From: a phage
Strand: one strand, 5' to 3'
Assembly: GCA_016389475.1 (NCBI GenBank)
Contig: GCA_016389475.1_3042.1
DNA length: 64,000 nt
How positions within the stretch are numbered: position 1 is the stretch's first letter; the number at the start of each line of letters is the position of its first letter. Of the stretch, positions 1 through 64,000 are shown one piece after another. The notes under the pieces are model-generated. The model did no database searches and was not told the DNA's origin. It saw only the letters and a list, made by a program, of their open reading frames with translations. A program made the translations under genes and the position numbers.

Positions 1-61
1 GATTTCCACCTACTGACATTATATTTTGATACCTAACTCGGTTTAGTTTAAAATTCTTCAC
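1..61 (-). CDS. 46: gp46 recombination nuclease ATPase subunit (Rad50-like), first ~20 codons only; gene runs off the left edge
   Basis: Minus-strand reading from GTG at 61 gives (M)KNFKLNRVRYQNIMSVGGN, matching the recalled T4 gp46 N-terminus; GTG overlaps the upstream stop (GTGA). Confidence 0.5.
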   Translation of the reverse strand, partial: MKNFKLNRVRYQNIMSVGGN

Positions 62-321
62 AAAAGATTCCTTTTAATGTATCTTTTAGACCATTCTATC
101 ATATCATCATAATCTAAAAAGTATTCATCAAATTCAGCCACGCAAACAACGCCTTGTGCTGTTTTTGATGTAATATAAATTATTCCAACATATCTAGAAT
201 CTTCTTCGGTATAATCAATATTTGCTATGAATTCATCATTAATGTCAAATGTCGAAAACTTCACAGTATGCATCCTTAATACAAGATACAGCCATATCTT
301 GTAATGATTTAGGTGTGTCAT
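58..321 (-). CDS. hypothetical small early protein (87 aa)
   Basis: ATG start; TGA stop overlaps gene 46 start; overlaps next ORF by 77 nt so the true start is uncertain. Confidence 0.35.
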   Translation of the reverse strand: MTHLNHYKIWLYLVLRMHTVKFSTFDINDEFIANIDYTEEDSRYVGIIYITSKTAQGVVCVAEFDEYFLDYDDMIEWSKRYIKRNLL

Positions 322-508
322 TATCTAAAATGTTGAAGTTAAAAGATACAGCCCAGTCAGTGCAGACCGTAACCTTTTTAATACAATTATCTTCAACCTC
401 TAGCGGTTCAAACCAATATTCAATAATTTCTTTATGACCAATATCATCTTTTACTTCGCATTCAAAATGCTGACTCATCATAACATTTTTAAATTCATCA
501 AAAGTCAT
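245..508 (-). CDS. hypothetical small early protein (87 aa)
   Basis: ATG at 508 overlaps the gene 47 stop (ATGA coupling). Confidence 0.4.
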   Translation of the reverse strand: MTFDEFKNVMMSQHFECEVKDDIGHKEIIEYWFEPLEVEDNCIKKVTVCTDWAVSFNFNILDNDTPKSLQDMAVSCIKDAYCEVFDI

Positions 509-1524
509 TGTGTTGCCTCTACATATAACTGATTTGCATATTGAATAAGTGCTTCGCGATCAGAATCAGTGATGTCTGGAATTGCATTAATGTATTCTTC
601 CATCAACGTCTGAAGAGATTGAACTTCAACTTCTTCACTGTCATCTGACTCGACAGAGTTATCAATCTTTGACACAACTCGTAATGAATGCACAACTTTT
701 TCTAGTTCAGATTCGAACTTCGTTAGATTTTTGTCTACTTCAGTTACTATAACACGTACTGATAGATTTGTAAAATCTTTATAGTCAATTTTTCCTTTAA
801 ATGGATAATGAATTCTACGATGCCAGGTAGTATTGTTTGGAATAAATTCCATTCGTTCTGTTTCTGTATCAAACATCCAGAACCCACGAGGGTCATTCTC
901 GTCACCTGCAGTTAGTGTCCATGGTGTCCCAATATATCTAACGTTAGCAGCCTCAGAGATAGTATGGAAGTGACCAGACCACACTTCTTTATAAGTCTTA
1001 AGGAAATCAGGTTCAAGACCATGAGATTTCATTCCTTTATAAAAATAAAATCCATTCAGTTCCCAGTGACCAACACAAAAAGAAGCAGATGAAGTTTTGA
1101 TGTGTTCAAGAATTTCACCAGTATTTTCTTCACACATCCAAGGAATTAAATCAATTAAACATCCGTCAAAATCTACTGTAGTAGGCTTATCATATACTTT
1201 AACATTAGGATATTTAGCCAAAAGCTCAGTAGAAGCATTTGGATGCATTACATTTTTGTAGTGAAGATCGTGATTTCCTACAATAGTATGTAGGGTAATA
1301 CCAGCATCATCAAGCATTTGAACTATTTCACGAGCAAACTCCATAGTTTTATGCGTGATCGCTTTTCGCACATCAAAAATATCACCGTATTGAATCCATA
1401 CCGTAATTCCATTTTTCTTAGAATATTCTATCGCTTGCTTAATTCCATCAATTTGAATACCGCGAATCCACTCATCATCAGCTTTAACGCCTAAATGCCA
1501 ATCACCTAAATTTAAAATTTTCAT
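505..1524 (-). CDS. 47: gp47 recombination endonuclease subunit (Mre11/SbcD-like phosphoesterase)
   Basis: 339 aa; calcineurin-like phosphoesterase motifs LGDWHLG, GDIFD, GNHD, GHFH; N-terminus MKILNLGDWHLG as in T4 gp47. Confidence 0.9.
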   Translation of the reverse strand: MKILNLGDWHLGVKADDEWIRGIQIDGIKQAIEYSKKNGITVWIQYGDIFDVRKAITHKTMEFAREIVQMLDDAGITLHTIVGNHDLHYKNVMHPNASTELLAKYPNVKVYDKPTTVDFDGCLIDLIPWMCEENTGEILEHIKTSSASFCVGHWELNGFYFYKGMKSHGLEPDFLKTYKEVWSGHFHTISEAANVRYIGTPWTLTAGDENDPRGFWMFDTETERMEFIPNNTTWHRRIHYPFKGKIDYKDFTNLSVRVIVTEVDKNLTKFESELEKVVHSLRVVSKIDNSVESDDSEEVEVQSLQTLMEEYINAIPDITDSDREALIQYANQLYVEATQ

Positions 1525-1684
1525 ATATCAAGAACCGTCATTGAAATGCAAAATAAAATTATTGAAATAAACCCATCTGGTGTGCTAAAGAACCCAATCC
1601 AACATGCTCTAGTGAATAGATAAAATGCGAGAAAAAGTATCACATATCCAAGAAATATCATTATATCAAACTCCGTATAAAGCT

Positions 1685-1702
1685 AAAGGGCCGAAGCCCT
1701 TT
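1685..1702 (-). terminator. C(UUCG)G tetraloop hairpin at the 3' end of a-gt
   Basis: aaagggccgaagcccttt; on minus-strand RNA GGGC-UUCG-GCCC immediately after the a-gt stop; moderately U-rich tail. Confidence 0.5.
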
Positions 1703-2903
1703 ATTTTGTAATAATGTCAAACTGTTCTTTAAAGCAGAAGCTTGAATCTTGGTGCTGATACAAAAATTCATATGCTTTTTCTCGCTCACGGTCATAAAGA
1801 GTTCGGTCAGATGACAGTTCTTTAATACGTTCAAATGTTGATTCCATGTCATTTTCATCAAACCAAATGATACCGCTATCATGCGAGGTCAAAGGAGTAT
1901 TATCAACACGGAATTTTAAATTTTCGCCAGTAGATTTCCAAAATACCGGAATTGTTCCACATGCACCAAGCTCGAGATGAGTATATTCTAAAGAACGTTG
2001 TAGATATTTTTTATCCAACTTACTCAACTGATAACCAAAACCGGATTTACTCATACGTTCAAGCATTTCGCTATTTACATAACGGTCAAGAATTTGCGTT
2101 GGCAAATTAGGAGCAATTTTAATTTGGTCTACTTGATGAAGACGATAATACTCGTATGGAATTCCTTTTTCTTTAATAGGAATGAACGCTGGAGAACGTT
2201 CCAGACCTTCCATAATAGTACTTAGTCCTGCAGGTTTAAGATGTTTTTCATGAAAATCAAACATCTGATAAAAACCTTTCCATGTAGTCGTACGACCAAT
2301 CCAACGGTTGATATTCATGTTAATTTCAGAAACATCTTTCCAGTAAGTTGACCGAACCTTCGCAATATCCATAGGAGGCTGAAAGTTATATACGGTCGGT
2401 GCTTCTTCAATATCATCAAACAGAGAAACAGTTTCTGGATACCACTCTTTCATCAGAACTTTATTAAAATCACCATTATCAGAATGGCTAAAAATAACAT
2501 CAGCTCGACGAACAGTTTCTTCTAATCCCAAATTTCGACGCAAAGAAAGAGAAGAATGGTCATGTTGATAAACTACAACACGAACAGAAGGTTTAATGTT
2601 ATCAATAATTTTTTTATAGTTATTAATAGTGTCTTCTTCAACCGAAGTAGCAGGAACTGAATTGATAATTAGAATATCACAATCATTTACCAGCTTAAGT
2701 GTTTTATCATATTCTTTTGCCAATAAAACCGGAATTGAAAATGATTTATAATCATGCGCGCAATTACGAGTAAATGATTTATCTTTAGCATAAACCAAAG
2801 TCACTTCATGACCATTTTTAATAAACCAATCACGTTGCTCGAGTGAGAATTTAGTTACACCACAGCCTTCAAGACCTCGAGCCATAAAAATACATACTTT
2901 CAT
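1701..2903 (-). CDS. a-gt: DNA alpha-glucosyltransferase
   Basis: 400 aa, same length as T4 AGT; N-terminus MKVCIFMARGLEGCGVTKFSLEQRDWFIKNGHEV closely matches recalled T4 a-gt. Confidence 0.85.
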   Translation of the reverse strand: MKVCIFMARGLEGCGVTKFSLEQRDWFIKNGHEVTLVYAKDKSFTRNCAHDYKSFSIPVLLAKEYDKTLKLVNDCDILIINSVPATSVEEDTINNYKKIIDNIKPSVRVVVYQHDHSSLSLRRNLGLEETVRRADVIFSHSDNGDFNKVLMKEWYPETVSLFDDIEEAPTVYNFQPPMDIAKVRSTYWKDVSEINMNINRWIGRTTTWKGFYQMFDFHEKHLKPAGLSTIMEGLERSPAFIPIKEKGIPYEYYRLHQVDQIKIAPNLPTQILDRYVNSEMLERMSKSGFGYQLSKLDKKYLQRSLEYTHLELGACGTIPVFWKSTGENLKFRVDNTPLTSHDSGIIWFDENDMESTFERIKELSSDRTLYDREREKAYEFLYQHQDSSFCFKEQFDIITK

Positions 2904-2953
2904 TTAATATCCTCTTTGTTTTGGTTTATTTTACCAAAAATTTATAAAGCAAT

Positions 2954-2973
2954 ATAGGAGCCGAAGCTCCTAT
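2954..2973 (-). terminator. UUCG tetraloop hairpin
   Basis: ataggagccgaagctcctat; stem GGAGC/GCUCC with UUCG loop on the minus transcript, upstream of a-gt. Confidence 0.4.
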
Positions 2974-3143
2974 CCGCATAATACACCGTATAGAGGCTCA
3001 TTAGAGCTTCTAAATTTTATACGCTTATATGTTATAGTTCCTTCTGCTTTAGCTTTATCATGAGACTCTTTAAAGCGTCTCATCATTTCCTCTTTAGAGG
3101 AACGAACTTTATTATAATCTATTTCAGAAGTCTGGGTGTTCAT
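2970..3143 (-). CDS. hypothetical small basic protein (57 aa, below the track threshold)
   Basis: ATG at 3143 immediately after the upstream stop; MNTQTSEIDYNKVRSSKEEMMRRFKESHDKAKAEG...; stop overlaps hairpin 2954-2973. Confidence 0.3.
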   Translation of the reverse strand: MNTQTSEIDYNKVRSSKEEMMRRFKESHDKAKAEGTITYKRIKFRSSNEPLYGVLCG

Positions 3144-3146
3144 CTT

Positions 3147-3350
3147 TCATAACTGCCACCATTTTTTGACTTGATAAGAATCAACCCACACTTTCATATT
3201 AGGGTCTGCTCTTACAATAGGAGGATTAACTTCTTTAATTGAACTATCATGGTATTCTTTTTCAGAAATTTTCACACAAAGATGACCATTCAAAGATTCA
3301 GTAAATCCTGCATTAATTTTAAGACGCTTGAATTTTACATGTGTAAGCAT
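3147..3350 (-). CDS. hypothetical protein (67 aa)
   Basis: Track start at 3353 is TTG; first ATG is at 3350. Confidence 0.35.
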   Translation of the reverse strand: MLTHVKFKRLKINAGFTESLNGHLCVKISEKEYHDSSIKEVNPPIVRADPNMKVWVDSYQVKKWWQL

Positions 3351-3636
3351 CAATCATATCCTCAATCTGTGATCTAGTAGTCTTCCAAAGAATACTAATA
3401 AGTTCATCGTTATATGGCTGTTTTAGAATATCCCGACTTTTCTTGATAGCATATTCGTATTGAGCAAAATTATTGTTTTCAGCTGCGATCTGAGCGTGCT
3501 TATAAAGACGATTCAGTTCGCGTTTGTTTTTAGACAATAACTTATTTGCTTTTCTTTCTGCTTCAAGACGGTTCTTTTCTTCAATAGAAGAAATAAGCTT
3601 TTCCACTTCATCATTAATTTCGGGTTTATCAGTCAT
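3319..3636 (-). CDS. hypothetical protein, charged and helical (105 aa)
   Basis: ATG start; lysine/glutamate-rich heptad-like sequence. Confidence 0.5.
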   Translation of the reverse strand: MTDKPEINDEVEKLISSIEEKNRLEAERKANKLLSKNKRELNRLYKHAQIAAENNNFAQYEYAIKKSRDILKQPYNDELISILWKTTRSQIEDMIDAYTCKIQAS

Positions 3637-3637
3637 A

Positions 3638-3856
3638 TTATTTCTCTAATATAAAATAAAAATCATCATCTGTTAAATGATACCGATAGTTTAATTCTAC
3701 ACCATTAGATTTAAAAGCGGTATCATACGGATTTTCTGGATCAATATCAATGTCAAGAGCTAAAACTTCCCTGAGATACATTTTAAGTAAATAGGGAATA
3801 GCTTCAACTTCAGGTATTTCTTCCAAGAATCCGGAGAGGTTAATCGTTAGCCTCAT
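3638..3856 (-). CDS. hypothetical protein (72 aa)
   Basis: ATG at 3856; overlaps the gene 55 stop region. Confidence 0.5.
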
Positions 3857-4397
3857 ATAAAAAATCCAAACTAGGAGAATCGTCTACAACACTTTTCTTT
3901 TCAGCCCCCGGTGTTCTATAGGTTGATTCTTCGTAATGCGTCATTTTATCATAGATGTCTTGAATAAAAGTTTCATCTACTAACGCAACCATATCGTCGT
4001 CACGGCTGTCATAGACATTGTGAACGAAGTAACTATATTTCTTTGCAACTTCCTTACGTTCTTTTTTAATACGTTGGACGAATGCATTAAAACAAGCTTG
4101 AGTTATATATGCATGTGGGTTTTTATATTTCGTTTCATCAAAATTGTGAAGCCCCTTAATAGAAGCTTCTATACCATCTGCAATCATTTCTTGTTTCCAA
4201 GACTGGGTGTATCCTGAAAAGTTGAAACGTTTAGATAAGCCTTCTGCAATAAGCATAATGGCTAATCCGATAGTATCATTCTGACGAACTACTTTATTTG
4301 GGTCTTTATTATTTGCTAATTCTGTTTTCCAATCAATAATAGCTTGTAAAAGCTCTTTATTGTTTACGTAATTATATTTAGGCTTAGTTTCTGACAT
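3840..4397 (-). CDS. 55: gp55 sigma factor for late transcription
   Basis: Track start 4403 is GTG; ATG at 4397 gives 185 aa [23 protein letters not shown]..., the length and N-terminus recalled for T4 gp55. Confidence 0.85.
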
Positions 4398-4475
4398 TTT
4401 CACCTCTTAGCTCAATTCATAGATCTATTATATCATAATATTTGAAGATCTATCTTAAAGCATAGAGGATATCAG

Positions 4476-4745
4476 TTATCTAAGTAAACAGTATGCTTGG
4501 AACACTTTCTCCATCATCTTTTTAAATTCATGAATATCTATATAATGACTAGTTAGATCAGCATGATATAAAAAGTCTAAAAACTTTTCATGTGTACTAG
4601 CATATTCGCTTTCATTTAATTCAGAAACATGGCTTTCCCAATATCCAACACCAGTCTTATTTGGGAAAAATGAAATTTTCATGTATTGATCAACATAGAA
4701 AATGCCATAATTTTCAATAGTAATAGAAATATTAATAAATTTCAT
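4476..4745 (-). CDS. hypothetical protein (89 aa)
   Basis: ATG start; tight packing with neighbours. Confidence 0.5.
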   Translation of the reverse strand: MKFINISITIENYGIFYVDQYMKISFFPNKTGVGYWESHVSELNESEYASTHEKFLDFLYHADLTSHYIDIHEFKKMMEKVFQAYCLLR

Positions 4746-4957
4746 ACATTCATCAACTTAGCCGCTCCAAGAGCTGCATCTAGTGAATCAAATTGGTCAA
4801 CATATTCAATCAATTCGCCGTAATTGGCATATAACCACCATTGGCTAAATTCATACTCAAGGATGAATCCATTTCCTTCAATTTGAGTTAAACCATTGCC
4901 GTTTGTATTTACTTCATATCCGGCAAGACGCAAATCGTTAATAAGAGATTCGTTCAT
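4742..4957 (-). CDS. hypothetical protein (71 aa)
   Basis: ATG start; 4-nt overlap with downstream ORF. Confidence 0.5.
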   Translation of the reverse strand: MNESLINDLRLAGYEVNTNGNGLTQIEGNGFILEYEFSQWWLYANYGELIEYVDQFDSLDAALGAAKLMNV

Positions 4958-4959
4958 AA

Positions 4960-5286
4960 TTATACCTTAGTAATTTTCAGGTCTGCAAATTTTTTCTTGC
5001 GTTGATTTTTCATGCGACGAATAGTTTTATCGGAAATTTCATGCTTTTGATAAGCTTTAGATTCTACACCAAAAGCTTTAACATCAAATTCTGACAAGAT
5101 ATATTGAACCAACAATTCACGGACAGTATTGCGTCCAATTTTCTGATCATTCTGTTTCATCGTCTGATGAAGTTCTTTTTCCCATTTATCCAAAATTTGA
5201 GGAGTTACAATATCGCCTTTTTCTAGCAAAGAAACTACTTTATCATATGCGTAAGAATTGATGGCGTTTTTAATTTGAATAGTCAT
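4960..5286 (-). CDS. hypothetical protein (108 aa)
   Basis: ATG start. Confidence 0.55.
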   Translation of the reverse strand: MTIQIKNAINSYAYDKVVSLLEKGDIVTPQILDKWEKELHQTMKQNDQKIGRNTVRELLVQYILSEFDVKAFGVESKAYQKHEISDKTIRRMKNQRKKKFADLKITKV

Positions 5287-5326
5287 ACATTATCCTCAAT
5301 TGCGTTAAAATTTTATTATCCAAAAA

Positions 5327-5342
5327 AAGGGCCGAAGCCCTT
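5327..5342 (-). terminator. intrinsic terminator (hairpin plus U-run)
   Basis: Minus RNA UAA-GGGCUUCGGCCC-UUUUUUU directly after the stop of ORF 5341-5541. Confidence 0.65.
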
Positions 5343-5541
5343 AGCTAAACTGTTTGGCACCCTTCCAGCCTTCGTACATCATTGCGACTGACAATGACAA
5401 AGCTCCTTCGCATGCTGCATACTTATTATTCCAGAACCAATTTAGAAAAACTTCATCCTCAATACCATTGTGTTTCATGTTCTGGAAAAATTTGGCGCGT
5501 TCTTCACGAAGCTTTTGCGATAACATAGATTCAGGATTCAT
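5341..5541 (-). CDS. hypothetical protein (66 aa)
   Basis: ATG start; stop immediately followed by hairpin plus U-run terminator. Confidence 0.45.
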   Translation of the reverse strand: MNPESMLSQKLREERAKFFQNMKHNGIEDEVFLNWFWNNKYAACEGALSLSVAMMYEGWKGAKQFS

Positions 5542-5680
5542 TTAAATTTTCCAGTTACCGTTTTCATCAATAAATTTAATCCAGTCATTTACTGACCACT
5601 TAGTTGTATCGCCTTTTGGAGTAACATTTAAAGTATATAGCCCTTGCTTAAAAAGCATTCGTTTGATATTCATATTTTCC

Positions 5681-5974
5681 TCAGCTGTAACGATAGCACT
5701 CGTTTGATTTACGCTTAGCAACTAGTTGAGAAGTATTATAATCAAAATCATCGTCAATGTAAACAGATTTTTTCAACTTTCTTACTTCACCACGCAGTTG
5801 ACGATTCAATTCATTCTTAACCTCTGAATCAACACCTCGCATACGTCGCCATTTATCTGAACGAAAAATGTTTTCAACCATATCTTTATGACTTACCCCA
5901 TCAGGAGCTTTACGCTTTCCGAAATAGTCATAATCACGAACTTTCAAGTCTTTACGACGATACGTTTTACCCAT
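5681..5974 (-). CDS. hypothetical basic protein (98 aa)
   Basis: Track ORF shortened to internal ATG at 5974, which overlaps the stop of the upstream small ORF (ATGGGTAA); arginine/lysine-rich. Confidence 0.45.
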   Translation of the reverse strand: MGKTYRRKDLKVRDYDYFGKRKAPDGVSHKDMVENIFRSDKWRRMRGVDSEVKNELNRQLRGEVRKLKKSVYIDDDFDYNTSQLVAKRKSNECYRYS

Positions 5975-6143
5975 GGAGTTTAATTTCCTTAGCAACTGAA
6001 CTAAATACAGCACGGTCACAAATCATACGTTTGTTCCATTTAATCACAGTATAATGAACATCTAAATCATCGACTGCTGTAACAATAACGATATGTCCGT
6101 TAACACGATAGTACTGGTCAATTTTAATCTCTTTATCAACCAT
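5967..6143 (-). CDS. hypothetical small protein (58 aa, below the track threshold)
   Basis: ATG at 6143 with GAGG 8 nt upstream, directly downstream of early promoter 6171-6203; MVDKEIKIDQYYRVNGHIVIV... Confidence 0.35.
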   Translation of the reverse strand: MVDKEIKIDQYYRVNGHIVIVTAVDDLDVHYTVIKWNKRMICDRAVFSSVAKEIKLHG

Positions 6144-6170
6144 ATCAATTCCTCAAAGGTAATTCATATG

Positions 6171-6203
6171 TTAATAATACCACGGTTTGAACTTCTTGTA
6201 AAC
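6171..6203 (-). promoter_or_regulatory. early (sigma70-type) promoter
   Basis: Minus strand GTTTAC (6203-6198), 18-nt spacer, TATTATTA; downstream GAGG and ATG 6143. Confidence 0.5.
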
Positions 6204-6284
6204 AACTTTGTGAAAATTATTTTAGGGAATGATAAGAAGTGAACGATAGCTTAGAATGGTAATATACAGAATGTGAGAAAGAAA

Positions 6285-6298
6285 GGCCCAGAGGGCCC
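6285..6298 (-). terminator. GC hairpin downstream of nrdH
   Basis: ggccc-agag-gggcc, 3 nt after the nrdH stop, followed by a U-rich stretch on the minus RNA. Confidence 0.45.
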
Positions 6299-6301
6299 GT
6301 C

Positions 6302-6625
6302 TTAGTCTTCTATGATATCTCTATCATATCCAAGTGAAATGAGAGTTTCTTTGAAGTGTTTAATGTTCTTTTGTCTAGAATCATTAATGAAAATGACTGG
6401 ATAACGAATGTTAAGAGATGTGAATCCGGCGCGTTTGGCAAGAGATACAATCAGTGGACGATCATACTCAATCTTACCATTATTTGTAAGAACTTTATAG
6501 AAAGTAAAAGGAGCACTGAGCTCCTTTAGAAGTTTTGTAACTGATTGACATCCAGGACAACGACCTACTTCATCTGGAATTCCATAGACTTCAATCTTAT
6601 TCTTTAAGTTCGAGTTTTGTTCCAC
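6302..6625 (-). CDS. nrdH: NrdH-like glutaredoxin
   Basis: CPGC redox motif right after a beta-strand (KIEVYGIPDEVGRCPGCQ); start set at in-frame GTG 6625 with AAGGAA upstream, because the upstream ATGs lie inside the preceding ORF. Confidence 0.5.
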   Translation of the reverse strand: MEQNSNLKNKIEVYGIPDEVGRCPGCQSVTKLLKELSAPFTFYKVLTNNGKIEYDRPLIVSLAKRAGFTSLNIRYPVIFINDSRQKNIKHFKETLISLGYDRDIIED

Positions 6626-6908
6626 GAGAAATAATTCCTTGATAAGCCCAGTATGGCGGGTTAACAGAATCCTCACCAGAGTTTTCTTCAGGAAAATAAA
6701 CCTGGATAACGAAGCCGGATTCATCAAAGGTGAAATAAGTAGTAGGCAGTTCACCTAACAAATCAGCACGAGCGTTGATTTCTTCGAGGTCTTGTTCACG
6801 TCCAGCCCAGAAGCTTGGGTTCAGACTACATTCATAGAAATAATAGTCATTACCGAACATATCAAAACCATTCCAACTCTCTACTACATACCGCTCAAAA
6901 CTAATCAT
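6597..6908 (-). CDS. hypothetical protein (103 aa)
   Basis: ATG start. Confidence 0.5.
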   Translation of the reverse strand: MISFERYVVESWNGFDMFGNDYYFYECSLNPSFWAGREQDLEEINARADLLGELPTTYFTFDESGFVIQVYFPEENSGEDSVNPPYWAYQGIISRGTKLELKE

Positions 6909-6910
6909 AA

Positions 6911-7126
6911 TTAAGCCTTTTTATCAAGAACAGCATTCAGCTTATTAGTAATTTTATCCAGACGCTCATTGAACTCACTAGAAGATAAGCCCTTTTCTGG
7001 AGAAATCAAACTAATTACGAAAAATATAACAATAAAAGGAATAAGGAAAATAGCTCCAACTGCCATGAACAAAAAGAATGTTACAGTTGTAAGAAAATCA
7101 GCTAAACCTTTACGAAATTTATACAT
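6911..7126 (-). CDS. small membrane protein (71 aa)
   Basis: One long hydrophobic segment FLTTVTFFLFMAVGAIFLIPFIVIFFVISLI. Confidence 0.5.
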   Translation of the reverse strand: MYKFRKGLADFLTTVTFFLFMAVGAIFLIPFIVIFFVISLISPEKGLSSSEFNERLDKITNKLNAVLDKKA

Positions 7127-7241
7127 ATTTTACCCTTAATTGATTAACCAAGCATTGATAAGCACTAAACTATATTGCGAATAAAATTCTGGACCAAAAT
7201 GAAAAATCATATCATTTATAGTATCCATAATGTAATTCAAT

Positions 7242-7712
7242 TTAATCATGTTTCCACACCCCATCGGTATTTGACCAAAGTCGCTGATTATCTGATCCTC
7301 GCCACAGCTTTTTGGTCGGAAGATTTTTCTCATACTTCCCATCAATAATAACATCAACATATTTAAGCATTTCTAGTTGTTTAATATCTTCAAACTTATA
7401 TCCTGTCCACAACCAAATGCTTTTATTGGGATAAAGATTTTTAATAGTTTGAACCACAGAGTGAATCATGTCTCTGTTATCAGGATAAAGAGGGTCACCT
7501 CCAGTTATAGTTAATCCTTCTATATAATCATTATTCAAACATTCAATTAATTGCTCTAGTGTCTCTCCAGTGAATGGAATACCATTTCTAGCATTCCATG
7601 TTGATTTATTATAACACCCTTCGCATTTATGCAAACAACCTGTAACGAAAAGAACGACCCTGCAACCAGGGCCATTAACAAAATCGCAAGGATAAAATCT
7701 ATCATAATTCAT
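7242..7712 (-). CDS. nrdG: anaerobic ribonucleotide reductase activating protein (radical SAM)
   Basis: 156 aa; CxxxCxxC cluster motif GCLHKCEGC; directly upstream of nrdD. Confidence 0.85.
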   Translation of the reverse strand: MNYDRFYPCDFVNGPGCRVVLFVTGCLHKCEGCYNKSTWNARNGIPFTGETLEQLIECLNNDYIEGLTITGGDPLYPDNRDMIHSVVQTIKNLYPNKSIWLWTGYKFEDIKQLEMLKYVDVIIDGKYEKNLPTKKLWRGSDNQRLWSNTDGVWKHD

Positions 7713-9526
7713 TGGTGTTTAACCCTATGCATGATTTCTTTATTTTTACCGAGATTAAATCCGCGCTCGTTCGGATTTCCCAAATAACCACATGTTCTTC
7801 TTATGGTATTCATCTTTTTAGGATCAGTTTCTCCACAAATAGAACAAACAAATCCGTTTTCAGTAGGAGTCATTTCATGGGTACTTCCACACGTAAAACA
7901 TTTATCTACCGGCATATTAACACCAAAATAATCTAAATGTTGTGCAGCATAATCCCACACGGCCTCAAGACCTTTTAGGTTATTTTTCATATCAGGAAGT
8001 TCAACATAAGAAATGTGACCACCTGTCGCAATGAAATGATATGGCGCTTCACGAGAAATCTTTTCAAACGGAGTAACATTTTCTTCTACTGAAACGTGGA
8101 AACTGTTAGTGTACCAACCTTTATCAGTAACATCCTTTACACTTCCATATTTTTCTGTATCAAGTTTACAGAAGCGATAGCAAAGGTTTTCAGCAGGAGT
8201 AGAATACAAGCTAAAAGCAAACCCAGTTCTTTCAGTCCACTGTTTAAGATGAGCATTCATTTTAGTTAAAATTTCCTGTCCAATATCACGACCGATAAGA
8301 ATATTCAATTCGTGAATACCAATGTATCCTAAAGACACTGAACTTCTACCGTTTTTAAATAACTCAATTATGTCGTCATCAGGTTTAAGACGAACCCCGA
8401 ATGCACCTTCTTGGTAAAGAATAGGAGCAACAGTCGCTTTAACTCCTTTTAAGGAACTAATTCTGCACATCAAAGCTTCAAAACATAAATCCATTCGTTC
8501 ATTGAACAATTCGATAAATTTCTGTTCATTGAACTGTGTTCCAATATAAGAATCTAACGCGATGCGAGGAAGATTCAGTGTTACAACACCAAGATTATTA
8601 CGTCCATCAAGAATTTCATTGCCAGTCGAATCTTTCCATACGCTCAAGAAACTACGACAACCCATTGGAGAAACAGGAATAGATGAGCCGGTGATAGCTT
8701 TATTGTTCTTAGCTGAAATAATATCAGGATACATTCTTTTGCTTGCGCACTCTAGAGCAAGCTGTTTAATATCATAGTTCGGATCGTCTTTATAAAGATT
8801 AACACCTTCTTCAACGAACATAACAAGCTTAGGGAAAATAGGAGTTATCCCATCACGACCAAGACCTTTAATACGATTTTTCAGAATTGCTTTCTGAATC
8901 ATTCGTTCAGTCCAGTCAGTTCCCGTACCAAATGTAATTGTTACAAAAGGCGTTTGTCCGTTTGAACTAAAGAGAGTATTTACTTCATATTCATAAGCTT
9001 GGAATGCATCGTATACGTCTTTTTCTGTTTTAGATTGAGCATAATTCAACGCATCAGCGATTTGCCATTTTTCTGCATCCTCAATATGTTTTGCATAGGT
9101 GCGTTTAACATAAGGAGAAAGTACTTTATCTACATTAGCAAAAGTCGTTCCGCCGTATTGATGGGAAGCAACCTGTGCAGTAATTTGTGCCATAATTGCA
9201 GTAGCAACACCGATTGATTTAGGAGTTTCAATCTGTGCATTACCAAGCTTAAATCCATTCTCAAGCATTCCTTTTAAATCTACTAAACAACAATTAGTAA
9301 ATGGAAGAGCAGGGGAATAATCAATATCATGGAAATGGATAATTCCGCTTTCATGCGCTTTCATAATAAAAGACGGGACCATATTTTTGGCAATGTGTTT
9401 AGACACAATACCAGCCATAAGGTCCCGTTGAGTTGGAAAAACACGAGAATCTTTATTAGCATTCTCGTTTAAAAGGTCTTTATTAGTTTTATGAATCAAT
9501 CCTTCAATTTCTTTTTCAATTGTCAT
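7709..9526 (-). CDS. nrdD: anaerobic ribonucleoside-triphosphate reductase (glycyl radical enzyme)
   Basis: 605 aa uninterrupted ORF; C-terminal glycyl-radical motif RRTCGYLG and zinc ribbon CFTCGS...CSICG. Confidence 0.9.
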   Translation of the reverse strand: MTIEKEIEGLIHKTNKDLLNENANKDSRVFPTQRDLMAGIVSKHIAKNMVPSFIMKAHESGIIHFHDIDYSPALPFTNCCLVDLKGMLENGFKLGNAQIETPKSIGVATAIMAQITAQVASHQYGGTTFANVDKVLSPYVKRTYAKHIEDAEKWQIADALNYAQSKTEKDVYDAFQAYEYEVNTLFSSNGQTPFVTITFGTGTDWTERMIQKAILKNRIKGLGRDGITPIFPKLVMFVEEGVNLYKDDPNYDIKQLALECASKRMYPDIISAKNNKAITGSSIPVSPMGCRSFLSVWKDSTGNEILDGRNNLGVVTLNLPRIALDSYIGTQFNEQKFIELFNERMDLCFEALMCRISSLKGVKATVAPILYQEGAFGVRLKPDDDIIELFKNGRSSVSLGYIGIHELNILIGRDIGQEILTKMNAHLKQWTERTGFAFSLYSTPAENLCYRFCKLDTEKYGSVKDVTDKGWYTNSFHVSVEENVTPFEKISREAPYHFIATGGHISYVELPDMKNNLKGLEAVWDYAAQHLDYFGVNMPVDKCFTCGSTHEMTPTENGFVCSICGETDPKKMNTIRRTCGYLGNPNERGFNLGKNKEIMHRVKHQ

Positions 9527-9996
9527 TTTAAACTCTTTCTAAGCTGCTTCTTAAATGAAGCTATTAATTGTGTTTTAGTGTCAGATTCATTATATTCAAA
9601 TCCTCTTTGAAGCATCTCAGCCATCATTTCCTCTTTTCCTAAACGAGAAAATTCCTTTGATTTATCTCCAACAAAGTTAGGGTGAATATTATTTTGGGTG
9701 TAATCGGATTTTAAATAAGTAAGTAAATTTTCTAACCATTCAAGATAATCAACACCTTGCCCCTTTAAGCCAGAACGATTAAATTTATGCTTCATTTGAC
9801 CTTCTGCGGCATTGCAGAGATTACAAAGCAATCCACGCACCTTTCCTGCTTTTGGTCCATTTAATTCATGGTCATGATCAAGATGATTAGCTTGAACATC
9901 AGGATTTAGTTCTCGTTGGCAAATTAAGCATTTACCATTTTGTGCATCATAAAATTTCTGTTTTTCTTCTTTGTATAATTTGCCAGTCAATAACAT
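9523..9996 (-). CDS. 49: endonuclease VII (Holliday-junction resolvase)
   Basis: 157 aa; Cys/His zinc-binding motifs CLICQ...HLDHDHE...CNLCN; position after nrdD as in T4. Confidence 0.85.
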   Translation of the reverse strand: MLLTGKLYKEEKQKFYDAQNGKCLICQRELNPDVQANHLDHDHELNGPKAGKVRGLLCNLCNAAEGQMKHKFNRSGLKGQGVDYLEWLENLLTYLKSDYTQNNIHPNFVGDKSKEFSRLGKEEMMAEMLQRGFEYNESDTKTQLIASFKKQLRKSLK

Positions 9997-10037
9997 AATA
10001 AACCCTTACCTTAAATAGATAAGGGTATTTATTATTT

Positions 10038-10214
10038 TCAAGTATTGTAAAAGGCTCGATGCAATCGCTTATATTGTCGAATCATCTTTTTAGTAGGACG
10101 AGAATAAGTTCCTACACAAGTGGTCATATTAGGGTCGGTAGGACTTCCTTTAATAAAAAGTTTCCAAACCTTACCGCCATTTAACTTTTCAGTATAAATC
10201 AATTCAGTTTTCAT
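10038..10214 (-). CDS. hypothetical small protein (58 aa, below the track threshold)
   Basis: ATG overlaps upstream stop (TAATG); MKTELIYTEKLNGGKVWKLFIKGSP... Confidence 0.35.
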   Translation of the reverse strand: MKTELIYTEKLNGGKVWKLFIKGSPTDPNMTTCVGTYSRPTKKMIRQYKRLHRAFYNT

Positions 10215-10660
10215 TAAAACGCTCGGTCAGAAAAAGAAATTTGAGTTTCAAGCCATTCAATATATTCTGCCGCGGCTTGCATTAAATTTCCTTCGTAATC
10301 ATCAATATCTTTTTTCAACGCCGATTTAGATAATGCATATGAAATGCGTTCACCCTGAAATCCAGCTTTAGGTTTATGAAGAACTTGATCAATTCGTTCT
10401 ACAACTTCTTCAATTTCGCCATTTTCTGCGGATTCAGTATTCCACAAGCACCAATACGTAATTGGCTTATCGTAGATGTTAATAATCTTTCCATCAGAAA
10501 GTTCAATTTCAATAATTCCAGTATCAGGTTCTATATCATCTTCGCATTCTTTTGCAAGTTCACGAACTTTAAAGACAGTACCTGCACTAAGTTCCGGCCA
10601 GTAATTACACAGCCCTTTATCAGCACGATTAATTCTAAACCACTTATCTACTGCAATCAT
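10214..10660 (-). CDS. hypothetical acidic protein (148 aa)
   Basis: Track start 10678 is TTG; first ATG at 10660. Confidence 0.5.
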   Translation of the reverse strand: MIAVDKWFRINRADKGLCNYWPELSAGTVFKVRELAKECEDDIEPDTGIIEIELSDGKIINIYDKPITYWCLWNTESAENGEIEEVVERIDQVLHKPKAGFQGERISYALSKSALKKDIDDYEGNLMQAAAEYIEWLETQISFSDRAF

Positions 10661-10783
10661 ATCCCATCTCCATATCAATTAAGTCATTTATCGTCGGTTC
10701 ATTATATATTGTTTCTTCATCAGTGTAAACCGGTTCTTCCGGCTCTGGCTCTGCAGTTTCCCATCTAGCCGCCCACCAAGGTT

Positions 10784-11104
10784 TTATAGCGTAATCCATT
10801 CTCGTACTATCTGAGTTACTACACGTTCACGGGGCTCGACTAGTTCAACAGTCGGAACTGCATAATACCAGTCAGAATGATAAGAACCTGACCGAGATTC
10901 ATTTACCGCTACATGTACATTATGTTTTGGACTAAAGTAAACACACTGACGATATTGACATTTACCATCTTGCACCCAGTCTTCTATTTCGACAGGTTTA
11001 AGATAATCGGAAAAATCGAAATCATAGTTTTCCGAAAATGCATCATGGTCTTCAATGATTTCGCTCAGAACTGCATCAACATCTAATTTATTTTCAATAG
11101 TCAT
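10784..11104 (-). CDS. hypothetical protein (106 aa)
   Basis: ATG start. Confidence 0.5.
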   Translation of the reverse strand: MTIENKLDVDAVLSEIIEDHDAFSENYDFDFSDYLKPVEIEDWVQDGKCQYRQCVYFSPKHNVHVAVNESRSGSYHSDWYYAVPTVELVEPRERVVTQIVREWITL

Positions 11105-11114
11105 TTTTCACCAA

Positions 11115-11285
11115 TTAATTTCGCAATTTATTAAGTTCTTCATCATCAATCCAGGATTCTAGTCCTGATGGCAGGTCACATTCAATTTCCCAAAGAAGTT
11201 CTTCAATTTTCTGAAGACGATCTAATTCTTCGGCTGGAATAGTAACCATTGACGGAGCTCGTGATACATTAATATCGTAAATCAT
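11115..11285 (-). CDS. hypothetical small protein (56 aa)
   Basis: Track start is GTG; ATG at 11285 lies just after the upstream stop. Confidence 0.35.
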   Translation of the reverse strand: MIYDINVSRAPSMVTIPAEELDRLQKIEELLWEIECDLPSGLESWIDDEELNKLRN

Positions 11286-11287
11286 AT

Positions 11288-11503
11288 TTACCCCAGTTTG
11301 ACCATGCAATCGCCGTATTTCCACTTAGAAATAGACTTTTCACCATTAGAATAATAAACTTCGAGTTTAGCACGATTATTTTTAATTTGAATAACCTTGG
11401 CTGTCATCAAAGTTCCATACCCATAATAAACTGCAACCTCATCACCTACATATACCGCGCTTCCGCGGTAGTCATGGATATAATCGGTTCCTTCGAGCAT
11501 CAT
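11288..11503 (-). CDS. hypothetical protein (71 aa)
   Basis: ATG overlaps the nrdC stop (ATGA). Confidence 0.45.
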   Translation of the reverse strand: MMLEGTDYIHDYRGSAVYVGDEVAVYYGYGTLMTAKVIQIKNNRAKLEVYYSNGEKSISKWKYGDCMVKLG

Positions 11504-11763
11504 TTAAAGTATTCCCGCAATTGGTCAAATCCACCAATATGACTTCCATCTGGAGCGAATACCTGCGGCATTGTCAATCCAATTTGAGTATCACGACCTA
11601 GTTTAGTCAGAAGCTCAGCGATTTTCTCATCATCAAAAACACCTTTTTCCGGCATAATGTTGATAAATTCAAACGGCTGTTTCTTCACGGTCAAAAGACG
11701 TTTTGCATTATCGCAATACACACATTTATGAATGTTGCTATCATAACCATATACTTTAAACAT
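11500..11763 (-). CDS. nrdC: thioredoxin/glutaredoxin
   Basis: 87 aa; CVYC redox motif after MFKVYGYD beta-strand. Confidence 0.8.
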   Translation of the reverse strand: MFKVYGYDSNIHKCVYCDNAKRLLTVKKQPFEFINIMPEKGVFDDEKIAELLTKLGRDTQIGLTMPQVFAPDGSHIGGFDQLREYFK

Positions 11764-11764
11764 A

Positions 11765-12007
11765 TTATTCCTTAATTCCTAATACTTGTTTAAAAGTCTC
11801 GTCGTAATCAAGACTTTGGCCCGTTTGTTCTTTATGTTTGTATATAATATCACTTACTTCTGATAGCATATTTTTATATGAACGAGTTAAAGCAGATTTA
11901 AGCACGCTGTATCTATCAGGAAATTTACCATGTTCATTATAATAAGCTATTGCTAATTCACGGACTGCCTTTTCAGCAGCCTCCATATATTCTTTACGCT
12001 TGGTCAT
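11765..12007 (-). CDS. hypothetical protein (80 aa)
   Basis: ATG start. Confidence 0.5.
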
Positions 12008-12009
12008 TT

Positions 12010-12399
12010 TTAATCCAAAATATTATTAGGCATTGGTTGAACACTCACAAGTTCTTTAAAGAACTCAGTAGAGTCAGGCAATTTAACCATTTCCGGAGCA
12101 TGCTTACTGAATTTATGTTTACATTGACGGCATTTATATTCAAGCTCTGGTTTACGCCAGTTAATCAATTGAACTTGTTCAGTACCGCATTCAGGGCAAT
12201 TAGGAACGTTTTTAGAAGCTCTTTCACGTCGTTCAACCATAGCCATAATAGCATCCCATGCTGGAGGTTTAAAATCTAAATCGTCGCAGCCGTGAATCTT
12301 TCCACGCATTTCCATATCATCTTCCTCACCAGCCATAATAATTTTAATTAAACTGGAATTACTTGAAGCTGCAATGTCTTCTAATAAACGCTTTTTCAT
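12010..12399 (-). CDS. hypothetical zinc-ribbon protein (129 aa)
   Basis: CPEC...CRQC four-cysteine ribbon. Confidence 0.55.
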
Positions 12400-13322
12400 T
12401 TCAATACCTCAATAGCATTACGTAAACCATTTGCTTTGGCGGTTAAAGCCTTAAGAACTTTAGTATGCTCTTCAATTTGTTTTTCAACTTCAGTCAAACG
12501 GACATTGAGATATTCACGTTCTTCTTTCATAGTATCATTTCCATGATTGGATTTTGGTATAGGTTTAAATTCACTAGGGTCCTTTAATTTAATAACAAAT
12601 TTAGTTTCAAACAGTGAAAGACCATAATTCGTATTATCATCAAAGGATTTGACTACATCCATATCAGATAATAACACGCGCAAATTATAAGCCAAAGAAC
12701 TAATAGTTTCATTGTGTTTATTAGCTTCGCGTGGTTTCATATACGGAAGATTTTTATATATCTCATGCGGAGCGCAAACGATAATTGACAATTCAAATTG
12801 TCCATTCTGGGACGATGGAATGAATTTAGCCGTAACCCAGTCTTTTACATTCACATTAATAGTACGGTTATCACCATGACAAAACAGTCTACGAGAATGC
12901 TTAAAAAGCATATTCACGTTATTATTGAATTCGTGTGAAAATTCACTAGCAAATTTTTCTTTACTATCTTTAGAAAACCATTCTTCTAAATAAGTTCTTT
13001 TCACGTCGTTAATAATATTAAATGTAACAACACTAGCATTTGATACATTAGTCTTAATGTAGCTTGGATACATAAATTTTTTAACATTATTAACAGCTAT
13101 CACAGAAGATAGTAATCGGGAACGTTTGAACCACTCGAGCAAAGAACCAAGAGAATGTGAATACGCATTTTGTGTATCTTTACAAATATGGTTTTCCCAT
13201 CCAATATAGTCTAAAAAATCACGAAGAATATTATTGATTACTGCTCTGTGTCCGATTTGATAATTACGGTGTTTAGTAATAAGACTGTCAAAATAATCAA
13301 TATAATGTTTACGAGTTTTCAT
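12396..13322 (-). CDS. hypothetical protein with C-terminal coiled coil (308 aa), first of four tandem similar-architecture proteins
   Basis: N-terminus MKTRKHY...; C-terminal heptad segment [31 protein letters not shown]. Confidence 0.6.
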   Translation of the reverse strand: MKTRKHYIDYFDSLITKHRNYQIGHRAVINNILRDFLDYIGWENHICKDTQNAYSHSLGSLLEWFKRSRLLSSVIAVNNVKKFMYPSYIKTNVSNASVVTFNIINDVKRTYLEEWFSKDSKEKFASEFSHEFNNNVNMLFKHSRRLFCHGDNRTINVNVKDWVTAKFIPSSQNGQFELSIIVCAPHEIYKNLPYMKPREANKHNETISSLAYNLRVLLSDMDVVKSFDDNTNYGLSLFETKFVIKLKDPSEFKPIPKSNHGNDTMKEEREYLNVRLTEVEKQIEEHTKVLKALTAKANGLRNAIEVLK

Positions 13323-13373
13323 GTTCTTCTCACTTGTTAATGATTTATACTCCGAGCCATCCTTGGCTTTAAA

Positions 13374-14375
13374 TTACTTAATTAACTGTAAAGCTTGTTC
13401 AAGACGATCCAAGCGATTAACAGATTCTTCCCAAATCTTTTTAGCCTTCTCATATTCTTTCTGCGCTTTATTAGAAATTTCTAGAACTTCTTTATAAGCT
13501 TTTTCTAGTGCAACAACTTCTGGACGAATTTCTACCGGTTCAAGTGAATCGTCAAGATTATCCATTAGTTCCTCAAGGGTAGTTTCTTCTTTAGGAGTAT
13601 TCACAATTTCTTCGCATTTTTGTTGGTAAATTTCTTTATCAGTTAGTGAATAAGCACATTTCACTTCACGAAGACTAATTACAATTTTATATCCTTCCCA
13701 ACCACCAATATTTTTGAAAGGATATGTATGAATACTTTTTACAGTTTCCATACAATCCAAAGCCGTCTCTAATTGATGAGTTATAGTGCTAGCAATTGAG
13801 AAAAATTTATTAATATTCTTTTGGTTAGCTTCTGGTGTAAAAAATTCATAATTCACAAAAATAGCTACTTTATTTTTATCAAGCTCATATTCTTTTACGA
13901 TAATCATATCAGAAGCCAAAGGATGAATTTGACGATAATCGCCATAACATAATTTAGAAGCTGATTTTAGAATTTGTCCTTTAAAAAGTCTGAAATTACT
14001 AATCCAACGACGAGTAAAAATATTCTTAGGGTCTTCTTTGATATTAAGATGATAAGAATTAACATCACCGAACCAATTGTATCCTATTACACCTTTAGTT
14101 CGTTTAATTTCTTTCCCAAAATTACCAAGAATATCCCGATTAACTAAATATGAAAGAAGACGAGACCCTTTAAAGATTATCTTAATATCATCTTTATCTA
14201 CACGGCTAGAAATTTCACGAACTTCATGAATAAATTTACTGGAAGAAACAATACTTGCATCAATACTGCTGAGCCATTGATTGATAATAGAAAGAACAGC
14301 ATTCTGACTAGACATGGGTTTAACTTTATCATCAATAACCCTATTGAATGATTTGATATATTCGTTACGAGTCAT
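13374..14375 (-). CDS. hypothetical protein with C-terminal coiled coil (333 aa)
   Basis: Shortened to ATG 14375 (MTRNEYIKSF...) because early promoter 14404-14433 and GAGGAG lie inside the longer track ORF. Confidence 0.6.
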   Translation of the reverse strand: MTRNEYIKSFNRVIDDKVKPMSSQNAVLSIINQWLSSIDASIVSSSKFIHEVREISSRVDKDDIKIIFKGSRLLSYLVNRDILGNFGKEIKRTKGVIGYNWFGDVNSYHLNIKEDPKNIFTRRWISNFRLFKGQILKSASKLCYGDYRQIHPLASDMIIVKEYELDKNKVAIFVNYEFFTPEANQKNINKFFSIASTITHQLETALDCMETVKSIHTYPFKNIGGWEGYKIVISLREVKCAYSLTDKEIYQQKCEEIVNTPKEETTLEELMDNLDDSLEPVEIRPEVVALEKAYKEVLEISNKAQKEYEKAKKIWEESVNRLDRLEQALQLIK

Positions 14376-14403
14376 ATTAATCTCCTCAGTAGAAAGTAAG
14401 AAC

Positions 14404-14433
14404 ATTATACCACATCCTTGTGGCAAAGTAAAC
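14404..14433 (-). promoter_or_regulatory. early (sigma70-type) promoter
   Basis: Minus strand GTTTAC (14433-14428), 18-nt spacer, TATAAT (14409-14404); conserved leader then GAGGAG and ATG 14375. Confidence 0.55.
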
Positions 14434-15452
14434 TAGTTCAGTGCATTTAATGCACTGTTCAGTTTAGAACGTTGCTTTGTCAGATTTTGAACCCTTGACT
14501 GAGCTTGTTCTAACGCCTTTTCAGCTTCTAGCACTTCATTGGTCGCTTTAACGAGTTCATCATCTACTGCCTTGATAGACTTCTCAATCGCATCCGCGTG
14601 CCATTTTTCAACAGGTTTAAGACTCGGATTTTCAACAGGAAGAAAATTCACTTTATTGAATTTCCATGCATCATTATTACCTGAACTATACATCCAAAAT
14701 TTAGGATCGTTTGATAAGTAATTGGATAAATTTAAGTTATCTTGTACTTCCTGCTTTTTCTCTTGCGGGACTTCGTCCTTTCTCAAAAAATCGTATTTAA
14801 ATGAAACGATCATATCAAGTTCATATGATGTTGTATCTAACTTAAATCGTTCAAAACGAGGTAAAATCTTAGACTGAACAGCGGCAACAACATCCATATA
14901 CTTAAATGCTTCTGTCAACTGTGATTTAAGGCATTCACAAATTGAAAGAGAATTTTTTGTATTAGGTTTAAAGCTAATTCGTGCAGTTCTATTATTTTCT
15001 TTTAATGGTCTTACTTCCATCTGAAGAGTATAACCATCAAATTTCAGGTTCTTTAAGTTATTGTCAGAACCTTTTAATCGACTAGCTGTCGACAAAATTT
15101 GCTTTAACTGTTTACGGAATAGAGCAATAAATCTCCATTCAATACGATAATGATTGGGATTGAAAAATCCAGATGATAAATCAACCTTACTCTGACCAAC
15201 ACCTTGAACAAATAGAGGATTTTTATAATCAATAGTTTTACAGAAATCGGTGAGCTGCTCACGAGCAGTCATTTGTGTAATATATCCCGCTTTACTAAAA
15301 TGACGTAACCATTCACTGCTATTCATATACTTAAAGTGAATGGAACTATTAACTCTATCAGGGTCTAAATTATTTTGGCACAAAAATGTCATAACATCAC
15401 GAGTATAGCTGGCATTACGAACCATATCTTCAATTTGAGAACGAGTTTTCAT
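14433..15452 (-). CDS. hypothetical protein with C-terminal coiled coil (339 aa)
   Basis: N-terminus MKTRSQIEDM...; C-terminal EVLEAEKALEQAQSRVQNLTKQRSKLNSALNALN. Confidence 0.6.
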   Translation of the reverse strand: MKTRSQIEDMVRNASYTRDVMTFLCQNNLDPDRVNSSIHFKYMNSSEWLRHFSKAGYITQMTAREQLTDFCKTIDYKNPLFVQGVGQSKVDLSSGFFNPNHYRIEWRFIALFRKQLKQILSTASRLKGSDNNLKNLKFDGYTLQMEVRPLKENNRTARISFKPNTKNSLSICECLKSQLTEAFKYMDVVAAVQSKILPRFERFKLDTTSYELDMIVSFKYDFLRKDEVPQEKKQEVQDNLNLSNYLSNDPKFWMYSSGNNDAWKFNKVNFLPVENPSLKPVEKWHADAIEKSIKAVDDELVKATNEVLEAEKALEQAQSRVQNLTKQRSKLNSALNALN

Positions 15453-15460
15453 AGTGTTCC

Positions 15461-16348
15461 TTAAGATTTAAGTAAATCAACAATTTTAATTAACTTTTCA
15501 CGCTCAGATTTAGCTTTACTACTCAATCCAGATAGTCTAAAGATTTCATCGTCATATTGTTGAATAGAAATATTCAGCTCTTCAATTTGCTTATTAAAAT
15601 AATCAATTTGCTCAGAATGTTTTTCGTTACTACGAACTGGTACAGGTTTTGTAGGCAATTTAGTTGAACTGGATTCATCCGGGCGATAAATTAAAATACA
15701 ACTTGAACCAATTGGACATTTTGCACCAGATGAATATTCTAATGTTCCAGATTCTTTTAAAACTTCAAAAGCTAAACAGAGATGATGACCCATATTGACA
15801 TAATCAGTAGAGCAAGCTCTGATGTAATAATCATCTCCACGAGTACTAAATTTAAAGCATTTAAGGTCTTCTGTATTATTGGTCTTAAAAATCATTTGTT
15901 TATCTAGACCTTTAGCTAATCGAGCGCCTAATGCTAATAATCGTCGTTGATTTTCCCACAAATCTGCAATCATTTGGTCAAATGATAATTTTGGCATTAG
16001 TCGACCATAAAGGTCATATCCTTTATTATAATTACGAAGAATTTCACTCGCATTAATACGAGACAATGCTCCAATTTTATTAAGGGCTTTCATGATGCGA
16101 TTAGATAAACTCATTCCAGATCCGTTTGTTCGCTGTAAATGTTTTTCTAATCCAAATCCAATATCAACTTTAAATTTATCTAAAATTTCAGCATGAACAT
16201 CTCTGTCAATAACATTCAAATCCAAAGTTGGGTTAAATCTATGAAAAAATTTATCTGGCTCTCCACGACGAAGTACAGTCCATTCATTCAATTTTTTATT
16301 AACTAAAGATTTAATTACTGTATTGACATTATTAATTACTACTGACAT
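15461..16348 (-). CDS. hypothetical protein with C-terminal coiled coil (295 aa)
   Basis: Track start is GTG; ATG at 16348 with GAGGAA upstream. Confidence 0.6.
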   Translation of the reverse strand: MSVVINNVNTVIKSLVNKKLNEWTVLRRGEPDKFFHRFNPTLDLNVIDRDVHAEILDKFKVDIGFGLEKHLQRTNGSGMSLSNRIMKALNKIGALSRINASEILRNYNKGYDLYGRLMPKLSFDQMIADLWENQRRLLALGARLAKGLDKQMIFKTNNTEDLKCFKFSTRGDDYYIRACSTDYVNMGHHLCLAFEVLKESGTLEYSSGAKCPIGSSCILIYRPDESSSTKLPTKPVPVRSNEKHSEQIDYFNKQIEELNISIQQYDDEIFRLSGLSSKAKSEREKLIKIVDLLKS

Positions 16349-16355
16349 ATTTTCC

Positions 16356-16763
16356 TCACTCAATTTCAATTTTACTAAATACACAGAATATGATGGAAAA
16401 GACTATATAAGCACCGCATACAGATTGAACTAATACCATTCCAAAGAACCAAACGATATTATCAAACAATGTCTGTTTTACGTCGAAAGGACGTAAACTT
16501 ACAGTAATATTATCACCTTTTTCTATTGAAGAATACATCTCTGGGGAAATATATTCACTAAATCTATAACCGTCTTTGAGTTCATATACGGCAATAAACG
16601 ATAAACTAGACCCCTTTCCTTGAGTTCCTGTAATGGTATTAACTACAGTAACATCATAATCTTTATAATGCATATAATCATTAATAGCATAATAACCATA
16701 TGCAATTACTATACATAAACAACATATCAATAAATTCAATCTTTTAATTATCAACTGTTTCAT
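16356..16763 (-). CDS. membrane protein (135 aa)
   Basis: Two hydrophobic helices (N-terminal LLICCLCIVIAYGYYAI, C-terminal FFGMVLVQSVCGAYIVFSIIFCVF). Confidence 0.5.
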   Translation of the reverse strand: MKQLIIKRLNLLICCLCIVIAYGYYAINDYMHYKDYDVTVVNTITGTQGKGSSLSFIAVYELKDGYRFSEYISPEMYSSIEKGDNITVSLRPFDVKQTLFDNIVWFFGMVLVQSVCGAYIVFSIIFCVFSKIEIE

Positions 16764-16818
16764 AATAATCTCAATTAAAAGGGCTTAGAACCATTATACC
16801 ATCCTTGGTATAAAGCGG

Positions 16819-17346
16819 TTATGCGAGTACCGTCTTTAACCGTTCTTCAAATTTCCGAAGAGTGTTCTGGCGTTCAGCTCTTTGCTTTTTGTAAGTTTCA
16901 ATACGCTCTGAAATGAGAGTGTATCGTTCATTTACTGATTCTTTCATAAAATCAGGAATTTCACGAGAAGCTTTAATCTCATCAAATTTATCAATAACAG
17001 CTTGCTCTTCAGCAATTAAGTTATCATACATTAAAATATCTTTCTTGATGAACTCAATATCTTCTTGAGTTACACGAGATAATTTAGATGCTTTATCCTT
17101 TTTGTACTGTTCGTTAGTATCACGAGACCAGTGTAATGTACGATTTTTATTCGTATTTTTGTAAATTTCTACAATACCAATTTCATCAATAATAACGATC
17201 CAATTCCAACGGGATTTGTAAATTTGTCCTCCATCAACAGTGATTTCACCTCCGATTGAGATGTCATTAAAGAACTTGCTTTGTGCTTCAGATTTAAATT
17301 TACCGTCGTTATAATTTACCAGGTTGAAAATATCTTTAGCGTTCAT
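16819..17346 (-). CDS. hypothetical protein (175 aa)
   Basis: ATG start downstream of early promoter 17371-17402. Confidence 0.55.
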   Translation of the reverse strand: MNAKDIFNLVNYNDGKFKSEAQSKFFNDISIGGEITVDGGQIYKSRWNWIVIIDEIGIVEIYKNTNKNRTLHWSRDTNEQYKKDKASKLSRVTQEDIEFIKKDILMYDNLIAEEQAVIDKFDEIKASREIPDFMKESVNERYTLISERIETYKKQRAERQNTLRKFEERLKTVLA

Positions 17347-17370
17347 GTTTTACCTCCAGTAGTTGATAGG

Positions 17371-17402
17371 TCTATAATAACATAACCATAGACCTTGTAA
17401 AC
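17371..17402 (-). promoter_or_regulatory. early (sigma70-type) promoter
   Basis: Minus strand GTTTAC (17402-17397), then TTATTATAG; 8-bp inverted repeat aggtctat/atagacct within it; drives ORF 16819-17346. Confidence 0.5.
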
Positions 17403-17404
17403 AA

Positions 17405-17692
17405 CTAAAAGAAACTTTTTTCGGTATTTTTTCCACTGAACCAAACAGACTTCGGGATTTTTTGTAATTTTTCAGATTTAAGTTTCTCTTCCTGTTCTTT
17501 CTTATATACACTCTTGTCGTACTGGAGCATCTCTAGGGCATTCTTTTGCAAACGATCTAAGGTAATTAAGGCTTTAGTTTTTCCTTTCAAGGAAGAGTCC
17601 TGGCGAACTTCCTCGCTATATTGCATCGTAGAACTAACCATACGATGTGCATACAGTTCGACTGCGGCTTTAATTTTTTGCATAAAATCCAT
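17405..17692 (-). CDS. hypothetical charged helical protein (95 aa)
   Basis: ATG with AAGAGGA 6 nt upstream. Confidence 0.5.
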   Translation of the reverse strand: MDFMQKIKAAVELYAHRMVSSTMQYSEEVRQDSSLKGKTKALITLDRLQKNALEMLQYDKSVYKKEQEEKLKSEKLQKIPKSVWFSGKNTEKSFF

Positions 17693-17830
17693 AACATATC
17701 CTCTTTGATTTGTACATCATTATTTTTAAATATTTCTATGCCCTCAGTAGGTTCCTGGTGTCCTTCTTTGAGGTAAGCCATATGATTATTCATCTTTATG
17801 GCTTTTGTTACCTCAGAACTTCCTATAAGC

Positions 17831-18799
17831 TTATTTCAGTAAAGTAACTTCCGAGATTTCTTCCCAACCATCTTTATCAGTTGAAATAAAATCTGCTACA
17901 TAAAGAGCCGTACGTAATGATACATTGCGAAGACGAGATACGTTAGCCTTCATCCAGGACAATGCTTTATACGTTTCTGCATCCGTCAGACCACGTTTCT
18001 GCATCATGTCAGTAGATAATATTACATCTTCAACTCGAACCATAATCTCTTCATTAGAGTGTACTCCAAGGTCGAGATACACTGAACGAGATACTAAAGC
18101 TTGAAGGTGTGGAGCAAGTTTCGAACCCCGTTCTAACTCTTTATCGATATCAACGTTTGTAATGAAAACGATAGTACCTTCAAACTCAAATTCTTTATCA
18201 ATACCCTTATCCTCGAGATAAGATGACGCAGTGCTCCAACAAACTTTGCGTTTATCTCCGGTATCTAATGCTGCTTTAAGAAGGTTCAGGATGTCCATAT
18301 CTGAGAATACGTCAACGTCATCGATTAAGAGAACGCTGTCTTCATCACGGTTGAGCCAAAGTTGTTCGTAAAGGCCAATACCAGAGATTTTACCATTAAT
18401 GCTTTTGTATTTGATGAAACCGTTATCATTAGCATTATTAAGTGCTTTATCCAGAGAATACGTTTTACCAATACCTGCTGCTCCCGAGATAATTAATGAA
18501 CGAATGTTTCCGTTAATAATACCATTCGTCATCATTCCCATAACATTAAATCTTTTATTAATGCGGGTTTTCATATCTTCATACGATTCTTTAACTTCTT
18601 CAACTTTTACACCATCATATGAAATGTCTGATTTGTAAACCCAAACACCGCGACGCTTACCGTCAATTTCAACAAAAACTTTACCATCTCCTTGTGCATC
18701 TACCGGAGCATTATCTGGGAACCATTCACCTAAGAGCTCAAAAGTTCCAGAGATTTCTTTACCGAAGTAGATACCCTTATTGATAGTTACAGTTTTCAT
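17831..18799 (-). CDS. P-loop NTPase (AAA-like) with ~115 aa N-terminal extension
   Basis: Walker A GAAGIGKT and Walker B VLLIDDVD; track start is TTG, ATG at 18799 with GGAG upstream. Confidence 0.65.
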   Translation of the reverse strand: MKTVTINKGIYFGKEISGTFELLGEWFPDNAPVDAQGDGKVFVEIDGKRRGVWVYKSDISYDGVKVEEVKESYEDMKTRINKRFNVMGMMTNGIINGNIRSLIISGAAGIGKTYSLDKALNNANDNGFIKYKSINGKISGIGLYEQLWLNRDEDSVLLIDDVDVFSDMDILNLLKAALDTGDKRKVCWSTASSYLEDKGIDKEFEFEGTIVFITNVDIDKELERGSKLAPHLQALVSRSVYLDLGVHSNEEIMVRVEDVILSTDMMQKRGLTDAETYKALSWMKANVSRLRNVSLRTALYVADFISTDKDGWEEISEVTLLK

Positions 18800-18832
18800 T
18801 TTATTCTCCAAATCCGTATCAGTTGATAGTTG

Positions 18833-18863
18833 TATAGTACCATAAAGCTTTATGCTTGTAAAC
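18833..18863 (-). promoter_or_regulatory. early (sigma70-type) promoter for the P-loop NTPase gene
   Basis: Minus strand GTTTAC (18863-18858), -10 TACTATA (18839-18833); perfect 14-bp palindrome cataaagctttatg (18841-18854) in the spacer. Confidence 0.5.
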
Positions 18864-18893
18864 CGTTTTGTGAAAAATTTTTGAAATAAAAAA

Positions 18894-18911
18894 GGGAGCC
18901 CGAAGGCTCCC
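18894..18911 (-). terminator. intrinsic terminator after the nucleotidyltransferase gene
   Basis: Minus RNA GGGAGCC-UUCG-GGCUCCC followed by UUUUUUAUUUC; 3 nt after the stop. Confidence 0.7.
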
Positions 18912-18913
18912 TA

Positions 18914-19927
18914 TCATTTATAATAACTTCGGTGGTTTTCAAGATAGACCTTCTCAAGGAAGTCATCCCAGAAACCCATGTCTACTTTTTGCTGCATACC
19001 GTTCTTAGAAGCTTCAGTAGATGCTGCTTCTACTTGATCGACCACATCTTCCAAAAACTCTTGAACTGTTTTAAATGGATGTTTACCCAACTTCACGTCG
19101 AGAATAAATGGAGCATCTTGGAGTGGATAAACCAAGTCACCAGTTTTGTAAATTTCCAATAGTTGGAGTCCACCACGACAAGCATGACTCAGAGCTTTCC
19201 AGTCAATGCCTTCATTAGCTTCGGCTTTACGAGCACGTTCACCATATTCAGCATCTAATTTATTCAGTGACTGCTTAAGCTCAATAAGAGAAAGTGTTGT
19301 CTGATATTTACGACCCAACACAGTGTAGAACGTTTGCGGGCCTGTTTTCTCGTGATTATGGAACACCCATTCACAGAATTCGTTTTCTGGAAGACGATGC
19401 TTAATATCTTCAACTTTAGTGCGACGCTGCTTAATAGAACCATCTTCTTGGTAATCAACCCATTGCTCGGGGATTTGATTAACTACTTTCAATACATCAC
19501 GTAATGCAGCCAAACGAGAACCCTTGACACCGTATTTAGAAGCTTGCTTGCGAACATATCCTAAATAGGATTTCATGTTAGTCGTATAAAAACGAGAACG
19601 GTTGTCTTGAATAAACTTCCACACATCAGGCAAATCAGATTTAACCACTAGTTCAGGTGGAGTGTGAAGCATATCCAATGCTACAGTTTCACCATCTGCT
19701 GCTAATTTAAAGAAATATTTAAGACTGTATAGTTCATGGTCAATATCATCTTTAGTGTTTTTAGATGATGTGTTGTTAGTGTTTTTACTCATGTGCTCTT
19801 TGACATTTCCGATAAGAATATCACGAGCAGGAGGAACAAAAATTTCTTTAAAATCTACATCAGATTCTGGGGTAGAAGTTCCATAAAGATGACTACCAAA
19901 ATAGCTTTTCATTACTGTTTTCATCAT
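18914..19927 (-). CDS. Pol-beta-superfamily nucleotidyltransferase-like protein (337 aa)
   Basis: N-terminal motif YFGSHLYGTSTPESDVDF (GS-x10-DxD) followed by a helical domain. Confidence 0.6.
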   Translation of the reverse strand: MMKTVMKSYFGSHLYGTSTPESDVDFKEIFVPPARDILIGNVKEHMSKNTNNTSSKNTKDDIDHELYSLKYFFKLAADGETVALDMLHTPPELVVKSDLPDVWKFIQDNRSRFYTTNMKSYLGYVRKQASKYGVKGSRLAALRDVLKVVNQIPEQWVDYQEDGSIKQRRTKVEDIKHRLPENEFCEWVFHNHEKTGPQTFYTVLGRKYQTTLSLIELKQSLNKLDAEYGERARKAEANEGIDWKALSHACRGGLQLLEIYKTGDLVYPLQDAPFILDVKLGKHPFKTVQEFLEDVVDQVEAASTEASKNGMQQKVDMGFWDDFLEKVYLENHRSYYK

Positions 19928-20385
19928 TCAGCCTTATATTCAATAACAGGACATACTTTAGCTTTACGAGCTTTTAAAAATTCAACGATAATCGATTTCT
20001 TGGGTTGAATAGGAGGTAAACCTTTATACGCCCTATCAATATTTTCTACGTGTAAAGCATAATCCTTTTTCCATTTATAATCTTTATATTTTTCACGCAA
20101 ATGTGCAGGAATAACAAATGAACCGATAATAAGTAAAACAACCAAAAGCGCAAGTATAAATGCTGATGGAAGCAAAGTCCATAAACTACCAAAAATAAGC
20201 CAACGCTGTAGGCTTTCTGCACAAATAATTGTTAGCCCTACGAGTATAGCACATCCAAAAATAGAAACGAAAAATGTAGGAATGGCAATAGACCAAAAAT
20301 ATGCGCATAGTGTCTTAGGTCGTTGCCATTCATCGTTAAACAATTTGAATAATTTATAGTGCCAAGAGTTTTCATTAATAATCAT
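19924..20385 (-). CDS. membrane protein (153 aa)
   Basis: Three or more hydrophobic helices; stop overlaps the nucleotidyltransferase start (ATGA). Confidence 0.55.
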   Translation of the reverse strand: MIINENSWHYKLFKLFNDEWQRPKTLCAYFWSIAIPTFFVSIFGCAILVGLTIICAESLQRWLIFGSLWTLLPSAFILALLVVLLIIGSFVIPAHLREKYKDYKWKKDYALHVENIDRAYKGLPPIQPKKSIIVEFLKARKAKVCPVIEYKAE

Positions 20386-20387
20386 AA

Positions 20388-20909
20388 TTATCCTTTCATT
20401 GAAGGCGTAACGGTTGTTAAATACTTAATCATAGCTTCAGCTTCTGATTTTGACAATGAAATTTCTTCATTGTTTTGACGAATAGAAATAAAATCCGGAT
20501 GACGGTCACCACCAGCTTTTAAAACACACATATAAGTATCAACTTCATCTTCAATATTTGAAATGATTGAAGCAGTTCCACATGAATGCGGTTTTTGATA
20601 AATCAATGCAGCTTTTCTTCCGCCATTTGACTGTTCATAAACTTTTAATACATCAAACAAATCACTTCTTTTATCAATAGCTAAAATGTTATTTTCATCT
20701 TCAATGTTAAATCCTTCGGATACTTCATAAAGTGTCACCCATAAATCGCCAATATCAATAACAGCATTTACTTTTCCATGACTTTCAAGAGCATGACAAA
20801 TTTTCTTGATTTCGTCATAACTCATTTTAATAATATCATCTCCTTGACTAAGAAAGATGTCATTTTTAAATTCAACACGAATTAAACCGCTTCCACTTGA
20901 AATAAACAT
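20388..20909 (-). CDS. hypothetical protein (173 aa), paralog-like to the next ORF
   Basis: Shares GFNIE and a C-terminal YL-x2-V-x-P-x-M tail with 20916-21449. Confidence 0.55.
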   Translation of the reverse strand: MFISSGSGLIRVEFKNDIFLSQGDDIIKMSYDEIKKICHALESHGKVNAVIDIGDLWVTLYEVSEGFNIEDENNILAIDKRSDLFDVLKVYEQSNGGRKAALIYQKPHSCGTASIISNIEDEVDTYMCVLKAGGDRHPDFISIRQNNEEISLSKSEAEAMIKYLTTVTPSMKG

Positions 20910-20915
20910 ATTTCC

Positions 20916-21449
20916 TCACTTTGAAATCATAGTTGGAATAACAGAATCAAGATAAGTCTTTAGTGCAATAGTTTCGTCTTTGGTAAATGTGACAATATGT
21001 GCTCGAAAATCATCAATTTGACGAATAGTTAAGACATCTCCATCTTCATAACATTTTGATACGTTTAAAACAGTTTCATCATTCTGATTGCAAGCGTTAG
21101 TAATAATAGCATTGCAATTTTTAAACCATTTTAAACTATGTTTTCTTTCATTAGAATAATAAAAATATTTAATCTTATCTATAAAACTATCCCAATGGAT
21201 AACTGATAAGCATATTGACTCGCTTTCAATATTAAATCCTGGGCATGAAGAATAAAAATGAATTTTATGCTCATCATTAATGCTTATAATTTTATCAGTA
21301 TAAGGATTTTCAATTTTGGTTAAATGAATGATTTCACTAGGCGTAAAATACAGCATATCGTCTTCTTGTGTCAAACGATACATATTATTTACTTTTTCTA
21401 TAGCCAATTCACCAAAAAGTGAACTAACTTCTAATACTAATCGTTTCAT
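20916..21449 (-). CDS. hypothetical protein (177 aa), paralog-like to the previous ORF
   Basis: Track start is GTG; ATG at 21449; ends ...LKTYLDSVIPTMISK. Confidence 0.55.
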   Translation of the reverse strand: MKRLVLEVSSLFGELAIEKVNNMYRLTQEDDMLYFTPSEIIHLTKIENPYTDKIISINDEHKIHFYSSCPGFNIESESICLSVIHWDSFIDKIKYFYYSNERKHSLKWFKNCNAIITNACNQNDETVLNVSKCYEDGDVLTIRQIDDFRAHIVTFTKDETIALKTYLDSVIPTMISK

Positions 21450-21475
21450 ATTGATTCTCTTCGACTCGCTCACAA

Positions 21476-21580
21476 TTACATACTCCTTTGAATAATATCA
21501 ATAATGTTGTTCACCAGATTATAGGTAAACAAAGGATAATTATATTGAATCATCACATACACAACAAACAAAATTTTCAT
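21476..21580 (-). CDS. hypothetical hydrophobic peptide (34 aa)
   Basis: ATG 21580 preceded by GAGGAG and early promoter 21607-21638; MKILFVVYVMIQYNYPLF... Confidence 0.3.
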   Translation of the reverse strand: MKILFVVYVMIQYNYPLFTYNLVNNIIDIIQRSM

Positions 21581-21606
21581 TCTCTTCTCCTCAGTAGTTG
21601 ACAAGA

Positions 21607-21638
21607 TTACTATACCATAACCTTGCCAACTTGTAAAC
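21607..21638 (-). promoter_or_regulatory. early (sigma70-type) promoter
   Basis: Minus strand GTTTAC (21638-21633), spacer, TATAGTAA; followed by CTACTGAGGAGAAGAGA leader and ATG 21580. Confidence 0.5.
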
Positions 21639-21640
21639 CA

Positions 21641-21814
21641 TTAAATGGCGTTTTCAATAAAATTCTGAAGCTTTGTGTGAGCATCAACCATGATTTTCAT
21701 TTCTTCTTTGGCGAAAGCTGTACCTCTTTCCCGAGAAGAACATTCATAGTCAGAAACTGCATTAGCATATTCTTCGATTAGTTTCATTAAAAACATCTGT
21801 TTTTCAGTTTTCAT
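21641..21814 (-). CDS. hypothetical small protein (57 aa, below the track threshold)
   Basis: ATG 21814; MKTEKQMFLMKLIEEYANAVSDYECSS... Confidence 0.35.
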   Translation of the reverse strand: MKTEKQMFLMKLIEEYANAVSDYECSSRERGTAFAKEEMKIMVDAHTKLQNFIENAI

Positions 21815-21998
21815 TATTCCACCTAATCATTTCAAGATATTGAACTAACTTAGCTTTAGATTTATCCAAATCCTTTTTAGCTGCTTCTATACCGTCGTAT
21901 GAATATCCTTCACAATGCTCAACTGCTAATTGATATGAATCTATTTCAATATCACGTGCTAATTTAATGATTTTTTCAAACTGTTCGCGTGTTAGCAT
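21804..21998 (-). CDS. hypothetical protein (64 aa)
   Basis: ATG start. Confidence 0.4.
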   Translation of the reverse strand: MLTREQFEKIIKLARDIEIDSYQLAVEHCEGYSYDGIEAAKKDLDKSKAKLVQYLEMIRWNNEN

Positions 21999-22000
21999 AC

Positions 22001-22204
22001 TTACACTCTCGTATTATGATCGATAATTTCATCAAGAAACATATCTAACGCTTCTATAGCATTATCCACTTTAGTTTCAAAGTCTTTAATGCCTTTATTC
22101 GAAATACCCGATGAATACCAAGCAAAGTCAATCAGCTCTTCATCTGCTTTACGAATTGAAGCCACTAATTCCTTGATTTTATCTGCTTGCTCTATACTAA
22201 TCAT
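22001..22204 (-). CDS. hypothetical protein (67 aa)
   Basis: Track start is GTG; ATG 22204 overlaps the upstream stop (TAATG). Confidence 0.45.
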   Translation of the reverse strand: MISIEQADKIKELVASIRKADEELIDFAWYSSGISNKGIKDFETKVDNAIEALDMFLDEIIDHNTRV

Positions 22205-22392
22205 TATTCCACCACATATGACAGAGAGAATATTGCGCACGCCATGTGAGTTGCAACTTCATCACACATATTATAACGTTTCTTAAGAAGTTCTACAAGT
22301 TCTTCACTAGTAACTTCATCCATGTCGACGAAAAAATCACCATTAATGATGACGTAGATATTTCCTTCTTGATTGAGTGCTTCAATTTTCAT
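22204..22392 (-). CDS. hypothetical protein (62 aa)
   Basis: Shortened to ATG 22392 with GAGGAG upstream; the longer track ORF would begin upstream of early promoter 22421-22450. Confidence 0.4.
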
Positions 22393-22420
22393 GATATTCT
22401 CCTCTTTATCTGATAGTTGT

Positions 22421-22450
22421 ATAGTATCACAGCTCAAACGGAAAGTAAAC
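22421..22450 (-). promoter_or_regulatory. early (sigma70-type) promoter
   Basis: Minus strand GTTTAC (22450-22445), 18-nt spacer, TACTAT; followed by GAGGAG and ATG 22392. Confidence 0.5.
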
Positions 22451-22465
22451 CGGTAAAATGAAAAA

Positions 22466-22483
22466 AGTCTCCCGAAGGAGACT
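22466..22483 (-). terminator. intrinsic terminator after ORF 22488-22874
   Basis: Minus RNA AGUCUCC-UUCG-GGAGACU followed by UUUUUCAUUUU. Confidence 0.65.
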
Positions 22484-22487
22484 AATG

Positions 22488-22874
22488 TTATTCGAGGGAA
22501 AGAAGATACTTACTCTGGTAAAACATTCCAGTAATATCATCTATCGTGCTTTGAATGGCTGGAGGCATTTCTTTATAAATGCTGTTAGATTGGTCTAGTA
22601 TGCGATCAATCATTTTAATTGTGTCGGTAGGAAGTTTACTGGCATCTGGAATTGAAGGCGTGTATTTTCTACCAGAATACCCCAAATATTGCTCACCAAA
22701 TTTATCAATCAAATCTGGCAACTCGGAGAAAATAAAATCGTATGCTTTGTGTCTAGCATAACTTTTAGTTTCAAAATGTGCAGAATGAAAATAAGCTTGT
22801 GCAGCCATTAATAAACCTAAGTATTCATCTGCCTTTGAAGGTTTTCCACTTTGTGAAAAGTCGCTGAATTTCAT
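22488..22874 (-). CDS. hypothetical protein (128 aa), position of T4 rI.-1
   Basis: ATG overlaps the rI stop (ATGA); followed by a hairpin terminator. Confidence 0.5.
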
Positions 22875-23164
22875 TCAGTCTCCAATTTAATGTTCATAAT
22901 TCTAGCGTATGATTGTGCCATCTCCGCGCCTCGTTCTATACATTCAAAATCAGAAGAGCACGGGTCATTTTTATAGGTCGTTCTCATAAAACTATAGAAC
23001 TGTTCAGATGATTCTACGCTTTTATTTTCAAAAAGCATATAAACATGTCTAATACCAGATTCCATAAATTTATCAAAATGAGGATCGACATTCGCTTCAA
23101 TCGGTGGAGATAAAGCAAACGCTAATCCTAGCATGGCAAATAGTGCCGTTGCTTTTAAGGCCAT
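22871..23164 (-). CDS. rI: lysis inhibition regulator rI (periplasmic)
   Basis: 97 aa; N-terminal signal-anchor MALKATALFAMLGLAFALSPPIEA; size and position immediately before tk as in T4. Confidence 0.75.
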   Translation of the reverse strand: MALKATALFAMLGLAFALSPPIEANVDPHFDKFMESGIRHVYMLFENKSVESSEQFYSFMRTTYKNDPCSSDFECIERGAEMAQSYARIMNIKLETE

Positions 23165-23176
23165 AAAGGCCTCCTA

Positions 23177-23389
23177 TCATTTTTGTCCTGTATTTACTTT
23201 ATGCCGATGCACGGCCTTAACTTTATCAAGGTATTTTTCAAAATTTCGCAATCTAGTATAGTCTGCCGGAGATTGGTTGAGTGATACTTCTCGACGCAAA
23301 GCTGAAATGATATTTCCAACTTTCCTACGAATTTCATCTAATTGAAGCACAGTAAGATTGCGAAGTTGCTTTTCAGTTAATTGTAGCAT
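23177..23389 (-). CDS. hypothetical protein (70 aa)
   Basis: ATG start. Confidence 0.45.
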
Positions 23390-23431
23390 ATATACCCCTT
23401 TAGTTAGATAAACCTATTTATAACTTTTGCA

Positions 23432-24013
23432 CTAACCAAGCTTTTTAGTTAATTCATTCCAATGTTTTCTGCACAAAGAAACATAAATTTCATCACCAAT
23501 ACAGATTTGATTACCTTCTTTAACTGGTGTTCCATCTTCCATTAATCGAGCTGTCATAATCGCTTTTTTGCCGCAATGACAAACTGCCTTTAGTTCAATA
23601 AGTTTATCTGCAATCGCTAAAAGTTCTTTAGAACCTTCAAACAATTTTCCAGCGAAATCAGTCCTTAATCCATAAGCCATAACAGGAACATTATATGTAT
23701 CAACAATTCGGCTTAATTGGTGCACCTGTTCAGTTTTTAAAAATTGGGCTTCATCCACAAATACGCAATGAATATCTTTTTGTGCTTCAGCCCATTTATA
23801 GAACTCGAAAATATCCATATCATCTGTAATAATATTCGCTTCCTGTTTAATTCCAATGCGAGAAACAACTTCACAGACAGAATCGCGAGTATCAATAGCA
23901 GGCTTAAGAACTAATACACTCATTCCACGTTCTTTATAATTATGTGCAGCAGTCAAAAGAGAAGCAGATTTTCCAGCATTCATTGCTGCATAAGTAAAAA
24001 TTAAACTCGCCAT
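23432..24013 (-). CDS. tk: thymidine kinase
   Basis: 193 aa; P-loop AAMNAGKSASLL; C-terminal zinc ribbon CHCG...CxxC. Confidence 0.9.
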   Translation of the reverse strand: MASLIFTYAAMNAGKSASLLTAAHNYKERGMSVLVLKPAIDTRDSVCEVVSRIGIKQEANIITDDMDIFEFYKWAEAQKDIHCVFVDEAQFLKTEQVHQLSRIVDTYNVPVMAYGLRTDFAGKLFEGSKELLAIADKLIELKAVCHCGKKAIMTARLMEDGTPVKEGNQICIGDEIYVSLCRKHWNELTKKLG

Positions 24014-24022
24014 ATCACCTTC

Positions 24023-24208
24023 TTAAAGCGTATTCACATAAGCTATTAATTCATTTTCTTTCTTATCAAACCGATCAGCAAATTCTTCCTGCTGTTCAGG
24101 AGATAGCGGGCCGTATTCATCATAAAAGGTGTTTGCTTCTGTATGCTCATCTAGAAGTTCATGGATAAGCTCAAACAATTTATCTTTTTGTTCTTTACTC
24201 AGACTCAT
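24023..24208 (-). CDS. hypothetical acidic protein (61 aa)
   Basis: ATG overlaps the upstream stop (ATGA). Confidence 0.45.
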   Translation of the reverse strand: MSLSKEQKDKLFELIHELLDEHTEANTFYDEYGPLSPEQQEEFADRFDKKENELIAYVNTL

Positions 24209-24378
24209 ATATTAATTTCCAGGAGTTTTAAAATAATTCGCTTTTGCTTAAATATTTCCATAGTTAAATGACTAGTATCTTTTTGACCGATTCCAATGGC
24301 AAAACCTTTATTAACAGCGAGTTCAATTAAATTATCAAGCTCACGTAACACTTCGTATTGTAACTCAAAACTATTCAT
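24208..24378 (-). CDS. hypothetical small protein (56 aa, below the track threshold)
   Basis: ATG 24378 overlaps the upstream stop (ATGA) and its own stop overlaps the next ATG; MNSFELQYEVLRELDNLIELAVNKGF... Confidence 0.4.
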
Positions 24379-24587
24379 TTTGGTTTACCTTCTTTAACGA
24401 AATCAGGATAAGGATAAAATCCTGAATAAAATCCTTCACCTTTATGATTGATGCATCCTTTATTAGAACAATAGCACCAATAATCGAAATCACAAGCCAT
24501 TTCATCATTACATAAAGCAAAAACAACAGGCCACTTACACTTTTCACAGTGGGCATTTTTAAGAATACTAGTTTGGCTCATAACCAT
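24375..24587 (-). CDS. hypothetical cysteine-rich protein (70 aa)
   Basis: Track start is TTG; ATG 24587; eight Cys in CEKCKW...LCNDEMACDFDYWCYCSNKGC. Confidence 0.45.
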   Translation of the reverse strand: MVMSQTSILKNAHCEKCKWPVVFALCNDEMACDFDYWCYCSNKGCINHKGEGFYSGFYPYPDFVKEGKPK

Positions 24588-24790
24588 GTAACCTTTAAGC
24601 AATATTCTTCTACATGTTGTTTACGACCTTTCTTATCAATAAAGGTATATTCAACGAATGTTCCAATGTAGTCTTTATCTACATCATGTGGACTATTAAT
24701 TGGACATTTAGTACGGCAAATGCGTTCCCATTGACGAATAATTTCCACTTTGTTTTTAGGATCAAACGGATGTGGGTAATGTACTTTCAT
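24578..24790 (-). CDS. hypothetical protein (70 aa)
   Basis: ATG start. Confidence 0.45.
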   Translation of the reverse strand: MKVHYPHPFDPKNKVEIIRQWERICRTKCPINSPHDVDKDYIGTFVEYTFIDKKGRKQHVEEYCLKVTWL

Positions 24791-25241
24791 AATCCACCAC
24801 TATTAAATCAATATCAGGAGTAAACATGTCGATTAATTTAGAAACCTTATCCCAATCGCCGCCAGCAATACCACAACCTATGCGTGGAATGTAAATTACT
24901 GGTTTAAACAAAAGGGTTTCTGCCTGTAGATTTAATTCTATCATGCAGTTTACTAAAGCACCATAATCAAGATTAGGACCTGGTTCGTATTGCGTATACA
25001 AGTTATAACATATGCCAAAACCATTAGGTTTATGTTTAAAAACTATAGACATATCGCCTAATTTATCACGAGAACCGTACTCAGTAGTGGTTTTATCTAT
25101 TTCTAAAATTTTGGGATAGGCTCTTGCTAATTGACCCGCTACACCTGAACCCATAGTATGAAAACAATTGCACCCGTGCGCAATAATATTACCTTGAAGA
25201 AATAGGGCGACAATATCGCCCTTGATATATTTTACAATCAT
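24762..25241 (-). CDS. macro-domain-like protein (159 aa)
   Basis: KGDIVA...NIIAHGCNCFHTMGSGVAGQLA...IPRIGCGIAGG follows the macro-domain pattern GDIT...NAAN...GGGV...IAFP-IS-G-x-G. Confidence 0.55.
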   Translation of the reverse strand: MIVKYIKGDIVALFLQGNIIAHGCNCFHTMGSGVAGQLARAYPKILEIDKTTTEYGSRDKLGDMSIVFKHKPNGFGICYNLYTQYEPGPNLDYGALVNCMIELNLQAETLLFKPVIYIPRIGCGIAGGDWDKVSKLIDMFTPDIDLIVVDYESTLPTSV

Positions 25242-25579
25242 CTAGTACTCAATCCTCGATTATAAGAATCTACCAAACGGTCAACCATTGAATGACAAGC
25301 GGCTTTATCTTTCTCCTCCGCAACTGAACATTCTAAAGTATTCCACTTTTTAGCATATCGTTTTAACAATGTATCGTTTTTGTATCTACTTGATTTATCT
25401 CTTTCTCCGTCTTTATATGCATATATTAATTTCTGCGCAAATTCAGCTTGGCATGCTTTATTTTTCCCGCAATAATCCGCTGCAGTACGGTTTACATACT
25501 CTCTAATTTCAGTATATGATGTATCTGCTAACGCAGAAAATGAAATTAATCCTATACATAAAACCAAAATTTTAGTCAT
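25238..25579 (-). CDS. secreted/periplasmic hypothetical protein (113 aa)
   Basis: Signal peptide MTKILVLCIGLISFSALA; four Cys. Confidence 0.5.
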   Translation of the reverse strand: MTKILVLCIGLISFSALADTSYTEIREYVNRTAADYCGKNKACQAEFAQKLIYAYKDGERDKSSRYKNDTLLKRYAKKWNTLECSVAEEKDKAACHSMVDRLVDSYNRGLSTR

Positions 25580-26117
25580 TTACTATTTCCAAAAGTTTAT
25601 TATTTTTAAGGTAATTAGCCTTTTCTAGGACTTCAGAAGCATATTTAGAACCTGCTTTAACATTCCATCCCGAATTATAAGAGGATATTGCTTTTCTTAT
25701 ATCGCCCTTATGTATATTTAACCAATAAGAAAGTTCAATGTACGCCCAGGAAGCTGAATTGGACCGTTTATTCAACATTCTTTTTATTTCAGCATCGGTC
25801 ATATTATAACCAAGTTCCTTAACTCTTGCTCGCATAGTAGGCAAATAATTTTGGAACATTCCGTAGGCGTGATGCTTTGGTTTAGATTTTAAATTAACTC
25901 CGCCAGAGCTTTCTTGCCATAAAATAGCAGCCATTATATGACCTAATCCACTCTTGTGGATGTTTTTATGTGTTTTATATTTTCCATCCTTAGAAAATTG
26001 TTCCCCGAATTGATACGCGTAACGCATGTTATCGAGTTGGACATTACTGAAAGTATGCTCGGAGCTATGTGCCATCATTGAAATGGCCAATAGACCAGCG
26101 AGTAGTGCTTTTCTCAT
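25572..26117 (-). CDS. secreted lytic transglycosylase-like protein (181 aa)
   Basis: Signal peptide MRKALLAGLLAISMMAHS; SLT-like catalytic region ILWQESSGG...YGMFQ. Confidence 0.6.
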   Translation of the reverse strand: MRKALLAGLLAISMMAHSSEHTFSNVQLDNMRYAYQFGEQFSKDGKYKTHKNIHKSGLGHIMAAILWQESSGGVNLKSKPKHHAYGMFQNYLPTMRARVKELGYNMTDAEIKRMLNKRSNSASWAYIELSYWLNIHKGDIRKAISSYNSGWNVKAGSKYASEVLEKANYLKNNKLLEIVND

Positions 26118-26124
26118 GCTTACC

Positions 26125-26586
26125 TCATTGAGTTTTAATTACTGCTTTAGAAGCCTTTCCTGGTAAACGACGACTGTTGATAATTGCCATCCTGCATTGG
26201 AGTGACGGGTCTTTGAACTTCTCATTAGGTTTACAAACTGTAAATCCAAGCCAAAGATTTCCATCTGTGATTTCTAAACGTCCAGGACGATATTCAACCC
26301 CATCAATAAAATCCTCGTCAATGTCAGGACGCGGAGGCATACTCAGGAATTCATTAACTTCTAAAACATGGTCTTTTATTTTGTGGAATAATTCAAAAAC
26401 ATATGTCTCATCAATCTCCCGTTGAATTGCACGATCAAGAAGATGTTGAGAATATTTTAGATGAAACGATGAGACTCCTGCTGCTTTTGATGCCTCACGA
26501 ATCTCATTGTTAATTTGACGAAACTCCGACTCAAAATGACGACGAAGCTTATTTCGACGGATAAAAACTTCTGTATTGATAGTCAT
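26125..26586 (-). CDS. regB: sequence-specific mRNA endoribonuclease RegB
   Basis: 153 aa; N-terminus MTINTEVFIRRNKLRRHFESEF as recalled for T4 RegB; early promoter and GAGGAG upstream. Confidence 0.8.
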   Translation of the reverse strand: MTINTEVFIRRNKLRRHFESEFRQINNEIREASKAAGVSSFHLKYSQHLLDRAIQREIDETYVFELFHKIKDHVLEVNEFLSMPPRPDIDEDFIDGVEYRPGRLEITDGNLWLGFTVCKPNEKFKDPSLQCRMAIINSRRLPGKASKAVIKTQ

Positions 26587-26613
26587 GTTGTTCTCCTCTT
26601 AACTGATAGAAAA

Positions 26614-26643
26614 ATTATACCACAGTCAAGAGGAAAAGTAAAC
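26614..26643 (-). promoter_or_regulatory. early (sigma70-type) promoter for regB
   Basis: Minus strand GTTTAC (26643-26638), 18-nt spacer, TATAAT (26619-26614); GAGGAG then regB ATG 26586. Confidence 0.6.
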
Positions 26644-26645
26644 AG

Positions 26646-26924
26646 TTATTCTTTAAATCTAATCAATTTATTCATAGACTTTGAAACTTCTGCACGAACC
26701 TCATGTAAGTTTTTAAGCTGTTCAAGACGCTGCTCATAGTAAGCAATTTCATCTTCTTCGAGACAGTCCTGTGAATCTTCTTTAAGATAACGTGCATAGT
26801 CCTGAAAAGCTTTACGGACTACTTCCTGGAAGTCATCAAGACTTTGAATTTTCTTAGGAGCGGCAGATACACGACGAGGTGCAGTATAATACTCATAACC
26901 AAACCCTGCGCTTAATTGAGCCAT
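26646..26924 (-). CDS. hypothetical protein (92 aa)
   Basis: Track start is GTG; ATG 26924 overlaps the upstream stop (TAATG) with GAGGAAA upstream. Confidence 0.5.
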
Positions 26925-27190
26925 TAGTATTTTTCCTCTGGTTGGAACACTGCGCGACAAGCCCACATACTAGCTTCTTTGAGTTTCGTTTTAGCAATAG
27001 TTAACTGATCGAGGCTTTCAGCATAATTCTTCGCGAGTTCATCATCTTCACAGCTATCGAATGCTTCCCAGAATTCATCGTATAAAGCATCAAAGATAAG
27101 TCCTAAACGAACTTCAGCGTCTTTGATAGCATTCACTTTACCGATTTTCTCTTCAGTATGCGGCTTATAACCTTTAATGTCTTCAATCAT
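26924..27190 (-). CDS. hypothetical acidic helical protein (88 aa); occupies the vs.4-like slot
   Basis: Track start is TTG; ATG 27190 with GAGGAAG 7 nt upstream. Confidence 0.45.
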
Positions 27191-27404
27191 ATTTGACTTC
27201 CTCACCAGTACATAAATCATATTCAACTAAACGAATAGGTTCATGAATGCCATATCCTTGAACAGAAATTTCTGTCGTAGGATAAATTCCATCAATATCA
27301 CCCATATTCCAGGCTTCATTAAATTGCTGTTCGCCTGAATTACTAAACCACTCGGCGAAAGCATTTAGCACATCTTCAGAACCTTCAATAATTATCTTTG
27401 CCAT
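27183..27404 (-). CDS. hypothetical protein (73 aa)
   Basis: ATG start; 1-nt junction with the upstream gene. Confidence 0.45.
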   Translation of the reverse strand: MAKIIIEGSEDVLNAFAEWFSNSGEQQFNEAWNMGDIDGIYPTTEISVQGYGIHEPIRLVEYDLCTGEEVKYD

Positions 27405-27766
27405 TACAAACTCTCGGTGAATGTACGAGCGATAACGTCGCGCTGCTGTTCCGGAGTCAGAGAGTTAAAGCGAACTGCATAACCTGATACACGGATGGTC
27501 AGCTGCGGATATTTTTCCGGATGCTTAACTGCATCTTCCAGAGTTTCACGACGCAGAACGTTAACGTTCAGGTGTTGACCACCTTCAATTTTAACTGCAG
27601 GCTGTTGCTCAATTTCAATTTCACGGGCATGCAAACCATAGAAAATTTCTGGGTCTACAAAAGAGTCCTCTTTAAAGGTTTTAGAAACGATAATTCGTGC
27701 TTGAATACCATCTTCAAAATAAATAGTACCTTTGTGTATGCCTTCAAGAATTTGATATGCTTTCAT
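27404..27766 (-). CDS. autonomous glycyl-radical cofactor-like protein (GrcA/YfiD-like)
   Basis: 120 aa; C-terminal glycyl-radical signature [29 protein letters not shown]. Confidence 0.7.
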
Positions 27767-27773
27767 ATAAACC

Positions 27774-28103
27774 TCAATTAGAAAATAAATTTATCCAAGA
27801 TTGTTCTTTAATTAAAAACGGCTCAGAATCATATGCCATTAAACTTTGCGTAATTAATCCTTTAAAAGGTCCATCAATAAATTCCATGGTAAAATATGGA
27901 ATTTTATTCATTAGCCGTGCATTAGGAGCAGTACATAAAACTCTGCATCCTTTGAATACACCTTTTTGTAATTTGTATTGCTTGGGATAAAATTCGCTCA
28001 AAATGTTATTATTTGCTAAAATTTCAAAATGATTCACCAATTTATTTTTAATAGTTTTTGGCGAAAAATAAAGATATTCGAAAAGTTGCGTATCTGTCAT
28101 CAT
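27774..28103 (-). CDS. hypothetical protein (109 aa)
   Basis: Shortened to ATG 28103, which overlaps the upstream stop (ATGATGA). Confidence 0.4.
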
Positions 28104-28642
28104 TGCATTCCAATTACGAAAAACTGCGGACGAGTAATACCACCAATACAGCATTTACTATTGCAGCAATATTGCACAGTTTCAATATGAATATCGTAAA
28201 TTTTATCCATATCAGGAGATTTAACAGGCTCATCGATTATATACAAAATTCGAGAAAGCGATAAACCTCTGAACTTGCTACCTCTATTACCAACAAAACT
28301 ACGGACAGAATCAGTAAATAAACGGAATCGAATATCATCGCTAGAATAACGAGAAAATTCTTTTTTAATGCGGCCCACAGAAATTTTAGCGTAAGCTGAA
28401 GTATTAGAAAGAACAATAACTGTTCCACCATCATACAACCAATTAGCGGCAAAATTAGTTACTGCAGTTGATTTACCGGATTGTCTGCCACCATCTAAAC
28501 GAAGTGTACAATATTCTTTAAATAAATACGACGAATCAGGTACATAAAATCCACTATTACAAATTTCTTCTACTCTAGCGTCAGAATGGTGTGTAAAAGC
28601 ATTCATCAGGGATAGATAAGGACCAGTTAAAAATGTTCTCAT
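28100..28642 (-). CDS. small P-loop NTPase (about 180 aa)
   Basis: Walker A GGRQSGKST and Walker B ILYIIDEP; start chosen at ATG 28642 (weak Shine-Dalgarno); ATGs at 28672 and 28690 are alternatives. Confidence 0.5.
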   Translation of the reverse strand: MRTFLTGPYLSLMNAFTHHSDARVEEICNSGFYVPDSSYLFKEYCTLRLDGGRQSGKSTAVTNFAANWLYDGGTVIVLSNTSAYAKISVGRIKKEFSRYSSDDIRFRLFTDSVRSFVGNRGSKFRGLSLSRILYIIDEPVKSPDMDKIYDIHIETVQYCCNSKCCIGGITRPQFFVIGMQ

Positions 28643-28783
28643 TTTATTCTCTCTAAATTTGGGCCATTCCATGGCGCATGAATTGTCCATTTCTGTATTT
28701 ACCCATTACCGCACTTGGGCTCGACCTTATTACAGGTTGGCGGGAATCCCTCACAGAATCATGAGGTCCAGCTTGTTCCCATA

Positions 28784-29257
28784 TTATTTGAACGATTTAA
28801 CGTACTGAATAGAACCTTTACTATTTACAAAGGCAATTTTACCATTTTTATTATACATGGTAGCAGTACGCTGATAGCCATAAGTTTGCTTACCAGATTG
28901 ATAACCAACTAATGCAAAATTATCTTCACCCATTTTATTCTGTTTAGCGCGAATGCGTTCATGACCATGTGCCATAAGAACCTTAGCATCACCAGTTACA
29001 ATGGATCGACGAGTTTTTTCATCTTCAACTGTATTAACAAAGTCGTCAAATGAATCAAATTTAGCATGAGATTTATTATACAGTTTTCCATCTACTGCAT
29101 AATTATATCCCTGTACATCCATCTCAACTTCTGTACCATCATCCAATACAGCAGTAATTTTCTGTCCTTTTTTAAATTTCAAAAGATCAGTAAAAGATTC
29201 AGCAATAATTTGAGAATTAATAGCTGCTTCAGTGATAAATTCTTGATATGTTTTCAT
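28784..29257 (-). CDS. internal-protein-like virion protein with capsid-targeting sequence
   Basis: Begins MKTYQEFITEAA (CTS pattern with L/I-x-E prohead-protease site); lysine-rich; early promoter 29311-29341 upstream. Confidence 0.6.
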   Translation of the reverse strand: MKTYQEFITEAAINSQIIAESFTDLLKFKKGQKITAVLDDGTEVEMDVQGYNYAVDGKLYNKSHAKFDSFDDFVNTVEDEKTRRSIVTGDAKVLMAHGHERIRAKQNKMGEDNFALVGYQSGKQTYGYQRTATMYNKNGKIAFVNSKGSIQYVKSFK

Positions 29258-29310
29258 GTGTTTCCTTTAAATATTTTAATTAGTAATTTGTCTCTTCAAG
29301 CAACTGTGAA

Positions 29311-29341
29311 TATACTATCACAATTCTAGGAGAAAGTAAAC
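29311..29341 (-). promoter_or_regulatory. early (sigma70-type) promoter for the CTS-protein gene 28784-29257
   Basis: Minus strand GTTTAC (29341-29336), spacer, -10 TAGTATA. Confidence 0.5.
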
Positions 29342-29345
29342 AACT

Positions 29346-29876
<531 letters not shown>

Positions 29877-30332
29877 TTAAAAGAGGCTGTTCATTATTCG
29901 GTAAAGTGAAGGACCCATCACATATTGCCACTGAGTACGAGGAATAAGAGCAAAAGCATCCATCTCTGGAATCATAACGCCATCTTTATTTTCAAAATAA
30001 GACTCGCAATGGCAATTTCTGAACATCTCATGCTCTACTGGAATCGTATAATAAAATAACTGTAAGTCTTTATTACTAGAATATTTAAATATACCTAGGT
30101 CTTCTAGAAGGTCTGGATTATAATTGCTAAAACCGGTCTCTTCTAAGCATTCTCTTTTTGCAGCTTCCAGTGCATTCAAATCAGAACTTTCTACACGCCC
30201 CTTTGGAATATCCCAGCGATGTGCCATCATTCCAGGCTTACGAGAACCAGTAACCCGACCCATAAATAAATCTTTATCTTCTGTCATAAAGATAATACCA
30301 GCTGATAGTGTTTTCATTTTAATTTCCTGCAT
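29877..30332 (-). CDS. nudE: Nudix hydrolase
   Basis: 151 aa; Nudix box GRVESSDLNALEAAKRECLEETGF. Confidence 0.8.
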   Translation of the reverse strand: MQEIKMKTLSAGIIFMTEDKDLFMGRVTGSRKPGMMAHRWDIPKGRVESSDLNALEAAKRECLEETGFSNYNPDLLEDLGIFKYSSNKDLQLFYYTIPVEHEMFRNCHCESYFENKDGVMIPEMDAFALIPRTQWQYVMGPSLYRIMNSLF

Positions 30333-30802
30333 TCAGTGATAAAGTTATTTAAATTTTGAGTATATTTCTTTTCATCAAAAATCTTTTGTTGTCTGCGTAG
30401 TCGCCATGGCATTTCAATGAACGTGTACCATATCCCAGATAATATTGCTGCAGTAAAAATATTAACAAGTATAGTTAAAAGAATCCAATCTCCTATTCTG
30501 TCCATTGGATTTTTTATAAAAAAGTAAAATACGAATGATGTCACAGGAAGACTAATAATATACCACAGAATCATAATTTTATCTGTGAACCAATCAGCGT
30601 TCGTTAACTTAGCGCGACCATTATGAATACACACGAATTTATCATCTGTTATAATAGATGGCTTAGCTGCTTGATATCCCATTCTAAACTCCCTAATCAA
30701 CAAATTTTTCATATCTTCGGAACAACCATTCCAGTCAACTCTATCAACTGAAATGCCATCATCCCCATCATCTAAATCATACCAGCGAGTTTTTAAAATC
30801 AT
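30314..30802 (-). CDS. small membrane protein (162 aa)
   Basis: Two hydrophobic helices; C-terminal tail ...FITECRKLK. Confidence 0.5.
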   Translation of the reverse strand: MILKTRWYDLDDGDDGISVDRVDWNGCSEDMKNLLIREFRMGYQAAKPSIITDDKFVCIHNGRAKLTNADWFTDKIMILWYIISLPVTSFVFYFFIKNPMDRIGDWILLTILVNIFTAAILSGIWYTFIEMPWRLRRQQKIFDEKKYTQNLNNFITECRKLK

Positions 30803-31173
30803 TTAATTTTCCTACAATCACTCACAAACTCTTCCATTGATTCTTTTTCAATATAAGACATGTAGCTATTATATTCCTTTAATTGTATTTTGTAATCTTT
30901 TTTTCTTTGCCAATTTATTTTAAAATTATCATAATGAAAATATAACATGGTACCAAAGAATGAAAATAATGAAATCGCTATAGTATAATGAAGTTCACTC
31001 CAAACTTCTATTATATCTATTATACCGCTGACGTTACTACGGATGTTTAAAATAAGACAGTCAATTAACAATCCAAAAAGACTACCCGCAAGAGCTGCAG
31101 CCAACGCTACAGCAAAAATTAAAAATGACTCAGGAAGAGAATATTTGACTTTATTTAGTTTTGGCTTTTGCAT
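30799..31173 (-). CDS. small membrane protein (124 aa)
   Basis: Two hydrophobic helices; C-terminal tail ...EEFVSDCRKIK, partly encoded by the next gene's Shine-Dalgarno. Confidence 0.5.
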   Translation of the reverse strand: MQKPKLNKVKYSLPESFLIFAVALAAALAGSLFGLLIDCLILNIRSNVSGIIDIIEVWSELHYTIAISLFSFFGTMLYFHYDNFKINWQRKKDYKIQLKEYNSYMSYIEKESMEEFVSDCRKIK

Positions 31174-31547
31174 CGTGATTCCTTAACAAATTTCATAATT
31201 TCATCAAATTCATGCGCAGCAAGTTTAAGCTGATGTTCCTTTTTAATCTTTTTACACTGAGCTTTCCAATCACGTACACGTTTACGATAGTGTCTTCCTT
31301 GATACCAATATCCTATCCAATTTATAGGTACTAATAAAAGCGGAACTACCAACGGAAGAATTAGTGTTGCTCCAAATATTGCACCAGATTCAATATCAGT
31401 CATAACGTCTATAACCATTCCAGCAATCACCAGAATCACAAATGATACAACTACCACAGGACCTATTAACACATCAGTAGAAATTATCTGACGCTTTAAT
31501 TCATACTTCAACGGTTTACTTGGAAGGTATAGTGATGGTTTTGACAT
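31155..31547 (-). CDS. small membrane protein (130 aa)
   Basis: Track start is TTG; ATG 31547 with AGGAA upstream; two hydrophobic helices; tail ...KFVKESRCKSQN. Confidence 0.5.
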   Translation of the reverse strand: MSKPSLYLPSKPLKYELKRQIISTDVLIGPVVVVSFVILVIAGMVIDVMTDIESGAIFGATLILPLVVPLLLVPINWIGYWYQGRHYRKRVRDWKAQCKKIKKEHQLKLAAHEFDEIMKFVKESRCKSQN

Positions 31548-32118
31548 ATTCTCTACATTCCTTAACAAATTTTTCTAATAATAAATCGCTTTCAAAATTG
31601 GGATTTTCTACGAATTTATCAAAAAGATCATCGACAATAGTTAAGATATTCTTTTTACTAAGAATACGTTTATTTTCATATTTTGTTTCAGAGTCAACTA
31701 TAAGAGTAAAGAAATATTTCTTGCCCTGAAATTTTACAGTAGTATCAATATAGAATAAATTTGACTTTTGTAAATTACGTTTAAACCATGCATCACTTAA
31801 ACTATAAACGCCAAGATAATCATAATCGTCGTTTAAATAACAGACCGTCCATTCAGGAGAAACAAAATCAGTAAATTCAACGTCAAAATCGCATGTTAAT
31901 GAATGAATTGATTCAATACTGTTAATAAGTATTCCAGGACGTATTAAAGACTTTTTACCTCTAGAAAATCTTCCAGAAAGATTTTCATCAGTTTCATATG
32001 AAGAACCCCAATAATAATTACGTCCTTCTGCCATACGTTTAAGAGCATTTAATAATTGGTCTGGAACATCAACTTGTCTTTGGAATTCTTCAAACATTGA
32101 ATTGAAATCACTTTGCAT
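31516..32118 (-). CDS. hypothetical protein (200 aa)
   Basis: ATG start; C-terminal ...EKFVKECREYVK resembles the tails of the three downstream ORFs. Confidence 0.5.
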   Translation of the reverse strand: MQSDFNSMFEEFQRQVDVPDQLLNALKRMAEGRNYYWGSSYETDENLSGRFSRGKKSLIRPGILINSIESIHSLTCDFDVEFTDFVSPEWTVCYLNDDYDYLGVYSLSDAWFKRNLQKSNLFYIDTTVKFQGKKYFFTLIVDSETKYENKRILSKKNILTIVDDLFDKFVENPNFESDLLLEKFVKECREYVKTITIPSK

Positions 32119-32146
32119 TTTTCATTCCTATTTACTCCAAGTAATA

Positions 32147-32160
32147 GGGGCCGAAGCCCC
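32147..32160 (-). terminator. C(UUCG)G tetraloop hairpin, intercistronic
   Basis: ggggccgaagcccc; 7 nt after the stop of ORF 32167-32760; no clear U-run, so perhaps an mRNA-stability element rather than a terminator. Confidence 0.4.
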
Positions 32161-32166
32161 TTATCA

Positions 32167-32760
32167 TTATTTCAGAGAATTAATATATTCCTGAACATCG
32201 GCAGAGGTAGTTTCAACCCCAGAAATATTGCCATTAAAGGTTTCAACTCGGGCAAGAGTATCTTCAATATCAACCTTAGTCAGCGCTGCAATTTCAACTA
32301 CATCATCAGCAGTACTAATTCCGAGGGCATTCGCGGCGCGAGTTTCACGGATATATTCCAATTTAACTGCAAGTTCTTGGCGAGCATCATCTAACTCAAC
32401 TACTTTCTTGGCGATTTCAATTCGCATTTCAGCATAACCATCAGCTTTAGTAGTCAGCTGCTCAGCTGTTCGACGATATAGTAAACCGAGTTTAGCATGC
32501 ATTGTTACATCTTGACCTTCAGAAAGGAGCTTGCGAATTTCGCGCTCTTTTGATTCGGCCTGCTTATTCTTTTCGACAATAAGTTCACGAATACGCTTTT
32601 CTTCGTTAATAGATTTAATGGAAGCAGTTTTTAGGTCTTTAATCTTATCAAGTAGTTTTGCTGCTGCAGCAGTATACTGTTCTTCAACAGATAGATTTTT
32701 AGCCATAACAGAACCAAGTTTAGTGCGAATAAACTCAACAATTTTCTTCAGTGTGTTCAT
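32167..32760 (-). CDS. hypothetical coiled-coil protein (197 aa)
   Basis: ATG start downstream of early promoter 32802-32831; long charged heptad-like helices. Confidence 0.55.
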
Positions 32761-32801
32761 AGTATTTCCTTAGGTTGATTAAAATTAAAATCCACAGAAA
32801 A

Positions 32802-32831
32802 ATTATATCATGCTATTTAAGAGATGTAAAC
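32802..32831 (-). promoter_or_regulatory. early (sigma70-type) promoter
   Basis: Minus strand GTTTAC (32831-32826), spacer, ATATAA; drives ORF 32167-32760. Confidence 0.45.
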
Positions 32832-33321
32832 TATTTTTAATTTTACAAATTCGTTCAGCTTCTTCAACAGCGGCAGTGATAATGCTTTTAGCTATAGGAG
32901 TACTAATACTAGTAGCTTTTACACTTAACACGATTTCTTTATCTTTACCAGGCCAACCCCACGATTTTTCACCATGAGTGCCTTTAATTACAGCAGACAC
33001 CTCAAGTGAGCATCCATTATCACATGTTTTTACATTAACAACCCAAGTGTCACTTTTCTCAACCGGTTTATCCCAGTAAATATTGAGAATACGCGGGACA
33101 TCAAATTTAGCAGGGCAAATCTTAACCGTAAGACCTTCGCTTTCTAGCCAATTAATAAGAGGACGTTCATACATGCGGCGATGTGGGCTTTGAACTCGAC
33201 AAGCCTTGTACCCATTGCTTGCGGCTTCACTAAGCTCTTCTAATACCTGCTTTTGCATTATTGATAAGATACCATCAAAAGATTTTTCGGAAGTTTCATT
33301 CAGTTCGGTATAAAGAGACAT
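32803..33321 (-). CDS. hypothetical protein (172 aa)
   Basis: Track start is TTG; ATG 33321 with GAGGAAAA upstream. Confidence 0.55.
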   Translation of the reverse strand: MSLYTELNETSEKSFDGILSIMQKQVLEELSEAASNGYKACRVQSPHRRMYERPLINWLESEGLTVKICPAKFDVPRILNIYWDKPVEKSDTWVVNVKTCDNGCSLEVSAVIKGTHGEKSWGWPGKDKEIVLSVKATSISTPIAKSIITAAVEEAERICKIKNSLHLLNSMI

Positions 33322-33377
33322 AACAGTTTTCCTCAAATTATAGGCTCATAATATCTCAATCATGAGCCTATGTAAAC

Positions 33378-33641
33378 TTATTTCATATTATTGAAATATT
33401 CTTCTGCAATTTCGTCGTTATCATGATAAACTTTAGAAGACAGTTTAACATAACCTTCAGCAGTGAACATGTTAATCACAACCTTTACAGTATACCACTG
33501 ACCATCTTCATTACCCATTACTGCGTAAGTTTCAAACATCGGATGATCAGGACCGATAACTTTAATATCATTCACTGTACGACCAAAATCTTCTGAAACA
33601 CATTTCATAAAGAAGTTGAACAGTTCGCCGTAATTATCCAT
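33378..33641 (-). CDS. hypothetical protein (87 aa)
   Basis: Track start is TTG; ATG 33641 with GGAGA 6 nt upstream; early promoter 33684-33714. Confidence 0.5.
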   Translation of the reverse strand: MDNYGELFNFFMKCVSEDFGRTVNDIKVIGPDHPMFETYAVMGNEDGQWYTVKVVINMFTAEGYVKLSSKVYHDNDEIAEEYFNNMK

Positions 33642-33683
33642 TTCATTCTCCAAGTTGTTTTCTGTATCAGTAGTTGATAGTTG

Positions 33684-33714
33684 TATAGTACCATGGAAGA
33701 ACAGGGATGTAAAC
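33684..33714 (-). promoter_or_regulatory. early (sigma70-type) promoter
   Basis: Minus strand GTTTAC (33714-33709), 18-nt spacer, TACTATAC; CTATCAACTACTGATACAG leader. Confidence 0.5.
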
Positions 33715-33847
33715 AGTTTTGTGAAAAATTTTTTAAAAAGTTTTGGGGAATTCTAGGGCAAGGAGGGGAAATCAAAGGATAGGATAATATATTATAAAGG
33801 GTAGAAACTAAATGATGCCTAGAGAGGCCTGGAAAGGCCTAGATACC

Positions 33848-33878
33848 AAAAAGCCCCAACCTTTTGGTCGGGGCTAAG
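33848..33878 (-). terminator. intrinsic terminator after the CTS-protein gene (repeat copy 1)
   Basis: aaaaagccccaaccttttggtcggggctaag; minus RNA hairpin AGCCCCGACC/GGUUGGGGCU followed by UUUUU; 5 nt after the stop. Confidence 0.65.
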
Positions 33879-33882
33879 AATG

Positions 33883-34356
33883 TTATTTGATTTGTTTAGC
33901 AGACCAAATGCGGTCTTTAATAATTTTTTGGATGTCTTCAACATACTCTAGGTCATGAGCATGTGGGTTATCTTTAAAGCTATGAGCACGAGCTAGCTTT
34001 TGGCCTTCAGTTTTGATTACTAAAAGCTCTTTAAGGATAGCTTCATATTTGGAGATAATTCCTTTAACGATATTTTTTTCTTGTGCGACTTTAGGATCTG
34101 CTTTAGGAGCAGGTTTACCCGAAGCCTTTGCAAAAGCAGCGCCAGTAGCAACTAAACTTTTCCAGGCCATACTAACTGCATTTCCCGTAAATCCTTCCGC
34201 TTTCATGTCGCGTGCGAACTGAAATCGCGATTCATCAGAAGCATCTTTGTAAGAATATTTACCCGCTGCAATGGCTGCTTTTGCGACAGCTTGAATTTCG
34301 GTGCTAGATGCTTCATTTAACACCGCTTCATTTAAAAATTGAGTATATGATTTCAT
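33883..34356 (-). CDS. internal-protein-like virion protein with capsid-targeting sequence (157 aa)
   Basis: Begins MKSYTQFLNEAVLNEA; own late promoter 34393-34400; bracketed by two near-identical hairpin terminators. Confidence 0.55.
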   Translation of the reverse strand: MKSYTQFLNEAVLNEASSTEIQAVAKAAIAAGKYSYKDASDESRFQFARDMKAEGFTGNAVSMAWKSLVATGAAFAKASGKPAPKADPKVAQEKNIVKGIISKYEAILKELLVIKTEGQKLARAHSFKDNPHAHDLEYVEDIQKIIKDRIWSAKQIK

Positions 34357-34392
34357 CTTATTTCCTGTTTTAATTCGTGGATTTAATATACT

Positions 34393-34400
34393 TATTTATA
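34393..34400 (-). promoter_or_regulatory. late promoter (TATAAATA) for the CTS-protein gene 33883-34356
   Basis: Exact TATAAATA on the minus strand 37 nt upstream of the ATG. Confidence 0.6.
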
Positions 34401-34402
34401 CT

Positions 34403-34433
34403 AAAAAGCCCCAACCTTTCGGTCGGGGCTAAG
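34403..34433 (-). terminator. intrinsic terminator upstream of the CTS-protein cassette (repeat copy 2)
   Basis: aaaaagccccaacctttcggtcggggctaag; identical to 33848-33878 except one loop base; hairpin followed by UUUUU on the minus RNA. Confidence 0.65.
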
Positions 34434-34737
34434 CCTTGCGGCAACCTTGTCGGGGTTCCACCTGCTAAGGCAAGTGTTTGTACGAAACGCCGGGATTCGA
34501 ACCCGGTTATTAAGCAGTTGACGCTACTCAATATTTTTAAAAGGCCATATCTCGACCATATCCGAACGTTCCGTCAAAAACGCTACTCGGTTTACTGCAA
34601 AGATATTTCCTCGAATCGATAATTCGGTGCGCCGTTTCTGCTGTGATAGTAAAGAGCCAGAACACAGTAAAACTGTGGGAGGAAACTATACTCCAGGGAA
34701 CATCAGTCCGACGACTTACCGGTAGCGACCCGGTTTC
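34434..34737 (-). ncRNA. candidate structured small RNA region with a tRNA-like T-arm (no ORF)
   Basis: 304 nt ORF-free gap between a terminator and the gene downstream of tRNA-Arg; minus-strand CCGGG-UUCGAAU-CCCGG at 34490-34506 but no complementary acceptor strand. Confidence 0.3.
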
Positions 34738-35088
34738 TTAGTATTCTTTTAAAGCATCAACCTGTTCACGACGTTTACGCCATAAATCAATTACTTCATA
34801 CGCAGATTCAGCATTTCGAATTGGACGGCATTTATATAAAGACTTGTGATTTTGATATTGTGTAGATAACGGAATTTTATCTAAAAGGTCTTTACGTTCA
34901 AAATATTCGTAACCATCTAAACCAAATGAACGATTTTTGAGAAATTGCCAATGACCAAATTCGTTTTCGACATAAACATAATCTGCATGCTGATAAAGCA
35001 AATTAATTACGCGTTCAGAAATAACAGTATCATTATGATTAAAATAGAATGTTAAATCATGAACTACTAAATAAACATTACCTTTCAT
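34738..35088 (-). CDS. hypothetical protein (116 aa)
   Basis: ATG with GAGGAAAA upstream; lies immediately downstream of tRNA-Arg. Confidence 0.5.
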   Translation of the reverse strand: MKGNVYLVVHDLTFYFNHNDTVISERVINLLYQHADYVYVENEFGHWQFLKNRSFGLDGYEYFERKDLLDKIPLSTQYQNHKSLYKCRPIRNAESAYEVIDLWRKRREQVDALKEY

Positions 35089-35106
35089 ATTTTCCTCACT
35101 TATAAT

Positions 35107-35182
35107 TGGTCGAGGCAGTAGGGATCGAACCTACGACCCAGGACTTAGAAGGTCCTTGCTCTTCCTTCTGAGCTATGCCCCG
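35107..35182 (-). tRNA. tRNA-Arg (anticodon UCU)
   Basis: Manual cloverleaf: acceptor CGGGGCA/UGCCUCG, anticodon loop CU-UCU-AA, T-arm GUAGG-UUCGAUC-CCUAC, CCA encoded. Confidence 0.7.
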
Positions 35183-35186
35183 TAAT

Positions 35187-35262
35187 TGGGGTGACCGATG
35201 GGAGTCGAACCCATGACTACGAGAATCACAATCTCGAGTTCTACCAACTGAACTACGGCCAC
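35187..35262 (-). tRNA. tRNA-His-like (anticodon GUG)
   Basis: Acceptor GUGGCCG/CGGUCAC, loop UU-GUG-AU, discriminator C, CCA encoded; position -1 is U, not G. Confidence 0.6.
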
Positions 35263-35376
35263 ATTAATACCTACTCCAACAATCATGATGTCTTCACACG
35301 AAATTAAGAGAAGAGTGATCAGTTCAACCCCTATAATCGCGTCAAGTAGATATTAATGTGACAGTTGTCACAAATT

Positions 35377-35451
35377 TGGCGGACGTGATAGGATTCGAAC
35401 CTATAACCAATCGCTTAACAGGCGATCGCTCTGCCATTGAGCTACACATCC
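35377..35451 (-). tRNA. tRNA-Asn (anticodon GUU)
   Basis: Acceptor GGAUGUG/CACGUCC, loop CU-GUU-AA, T-loop UUCGAAU. Confidence 0.65.
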
Positions 35452-35455
35452 AAAT

Positions 35456-35542
35456 TGGTGGGGAGTGATGGAGTCGAACCACCCGAGTCGCAATGACAAT
35501 GAATTTACAGTCCACACCGCTACCTCTACGGGATAACTCCCC
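35456..35542 (-). tRNA. tRNA-Tyr (anticodon GUA), long-variable-arm type
   Basis: 87 nt; acceptor GGGGAGU/ACUCCCC, loop CU-GUA-AA, variable-arm hairpin GUCAUUGCGAC. Confidence 0.6.
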
Positions 35543-35554
35543 TAATTCATAATT

Positions 35555-35629
35555 TGGTGGCCCTGGGTGGAATTGAACCACCATCTGGCGATTATGAGTC
35601 GCTTGCTTGAACCTTCCAGCTACAGGGCC
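35555..35629 (-). tRNA. tRNA with CAU anticodon (Met, or Ile if lysidine-modified as in T4)
   Basis: Acceptor GGCCCUG/CAGGGCC, loop CU-CAU-AA, T-arm GGUGG-UUCAAUU-CCACC. Confidence 0.6.
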
Positions 35630-35630
35630 T

Positions 35631-35706
35631 TGGTGCTGATTGACGGAATCGAACCGCCGACATCCTCATTACAAGTGAGGTGCTCTACCTACTGAGCTAA
35701 ATCAGC
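35631..35706 (-). tRNA. tRNA-Thr (anticodon UGU)
   Basis: Acceptor GCUGAUU/AAUCAGC, loop CU-UGU-AA. Confidence 0.7.
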
Positions 35707-35711
35707 AAAAC

Positions 35712-35801
35712 TGGCGGAGGCGATAGGATTCGAACCTATGAGTCGCCGGAGCGACTGCCGGTTTTCAAGACCGGTGCATTCAACCACTCTGCCACGCCTC
35801 C
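35712..35801 (-). tRNA. tRNA-Ser (anticodon UGA), long-variable-arm type
   Basis: 90 nt; acceptor GGAGGCG/CGCCUCC, loop CU-UGA-AA. Confidence 0.7.
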
Positions 35802-35803
35802 AG

Positions 35804-35877
35804 TCTCCATACAAGGATTTGAACCTTGGACCTCCTGATCCCAAATCAGGCGCTCTACCAAACTGAGCTACACGGAG
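35804..35877 (-). tRNA. tRNA-Pro (anticodon UGG)
   Basis: Acceptor CUCCGUG/UAUGGAG, loop UU-UGG-GA; 3' CCA not encoded. Confidence 0.7.
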
Positions 35878-35887
35878 TAAATTAAAT

Positions 35888-35961
<74 letters not shown>

Positions 35962-35966
35962 AAATT

Positions 35967-36053
35967 TGGTGCGAGAAGTGGGACTCGAACCCACAAGGAA
36001 ATCATTCCGCAGCATTTTAAGTGCTGTGCCTTTACCAATTTGACCATTCTCGC
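35967..36053 (-). tRNA. tRNA-Leu (anticodon UAA), long-variable-arm type
   Basis: 87 nt; acceptor GCGAGAA/UUCUCGC, loop CU-UAA-AA. Confidence 0.7.
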
Positions 36054-36054
36054 G

Positions 36055-36127
36055 CTGGGAATAAAGGATTCGAACCTTTGCATCCTGGAATCAAAATCCA
36101 GTGCCTTACCAACTTGGCTAATTCCCA
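36055..36127 (-). tRNA. tRNA-Gln (anticodon UUG)
   Basis: Acceptor UGGGAAU/AUUCCCA, loop UU-UUG-AU; CCA not encoded. Confidence 0.7.
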
Positions 36128-36224
36128 ATTATTAACAAAGGCTCTTTAGCAAGAACCCTTGATGATAGAGGGTATTAATCAGTGCGGTATGAGTTAATAA
36201 TAACAAATAATTCTTAAAGCATAT

Positions 36225-36512
36225 TTACCATTTATGATAATACATATTTACGATGCATTCAAGATCTAAAGGATTCTTGAAAATATCATATTCAAGAGGA
36301 CCTTTTTCTGTTTCAATAAAGAAATCAAAATTTACTGTATTAAATTTACGATCTTCCTTCACTAATTTAACTTGAGAAGATGAACGGTCAACATAAACCT
36401 TTTCAACTTCAAAACATGTTAAAACGCCATAATCATCAATCAAGGCTTTAGCCGCGTCTTGATCATATTTATATCCATTTTCAATGGACGATACTTTAGC
36501 ATAAAGAATCAT
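36225..36512 (-). CDS. hypothetical protein (95 aa)
   Basis: ATG start; upstream of the tRNA cluster in the same orientation. Confidence 0.5.
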   Translation of the reverse strand: MILYAKVSSIENGYKYDQDAAKALIDDYGVLTCFEVEKVYVDRSSSQVKLVKEDRKFNTVNFDFFIETEKGPLEYDIFKNPLDLECIVNMYYHKW

Positions 36513-36514
36513 TA

Positions 36515-36895
36515 TTACCCTTCATCAACAATAGTATGAGTGTGGGCATTTACAATTTGCCACCAATCAAAGCGATTAGAACCATACATTGGTTTGTTCT
36601 CATTTTCTTTGATAATGTCACGGAGTTCATCTTCAGTAGCGGCTTTCGCGATTAAATCAGCATACCCACCGCGAGGATAATAATTATCACCCGCAAAAAG
36701 TAAAAAGTTTGGTTTAATATTATTAAACTCTTCAAGAGTAATAACTTTTCCTGTCGGTTGAACAATCTCTACATATTTATATCCTAATTTTTGAGCAGCA
36801 TCTACTGCTTCAAGCAAAGTATCATGAGCCCATCCAATTTGACAATCTGGCTTTTCAGATGGATTAGCCTGATAATCCGCGTACACTTTATACAT
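36515..36895 (-). CDS. hypothetical protein (126 aa)
   Basis: Track start is TTG; ATG 36895 with AAGGTG upstream. Confidence 0.5.
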   Translation of the reverse strand: MYKVYADYQANPSEKPDCQIGWAHDTLLEAVDAAQKLGYKYVEIVQPTGKVITLEEFNNIKPNFLLFAGDNYYPRGGYADLIAKAATEDELRDIIKENENKPMYGSNRFDWWQIVNAHTHTIVDEG

Positions 36896-36896
36896 T

Positions 36897-37082
36897 CTAT
36901 TCACCTTTAGAAATTTTATCCATAACGATAGCAATTAAACCAATTAAAAATGCTACTACAAGTGAAAATACATTTTCTGCTGTAGTTAATAATCCGCATA
37001 TAAATCCAACAAACATTGAAAAACTAAAAGCAGAAGCAGAAATTGCAATAGCAACATTTCGAATTAATTCACAACGTTTCAT
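36897..37082 (-). CDS. hypothetical small membrane peptide (61 aa)
   Basis: ATG 37082 preceded by GAGGAG and early promoter 37111-37140; hydrophobic throughout. Confidence 0.45.
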   Translation of the reverse strand: MKRCELIRNVAIAISASAFSFSMFVGFICGLLTTAENVFSLVVAFLIGLIAIVMDKISKGE

Positions 37083-37110
37083 TTTATTCTCCTCAGTAGT
37101 TGATAGGGTA

Positions 37111-37140
37111 ATAGTATCACAACTAAAACCCTATGTAAAC
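37111..37140 (-). promoter_or_regulatory. early (sigma70-type) promoter
   Basis: Minus strand GTTTAC (37140-37135), 18-nt spacer, TACTAT; 7-bp inverted repeat atagggt/accctat (37103-37134) spans it; GAGGAG and ATG 37082. Confidence 0.5.
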
Positions 37141-37158
37141 AACTTTGTGAAAAATTTA

Positions 37159-37443
37159 TTACAAAAGATTTTTAGCAATAATTTTAAGCTGAGCTACTGA
37201 AATATGCTTGGCTTTAAACAAAGCAGTTTCTTCAGCAGGGGAGATAACGATTGTAGCACCATCTTTCTTAGCGGACCATCCATCACCCAGGTAAACAGTA
37301 CCTTTGACTTCTTCGCCATCAACCAGGCTAATCATCGGTTTACCTTCACGTCCTTTGTTTGCTTTAATAACTTCAGAAGTAAGGGTCGCTTCAGTCAAAG
37401 TAGAAGCGTTAGTGGTTGAAGTGAATTCTTGATAAGTTTTCAT
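37159..37443 (-). CDS. ipI: internal protein I-like virion protein with capsid-targeting sequence (94 aa)
   Basis: Begins MKTYQEF...; size and position immediately upstream of 57B as for T4 ipI; early promoter 37475-37504. Confidence 0.6.
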   Translation of the reverse strand: MKTYQEFTSTTNASTLTEATLTSEVIKANKGREGKPMISLVDGEEVKGTVYLGDGWSAKKDGATIVISPAEETALFKAKHISVAQLKIIAKNLL

Positions 37444-37474
37444 TTTTATTTTCCTAATTAATTTTGATGAGGTA

Positions 37475-37504
37475 ATAGTATCACTACCTCATCAGCATGT
37501 AAAC
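37475..37504 (-). promoter_or_regulatory. early (sigma70-type) promoter for ipI
   Basis: Minus strand GTTTAC (37504-37499), 18-nt spacer, TACTAT; 9-bp inverted repeat gatgaggta/tacctcatc (37466-37493) encloses the -10. Confidence 0.5.
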
Positions 37505-37516
37505 AACTTTGTGAAA

Positions 37517-38201
<685 letters not shown>

Positions 38202-38202
<1 letters not shown>

Positions 38203-38927
38203 TATAGTACCTTTAGTGTATTTTTAATTTTAGAAAAAAGTTCTTCAAGAGAACCATCGTTTGTAATTACTAAATCACCATCACGAATTGGCAATCCAGC
38301 TTCTGTAATATGTGTATCATTGGATTTTTGACCAGGACGAACTACATGAATTACTGTAGCACCCATCGCCCTAGCCGCATCCATTTCATGATCTTGACGG
38401 GTATCAGGAACGATATAATAATCATAACCTGAGTTAAATTTATCAAGATAATCTAAAGCAAATAATTTTACCCAGTACATGCGGTCGAAGTTATTAACAA
38501 TCAAATCCGTACCTAGGGCTTGCATCAGACGACGGACTGACCATTGATCTTCAATATTATTTATAACGTCAATAATCTTGTTAAATGCTACGGAATTAAC
38601 TGATTCTTGTCCTTCGTCATCAAAAACAAACACACCCTTAATTGGGCTTTTACCATTAAGATAGCAAAATGCTTGTTCCATAATCGTGATTACTTCTAAT
38701 TTAGTCAGATTTAAATTAGTCTCACGATCATAGTCAATTCCTTCAAACTCTTTACGAGTTAAGCAAGGATAGCCAGTGTTTGCTGCAAATACTCCCCATG
38801 CATAAGCCAATGCATCCTTAATAGGACCAGCAAGTTGGTATTTAACTGCAGAATAATTGCTCATGATAAAATCAGCAGTAGTATCTTTTCCACTACGCTT
38901 TACACCGCTTAAAAAGATTAGTTTCAT
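38202..38927 (-). CDS. 1: gp1 deoxynucleoside monophosphate kinase
   Basis: Track start is TTG; ATG 38927 with GAGGAG upstream gives 241 aa MKLIFLSGVKRSGKDTT (P-loop), the T4 gp1 length. Confidence 0.85.
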
Positions 38928-38976
38928 GTGTTTCTCCTCAAATTTAATTAAGATTATAACACACAAAACTGAAGCA

Positions 38977-39507
38977 TTAAACTTCTGCTATAATTTTTCC
39001 ATCTTTTTCTACTTGAAAATAGGTGTAAGGAATCGTTGCAGTACATACTAAAGCCGGGTCTGAATCTTCCGTATAGCTAAATTCTACTTCAGATAGGTCA
39101 GAAACCCAAGGCTTATAAAAATTTATTGACATCACGATTTCAGTTTTGCTATTATCTAAGATGTAAAGCGTAATGTACTCAGGACCCGTTTTTTGGGCAG
39201 TATTTTCACCTGTAAGATAGTTGCTAGTTCCTAGCATCCATTCATACATTCCTATCCATGACTTAAGTTCTTCATCAACTATAAATCTCACAATGAGTGG
39301 ATCATACTCAAATGTAACACCTGGACGTTGTGCTCGGCCCAGTCCAAACGGCCCAGTCACGGTATCAGTAACAGGTATTCTAATTCCTGGAATAGGAACT
39401 GACTGAGCATTTAAAGTAAAAGCAGATGTAGTATTACTATGTGGTATTGATACTACAAAGTTAGTTGTATTTGCTTGGTTAAAAATTTGTTGCAGAGCTT
39501 GCGACAT
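38977..39507 (-). CDS. 3: gp3 tail completion / sheath stabiliser
   Basis: Shortened to ATG 39507 with GAGGAA upstream giving 176 aa, the T4 gp3 length; gene order 1-3-2-4. Confidence 0.7.
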   Translation of the reverse strand: MSQALQQIFNQANTTNFVVSIPHSNTTSAFTLNAQSVPIPGIRIPVTDTVTGPFGLGRAQRPGVTFEYDPLIVRFIVDEELKSWIGMYEWMLGTSNYLTGENTAQKTGPEYITLYILDNSKTEIVMSINFYKPWVSDLSEVEFSYTEDSDPALVCTATIPYTYFQVEKDGKIIAEV

Positions 39508-39613
39508 ATATTCCTCATAATGCTTTATAACTGTTGGTGGTATAATGGGTCTAAGTCCCTTCCATTCAATTCCATTTAGAACAAACAACAGAAAAGAATG
39601 GAAGATAATAGAA

Positions 39614-40438
39614 TTAGATATTTGACCAGACTTTGTTTGCAGAGAAACGTTTTCCTTTTGAAACGAACTGCTGAAGTGGCATCAACACAACGTTCGCCCA
39701 GTCTTTCGGGGCGATTTCAACAAGGCTACCCATAATATTACCGGGTATATATGCCTTAATCATTTGGTCTGCACCCCTAAATCCTTTCACTTGACTCCAA
39801 TCAATTTTTAATTTCGTTTTATTAGTAATAGTAGGTGTATTTGCATATTGCTTTAAAAGCTCTTCTAGAAATTGCTGACGAGCTTTAGGTGGAATATAGT
39901 GCAAGTTTAATCCGTACATTAAATTATGCTTACCTAAACCAAGGTAAATTATCAAAGGAAATTTATCCCAGTAAGGAAGAGTTTCCTTGTGTTTAGCATC
40001 ATAAGCAAAAGCATATATTCGTCCCGGCTGCGGGCGAACAACTTTATGTCCTTTTACTTGCTTAATAGTTTCAGCAAACCATTTTCTGGTTTTATTATTA
40101 ATTGCTGCGCCTTCATTACGAATTTTATCACGCAATGTTTGTCTGAATGAATTTATCATAAGCAGTTGTCTTTCTTGCTTATTGAGCTTATTCATTGGTT
40201 TTGATTCAAGCTTTTGAATCTTTTCAGCTGTTTTAATTCCTGAAGCATATTTTGACATTGCCGAAGTAAACGTAGAGTATTTGATTCCTCTTTCTTCAGC
40301 AAATTGCTTTCCTGTCATTCCTTTTGCTTTGGCCTTTTTATATTCAAGACCTATCTGAATCCATTTCTTTTCGTTTAATGATTGCTTAACCTTTGGAACT
40401 TGGGGAGTGCTTTCATTAATTATTTGAAAAATAGCCAT
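39614..40438 (-). CDS. 2: gp2 DNA end protector
   Basis: 274 aa, the T4 gp2 length; basic N-terminus; gene order. Confidence 0.75.
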
Positions 40439-40890
40439 TATGCCCCCTTAAAGCCAAGAGCTCGTAATCCATCTTCTGTTAGAATTCTAAATTTTATTCC
40501 ACGCTTTTCAGCTAAAGATTGTGCTGCTTTCCATTTGTCAGCGTTCACAGACCAGGTATAAATTTCATTCATAAATCTTTTCTTCGCTGCAGTTGTTAGA
40601 TGTGCTGGTTTAACTGGTGGTTGTGTTTCTTTTTTAGGTTTTATTTCAATAAAAAATTCTTGTCCAGAAGAATCTTTCATCCAAATATCCATGAAGTATC
40701 TACGTTTTTTCCCTTCTGCATTACAAAAATAAGGAATTACTGCTGTTTCACTACCCCATGCAATAATTTCTGGATTTTTATCTAACCATTCAAAAAAGAA
40801 TTTTTCCCAATTTGATCTATACGTAATTTTTTTAGGGTCACCTCTATATTTTGATATATTTTTAGGAACCCATTTTCCAGAATATGCCAT
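40438..40890 (-). CDS. 4: gp4 head completion protein
   Basis: 150 aa, the T4 gp4 length; late promoter TATAAATA 27 nt upstream. Confidence 0.75.
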
Positions 40891-40901
40891 TGGATTCTCC
40901 T

Positions 40902-40909
40902 TATAAATA
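40902..40909 (+). promoter_or_regulatory. late promoter (TATAAATA) for gene 53
   Basis: Exact TATAAATA 29 nt upstream of the ATG. Confidence 0.65.
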
Positions 40910-40916
40910 GATAATA

Positions 40917-40924
40917 TATTTATA
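40917..40924 (-). promoter_or_regulatory. late promoter (TATAAATA) for genes 4-2-3
   Basis: Exact TATAAATA on the minus strand 27 nt upstream of the gene 4 ATG; divergent from the gene 53 promoter. Confidence 0.6.
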
Positions 40925-40937
40925 AACAGGAGGGCCC

Positions 40938-41528
40938 ATGCTCTTTACATTTTTTGATCCGATTGAATATGCGGCCAAAACGGTGAATAAAAACGCGCCG
41001 ACTATTCCTATGACAGATATTTTTAGAAACTATAAAGACTATTTCAAACGTGCTCTTGCGGGATACCGCTTACGTACTTATTATATTAAAGGTTCACCAC
41101 GCCCGGAAGAATTAGCAAATACTATATATGGAAATCCACAGTTGTATTGGGTTTTATTGATGTGTAATGATAATTATGATCCATATTATGGATGGATTAC
41201 TTCACAAGAAGCTGCTTATCAAGCATCTATACAAAAATACAAAAACGTAGGTGGAGACCAAATAGTATATCATGTAAATGAGAACGGTGAAAAATTTTAT
41301 AATTTAGTATCATACGATGATAATCCATATGTTTGGTATGACAAAGGTGATAAAGCTAGAAAATATCCTCAATATGAAGGAGCACTTGCTGCTGTTAATA
41401 CGTATGAAGCTGCTGTTCTTGAAAATGAAAAACTTCGTCAAATAAAAATAATAGCAAAATCAGACATCAATTCATTTATGAACGACCTTATACGTATAAT
41501 GGAGAAATCTTATGGAAATGATAAGTAA
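40938..41528 (+). CDS. 53: gp53 baseplate wedge protein
   Basis: 196 aa; divergent from gene 4 with its own late promoter; precedes gene 5. Confidence 0.8.
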   Translation: MLFTFFDPIEYAAKTVNKNAPTIPMTDIFRNYKDYFKRALAGYRLRTYYIKGSPRPEELANTIYGNPQLYWVLLMCNDNYDPYYGWITSQEAAYQASIQKYKNVGGDQIVYHVNENGEKFYNLVSYDDNPYVWYDKGDKARKYPQYEGALAAVNTYEAAVLENEKLRQIKIIAKSDINSFMNDLIRIMEKSYGNDK

Positions 41529-43239
41529 TAACCTTAATTGGTTTGTTGGTGTTGTTGAAGATAGAATGGACCCATTAAAATTAGGTCGTGTTCGTGTTCG
41601 TGTGGTTGGTCTGCATCCACCACAAAGAGCACAAGGTGATGTAATGGGTATTCCAACTGAAAAATTGCCATGGATGTCAGTTATTCAGCCTATAACTTCG
41701 GCAGCTATGTCTGGAATTGGAGGTTCCGTTACCGGACCGGTAGAAGGAACTAGAGTTTATGGTCATTTTTTGGACAAATGGAAAACTAACGGAATTGTTC
41801 TTGGCACGTATGGTGGAATAGTTCGCGAAAAACCGAATAGACTTGAAGGATTTTCTGACCCGACTGGGCAATATCCTAGACGTTTAGGAAATGATACTAA
41901 CGTACTAAACCAAGGCGGAGAAGTAGGATATGATTCGTCTTCTAACGTTATCCAAGATAGTAACTTAGACACCGCAATAAATCCCGATGATAGACCACTA
42001 TCAGAGATTCCAACTGATGATAATCCAAATATGTCAATGGCTGAAATGCTTCGCCGCGATGAAGGATTAAGACTAAAAGTTTATTGGGATACCGAAGGAT
42101 ATCCGACAATTGGTATTGGTCATCTTATCATGAAGCAGCCAGTTCGTGATATGGCTCAAATTAATAAAGTTTTATCGAAACAAGTTGGTCGTGAAATTAC
42201 TGGAAACCCAGGTTCTATTACAATGGAAGAAGCGACGACTTTATTTGAGCGTGATTTGGCTGATATGCAACGTGATATTAAATCACATTCTAAAGTAGGA
42301 CCAGTCTGGCAAGCTGTCAACCGTTCTCGTCAAATGGCGTTAGAAAATATGGCATTTCAGATGGGTGTTGGCGGTGTAGCTAAATTTAACACAATGTTAA
42401 CTGCTATGTTAGCAGGAGATTGGGAAAAAGCATACAAAGCCGGTCGTGATTCATTGTGGTATCAACAAACAAAAGGCCGTGCATCCCGTGTTACCATGAT
42501 TATTCTTACGGGGAATTTGGAATCATATGGTGTTGAAGTGAAAACTCCAGCTAGGTCTTTATCGGCAATGGCTGCGACTGTAGCTAAATCTTCTGACCCT
42601 GCTGACCCTCCTATTCCGAATGATTCAAGAATTTTATTTAAAGAACCTGTTTCTTCATATAAAGGCGAATATCCTTATGTGCATACAATGGAAACTGAAA
42701 GTGGACATATTCAGGAATTTGATGATACCCCTGGGCAAGAACGATATAGATTAGTTCATCCAACTGGAACTTATGAAGAAGTATCACCGTCAGGGAGAAG
42801 AACAAGAAAAACTGTTGATAATTTATATGATATAACCAACGCTGATGGTAATTTTTTGGTAGCCGGCGATAAAAAGACTAACGTCGGTGGATCAGAAATT
42901 TATTACAACATGGATAATCGTCTTCACCAAATAGATGGAAGCAATACAATATTTGTACGTGGCGATGAAACTAAGACGGTTGAAGGTAATGGAACTATCC
43001 TAGTTAAAGGTAATGTTACTATTGTAGTTGAAGGTAATGCTGACATTACAGTTAAAGGAGATGCTACCACTTTAGTTGAAGGAAATCAGACTAATACAGT
43101 AAATGGAAATCTTTCTTGGAAAGTTGCTGGGACAGTTGATTGGGACGTTGGTGGTGATTGGACAGAAAAAATGGCATCTATGAGTTCTATTTCATCTGGT
43201 CAATACACAATTGATGGATCGAGGATTGACATTGGCTAA
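41512..43239 (+). CDS. 5: gp5 baseplate hub spike with tail lysozyme domain
   Basis: 575 aa; internal lysozyme domain MAEMLRRDEGLRLKVYWDTEGYPTIGIGHLI paralogous to gene e; C-terminal VxGxxxxx beta-helix repeats. Confidence 0.9.
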   Translation: MEMISNNLNWFVGVVEDRMDPLKLGRVRVRVVGLHPPQRAQGDVMGIPTEKLPWMSVIQPITSAAMSGIGGSVTGPVEGTRVYGHFLDKWKTNGIVLGTYGGIVREKPNRLEGFSDPTGQYPRRLGNDTNVLNQGGEVGYDSSSNVIQDSNLDTAINPDDRPLSEIPTDDNPNMSMAEMLRRDEGLRLKVYWDTEGYPTIGIGHLIMKQPVRDMAQINKVLSKQVGREITGNPGSITMEEATTLFERDLADMQRDIKSHSKVGPVWQAVNRSRQMALENMAFQMGVGGVAKFNTMLTAMLAGDWEKAYKAGRDSLWYQQTKGRASRVTMIILTGNLESYGVEVKTPARSLSAMAATVAKSSDPADPPIPNDSRILFKEPVSSYKGEYPYVHTMETESGHIQEFDDTPGQERYRLVHPTGTYEEVSPSGRRTRKTVDNLYDITNADGNFLVAGDKKTNVGGSEIYYNMDNRLHQIDGSNTIFVRGDETKTVEGNGTILVKGNVTIVVEGNADITVKGDATTLVEGNQTNTVNGNLSWKVAGTVDWDVGGDWTEKMASMSSISSGQYTIDGSRIDIG

Positions 43240-43273
43240 TATACTTCCAATGAGCGCTGATTTAGGAGAATCC

Positions 43274-43768
43274 ATGGAAGGTTCTTCTATCGACGTCACC
43301 TTTACCGCTCAATTAGAAACAGGTGAAACGTTAGTATCTATAAATATAACTAGTTACGAAGAAACTCCTGGGGTTTTAGTAGAAGAAAATCGCTTATATG
43401 GAACATATGAATCTGTGTTTGGATTTGGAAATGACGCGTTGAAATATCGTTTAGGCGATGAATTTAAAATTGCTGCTTCATGGGAAGAACTTCCTACTGA
43501 TTCTGATACTCAGCTGTATTTGTGGAAAGCTCCTCAAAATCTCCAGAAGACATTCACTTACGAAGTAACATTAATATATGACTACCAAGAACAAAGTGAA
43601 TCTGGGGGTTCTGGCAGTAATTCTAGGTCATCTTCTGATACTACTGAACCGACGGATCCTCCTGCTCCAGTAAGAAAAACTCTCGTTAAAAATTATACTA
43701 AAACTATAGTTGGAAATTGGAGTCGTTGGGCTAATAAACTGAGAAGCTATGTATATGAGAGGCCATAA
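43274..43768 (+). CDS. 5.1: gp5.1-like hypothetical protein
   Basis: Start set at ATG 43274 (AGGAG 5 nt upstream); the track ORF begins at TTG 43211; ATGs at 43214 and 43250 are alternatives. Confidence 0.45.
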
Positions 43769-44062
43769 ATGTCAGGATTAAGTTATGATAAGTGTGTTAC
43801 TGCTGGCCATGAAGCGTGGCCTCCAACAGTTGTGAATGCTACACAAAGTAAAGTATTCACTGGAGGAATTGCTGTTCTAGTAGCAGGCGATCCAATTACA
43901 GAACATACAGAAATTAAAAAGCCATATGAAACACATGGCGGAGTGACACAACCTAGAACTTCTAAGGTATATGTCACTGGAAAGAAAGCTGTTCAAATGG
44001 CTGATCCAATATCATGCGGTGATACTGTGGCTCAGGCATCATCTAAAGTATTCATTAAATAG
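43769..44062 (+). CDS. 5.4: gp5.4 PAAR-repeat spike-tip protein
   Basis: 97 aa; position after gene 5; small Gly/Cys-containing beta-rich protein. Confidence 0.7.
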
Positions 44063-44070
44063 GATTTAAA

Positions 44071-46053
44071 ATGGCAAATACCCCTGTAAATTATCAATTA
44101 ACAAGAACAGCAAATGCTATTCCCGAGATATTCGTCGGGGGTACGTTTGCTGAAATAAAACAAAACCTCATTGAATGGCTTAATGGCCAAAATGAATTTT
44201 TGGATTATGATTTTGAAGGCTCAAGATTAAACGTTCTGTGTGACCTTTTGGCTTATAATACATTATATATTCAGCAGTTTGGTAATGCTGCTGTGTATGA
44301 AAGCTTCATGCGTACTGCTAACTTACGAAGTTCAGTTGTTCAAGCTGCACAAGATAACGGATATTTACCTACTTCAAAATCCGCTGCGCAGACCGAAATT
44401 ATGTTAACGTGTACAGACGCATTGAATAGAAATTACATTACTATTCCTCGCGGAACTCGCTTTTTAGCATATGCAAAAGATACTTCTGTTAATCCATATA
44501 ACTTCGTTTCTACCGAAGACGTTATTGCTATTCGTGATAAAAATAACCAATATTTTCCACGTTTAAAATTGGCCCAGGGACGTATAGTAAGAACTGAAAT
44601 CATTTATGATAAATTAACACCTATTATCATTTATGATAAAAATATTGATAGAAACCAAGTTAAGCTGTATGTTGATGGAGCAGAATGGATTAACTGGACA
44701 AGAAAGTCAATGGTCCATGCTGGTTCTACATCAACAATTTACTACATGCGTGAAACTATTGATGGAAACACTGAATTCTATTTTGGCGAAGGTGAAATTT
44801 CTGTTAATGCGGCAGAAGGAGCTCTAACTGCTAACTATATTGGAGGTCTTAAACCTACCCAGAACTCTACTATTGTTATTGAGTACATCAGTACTAACGG
44901 TGCAGATGCGAATGGTGCAGTCGGATTTTCATACGCAGATACATTAACAAATATAACTGTCATCAATATTAACGAAAATCCAAATGATGACCCAGATTTT
45001 GTTGGGGCCGATGGCGGTGGCGATCCAGAAGATATTGAGCGTATTCGCGAATTGGGTACTATTAAGCGCGAAACCCAGCAACGCTGCGTAACTGCGACCG
45101 ACTATGATACATTCGTTTCAGAGAGATTTGGTTCTATTATTCAAGCTGTTCAGACTTTCACTGATTCTACTAAACCTGGGTATGCATTTATTGCTGCTAA
45201 ACCTAAATCAGGACTATATTTAACTACTGTGCAACGTGAAGATATTAAAAATTATCTCAAAGACTATAATTTAGCGCCTATTACACCGTCAATTATTTCT
45301 CCTAATTATCTTTTTATTAAGACTAATTTAAAAGTCACATATGCTTTAAATAAACTACAAGAATCCGAACAGTGGCTTGAAGGTCAAATAATTGATAAAA
45401 TTGATCGCTATTATACCGAAGATGTAGAAATTTTTAACTCATCTTTTGCCAAGTCTAAGATGTTAACTTACGTAGATGATGCAGATCATTCTATCATTGG
45501 TTCATCAGCGACTATTCAAATTGTTCGTGAAGTACAAAACTTCTATAAAACGCCTGAAGCAGGTATTAAATACAATAATCAAATAAAAGATCGTTCTATG
45601 GAATCTAATACGTTTTCATTTAATTCTGGACGAAAGGTTGTAAATCCTGATACTGGTTTAGAAGAAGATGTATTATATGACGTTCGTATAGTATCAACAG
45701 ACCGAGATTCTAAAGGAATTGGTAAAGTTATTATTGGTCCATTTGTTTCTGGCGATGTTACAGAAAATGAAAACATTCAGCCGTATACGGGCAACGATTT
45801 TAACAAATTAGCAAATTCTGATGGACGCGACAAATACTATGTTATCGGTGAAATAAATTATCCAGCTGACATGATTTATTGGAATATCGCTAAAATTAAT
45901 TTAACATCTGAAAAATTTGAAGTTCAGACTATTGAATTATATTCTGACCCAACCGATGATGTTATCTTTACTCGCGATGGTTCACTGATTGTATTTGAAA
46001 ATGACTTACGTCCACAATACTTAACTATCGATTTGGAGCCTATATCACAATGA
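44071..46053 (+). CDS. 6: gp6 baseplate wedge protein
   Basis: 660 aa, the T4 gp6 length; gene order. Confidence 0.85.
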   Translation: MANTPVNYQLTRTANAIPEIFVGGTFAEIKQNLIEWLNGQNEFLDYDFEGSRLNVLCDLLAYNTLYIQQFGNAAVYESFMRTANLRSSVVQAAQDNGYLPTSKSAAQTEIMLTCTDALNRNYITIPRGTRFLAYAKDTSVNPYNFVSTEDVIAIRDKNNQYFPRLKLAQGRIVRTEIIYDKLTPIIIYDKNIDRNQVKLYVDGAEWINWTRKSMVHAGSTSTIYYMRETIDGNTEFYFGEGEISVNAAEGALTANYIGGLKPTQNSTIVIEYISTNGADANGAVGFSYADTLTNITVININENPNDDPDFVGADGGGDPEDIERIRELGTIKRETQQRCVTATDYDTFVSERFGSIIQAVQTFTDSTKPGYAFIAAKPKSGLYLTTVQREDIKNYLKDYNLAPITPSIISPNYLFIKTNLKVTYALNKLQESEQWLEGQIIDKIDRYYTEDVEIFNSSFAKSKMLTYVDDADHSIIGSSATIQIVREVQNFYKTPEAGIKYNNQIKDRSMESNTFSFNSGRKVVNPDTGLEEDVLYDVRIVSTDRDSKGIGKVIIGPFVSGDVTENENIQPYTGNDFNKLANSDGRDKYYVIGEINYPADMIYWNIAKINLTSEKFEVQTIELYSDPTDDVIFTRDGSLIVFENDLRPQYLTIDLEPISQ

Positions 46054-49000
46054 CAGTAAAAGCACCTTCAGTCACTAGTCTCAGAATTTCCAAGTTATCC
46101 GCTAATCAGGTGCAAGTACGCTGGGATGACGTTGGTGCTAATTTCTACTACTTTGTAGAAATCGCTGAGACAAAATCAAACTCGGGAAAAAATCTCCCGA
46201 GTAATCAATATCGTTGGATTAATTTAGGATATACAGCAAATAATAGTTTCTTTTTTGATGATGCTGATCCACTGACATCATATGTTATTAGAGTAGCTAC
46301 AGCTGCGCAAGATTTTGAGCAGTCTGATTGGATTTATACCGAAGAGTTTGAAACTTTTGCTACAAATGCTTATACATTTCAAAACATGATTGAAATGCAA
46401 TTAGCCAATAAATTCATTCAGGAAAAATTTACTCTTAATAATTCTGATTATGTTAATTTCAATAATGACACAATAATGGCTGCGTTGATGAATGAATCAT
46501 TTCAGTTCAGCCCATCGTATGCTGATGTCTCATCAATCAGTAATTTTATTATTGGTGAAAACGAGTATCATGAAATACAAGGTTCTATTCAGCAAGTATG
46601 TAAGGATATTAACCGAGTTTATTTGATGGAATCAGAAGGGATTCTATATCTTTTTGAGCGTTATCAACCCGTAGTTAAAGTATCCAATGATAAAGGACAA
46701 ACCTGGAAAGCTGTAAAGCTCTTCAATGACCGTGTAGGATATCCTTTATCTAAGACTGTATATTACCAATCTGCAAACACAACATACGTTCTAGGATACG
46801 ATAAGATTTTCTATGGCCGTAAATCGACTGACGTTAGATGGTCAGCAGATGATGTCAGATTCAGTTCACAGGATATAACATTTGCTAAATTAGGAGACCA
46901 ACTTCATTTAGGATTCGATGTTGAAATCTTCGCTACTTATGCGACTTTACCAGCGAATGTATATCGTATAGCTGAAGCCATTACTTGTACGGATGATTAT
47001 ATCTATGTTGTTGCCAGAGATAAAGTTAGATATATAAAAACGAGTAATGCACCTATAGATTCTGACCCGTTATCACCAACATACTCGGAAAGACTTTTTG
47101 AACCTGATACAATGACTATAACTGGAAATCCTAAAGCTGTATGCTATAAAATGGATTCTATTGGTGATAAAGTTTTTGCTCTTATTATTGGTGAAGTTGA
47201 AACATTAAATGCTAATCCTAGAACATCAAAAATAATTGATTCCGCTGATAAAGGAATATATGTTTTAAATCATGACGAAAAAACATGGAAAAGAGTTTTT
47301 GGTAACACTGAAGAAGAAAGAAGACGTATTCAACCTGGATATGCGAATATGTCAACTGATGGTAAATTAGTTTCTCTGTCTTCGAGTAATTTTAAATTTT
47401 TAAGTGATAACATTGTTAATGACCTTGAAACTGCAGCGAAATATCAGTTAATCGGTGCTGTTAAATATGAATTTCCTCGCGAATGGTTAGCTGATAAACA
47501 TTATCATATGATGGCATTTATAGCAGATGAAAAATCTGATTGGGAAACTTTTACGCCTCAGCCGATGAAATACTATGCAGAACCATTCTTTAACTGGTCT
47601 AAAAAATCTAACACGCGCTGTTGGATAAACAACTCTGATAAAGCTGTTGTAGTTTATGCAGATTTGAAATACACCAAAGTTATTGAAAATATTCCAGAAA
47701 CGTCACCAGATAGATTAGTGCATGAATACTGGGATGATGGCGATTGCACTATAGTAATGCCAAATGTTAAATTCACTGGATTTAAAAAATACGCATCAGG
47801 AATGCTTTTTTATAAATCTTCTGGTGAAATAATTTCTTATTATGATTTTAACTATCGTGTGAGAGATACAGTAGAAATTATTTGGAAGCCGACTGAAGTA
47901 TTTTTAAAAGCATTTTTACAAAACCAAGAGCGTGAAACTCCTTGGTCACCAGAAGAAGAACGTGGATTAGCTGACCCTGATTTAAGACCATTAATTGGCA
48001 CAATGATGCCTGATTCTTATTTGTTACAAGATTCTAATTTTGAGGCATTTTGCGAAGCATATATTCAGTATCTTTCTGATGGATATGGAACTCAGTATAA
48101 CAATTTACGAAATTTAATTCGTAACCAATATCCACGAGAAGAGCATGCGTGGGAATATTTATGGTCAGAAATATATAAAAGAAACATTTATTTAAATGCT
48201 GACAAACGCGATGCAGTTGCAAGATTCTTTGAATCACGTAGTTATGATTTTTATTCTACTAAAGGAATTGAAGCATCATATAAATTTCTTTTTAAAGTTC
48301 TTTATAATGAAGAAGTTGAAATTGAAATTGAATCGGGAGCAGGTACTGAATATGATGTAATCATTCAATCTGATTCTCTTACAGAAGATTTAGTAGGACA
48401 AACTATCTATACTGCAACTGGAAGATGTAATGTTACTTATATAGAAAGAAGTTATTCTAATGGTAAATTGCAATGGACTGTGACTATACATAATCTTTTG
48501 GGGCGGTTAATAGCAGGACAAGAAGTTAAAGCAGAAAGACTTCCGGGCTTTGAAGGTGAAATTATTCGTGGGGTTAAAGGAAAAGATTTGCTTCAAAATA
48601 ATATAGACTATATTAATAGAAGTAGATCATATTATGTAATGAAAATTAAATCCAATTTACCTTCTTCCCGCTGGAAATCTGACGTTATTCGTTTTGTTCA
48701 CCCAGTAGGATTTGGATTTATAGCAATCACGCTTTTAACTATGTTTATTAATGTCGGTTTAACTCTTAAACACACAGAGACAATAATTAATAAATATAAA
48801 AACTATAAATGGGATTCTGGATTGCCTACTGAATATGCTGATAGAGTAGCTAAATTGACTCCAACTGGTGAAATTGAGCATGATTCGGTAACAGGCGAAG
48901 CAATTTATGAGCCTGGCCCAATGGCTGGTGTAGAATATCCTCTTCCTGATGACTATAATGCTGAAAATAACAATTCAATATTTCAAGGTCAATTGCCGTC

Positions 49001-49148
49001 TGAACGACGTAAATTAATGAGTCCTTTATTTGATGCATCTGGAACAACATTTGCGCAATTTAGAGATTTAGTTAATAAACGTCTAAAAGATAATATAGGA
49101 AATCCAAGAGACCCTGAAAATCCAACACAGGTTAAAATAGATGAATGA
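46050..49148 (+). CDS. 7: gp7 baseplate wedge protein
   Basis: 1032 aa, the T4 gp7 length; gene order. Confidence 0.85.
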   Translation: MTVKAPSVTSLRISKLSANQVQVRWDDVGANFYYFVEIAETKSNSGKNLPSNQYRWINLGYTANNSFFFDDADPLTSYVIRVATAAQDFEQSDWIYTEEFETFATNAYTFQNMIEMQLANKFIQEKFTLNNSDYVNFNNDTIMAALMNESFQFSPSYADVSSISNFIIGENEYHEIQGSIQQVCKDINRVYLMESEGILYLFERYQPVVKVSNDKGQTWKAVKLFNDRVGYPLSKTVYYQSANTTYVLGYDKIFYGRKSTDVRWSADDVRFSSQDITFAKLGDQLHLGFDVEIFATYATLPANVYRIAEAITCTDDYIYVVARDKVRYIKTSNAPIDSDPLSPTYSERLFEPDTMTITGNPKAVCYKMDSIGDKVFALIIGEVETLNANPRTSKIIDSADKGIYVLNHDEKTWKRVFGNTEEERRRIQPGYANMSTDGKLVSLSSSNFKFLSDNIVNDLETAAKYQLIGAVKYEFPREWLADKHYHMMAFIADEKSDWETFTPQPMKYYAEPFFNWSKKSNTRCWINNSDKAVVVYADLKYTKVIENIPETSPDRLVHEYWDDGDCTIVMPNVKFTGFKKYASGMLFYKSSGEIISYYDFNYRVRDTVEIIWKPTEVFLKAFLQNQERETPWSPEEERGLADPDLRPLIGTMMPDSYLLQDSNFEAFCEAYIQYLSDGYGTQYNNLRNLIRNQYPREEHAWEYLWSEIYKRNIYLNADKRDAVARFFESRSYDFYSTKGIEASYKFLFKVLYNEEVEIEIESGAGTEYDVIIQSDSLTEDLVGQTIYTATGRCNVTYIERSYSNGKLQWTVTIHNLLGRLIAGQEVKAERLPGFEGEIIRGVKGKDLLQNNIDYINRSRSYYVMKIKSNLPSSRWKSDVIRFVHPVGFGFIAITLLTMFINVGLTLKHTETIINKYKNYKWDSGLPTEYADRVAKLTPTGEIEHDSVTGEAIYEPGPMAGVEYPLPDDYNAENNNSIFQGQLPSERRKLMSPLFDASGTTFAQFRDLVNKRLKDNIGNPRDPENPTQVKIDE

Positions 49149-50145
49149 TTCAAGTGTTATCTATCGTGCGATAGTTACTTCAAAATTTAGAACAGAAAAA
49201 ATGTTGAATTTTTATAATTCAATTGGAAGTGGTCCGGATAAAAACACTATCTTTATCACATTTGGAAGATCAGAACCGTGGTCATCAAATGAAAATGAGG
49301 TGGGCTTTGCCCCACCTTATCCTACCGATTCTGTATTAGGTGTAACTGACATGTGGACTCATATGATGGGAACAGTAAAAGTTCTTCCATCAATGCTTGA
49401 TGCAGTTATTCCTCGTCGAGATTGGGGAGATACTAGATATCCGGATCCATACACATTTAGAATTAACGATATTGTAGTGTGTAACTCAGCTCCTTACAAC
49501 GCTACTGAATCAGGCGCGGGATGGTTAGTGTATCGCTGTTTAGATGTTCCTGATACTGGAATGTGCTCAATAGCATCTTTAACTAATAAGGATGAATGCC
49601 TTAAGTTAGGTGGAAAATGGACTCCTTCTGCTAGGTCAATGACTCCTCCTGAAGGTCGAGGAGATGCTGAAGGAACAATTGAACCTGGGGATGGATATGT
49701 TTGGGAATATTTATTTGAGATTCCGCCTGATGTATCTATAAATAGATGTACGAATGAATACATCGTGGTTCCTTGGCCTGAGGAATTAAAAGAAGACCCG
49801 ACTAGATGGGGGTATGAAGATAATCTCACTTGGCAACAAGATGATTTTGGATTAATTTACCGTGTTAAGGCAAATACTATCCGTTTTAAAGCATATTTAG
49901 ATTCAGTTTATTTTCCTGAAGCTGCATTGCCGGGAAATAAAGGATTTAGACAAATATCAATAATTACGAATCCTCTTGAAGCTAAAGCTCATCCAAATGA
50001 CCCAAATGTTAAAGCTGAAAAGGATTATTATGATCCGGAAGATTTAATGAGGCATTCGGGCGAAATGATTTATATGGAAAATAGGCCACCTATTATTATG
50101 GCAATGGATCAGACAGAAGAAATCAATATTCTGTTTACATTTTAA
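49141..50145 (+). CDS. 8: gp8 baseplate wedge protein
   Basis: 334 aa, the T4 gp8 length; followed by hairpin terminator. Confidence 0.85.
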   Translation: MNDSSVIYRAIVTSKFRTEKMLNFYNSIGSGPDKNTIFITFGRSEPWSSNENEVGFAPPYPTDSVLGVTDMWTHMMGTVKVLPSMLDAVIPRRDWGDTRYPDPYTFRINDIVVCNSAPYNATESGAGWLVYRCLDVPDTGMCSIASLTNKDECLKLGGKWTPSARSMTPPEGRGDAEGTIEPGDGYVWEYLFEIPPDVSINRCTNEYIVVPWPEELKEDPTRWGYEDNLTWQQDDFGLIYRVKANTIRFKAYLDSVYFPEAALPGNKGFRQISIITNPLEAKAHPNDPNVKAEKDYYDPEDLMRHSGEMIYMENRPPIIMAMDQTEEINILFTF

Positions 50146-50150
50146 ATTAA

Positions 50151-50177
50151 GGGAGCCCATGGGCTCCCTTTTTCTTT
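50151..50177 (+). terminator. intrinsic terminator after gene 8
   Basis: gggagcc-catg-ggctccc followed by tttttcttt, 6 nt after the gene 8 stop. Confidence 0.7.
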
Positions 50178-50184
50178 ATAAATA
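50177..50184 (+). promoter_or_regulatory. late promoter (TATAAATA) for gene 9
   Basis: Exact TATAAATA 25 nt upstream of the ATG, just after the gene 8 terminator. Confidence 0.65.
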
Positions 50185-50208
50185 CTATAAACTCATAAGG
50201 AAACCGCT

Positions 50209-51075
50209 ATGTTCATTCAAGAACCAAAGAAATTGATTGATACCGGCGAAATTGGTAACGCTTCTACTGGTGATATCTTATTCGACGGTGGTAATAAAAT
50301 TAATAGTGATTTTAACGCAATTTATAACGCGTTTGGCGATCAACGTAAAATGGCAGTAGCAAATGGCACTGGAGCAGATGGTCAAATTATCCATGCTACT
50401 GGATATTATCAAAAACACTCTATTGCAGAGTATGCAACTCCAGTAAAAGTTGGCACTAGGCATGATATTGATACCTCTACTGTAGGTGTTAAAGTTATCA
50501 TTGAAAGAGGCGAACTTGGCGACTGCGTTGAATTTATTAACTCAAATGGATCAATATCAGTTACTAATCCTTTAACGATTCAAGCTATTGATTCAATTAA
50601 AGGCGTTTCAGGTAATTTAGTAGTAACTAGTCCATATAGTAAAGTTACCTTACGTTGTATTTCATCTGATAATTCTACGTCGGTTTGGAATTATTCTATT
50701 GAAAGTATGTTTGGTCAAAAGGAATCACCTGCTGAAGGTACATGGAATATTTCTACATCTGGATCAGTTGACATTCCACTATTTCATCGCACTGAATACA
50801 ATATGGCTAAATTGCTAGTTACGTGCCAATCAGTAGATGGAAGAAAAATTAAAACAGCAGAAATAAATATTCTTGTGGATACTGTTAATTCAGAAGTTAT
50901 TTCTTCTGAGTATGCTGTCATGCGAGTTGGAAATGAAACAGAAGAAGACGAAATCGCTAATATTGCATTTAGTATTAAAGAAAATTACGTAACGGCGACT
51001 ATAAGTTCTTCAACTGTCGGCATGAGAGCAGCAGTTAAAGTTATCGCTACGCAGAAAATCGGGGTGGCTCAATAA
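50209..51075 (+). CDS. 9: gp9 baseplate wedge / long-tail-fibre socket
   Basis: 288 aa; late promoter TATAAATA 50177-50184 upstream. Confidence 0.85.
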   Translation: MFIQEPKKLIDTGEIGNASTGDILFDGGNKINSDFNAIYNAFGDQRKMAVANGTGADGQIIHATGYYQKHSIAEYATPVKVGTRHDIDTSTVGVKVIIERGELGDCVEFINSNGSISVTNPLTIQAIDSIKGVSGNLVVTSPYSKVTLRCISSDNSTSVWNYSIESMFGQKESPAEGTWNISTSGSVDIPLFHRTEYNMAKLLVTCQSVDGRKIKTAEINILVDTVNSEVISSEYAVMRVGNETEEDEIANIAFSIKENYVTATISSSTVGMRAAVKVIATQKIGVAQ

Positions 51076-52880
51076 TGAAACAAAATATTAATATCGGTAA
51101 TGTTGTAGATGATGGTACCGGTGACTACCTGCGTAAAGGTGGTATAAAAATAAATGAAAACTTTGATGAGCTTTATTATGAACTTGGTGATGGTAATGTT
51201 CCATATTCAGCCGGTGCCTGGAAAACTTATAATGCTTCATCTGGGCAAACATTAAAAGCTGAATGGGGAAAATCATACGCTATTAATACTTCGTCTGGAA
51301 GAGTAACACTGCAACTTCCTAAAGGAACTGTTAATGATTATAATAAAGTAATTAGAGCTAGGGATGTATTTGCAACATGGAATGTTAATCCAGTTACTTT
51401 AGTAGCCGCTTCTGGTGATACTATCAAAGGTTCATCGTCATCGGTTGAAATTAACGTTCAATTTAGTGATTTAGAGCTAGTTTATTGCGCTCCGGGTCGT
51501 TGGGAATATGTCAAAAATAAACAAATTGACAAAATTATTAGTTCAGACATTAGCAATGTAGCTCGTAAAGAATTTTTAGTCGAAGTTCAAGGACAAACAG
51601 ACTTTTTAGATATTTTCCGTGGAACTAGTTATAATGTTAATAACATCAGAGTAAAACACCGCGGTAATGAATTGTATTACGGCGATGTTTTTAGCGAAAA
51701 CAGTGACTTTGGCTCTCCAGGGGAAAATGAAGGAGAATTGGTTCCTCTTGATGGATTTAATATTAGATTAAGACAGCCTTGTAATATTGGTGACACTGTT
51801 CAAATTGAAACATTTATGGACGGTGTATCGCAGTGGAGAAGTTCATACACAAGACGTCAAATAAAAGTATTAGATTCAAAATTAACATCAAAAACTTCTT
51901 TGGAAGGAAGTATTTACGTTACTGATTTATCGACAATGAAATCAATTCCATTCTCCGCATTTGGATTAATTCCAGGAGAACCTATTAATCCTAATTCTCT
52001 TGAAGTTCGTTTTAATGGAATTTTACAACAACAAGCTGGAACAGCCGGATATCCTCTGTTTTTATGTGAAGGCGCTAATTCAGATACACAAGAAGGATGT
52101 ATATCTCTTGGTGGTGAATGGAAAGAATCAAACACAGATTATTCTATAGAATATGAAGATGGAAAACCGATCAGTCTTTTATTTGATAGAAAATTTGAAT
52201 CAGGTGATATAATCGTTATAACATGGTTCAATAATGATTTAGGAACTCTTTTGGAAAAAGATGACATCATTGAATTAACTGATGAACGCTATGTTAGCAA
52301 AGGATCATCTACTGAAGTTACTGGTGATGTAGCCTTAACTGATTTTGATAAAATCGGTTGGCCAAATGTTGAAAAAGTTGATTCTTATACTAGAACATAT
52401 AATTCAATATCATCTATTTTCGATAGCATTTATCCTGTAGGTTCAATTTATGAAAATGCTATAAATCCAAATAATCCGGTGACTTATATGGGATTTGGTT
52501 CATGGAAATTATTTGGTAAAGGACAAGTTTTAGTAGGATGGAATGATGATGTTACGGATCCAAACTTTGCTTTAAACAATAATGATTTAGATTCTAGCGG
52601 AAATCCTTCACATACTGCCGGTGGAACAGTTGGAACAACATCAGTGACACTTGAGAACGCAAATCTTCCTGCGACTAAAACTGATGAAAAAGTTTTAATT
52701 GAAGATGAAAACGGATCAGTTATTATTGGAGGTTGCCAATATGACCCAGATGAAACTGGTCCTATATATACAAAATATCGTGAAGACTACGCAACAACAA
52801 ACTCTTCACATACTCCTCCTGCTAATATTAGTAATATTCAACCGTCTATTACTGTATACCGTTGGATAAGGATTGCATAA
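51075..52880 (+). CDS. 10: gp10 baseplate wedge protein
   Basis: 601 aa (T4 about 602); gene order. Confidence 0.85.
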
Positions 52881-53539
52881 TGAGTTTACTTAATAATAAA
52901 GCGGGAGTTATTTCCCGCTTAGCAGATTTTCTTGGTTTTAGAACTAAGAAAAATGATATTTCGGTTATGAATAATCAGCCAGTAGGTGCTGTAACAATTT
53001 CACAAATAGCAAAAGGTTTTTATGACCCAAATGTAGAATCTGCTATCAATGATGTTAGAAATATGGCAGAGCAACAGGTTGGAGCTGTATTAGTTAATAT
53101 AAGTGGCGTATCTCCTACTGGCGTGCAGCAAACAGACTATTGGTCATTTGAAGGAACTGTTACTGATACTTCAGCCAAACCAGGTGACCCAGTTATTGTT
53201 AATATGTTTGGCATTCCTGTTAAAGCTACTAATGGAATGACTTCAATCGAATTTACCAGTGCCGTTAGAACAGCTCTGCAGGAAATGGTTGCAAAATTTA
53301 TTGCAATTGATTCATTTGAAGACCATCCTACCATAGGAAATAAAATACAAGTTAAGTATTTAGATAACCAAGAACATATCTTAGAACAATACTCTGATAA
53401 AGGAATTACTTTCAAACAGGAAATAATTTCTCCTTCTAAACCTGGATACGGAACTTGGCAATTATTAGGTGCGCAAACTGTTACGCTAGATAGTCACACC
53501 CAACCTACAGTATTTTATTATTTTGAGAGAATAGCATGA
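52880..53539 (+). CDS. 11: gp11 baseplate wedge / short-tail-fibre attachment
   Basis: ATG 52880 overlaps the gene 10 stop (TAATG) giving 219 aa [20 protein letters not shown], as recalled for T4 gp11. Confidence 0.8.
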
Positions 53540-55086
53540 GTAACAATACATATCAGCACGTATCAAATGAATCAAAATACGTTAAATTCGATCCTGTAGG
53601 ATCGAATTTTCCTGACACTGTCACGACAGTGCAGTCTGCATTATCAAAAATAAGTAATATCGGCGTAAATGGTATTCCTGATGCAACTATGGAAGTTAAA
53701 GGAATAGCAATGATTGCGTCAGAGCAAGAGGTTTTAGATGGAACTAATAATTCTAAAATCGTTACACCAGCTACATTAGCAACAAGATTATTGTATCCAA
53801 ATGCTACTGAAACTAAGTATGGTTTAACGCGCTATTCAACAAATGAAGAAACATTAGAAGGCTCAGATAATAATTCATCAATAACGCCGCAAAAACTGAA
53901 ATACCATACTGACGATGTGTTCCAAAATAGATATTCGTCTGAGTCATCAAACGGGGTTATTAAAATATCATCTACACCTGCAGCTTTAGCTGGTGTAGAT
54001 GATACTACGGCAATGACTCCGCTAAAAACACAAAAACTTGCAATAAAATTAATTTCGCAAATAGCTCCTTCAGAAGACACAGCATCAGAATCTGTTAGAG
54101 GCGTAGTTCAGTTATCAACTGTCGCTCAAACTCGTCAAGGAACTCTCCGCGAAGGATATGCAATTTCTCCGTATACCTTTATGAATTCTGTTGCAACACA
54201 AGAATATAAGGGTGTTATACGTTTAGGAACACAATCGGAAATTAACAGTAATTTGGGAGATGTTGCTGTAACAGGTGAAACATTAAATGGTCGAGGAGCT
54301 ACCGGTTCTATGCGTGGGGTAGTAAAATTAACGACGCAAGCCGGTATTGCCCCTGAAGGTGATAGCTCTGGAGCATTAGCATGGAACGCAGATGTAATTA
54401 ATACTCGCGGTGGACAAACTATTAATGGTTCTTTAAATTTAGATCATTTAACAGCAAATGGAATTTGGTCACGCGGCGGAATGTGGAAAAATGGCGATCA
54501 ACCTGTTGCCACTGAAAGATATGCGTCCGAAAGGGTTCCAGTTGGAACTATTATGATGTTTGCTGGAGATTCAGCTCCTCCTGGTTGGATTATGTGCCAT
54601 GGTGGAACTGTGTCAGGAGATCAATATCCTGATTATAGAAACACAGTTGGAACGAGATTTGGTGGCGATTGGAATAATCCTGGCATTCCTGATATGCGAG
54701 GTCTTTTCGTCAGAGGAGCTGGTACTGGTGGTCATATTTTAAATCAACGAGGGCAAGATGGTTACGGGAAGGATAGACTTGGTGTAGGATGTGACGGAAT
54801 GCATGTTGGCGGGGTTCAAGCACAACAGATGTCATACCATAAACATGCTGGCGGTTGGGGAGAATACCAAAGACATGAAGCTCCATTTGGCGCGTCCGTT
54901 TATCAAGGATATCTTGGAACTAGAAAATATGCCGACTGGGATAATGCTTCATACTTCACTAATGATGGATTTGAATTAGGTGGGCCGAGAGATGCCCTTG
55001 GTACACTTAATCGCGAAGGATTAATTGGTTATGAAACTAGACCATGGAATATATCATTAAACTATATTATTAAAATTCATTACTAA
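53536..55086 (+). CDS. 12: gp12 short tail fibre
   Basis: 516 aa (T4 recalled as 527); gene order between 11 and wac. Confidence 0.8.
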
Positions 55087-55095
55087 GGATTACAA

Positions 55096-56553
55096 ATGAT
55101 TGAATTAAAAGATTTACCTTTTGTTGATAGCGTTCCTGGCGAAGGTCAGGAACGTATTTCATGGATTAAAAATGGTGAAGAAATACTAGGAGCTAGTACT
55201 AAGTATGGAAACGATGGATCAATGAATAGACCAACTGTGTCCGTATTTAAAAATGTTGAGGTTCTTGATGAAAATATAGGAATTCTTAAAACTGCCGTTG
55301 AAACATCACAGGAAGATATTAAAACAATTCAAGGCATTTTGGATGTATCTGGAGATATCGAAGCACTATCACAGATTAGCGTTAATAAAAATGACATATC
55401 AAATTTAAAGACGCTTACGAATGAACACACTGATATATTAAATGGTACAAATACTACGGTTGATAATATTCTTTCTGATATTGGTCCATTTAATTCGCAA
55501 GCAAATTCAGTTTATAGAACGATTAGAAATGATTTGTTATGGATTAAAAGGGAATTAGGACAATATGCTGGGCAAGATATTAATGGTCTTCCTGTTGTAG
55601 GAAATAGCAGCACGGGGATGAAGCACCGTATCATTAATAATACAGATGCTATAACTTCCCAAGGAATACGTCTAAGTGATTTGGAAGAAAAATTTATTGA
55701 ATCTGATGTAGGTTCACTGACAATTGAAGTTGGAAATCTTAGACAAGAACTTGGACAAAGACCATCTTCATTTAGTGAAAGCATATATTCACGTGTGCAT
55801 AATTTAGATCAATCACAGATTAATCTTAGTTCCGAAATTAAATCTATCAAAACTTCTATTGGATATCCAGGAAATACTTCAATAATCACAGATGTCAATG
55901 TCAACAGTCAAGAAATTTCAGCTTTAAATGATGAACTAAATAAAAGTGGCGGCGTTAAACAGCGATTAACTGTTATTGAAACATCGATTGGTTCAGATGA
56001 TATTCCTTCTAGTATTAAAGGTCAAATTAAAGATAATACCACTTCTATTGAATCTTTAAATGGAATTGTAGGTGAAAACACCTCGTCCGGTTTAAGAGCT
56101 AACGTTTCATGGCTAAATCAGATAGTTGGAACTGATTCTAGCGGAGGTCAACCTTCTCCTCCGGGGTCTCTTTTAAATAGAGTTTCAACTGTTGAAACCT
56201 CTGTTAATAGACTTAACAATGATGTTCAAAACTTACAGGTTGAAATTGGTAATAACAATTCCGGAATTAAAGGGCAAGTTGTAACACTAAATAAATTAGT
56301 AAATGGAACAAATCCGAATGGTTCAACTGTCGAAGAACGCGGATTGACTAATTCAATAAAAGCTAATGAGACTAACATTTCTTCAATTAATCAAGAGATT
56401 CGTAGTATTAAAGGTAATGTGTCCTCATTGCAGAGGGATGTCCAGACTTTACAAGAAGCTGGTTATATTCCTGAAGCTCCAAAAGATGGTCAAGCTTACG
56501 TTCGTAAAGACGGCGAATGGGTATTGCTTTCTACCTTTTTATCACCAGCATAA
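55096..56553 (+). CDS. wac: fibritin (whisker/neck protein)
   Basis: 485 aa coiled coil ending in the foldon [27 protein letters not shown]. Confidence 0.85.
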
Positions 56554-56556
56554 CAT

Positions 56557-56572
56557 GGGGCCGCAAGGCCCT
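56557..56572 (+). terminator. GNRA tetraloop hairpin after wac
   Basis: gggcc-gcaa-ggccc, 4 nt after the wac stop; weak U-tract. Confidence 0.45.
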
Positions 56573-56584
56573 AAAGGATTTTAA

Positions 56585-58286
<1,702 letters not shown>

Positions 58287-58327
58287 TAAATATTATAAAC
58301 TAATTAAAGCCCAGATTAGGAGAAATC

Positions 58328-61468
<3,141 letters not shown>

Positions 61469-61496
61469 TATTAAAGCATATTAAAGAGGATTAAAA

Positions 61497-63476
61497 ATGA
61501 CTTTATTATCTCCGGGCATTGAGCTCAAAGAAACTACGGTTCAAAGCACCGTGGTTAATAACTCTACTGGTACAGCAGCTTTGGCCGGTAAATTCCAGTG
61601 GGGTCCTGCTTTTCAGATTAAACAGGTTACAAATGAAGTAGATTTAGTTAATACTTTTGGTCAACCAACCGCTGAAACTGCTGACTATTTTATGTCTGCG
61701 ATGAATTTCTTGCAGTACGGAAATGACTTACGAGTAGTTCGTGCTGTTGATAGAGATACCGCTAAAAACTCATCGCCAATTGCTGGTAATATTGAATACA
61801 CAATTTCTACCCCAGGTAGTAACTATGCAGTTGGAGATAAAATCACGGTCAAATATGTTTCAGATGATATTGAAACTGAAGGTAAAATTACTGAAGTAGA
61901 CGCAGATGGAAAAATTAAGAAAATTAATATTCCTACTGCAAAAATTATCGCTAAAGCTAAAGAAGTTGGCGAATACCCAACATTAGGTTCTAATTGGACT
62001 GCAGAAATTTCTTCATCTTCTTCCGGTTTAGCTGCAGTAATAACTCTTGGAAAAATTATTACTGATTCCGGTATTTTATTAGCTGAAATCGAGAGCGCTG
62101 AAACTGCTATGACAGCAGTTAATTTTCAGGAAAATCTTGAAAAATATGGAATTCCAGGAGTAGTAGCTCTCTATCCAGGCGAATTAGGCGATAAAATTGA
62201 AATTGAAATCGTATCTAAAGCTGACTATGCGAAAGGCGCTTCTGCATTACTCCCAATTTATCCTGGCGGTGGTACTCGCGCATCTACTGCTAAAGCAGTG
62301 TTTGGATATGGACCACAAACTGATTCACAGTACGCTATTATAGTTCGTCGTAATGATGCTATTGTTCAAAGCGTTGTTCTTTCAACTAAGCGTGGTGAAA
62401 AAGATATTTACGATAGTAACATCTATATCGATGACTTTTTCGCAAAAGGCGGCTCAGAATATATTTTTGCAACTGCACAAAACTGGCCAGAAGGCTTCTC
62501 TGGAATTTTAACTCTGTCTGGTGGATTATCATCAAATGCTGAAGTAACAGCAGGAGATTTGATGGAAGCTTGGGACTTCTTTGCTGACCGTGAATCTGTT
62601 GACGTTCAACTGTTTATTGCGGGTTCTTGTGCCGGTGAATCTCTAGAAACAGCATCTACTGTCCAAAAACACGTCGTTTCAATTGGGGATGCTCGCCAAG
62701 ATTGCTTAGTATTGTGCTCACCACCACGTGAAACTGTAGTTGGAATTCCTGTAACTCGTGCAGTAGATAATTTAGTTAACTGGAGAACTGCAGCAGGTTC
62801 ATACACTGATAATAACTTTAATATCAGTTCAACCTATGCAGCAATCGATGGCAACTACAAATATCAGTATGACAAATATAATGATGTGAATCGTTGGGTT
62901 CCATTAGCAGCTGATATTGCTGGTTTATGCGCGAGAACCGATAACGTTTCTCAGACTTGGATGTCTCCAGCTGGTTATAATCGTGGCCAGATTCTTAACG
63001 TTATTAAACTTGCTATTGAAACTCGCCAGGCTCAGCGCGACCGTTTATACCAAGAAGCTATCAACCCGGTAACTGGTACAGGTGGTGATGGTTACGTATT
63101 GTATGGTGATAAAACAGCTACTTCTGTTCCTTCTCCATTTGATCGTATTAACGTTCGTCGTCTGTTTAATATGTTGAAAACGAATATCGGACGTAGTTCA
63201 AAATATCGTTTGTTCGAATTAAACAATGCGTTTACTCGTTCATCATTCCGCACGGAAACTGCCCAGTACTTACAGGGAATTAAAGCTCTCGGTGGAATTT
63301 ATGAATATCGTGTAGTTTGCGATACAACAAATAACACTCCGTCAGTAATTGATAGAAATGAGTTTGTTGCAACATTCTACATCCAACCGGCTAGAAGCAT
63401 TAACTACATTACCTTAAACTTCGTAGCAACTGCTACCGGTGCAGATTTCGATGAGTTAACTGGTCTTGCAGGTTAA
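61497..63476 (+). CDS. 18: tail sheath protein
   Basis: 659 aa, the T4 gp18 length; late promoter 61461-61468; terminator downstream. Confidence 0.9.
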   Translation: MTLLSPGIELKETTVQSTVVNNSTGTAALAGKFQWGPAFQIKQVTNEVDLVNTFGQPTAETADYFMSAMNFLQYGNDLRVVRAVDRDTAKNSSPIAGNIEYTISTPGSNYAVGDKITVKYVSDDIETEGKITEVDADGKIKKINIPTAKIIAKAKEVGEYPTLGSNWTAEISSSSSGLAAVITLGKIITDSGILLAEIESAETAMTAVNFQENLEKYGIPGVVALYPGELGDKIEIEIVSKADYAKGASALLPIYPGGGTRASTAKAVFGYGPQTDSQYAIIVRRNDAIVQSVVLSTKRGEKDIYDSNIYIDDFFAKGGSEYIFATAQNWPEGFSGILTLSGGLSSNAEVTAGDLMEAWDFFADRESVDVQLFIAGSCAGESLETASTVQKHVVSIGDARQDCLVLCSPPRETVVGIPVTRAVDNLVNWRTAAGSYTDNNFNISSTYAAIDGNYKYQYDKYNDVNRWVPLAADIAGLCARTDNVSQTWMSPAGYNRGQILNVIKLAIETRQAQRDRLYQEAINPVTGTGGDGYVLYGDKTATSVPSPFDRINVRRLFNMLKTNIGRSSKYRLFELNNAFTRSSFRTETAQYLQGIKALGGIYEYRVVCDTTNNTPSVIDRNEFVATFYIQPARSINYITLNFVATATGADFDELTGLAG

Positions 63477-63492
63477 TACGGTGCATTCTAAA

Positions 63493-63510
63493 GGCCTGTT
63501 TCGGCAGGCC
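63493..63510 (+). terminator. hairpin after gene 18
   Basis: ggcctg-tttcgg-caggcc, 17 nt after the gene 18 stop; no U-run. Confidence 0.4.
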
Positions 63511-63511
63511 A

Positions 63512-63519
63512 TATAAATA
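63512..63519 (+). promoter_or_regulatory. late promoter (TATAAATA), distal copy upstream of gene 19
   Basis: Exact TATAAATA immediately after the gene 18 terminator hairpin. Confidence 0.55.
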
Positions 63520-63570
63520 CACTATATCCTTAATTCTTTAATTCTATATGCCCTAGGTTAAACATAGGGA

Positions 63571-63578
63571 TATAAATA
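63571..63578 (+). promoter_or_regulatory. late promoter (TATAAATA), proximal copy for gene 19
   Basis: Exact TATAAATA 15 nt upstream of the ATG. Confidence 0.65.
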
Positions 63579-63592
63579 CTACAGAGGCTAAT

Positions 63593-64000
63593 ATGTTTGT
63601 AGATGATGTAACACGAGCGTTTGAATCTGGTGATTTTGCTCGACCTAACTTATTCCAAGTAGAAATTTCTTATCTTGGACAAAATTTTACGTTCCAATGT
63701 AAAGCCACTGCTTTACCAGCTGGTATTGTAGAAAAAATTCCAGTCGGATTTATGAACCGTAAAATTAATGTGGCAGGCGATCGTACATTCGATGACTGGA
63801 CTGTTACAGTAATGAACGATGAAGCTCATGATGCTCGCCAGAAGTTTGTTGATTGGCAAAGCATTGCCGCAGGACAAGGAAACGAAATTACTGGTGGAAA
63901 ACCTGCAGAGTATAAAAAGAGCGCTATTGTTCGTCAATATGCTCGTGATGCTAAAACAGTAACAAAAGAAATTGAAATTAAAGGTCTGTGGCCTACTAAC
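63593..64000 (+). CDS. 19: tail tube protein, N-terminal 136 codons (continues past window end)
   Basis: MFVDDVTRAFESGDFARPNLFQVEISYLGQNF matches recalled T4 gp19; two TATAAATA late promoters upstream. Confidence 0.85.
   Translation, partial: MFVDDVTRAFESGDFARPNLFQVEISYLGQNFTFQCKATALPAGIVEKIPVGFMNRKINVAGDRTFDDWTVTVMNDEAHDARQKFVDWQSIAAGQGNEITGGKPAEYKKSAIVRQYARDAKTVTKEIEIKGLWPTN

Follow-up and report, generated by a model that had tools for sequence, protein, structure and literature searches.

Gene Order at the Locus

The window (the whole 64-kb stretch of DNA that was analysed) derives from a Tequatrovirus of the RB32/RB51/RB68 type, an assignment taken from the best-matching records that bear a taxonomy line. 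The gene considered here, called gene A, lies on the minus strand, and the 1.8 kb around it matches Escherichia phage vB_EcoM-BECP11 at 99.9% identity and both RB51 and RB68 at 96%. Along the minus strand, the order is an 11-tRNA cluster, a 116-aa ORF, rnaD, rnaC, a first hairpin, the putative late promoter element TATAAATA, gene A, a second hairpin, e.8, and the e.7-e.1 series (Table 1). The local gene order of annotated relatives matches that of the window.

Table 1: Features of the gene A locus, in window coordinates (a slash marks the predicted cleavage point).
Feature	Position	Strand	Basis or remark
rnaC (species 1 stable RNA), last gene of the tRNA operon	34481..34619	-	approximate, homology transfer
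Hairpin 1, tRNA/rnaC operon terminator, upstream repeat copy	34402..34430 (stem-loop 34430-34407, U-run to 34402)	-	terminator scan
Putative T4-type late promoter element TATAAATA	34393..34400	-	sequence motif, conserved position
Ribosome-binding site AGGAAA	34361..34366	-	read from sequence; 4 nt (34360-34357) before ATG
Gene A, precursor of putative head-internal injected protein, PHROG 2280	33883..34356	-	ORF and profile match
Codons 1-15 of gene A, putative capsid targeting sequence MKSYTQFLNE/A and second L-N-E (AVLNE/A)	34312..34356	-	sequence comparison
Hairpin 2, gene A terminator, downstream repeat copy	33847..33875 (stem-loop 33875-33852, U-run to 33847)	-	terminator scan
Early-type e.8 promoter TTTACA-17 nt-TACTAT	33685..33713	-	within repeated promoter element, family D1/D4
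e.8, conserved downstream neighbour	33378..33653	-	T4 and RB68 annotations; PHROG 2678

The placement of rnaC rests on the T4 and RB68 records, which annotate it at the aligned place, and the interval 34434-34737 shares 90% identity with T4 rnaC/rnaD. A search of positions 33000-36500 against Rfam returned tRNAs only, rnaC and rnaD having no Rfam family. The promoter of e.8 fits the PST/T4 PeSL promoter consensus TTTACW-N17-TAYWAT (PMC4122927). The 64-kb window reaches neither gene 21 nor gene 22; since complete Tequatrovirus genomes match the locus at 99.9% identity, the genome from which the window comes presumably encodes both the prohead protease gp21 and the scaffold core gp22.

Hairpin Repeats and Expression Signals

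The sequence-only reading of this DNA had reported a pair of repeats, 33848-33878 and 34403-34433, that bracket gene A. They are confirmed as one loop base apart, and each can be lengthened to 36 nt (33843-33878 and 34398-34433), the two copies being 94% identical and 555 nt apart. The repeats had also been taken for the only two copies in the window; indeed, the 24-nt stem-loop AGCCCCGACCNAAAGGTTGGGGCT occurs exactly twice, with up to 3 mismatches tolerated, and none is expected from 100 shuffles. On the minus strand, both hairpins are predicted to be intrinsic terminators, each having a 10-bp stem, in which seven pairs are G-C, and a U-run (U5 tail). Their folding energies are -20.3 kcal/mol for hairpin 1 and -19.7 kcal/mol for hairpin 2 (z = -3.6 and -4.3), and no shuffle folded as well. 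The idea that the repeat is an artefact of a generic terminator consensus was rejected, as the terminators of the window at 18880, 50150, and 32146 have unrelated stems. In the GenBank phage collection, the hairpin is found at 1101 sites in 652 records; this collection was used in place of IMG/VR, where the hairpin scan gave 5 contigs only.

The late promoter motif noted in the earlier reading is present at 34400-34393 (-), 6 nt past the upstream stem, with 36 nt between it and the ATG of gene A. By itself, the octamer occurs about as often as chance would give in this AT-rich window, where 14 occurrences are found and 10.6 are expected. Its significance comes instead from conservation, since the exact TATAAATA octamer follows the terminator U-run at all ten scanned Tequatrovirus-type gene A loci and in Klebsiella phage phiKp_22 (Jiaodavirus), although the adjacent spacer varies among the scanned loci and carries indels. 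The Klebsiella phage keeps only this upstream terminator-TATAAATA junction. The Mosigvirus gene A locus has only AATAAATA, with one mismatch to TATAAATA. The AGGAAA ribosome site is kept in relatives. The other two internal-protein loci of the window have early-type promoters in front (families D4 and D6), and an exclusively late gene A unit would differ from both of them.

The Gene A Product and Its N-Terminal Tag

The ORF proposed for this locus, 34356..33883 (-), encodes a protein of 157 aa that starts MKSYTQFLNEAVLNEASS. The tag attributed to it, MKSYTQFLNE/A, stands up to comparison: T4 IPII and IPIII start MKTYQEFIAE/A, gene A agrees with them at Y4, F7, L/I8, and E10, and Ala follows. 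Mutagenesis of IPIII by amber suppression has shown that targeting depends mainly on residues 4 and 7 and processing on residues 8 and 10, and the ten N-terminal residues of IPIII are all that is needed for the packaging of foreign proteins; gp21 cleaves after L/I-x-E, with Glu, not Asp, at position 10 (PMC9026906). The window allele of gene A carries a five-residue duplication, which places a second L-N-E at residues 13-15. The tag survives in homologs of about 40-50% identity in the forms MKTYNEFLNE, MKSYAEFLTE, MLEYSEFLKE, MKFKEFLAE, and MLKFNEFLAE, and the cleavage motif in homologs reads LTE, LAE, LKE, or MTE.

The same tag had been claimed for two further ORFs of the window, and it is seen there as MKTYQEFITEAA in 28784-29257 (-) and as MKTYQEFTST in 37159-37443 (-). 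The former is Ip4, as indicated by DUF7412, PHROG 3155 ("internal virion protein"), and the Ip4 annotation in RB68; the latter matches Pfam IPI_T4, the GmrSD inhibitor family. A regular-expression scan for the tag across all six frames of the window retrieved two ORFs only, namely, the Ip4 ORF and gene A, and nothing in 200 shuffles.

The AlphaFold model of the protein (pLDDT 74) has four helices in its N domain (residues 18-75) and a helical hairpin at its C terminus (88-154), joined by a disordered Lys/Pro linker (76-87); residues 4-15 are predicted to be disordered (pLDDT below 50). A search of PDB folds with this model returned nothing below E = 2. The predicted mature protein has a mass of 15.5-16 kDa, a pI of 9.4-9.5, and 20 Lys residues, and it resembles IPII* and IPIII*. 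Taken together, the tag, the disorder, and the basic character argue strongly, at the level of sequence, for packaging and processing, and it is quite likely on these grounds that the gene A product is a packaged internal protein. In the literature, neither virion proteomics nor genetics was found for the gene A family; the fPS phage paper contains no virion proteomics, and the shallow virion proteome of the gene A carrier SH7 (13 proteins) mentions no internal protein (PMC5238451). Gene A appears dispensable, being absent from T4, T2, and PST and frameshifted in some phages.

The PHROG 2280 Family and Gene B

Gene A matches the PHROG 2280 profile over residues 1-157 (E = 4.2e-60), a family with no assigned function. 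The protein, called novel in the earlier reading, is indeed uncharacterised, but it is by no means rare, its homologs occurring in 512 phage records. Against Pfam, nothing scored above threshold, and PHROG 2280 was the only PHROG found, with no match to a named Ip over the mature region; the named-Ip families compared were Pfam IPI_T4 PF11634, DUF7412/Ip4, and PHROGs 7857, 5341, 3155, and 4363. Sub-threshold Pfam matches to LAMB1, ferritin-like, and cytochrome b562 families were dismissed as noise. A HMMER search of 1.8 billion representatives gave homologs in T4-like phages only; three large Ig-repeat proteins that appeared in it are spurious, having scored via a repeated AGSYSYK motif. No homology of gene A to any known anti-defence protein was found.

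In some relatives, the locus holds a second gene, gene B, whose homologs occur in 165 phage records. Gene B encodes 187 aa (e.g., F25_0134 and RB14ORF136) and starts MKTYAEFLTE/AAK. With gene B (not gene A) as the query, BLASTP against IPIII aligns only the first 12 residues. The gene has only a near-consensus late promoter, AATAAATA, and ends at a different hairpin. The PHROG 2280 profile also picks up gene B and the Klebsiella homolog. Direct comparison of A and B, by BLASTP or by hhalign with a single B sequence, joins only the tags.

A bridge between the two is provided by the Tegunavirus Yersinia phage fHe-Yen9-01, in which an rnaC-like RNA is followed by a 52-aa ORF (MKTYIEFINE), gp154 (MLQYNEFLKE), and gp153 (MLEYSEFLKE), the last being an A homolog. 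In full-length alignments, gp154 shares 23% identity with gene B and 29% with a member of the A family (E = 1e-13). With gp154 as the bridge, profile-profile comparison of A and B by hhalign links their C-terminal helical domains with 92% probability and E = 6.6e-7; the N-terminal domains show no relationship. On the strength of this bridge and of the match between the C domains, genes A and B are therefore regarded as distant paralogs by sequence, which have the tag and the C domain in common and vary in the N domain.

In Mosigvirus and Jiaodavirus, too, a gene A homolog directly follows the cluster of tRNA and stable-RNA genes, which brings the genera of Tevenvirinae with such a gene to four. 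As homologs follow the tRNA cluster in several genera, the locus predates those genera, and loss is the simplest account of the empty T4 locus; T4 probably once had gene A. The family is present in about two thirds of the sequenced Tequatroviruses, O157 typing phages, therapy candidates, and BASEL phages among them; carriers of gene A include RB51, RB68, AR1, and the BASEL phage AndreasVesalius (bas42_0248).

States of the Locus across Relatives

Alignment across T-even genomes, proposed in the earlier reading as its own check, shows hairpins that are constant and a content between rnaC and e.8 that varies. Four states are observed. In the first (T4, T2, and PST), rnaC, hairpin, and e.8 follow each other with no gene between. 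In the second (window, RB68, G4507, and VEc20), the order is rnaC-hairpin-TATAAATA-A-hairpin-e.8. The third, rnaC-hairpin-A-hairpin-B-hairpinB-e.8, is found in F25, pSs-1, F13076, and CCU7, and in G4500 with a frameshifted B. The fourth, rnaC-hairpin-B-hairpinB-e.8, is that of Killian and IME340. An evenly spaced sample of the ranked records comprised about 21 with A only, 7 empty, 9 with the left flank only, and 1 with B only; four of the nine left-flank-only records were fetched, and all four have A plus B. This census is a sample of records, and single junctions in it fit insertion and deletion alike.

At about a dozen loci fetched, all the junctions fall in the hairpin, the sequences being collinear up to the stem and diverging right after the U-run. 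The hairpin is present in a single copy in T4, PST, and T2, all of which are without gene A. The single T4 hairpin is flanked on the left as copy 2 of the window is and on the right as copy 1 is. Within it, the loop (GAAA) is the one seen in copy 1 and the tail (TTTTTGGTATCT) the one seen in copy 2, the arrangement that a crossover within the 3' half of the stem would leave. In the Mosigvirus Shf125875, both flanking hairpins are one and the same odd variant, CCCCTTCC, with two pairs broken, which suggests copying between the two hairpins.

The earlier reading had described a plug-in unit of promoter, gene, and terminator, with repeats that could mediate cassette exchange. Exchange at the hairpins is upheld by these comparisons; the upstream hairpin does not arrive with the cassette, this copy being the resident terminator of the tRNA/rnaC operon. 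Gain and loss of genes by recombination at the hairpins is, all considered, highly probable.

Proposed Mechanism and Alternatives

Gene A is best explained as an autonomous late unit for a head-internal injected protein, and this explanation as a whole is moderately favoured. Late transcription, packaging, cleavage, injection, and an anti-defence role are what we infer for it. Transcription of the tRNA/rnaC operon would end at hairpin 1. Because hairpin 1 would terminate this early/middle operon, gene A would be shielded from prereplicative transcription and left with its late promoter only. The TATAAATA element would drive gp55-dependent late transcription, giving an mRNA of about 0.5 kb terminated at hairpin 2, and hairpin 2 would in turn bar late transcription from the early gene e.8, which has its own promoter. 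In the translated precursor, MKSYTQFLNE would bind the prohead scaffolding core as a capsid targeting sequence, and the prohead protease gp21 would cut behind the L-N-E ending at residue 10, probably with a second cut at residue 15. The trimmed, basic protein of about 15.5-16 kDa would then share the head with the DNA and be injected along with it. Once in the host, it may disarm a nuclease or another early-acting defence. Over evolutionary time, homologous recombination of one terminator hairpin with another would add genes to the locus and remove them from it.

An anti-defence function of gene A is given an even chance, and it is proposed because Ip1, Ip2, Ip3, and Bas37_0260 serve as precedents. 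Each of Ip1, Ip2, and Ip3 inhibits one GmrSD variant, and their genes occupy what have been called "the two Ip loci" (Silas et al. 2025, PMC12373910). Bas37_0260 is a tagged protein encoded at the ipI locus that blocks McrBC (HIDEN-SEQ, bioRxiv 10.1101/2025.11.20.689424).

The abundant internal proteins of T4 were for a long time regarded as general head-filling or DNA-associated proteins. In the same way, the gene A protein might be packaged via its tag with no specific host target, serving as a basic, DNA-associated filler of the head that acts through charge neutralisation or on the kinetics of packaging or ejection. Its composition (rich in Lys and Ala, pI about 9.5, with a disordered linker rich in Lys and Pro) suits such a part, its fold is unlike that of any known inhibitor, and NMR has shown that lysines of internal proteins touch DNA phosphates (PMC3012670). 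However, all the capsid-targeted proteins with an assigned function (Ip1-3 and Bas37_0260) are specific inhibitors of type IV restriction, and a gene that is present in some relatives and missing from others, with divergent paralogs in tandem and domains swapped, has the look of arms-race turnover. A general filler is thus considered unlikely.

A second alternative concerns the locus rather than the protein. The hairpins could be alike only because terminator strength has been selected, and the indels could have arisen by co-conversion through the homing endonuclease SegB in the tRNA region or by illegitimate recombination, with no exchange between repeats. A terminator followed by TATAAATA is ordinary punctuation in T4 late regions, as between genes 8 and 9 of the window (50150-50184), gene B closes with a different hairpin, and T4, PST, F13076, and Killian carry segB no more than about 1 kb away. 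Selection on the stem hardly accounts for copies that are near-identical in sequence, including the loop-flanking bases and 5 nt on either side, nor for the pair-breaking CCCCTTCC shared by the two Shf125875 copies, which points to copying. Moreover, every junction at about a dozen loci falls within the hairpin, the presence of segB is unrelated to the state of the locus, and less than 50 bp of homology is enough for recombination in T4 (PMC2839356). SegB may drive some of the exchange in the tRNA region, but an origin of the whole pattern without exchange between the repeats is decidedly improbable.

Least credible is a late cytoplasmic protein that stays unpackaged and whose tag is a relic of ip recombination or a coincidence: the tag differs from MKTYQEFIAE at 5 of 10 positions and the shallow SH7 virion proteome is silent on internal proteins, yet the differences spare the four functionally mapped positions, the motif is kept in four genera while the remaining protein falls to about 40% identity, paralog B and the Yersinia phage neighbours share it, and ten such residues are enough to package a foreign protein, which makes this reading very unlikely.

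Relation to Known Systems

As in IPI-III, the gene A product bears a tag that ends in L/I-x-E and is followed by Ala, and it is small, basic, and Lys-rich; its gene is likewise dispensable and polymorphic in close relatives and forms a single-gene unit in a variable region. It shares nothing more than the tag with IPI_T4, Ip4 (DUF7412), and the PHROGs of IPII/IPIII. In contrast to the known Ips, which lie in the e-denV region and at trna.4-57B, gene A sits at rnaC-e.8, and it is predicted to have a late promoter only. Further T-even Ips (Ip4-Ip6 and others) were reportedly described by Repoila et al. in 1994. Like Bas37_0260, gene A is recognised by an N-terminal packaging signal alone and occupies a variable slot between conserved flanks, the likeness being drawn from signal and setting; unlike Bas37_0260, whose function was shown genetically, it lies at another locus.

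The behaviour of the locus recalls the PeSL model, according to which genes are gained and lost by recombination between short regulatory repeats, with excised mini-circles detected (PMC2839356, PMC4122927). The authors of this model had already tied the idea to the IP loci (Arbiol 2010, PMC2839356; Comeau 2014, PMC4122927). Like the PeSL and PmSL elements, the hairpins of gene A are predicted G/C-rich stem-loop terminators fused to a promoter and flanking a single nonessential ORF; indels are found between close relatives with their junctions in the elements, and the cassette would be transcriptionally insulated. Some differences are evident. The upstream stem-loop of gene A is fused to the late element TATAAATA and not to a sigma-70-like early promoter or a MotA middle promoter; in contrast to PeSL, the repeat is essentially the 24-36 nt hairpin only, and the early e.8 promoter lies about 135 nt beyond hairpin 2 instead of immediately downstream. 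A stem-loop with a late promoter as a shuffling element appears in neither PeSL paper, and the term "late promoter" is absent from Arbiol 2010 (PMC2839356).

Novelty and Significance

The class of tagged internal proteins and the exchange of genes at regulatory stem-loops are both already established. What would be new, on sequence grounds, is that PHROG 2280 belongs to the internal-protein class, that a third IP locus exists, that A and B are paralogs, and that the locus varies among four states with junctions in a 24-nt terminator. Nearly all the database records for A and B read "hypothetical protein", with the exception of one UniRef entry, a Klebsiella phage homolog called "Internal head protein". 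The curators of RB68 labelled Ip4 and Ip5, not gene A. A literature search gave no paper on gene A and none that names RB51ncORF141c or PhAPEC2_134. The absence of gene A from T4 may explain why the family has been overlooked.

A broader reading is put forward tentatively, at somewhat less than an even chance. PHROG 2280 would constitute a third, hitherto unrecognised Ip locus, placed after tRNA/rnaC and predating the split of Tequatrovirus, Mosigvirus, Jiaodavirus, and Tegunavirus, with diverging tandem paralogs that would be injected inhibitors of a host defence not covered by Ip1-3; T4 would then be a deletion derivative produced by hairpin recombination.

Injected internal proteins are the best-understood route of T-even phages past type IV restriction, and each one studied has its own target. 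Genes A and B offer two or more candidate inhibitors ready for testing. Many therapy-candidate phages are concerned, and the proposal will hardly surprise T4 specialists. The locus is also a compact natural case of cassette turnover at a 24-nt terminator, and its hairpin-TATAAATA-tag arrangement represents a defined neutral insertion site for engineered packaged cargo.

Tagged genes in the rnaC-e.8 interval

Gene A, the putative head-internal protein gene between rnaC and e.8, is not the only gene of this interval to carry a capsid targeting tag. A second tagged gene, B, of 187 aa with the N-terminus MKTYAEFLTE|AAK (the bar marks the predicted cut site), is found in the rnaC-e.8 interval in 165 phage records, where it stands alone or after gene A. 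The hairpin ending gene B, CCCTATC-TAAAT-GATAGGG, is unlike that of gene A, and the tail CTTTTTGGTATCTAGGCC is common to both. In the Yersinia phage fHe-Yen9-01, an ORF of only 52 aa next to the rnaC-like RNA, gp156, has an almost perfect tag at its N-terminus, MKTYIEFINE|IIVK, and may be a miniature internal protein.

Alleles of gene A

The window allele carries a five-residue duplication across codons 6-15 (FLNE-AVLNE-A), and thus two consecutive L-N-E protease sites, compared with FLTE, FLMTE, or FLAE in its homologs. Truncated forms of about 93-111 aa occur in several phages (P0006, P0014, P0024, P0038, and P0040). For P0006 and P0014 at least, an A7 run (…AQEKISLKELSPNMKLSLKSF) is the point where the reading frame changes. 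The truncations could reflect homopolymer sequencing errors or genuine inactivation. The C-terminus of gene A also recurs elsewhere: the 94-aa metagenomic protein P0013 ends in its last 32 residues (NPHAH.LEYVEDIQKIIKDRIWSAKQIK) at 88-93% identity, and the remainder belongs to PHROG 1411, which points to domain-level mosaicism.

Promoters, terminators, and internal-protein complement

An element of about 66 nt, containing an early-type promoter (TTTACA-17-TAYTAT) with an AT-rich block upstream, is repeated in the window and agrees with the PeSL promoter consensus of PST/T4. The IPI-family ORF has a copy on either side, and e.8 has one upstream of it. From the positions of these elements and of the related D6 repeat at Ip4, both the IPI-family gene and Ip4 sit behind early-type promoters, whereas gene A does not. 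Another hairpin, AGGGAGCC…GGCTCCCT, unlike that of gene A, is present twice, once in each orientation. Between genes 8 and 9 it is followed by TATAAATA, so a terminator joined to a late promoter is an ordinary form of punctuation in this genome.

The internal-protein complement of the window differs from that of T4: the window has Ip4 downstream of denV, whereas in T4 the stretch from e to denV holds ipII and ipIII. The IPI-family gene occupies the trna.4-57B slot. Eleven tRNA genes are present as against eight in T4, and no segB is found in the tRNA region of the window. The 5′ end of rnaD is overlapped by a 116-aa ORF, whereas in T4 tRNA-Arg is directly adjacent. ARAGORN does not call rnaC of the window as a tRNA; some GenBank records annotate rnaC as a 94-nt "tRNA-Lys(ttt)".

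Coordinates of features in the window and in related phage loci
Feature	Locus	Position	Strand	Remark
Gene A codons 6-15 (with duplication)	window	34312-34341		
A-run within gene A	window	about 34064-34075		
Gene B	L012 (phage F25)	2100-2663		equivalent position in L014, L015, L017, L018, L019
gp156	L020 (fHe-Yen9-01)	2144-2302	-	directly downstream of rnaC-like RNA
Early-promoter element	window	6159-6224; 18819-18884; 33670-33735; 37096-37161; 37460-37525		
D6 repeat	window	29312-29347		
IPI-family ORF	window	37159-37443		
Ip4	window	28784-29257	-	
T4 region compared with Ip4	L003 (T4)	1417-2416		
Other hairpin	window	50150-50184; 18880-18912	+; -	TATAAATA after first
tRNA genes	window	35107-36127	-	
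116-aa ORF	window	34738-35088	-	PHROG 3355, "function unknown"
rnaC as tRNA-Lys	L002 (phage G4507)	2683-2776		
rnaC as tRNA-Lys	L016	4281-4374
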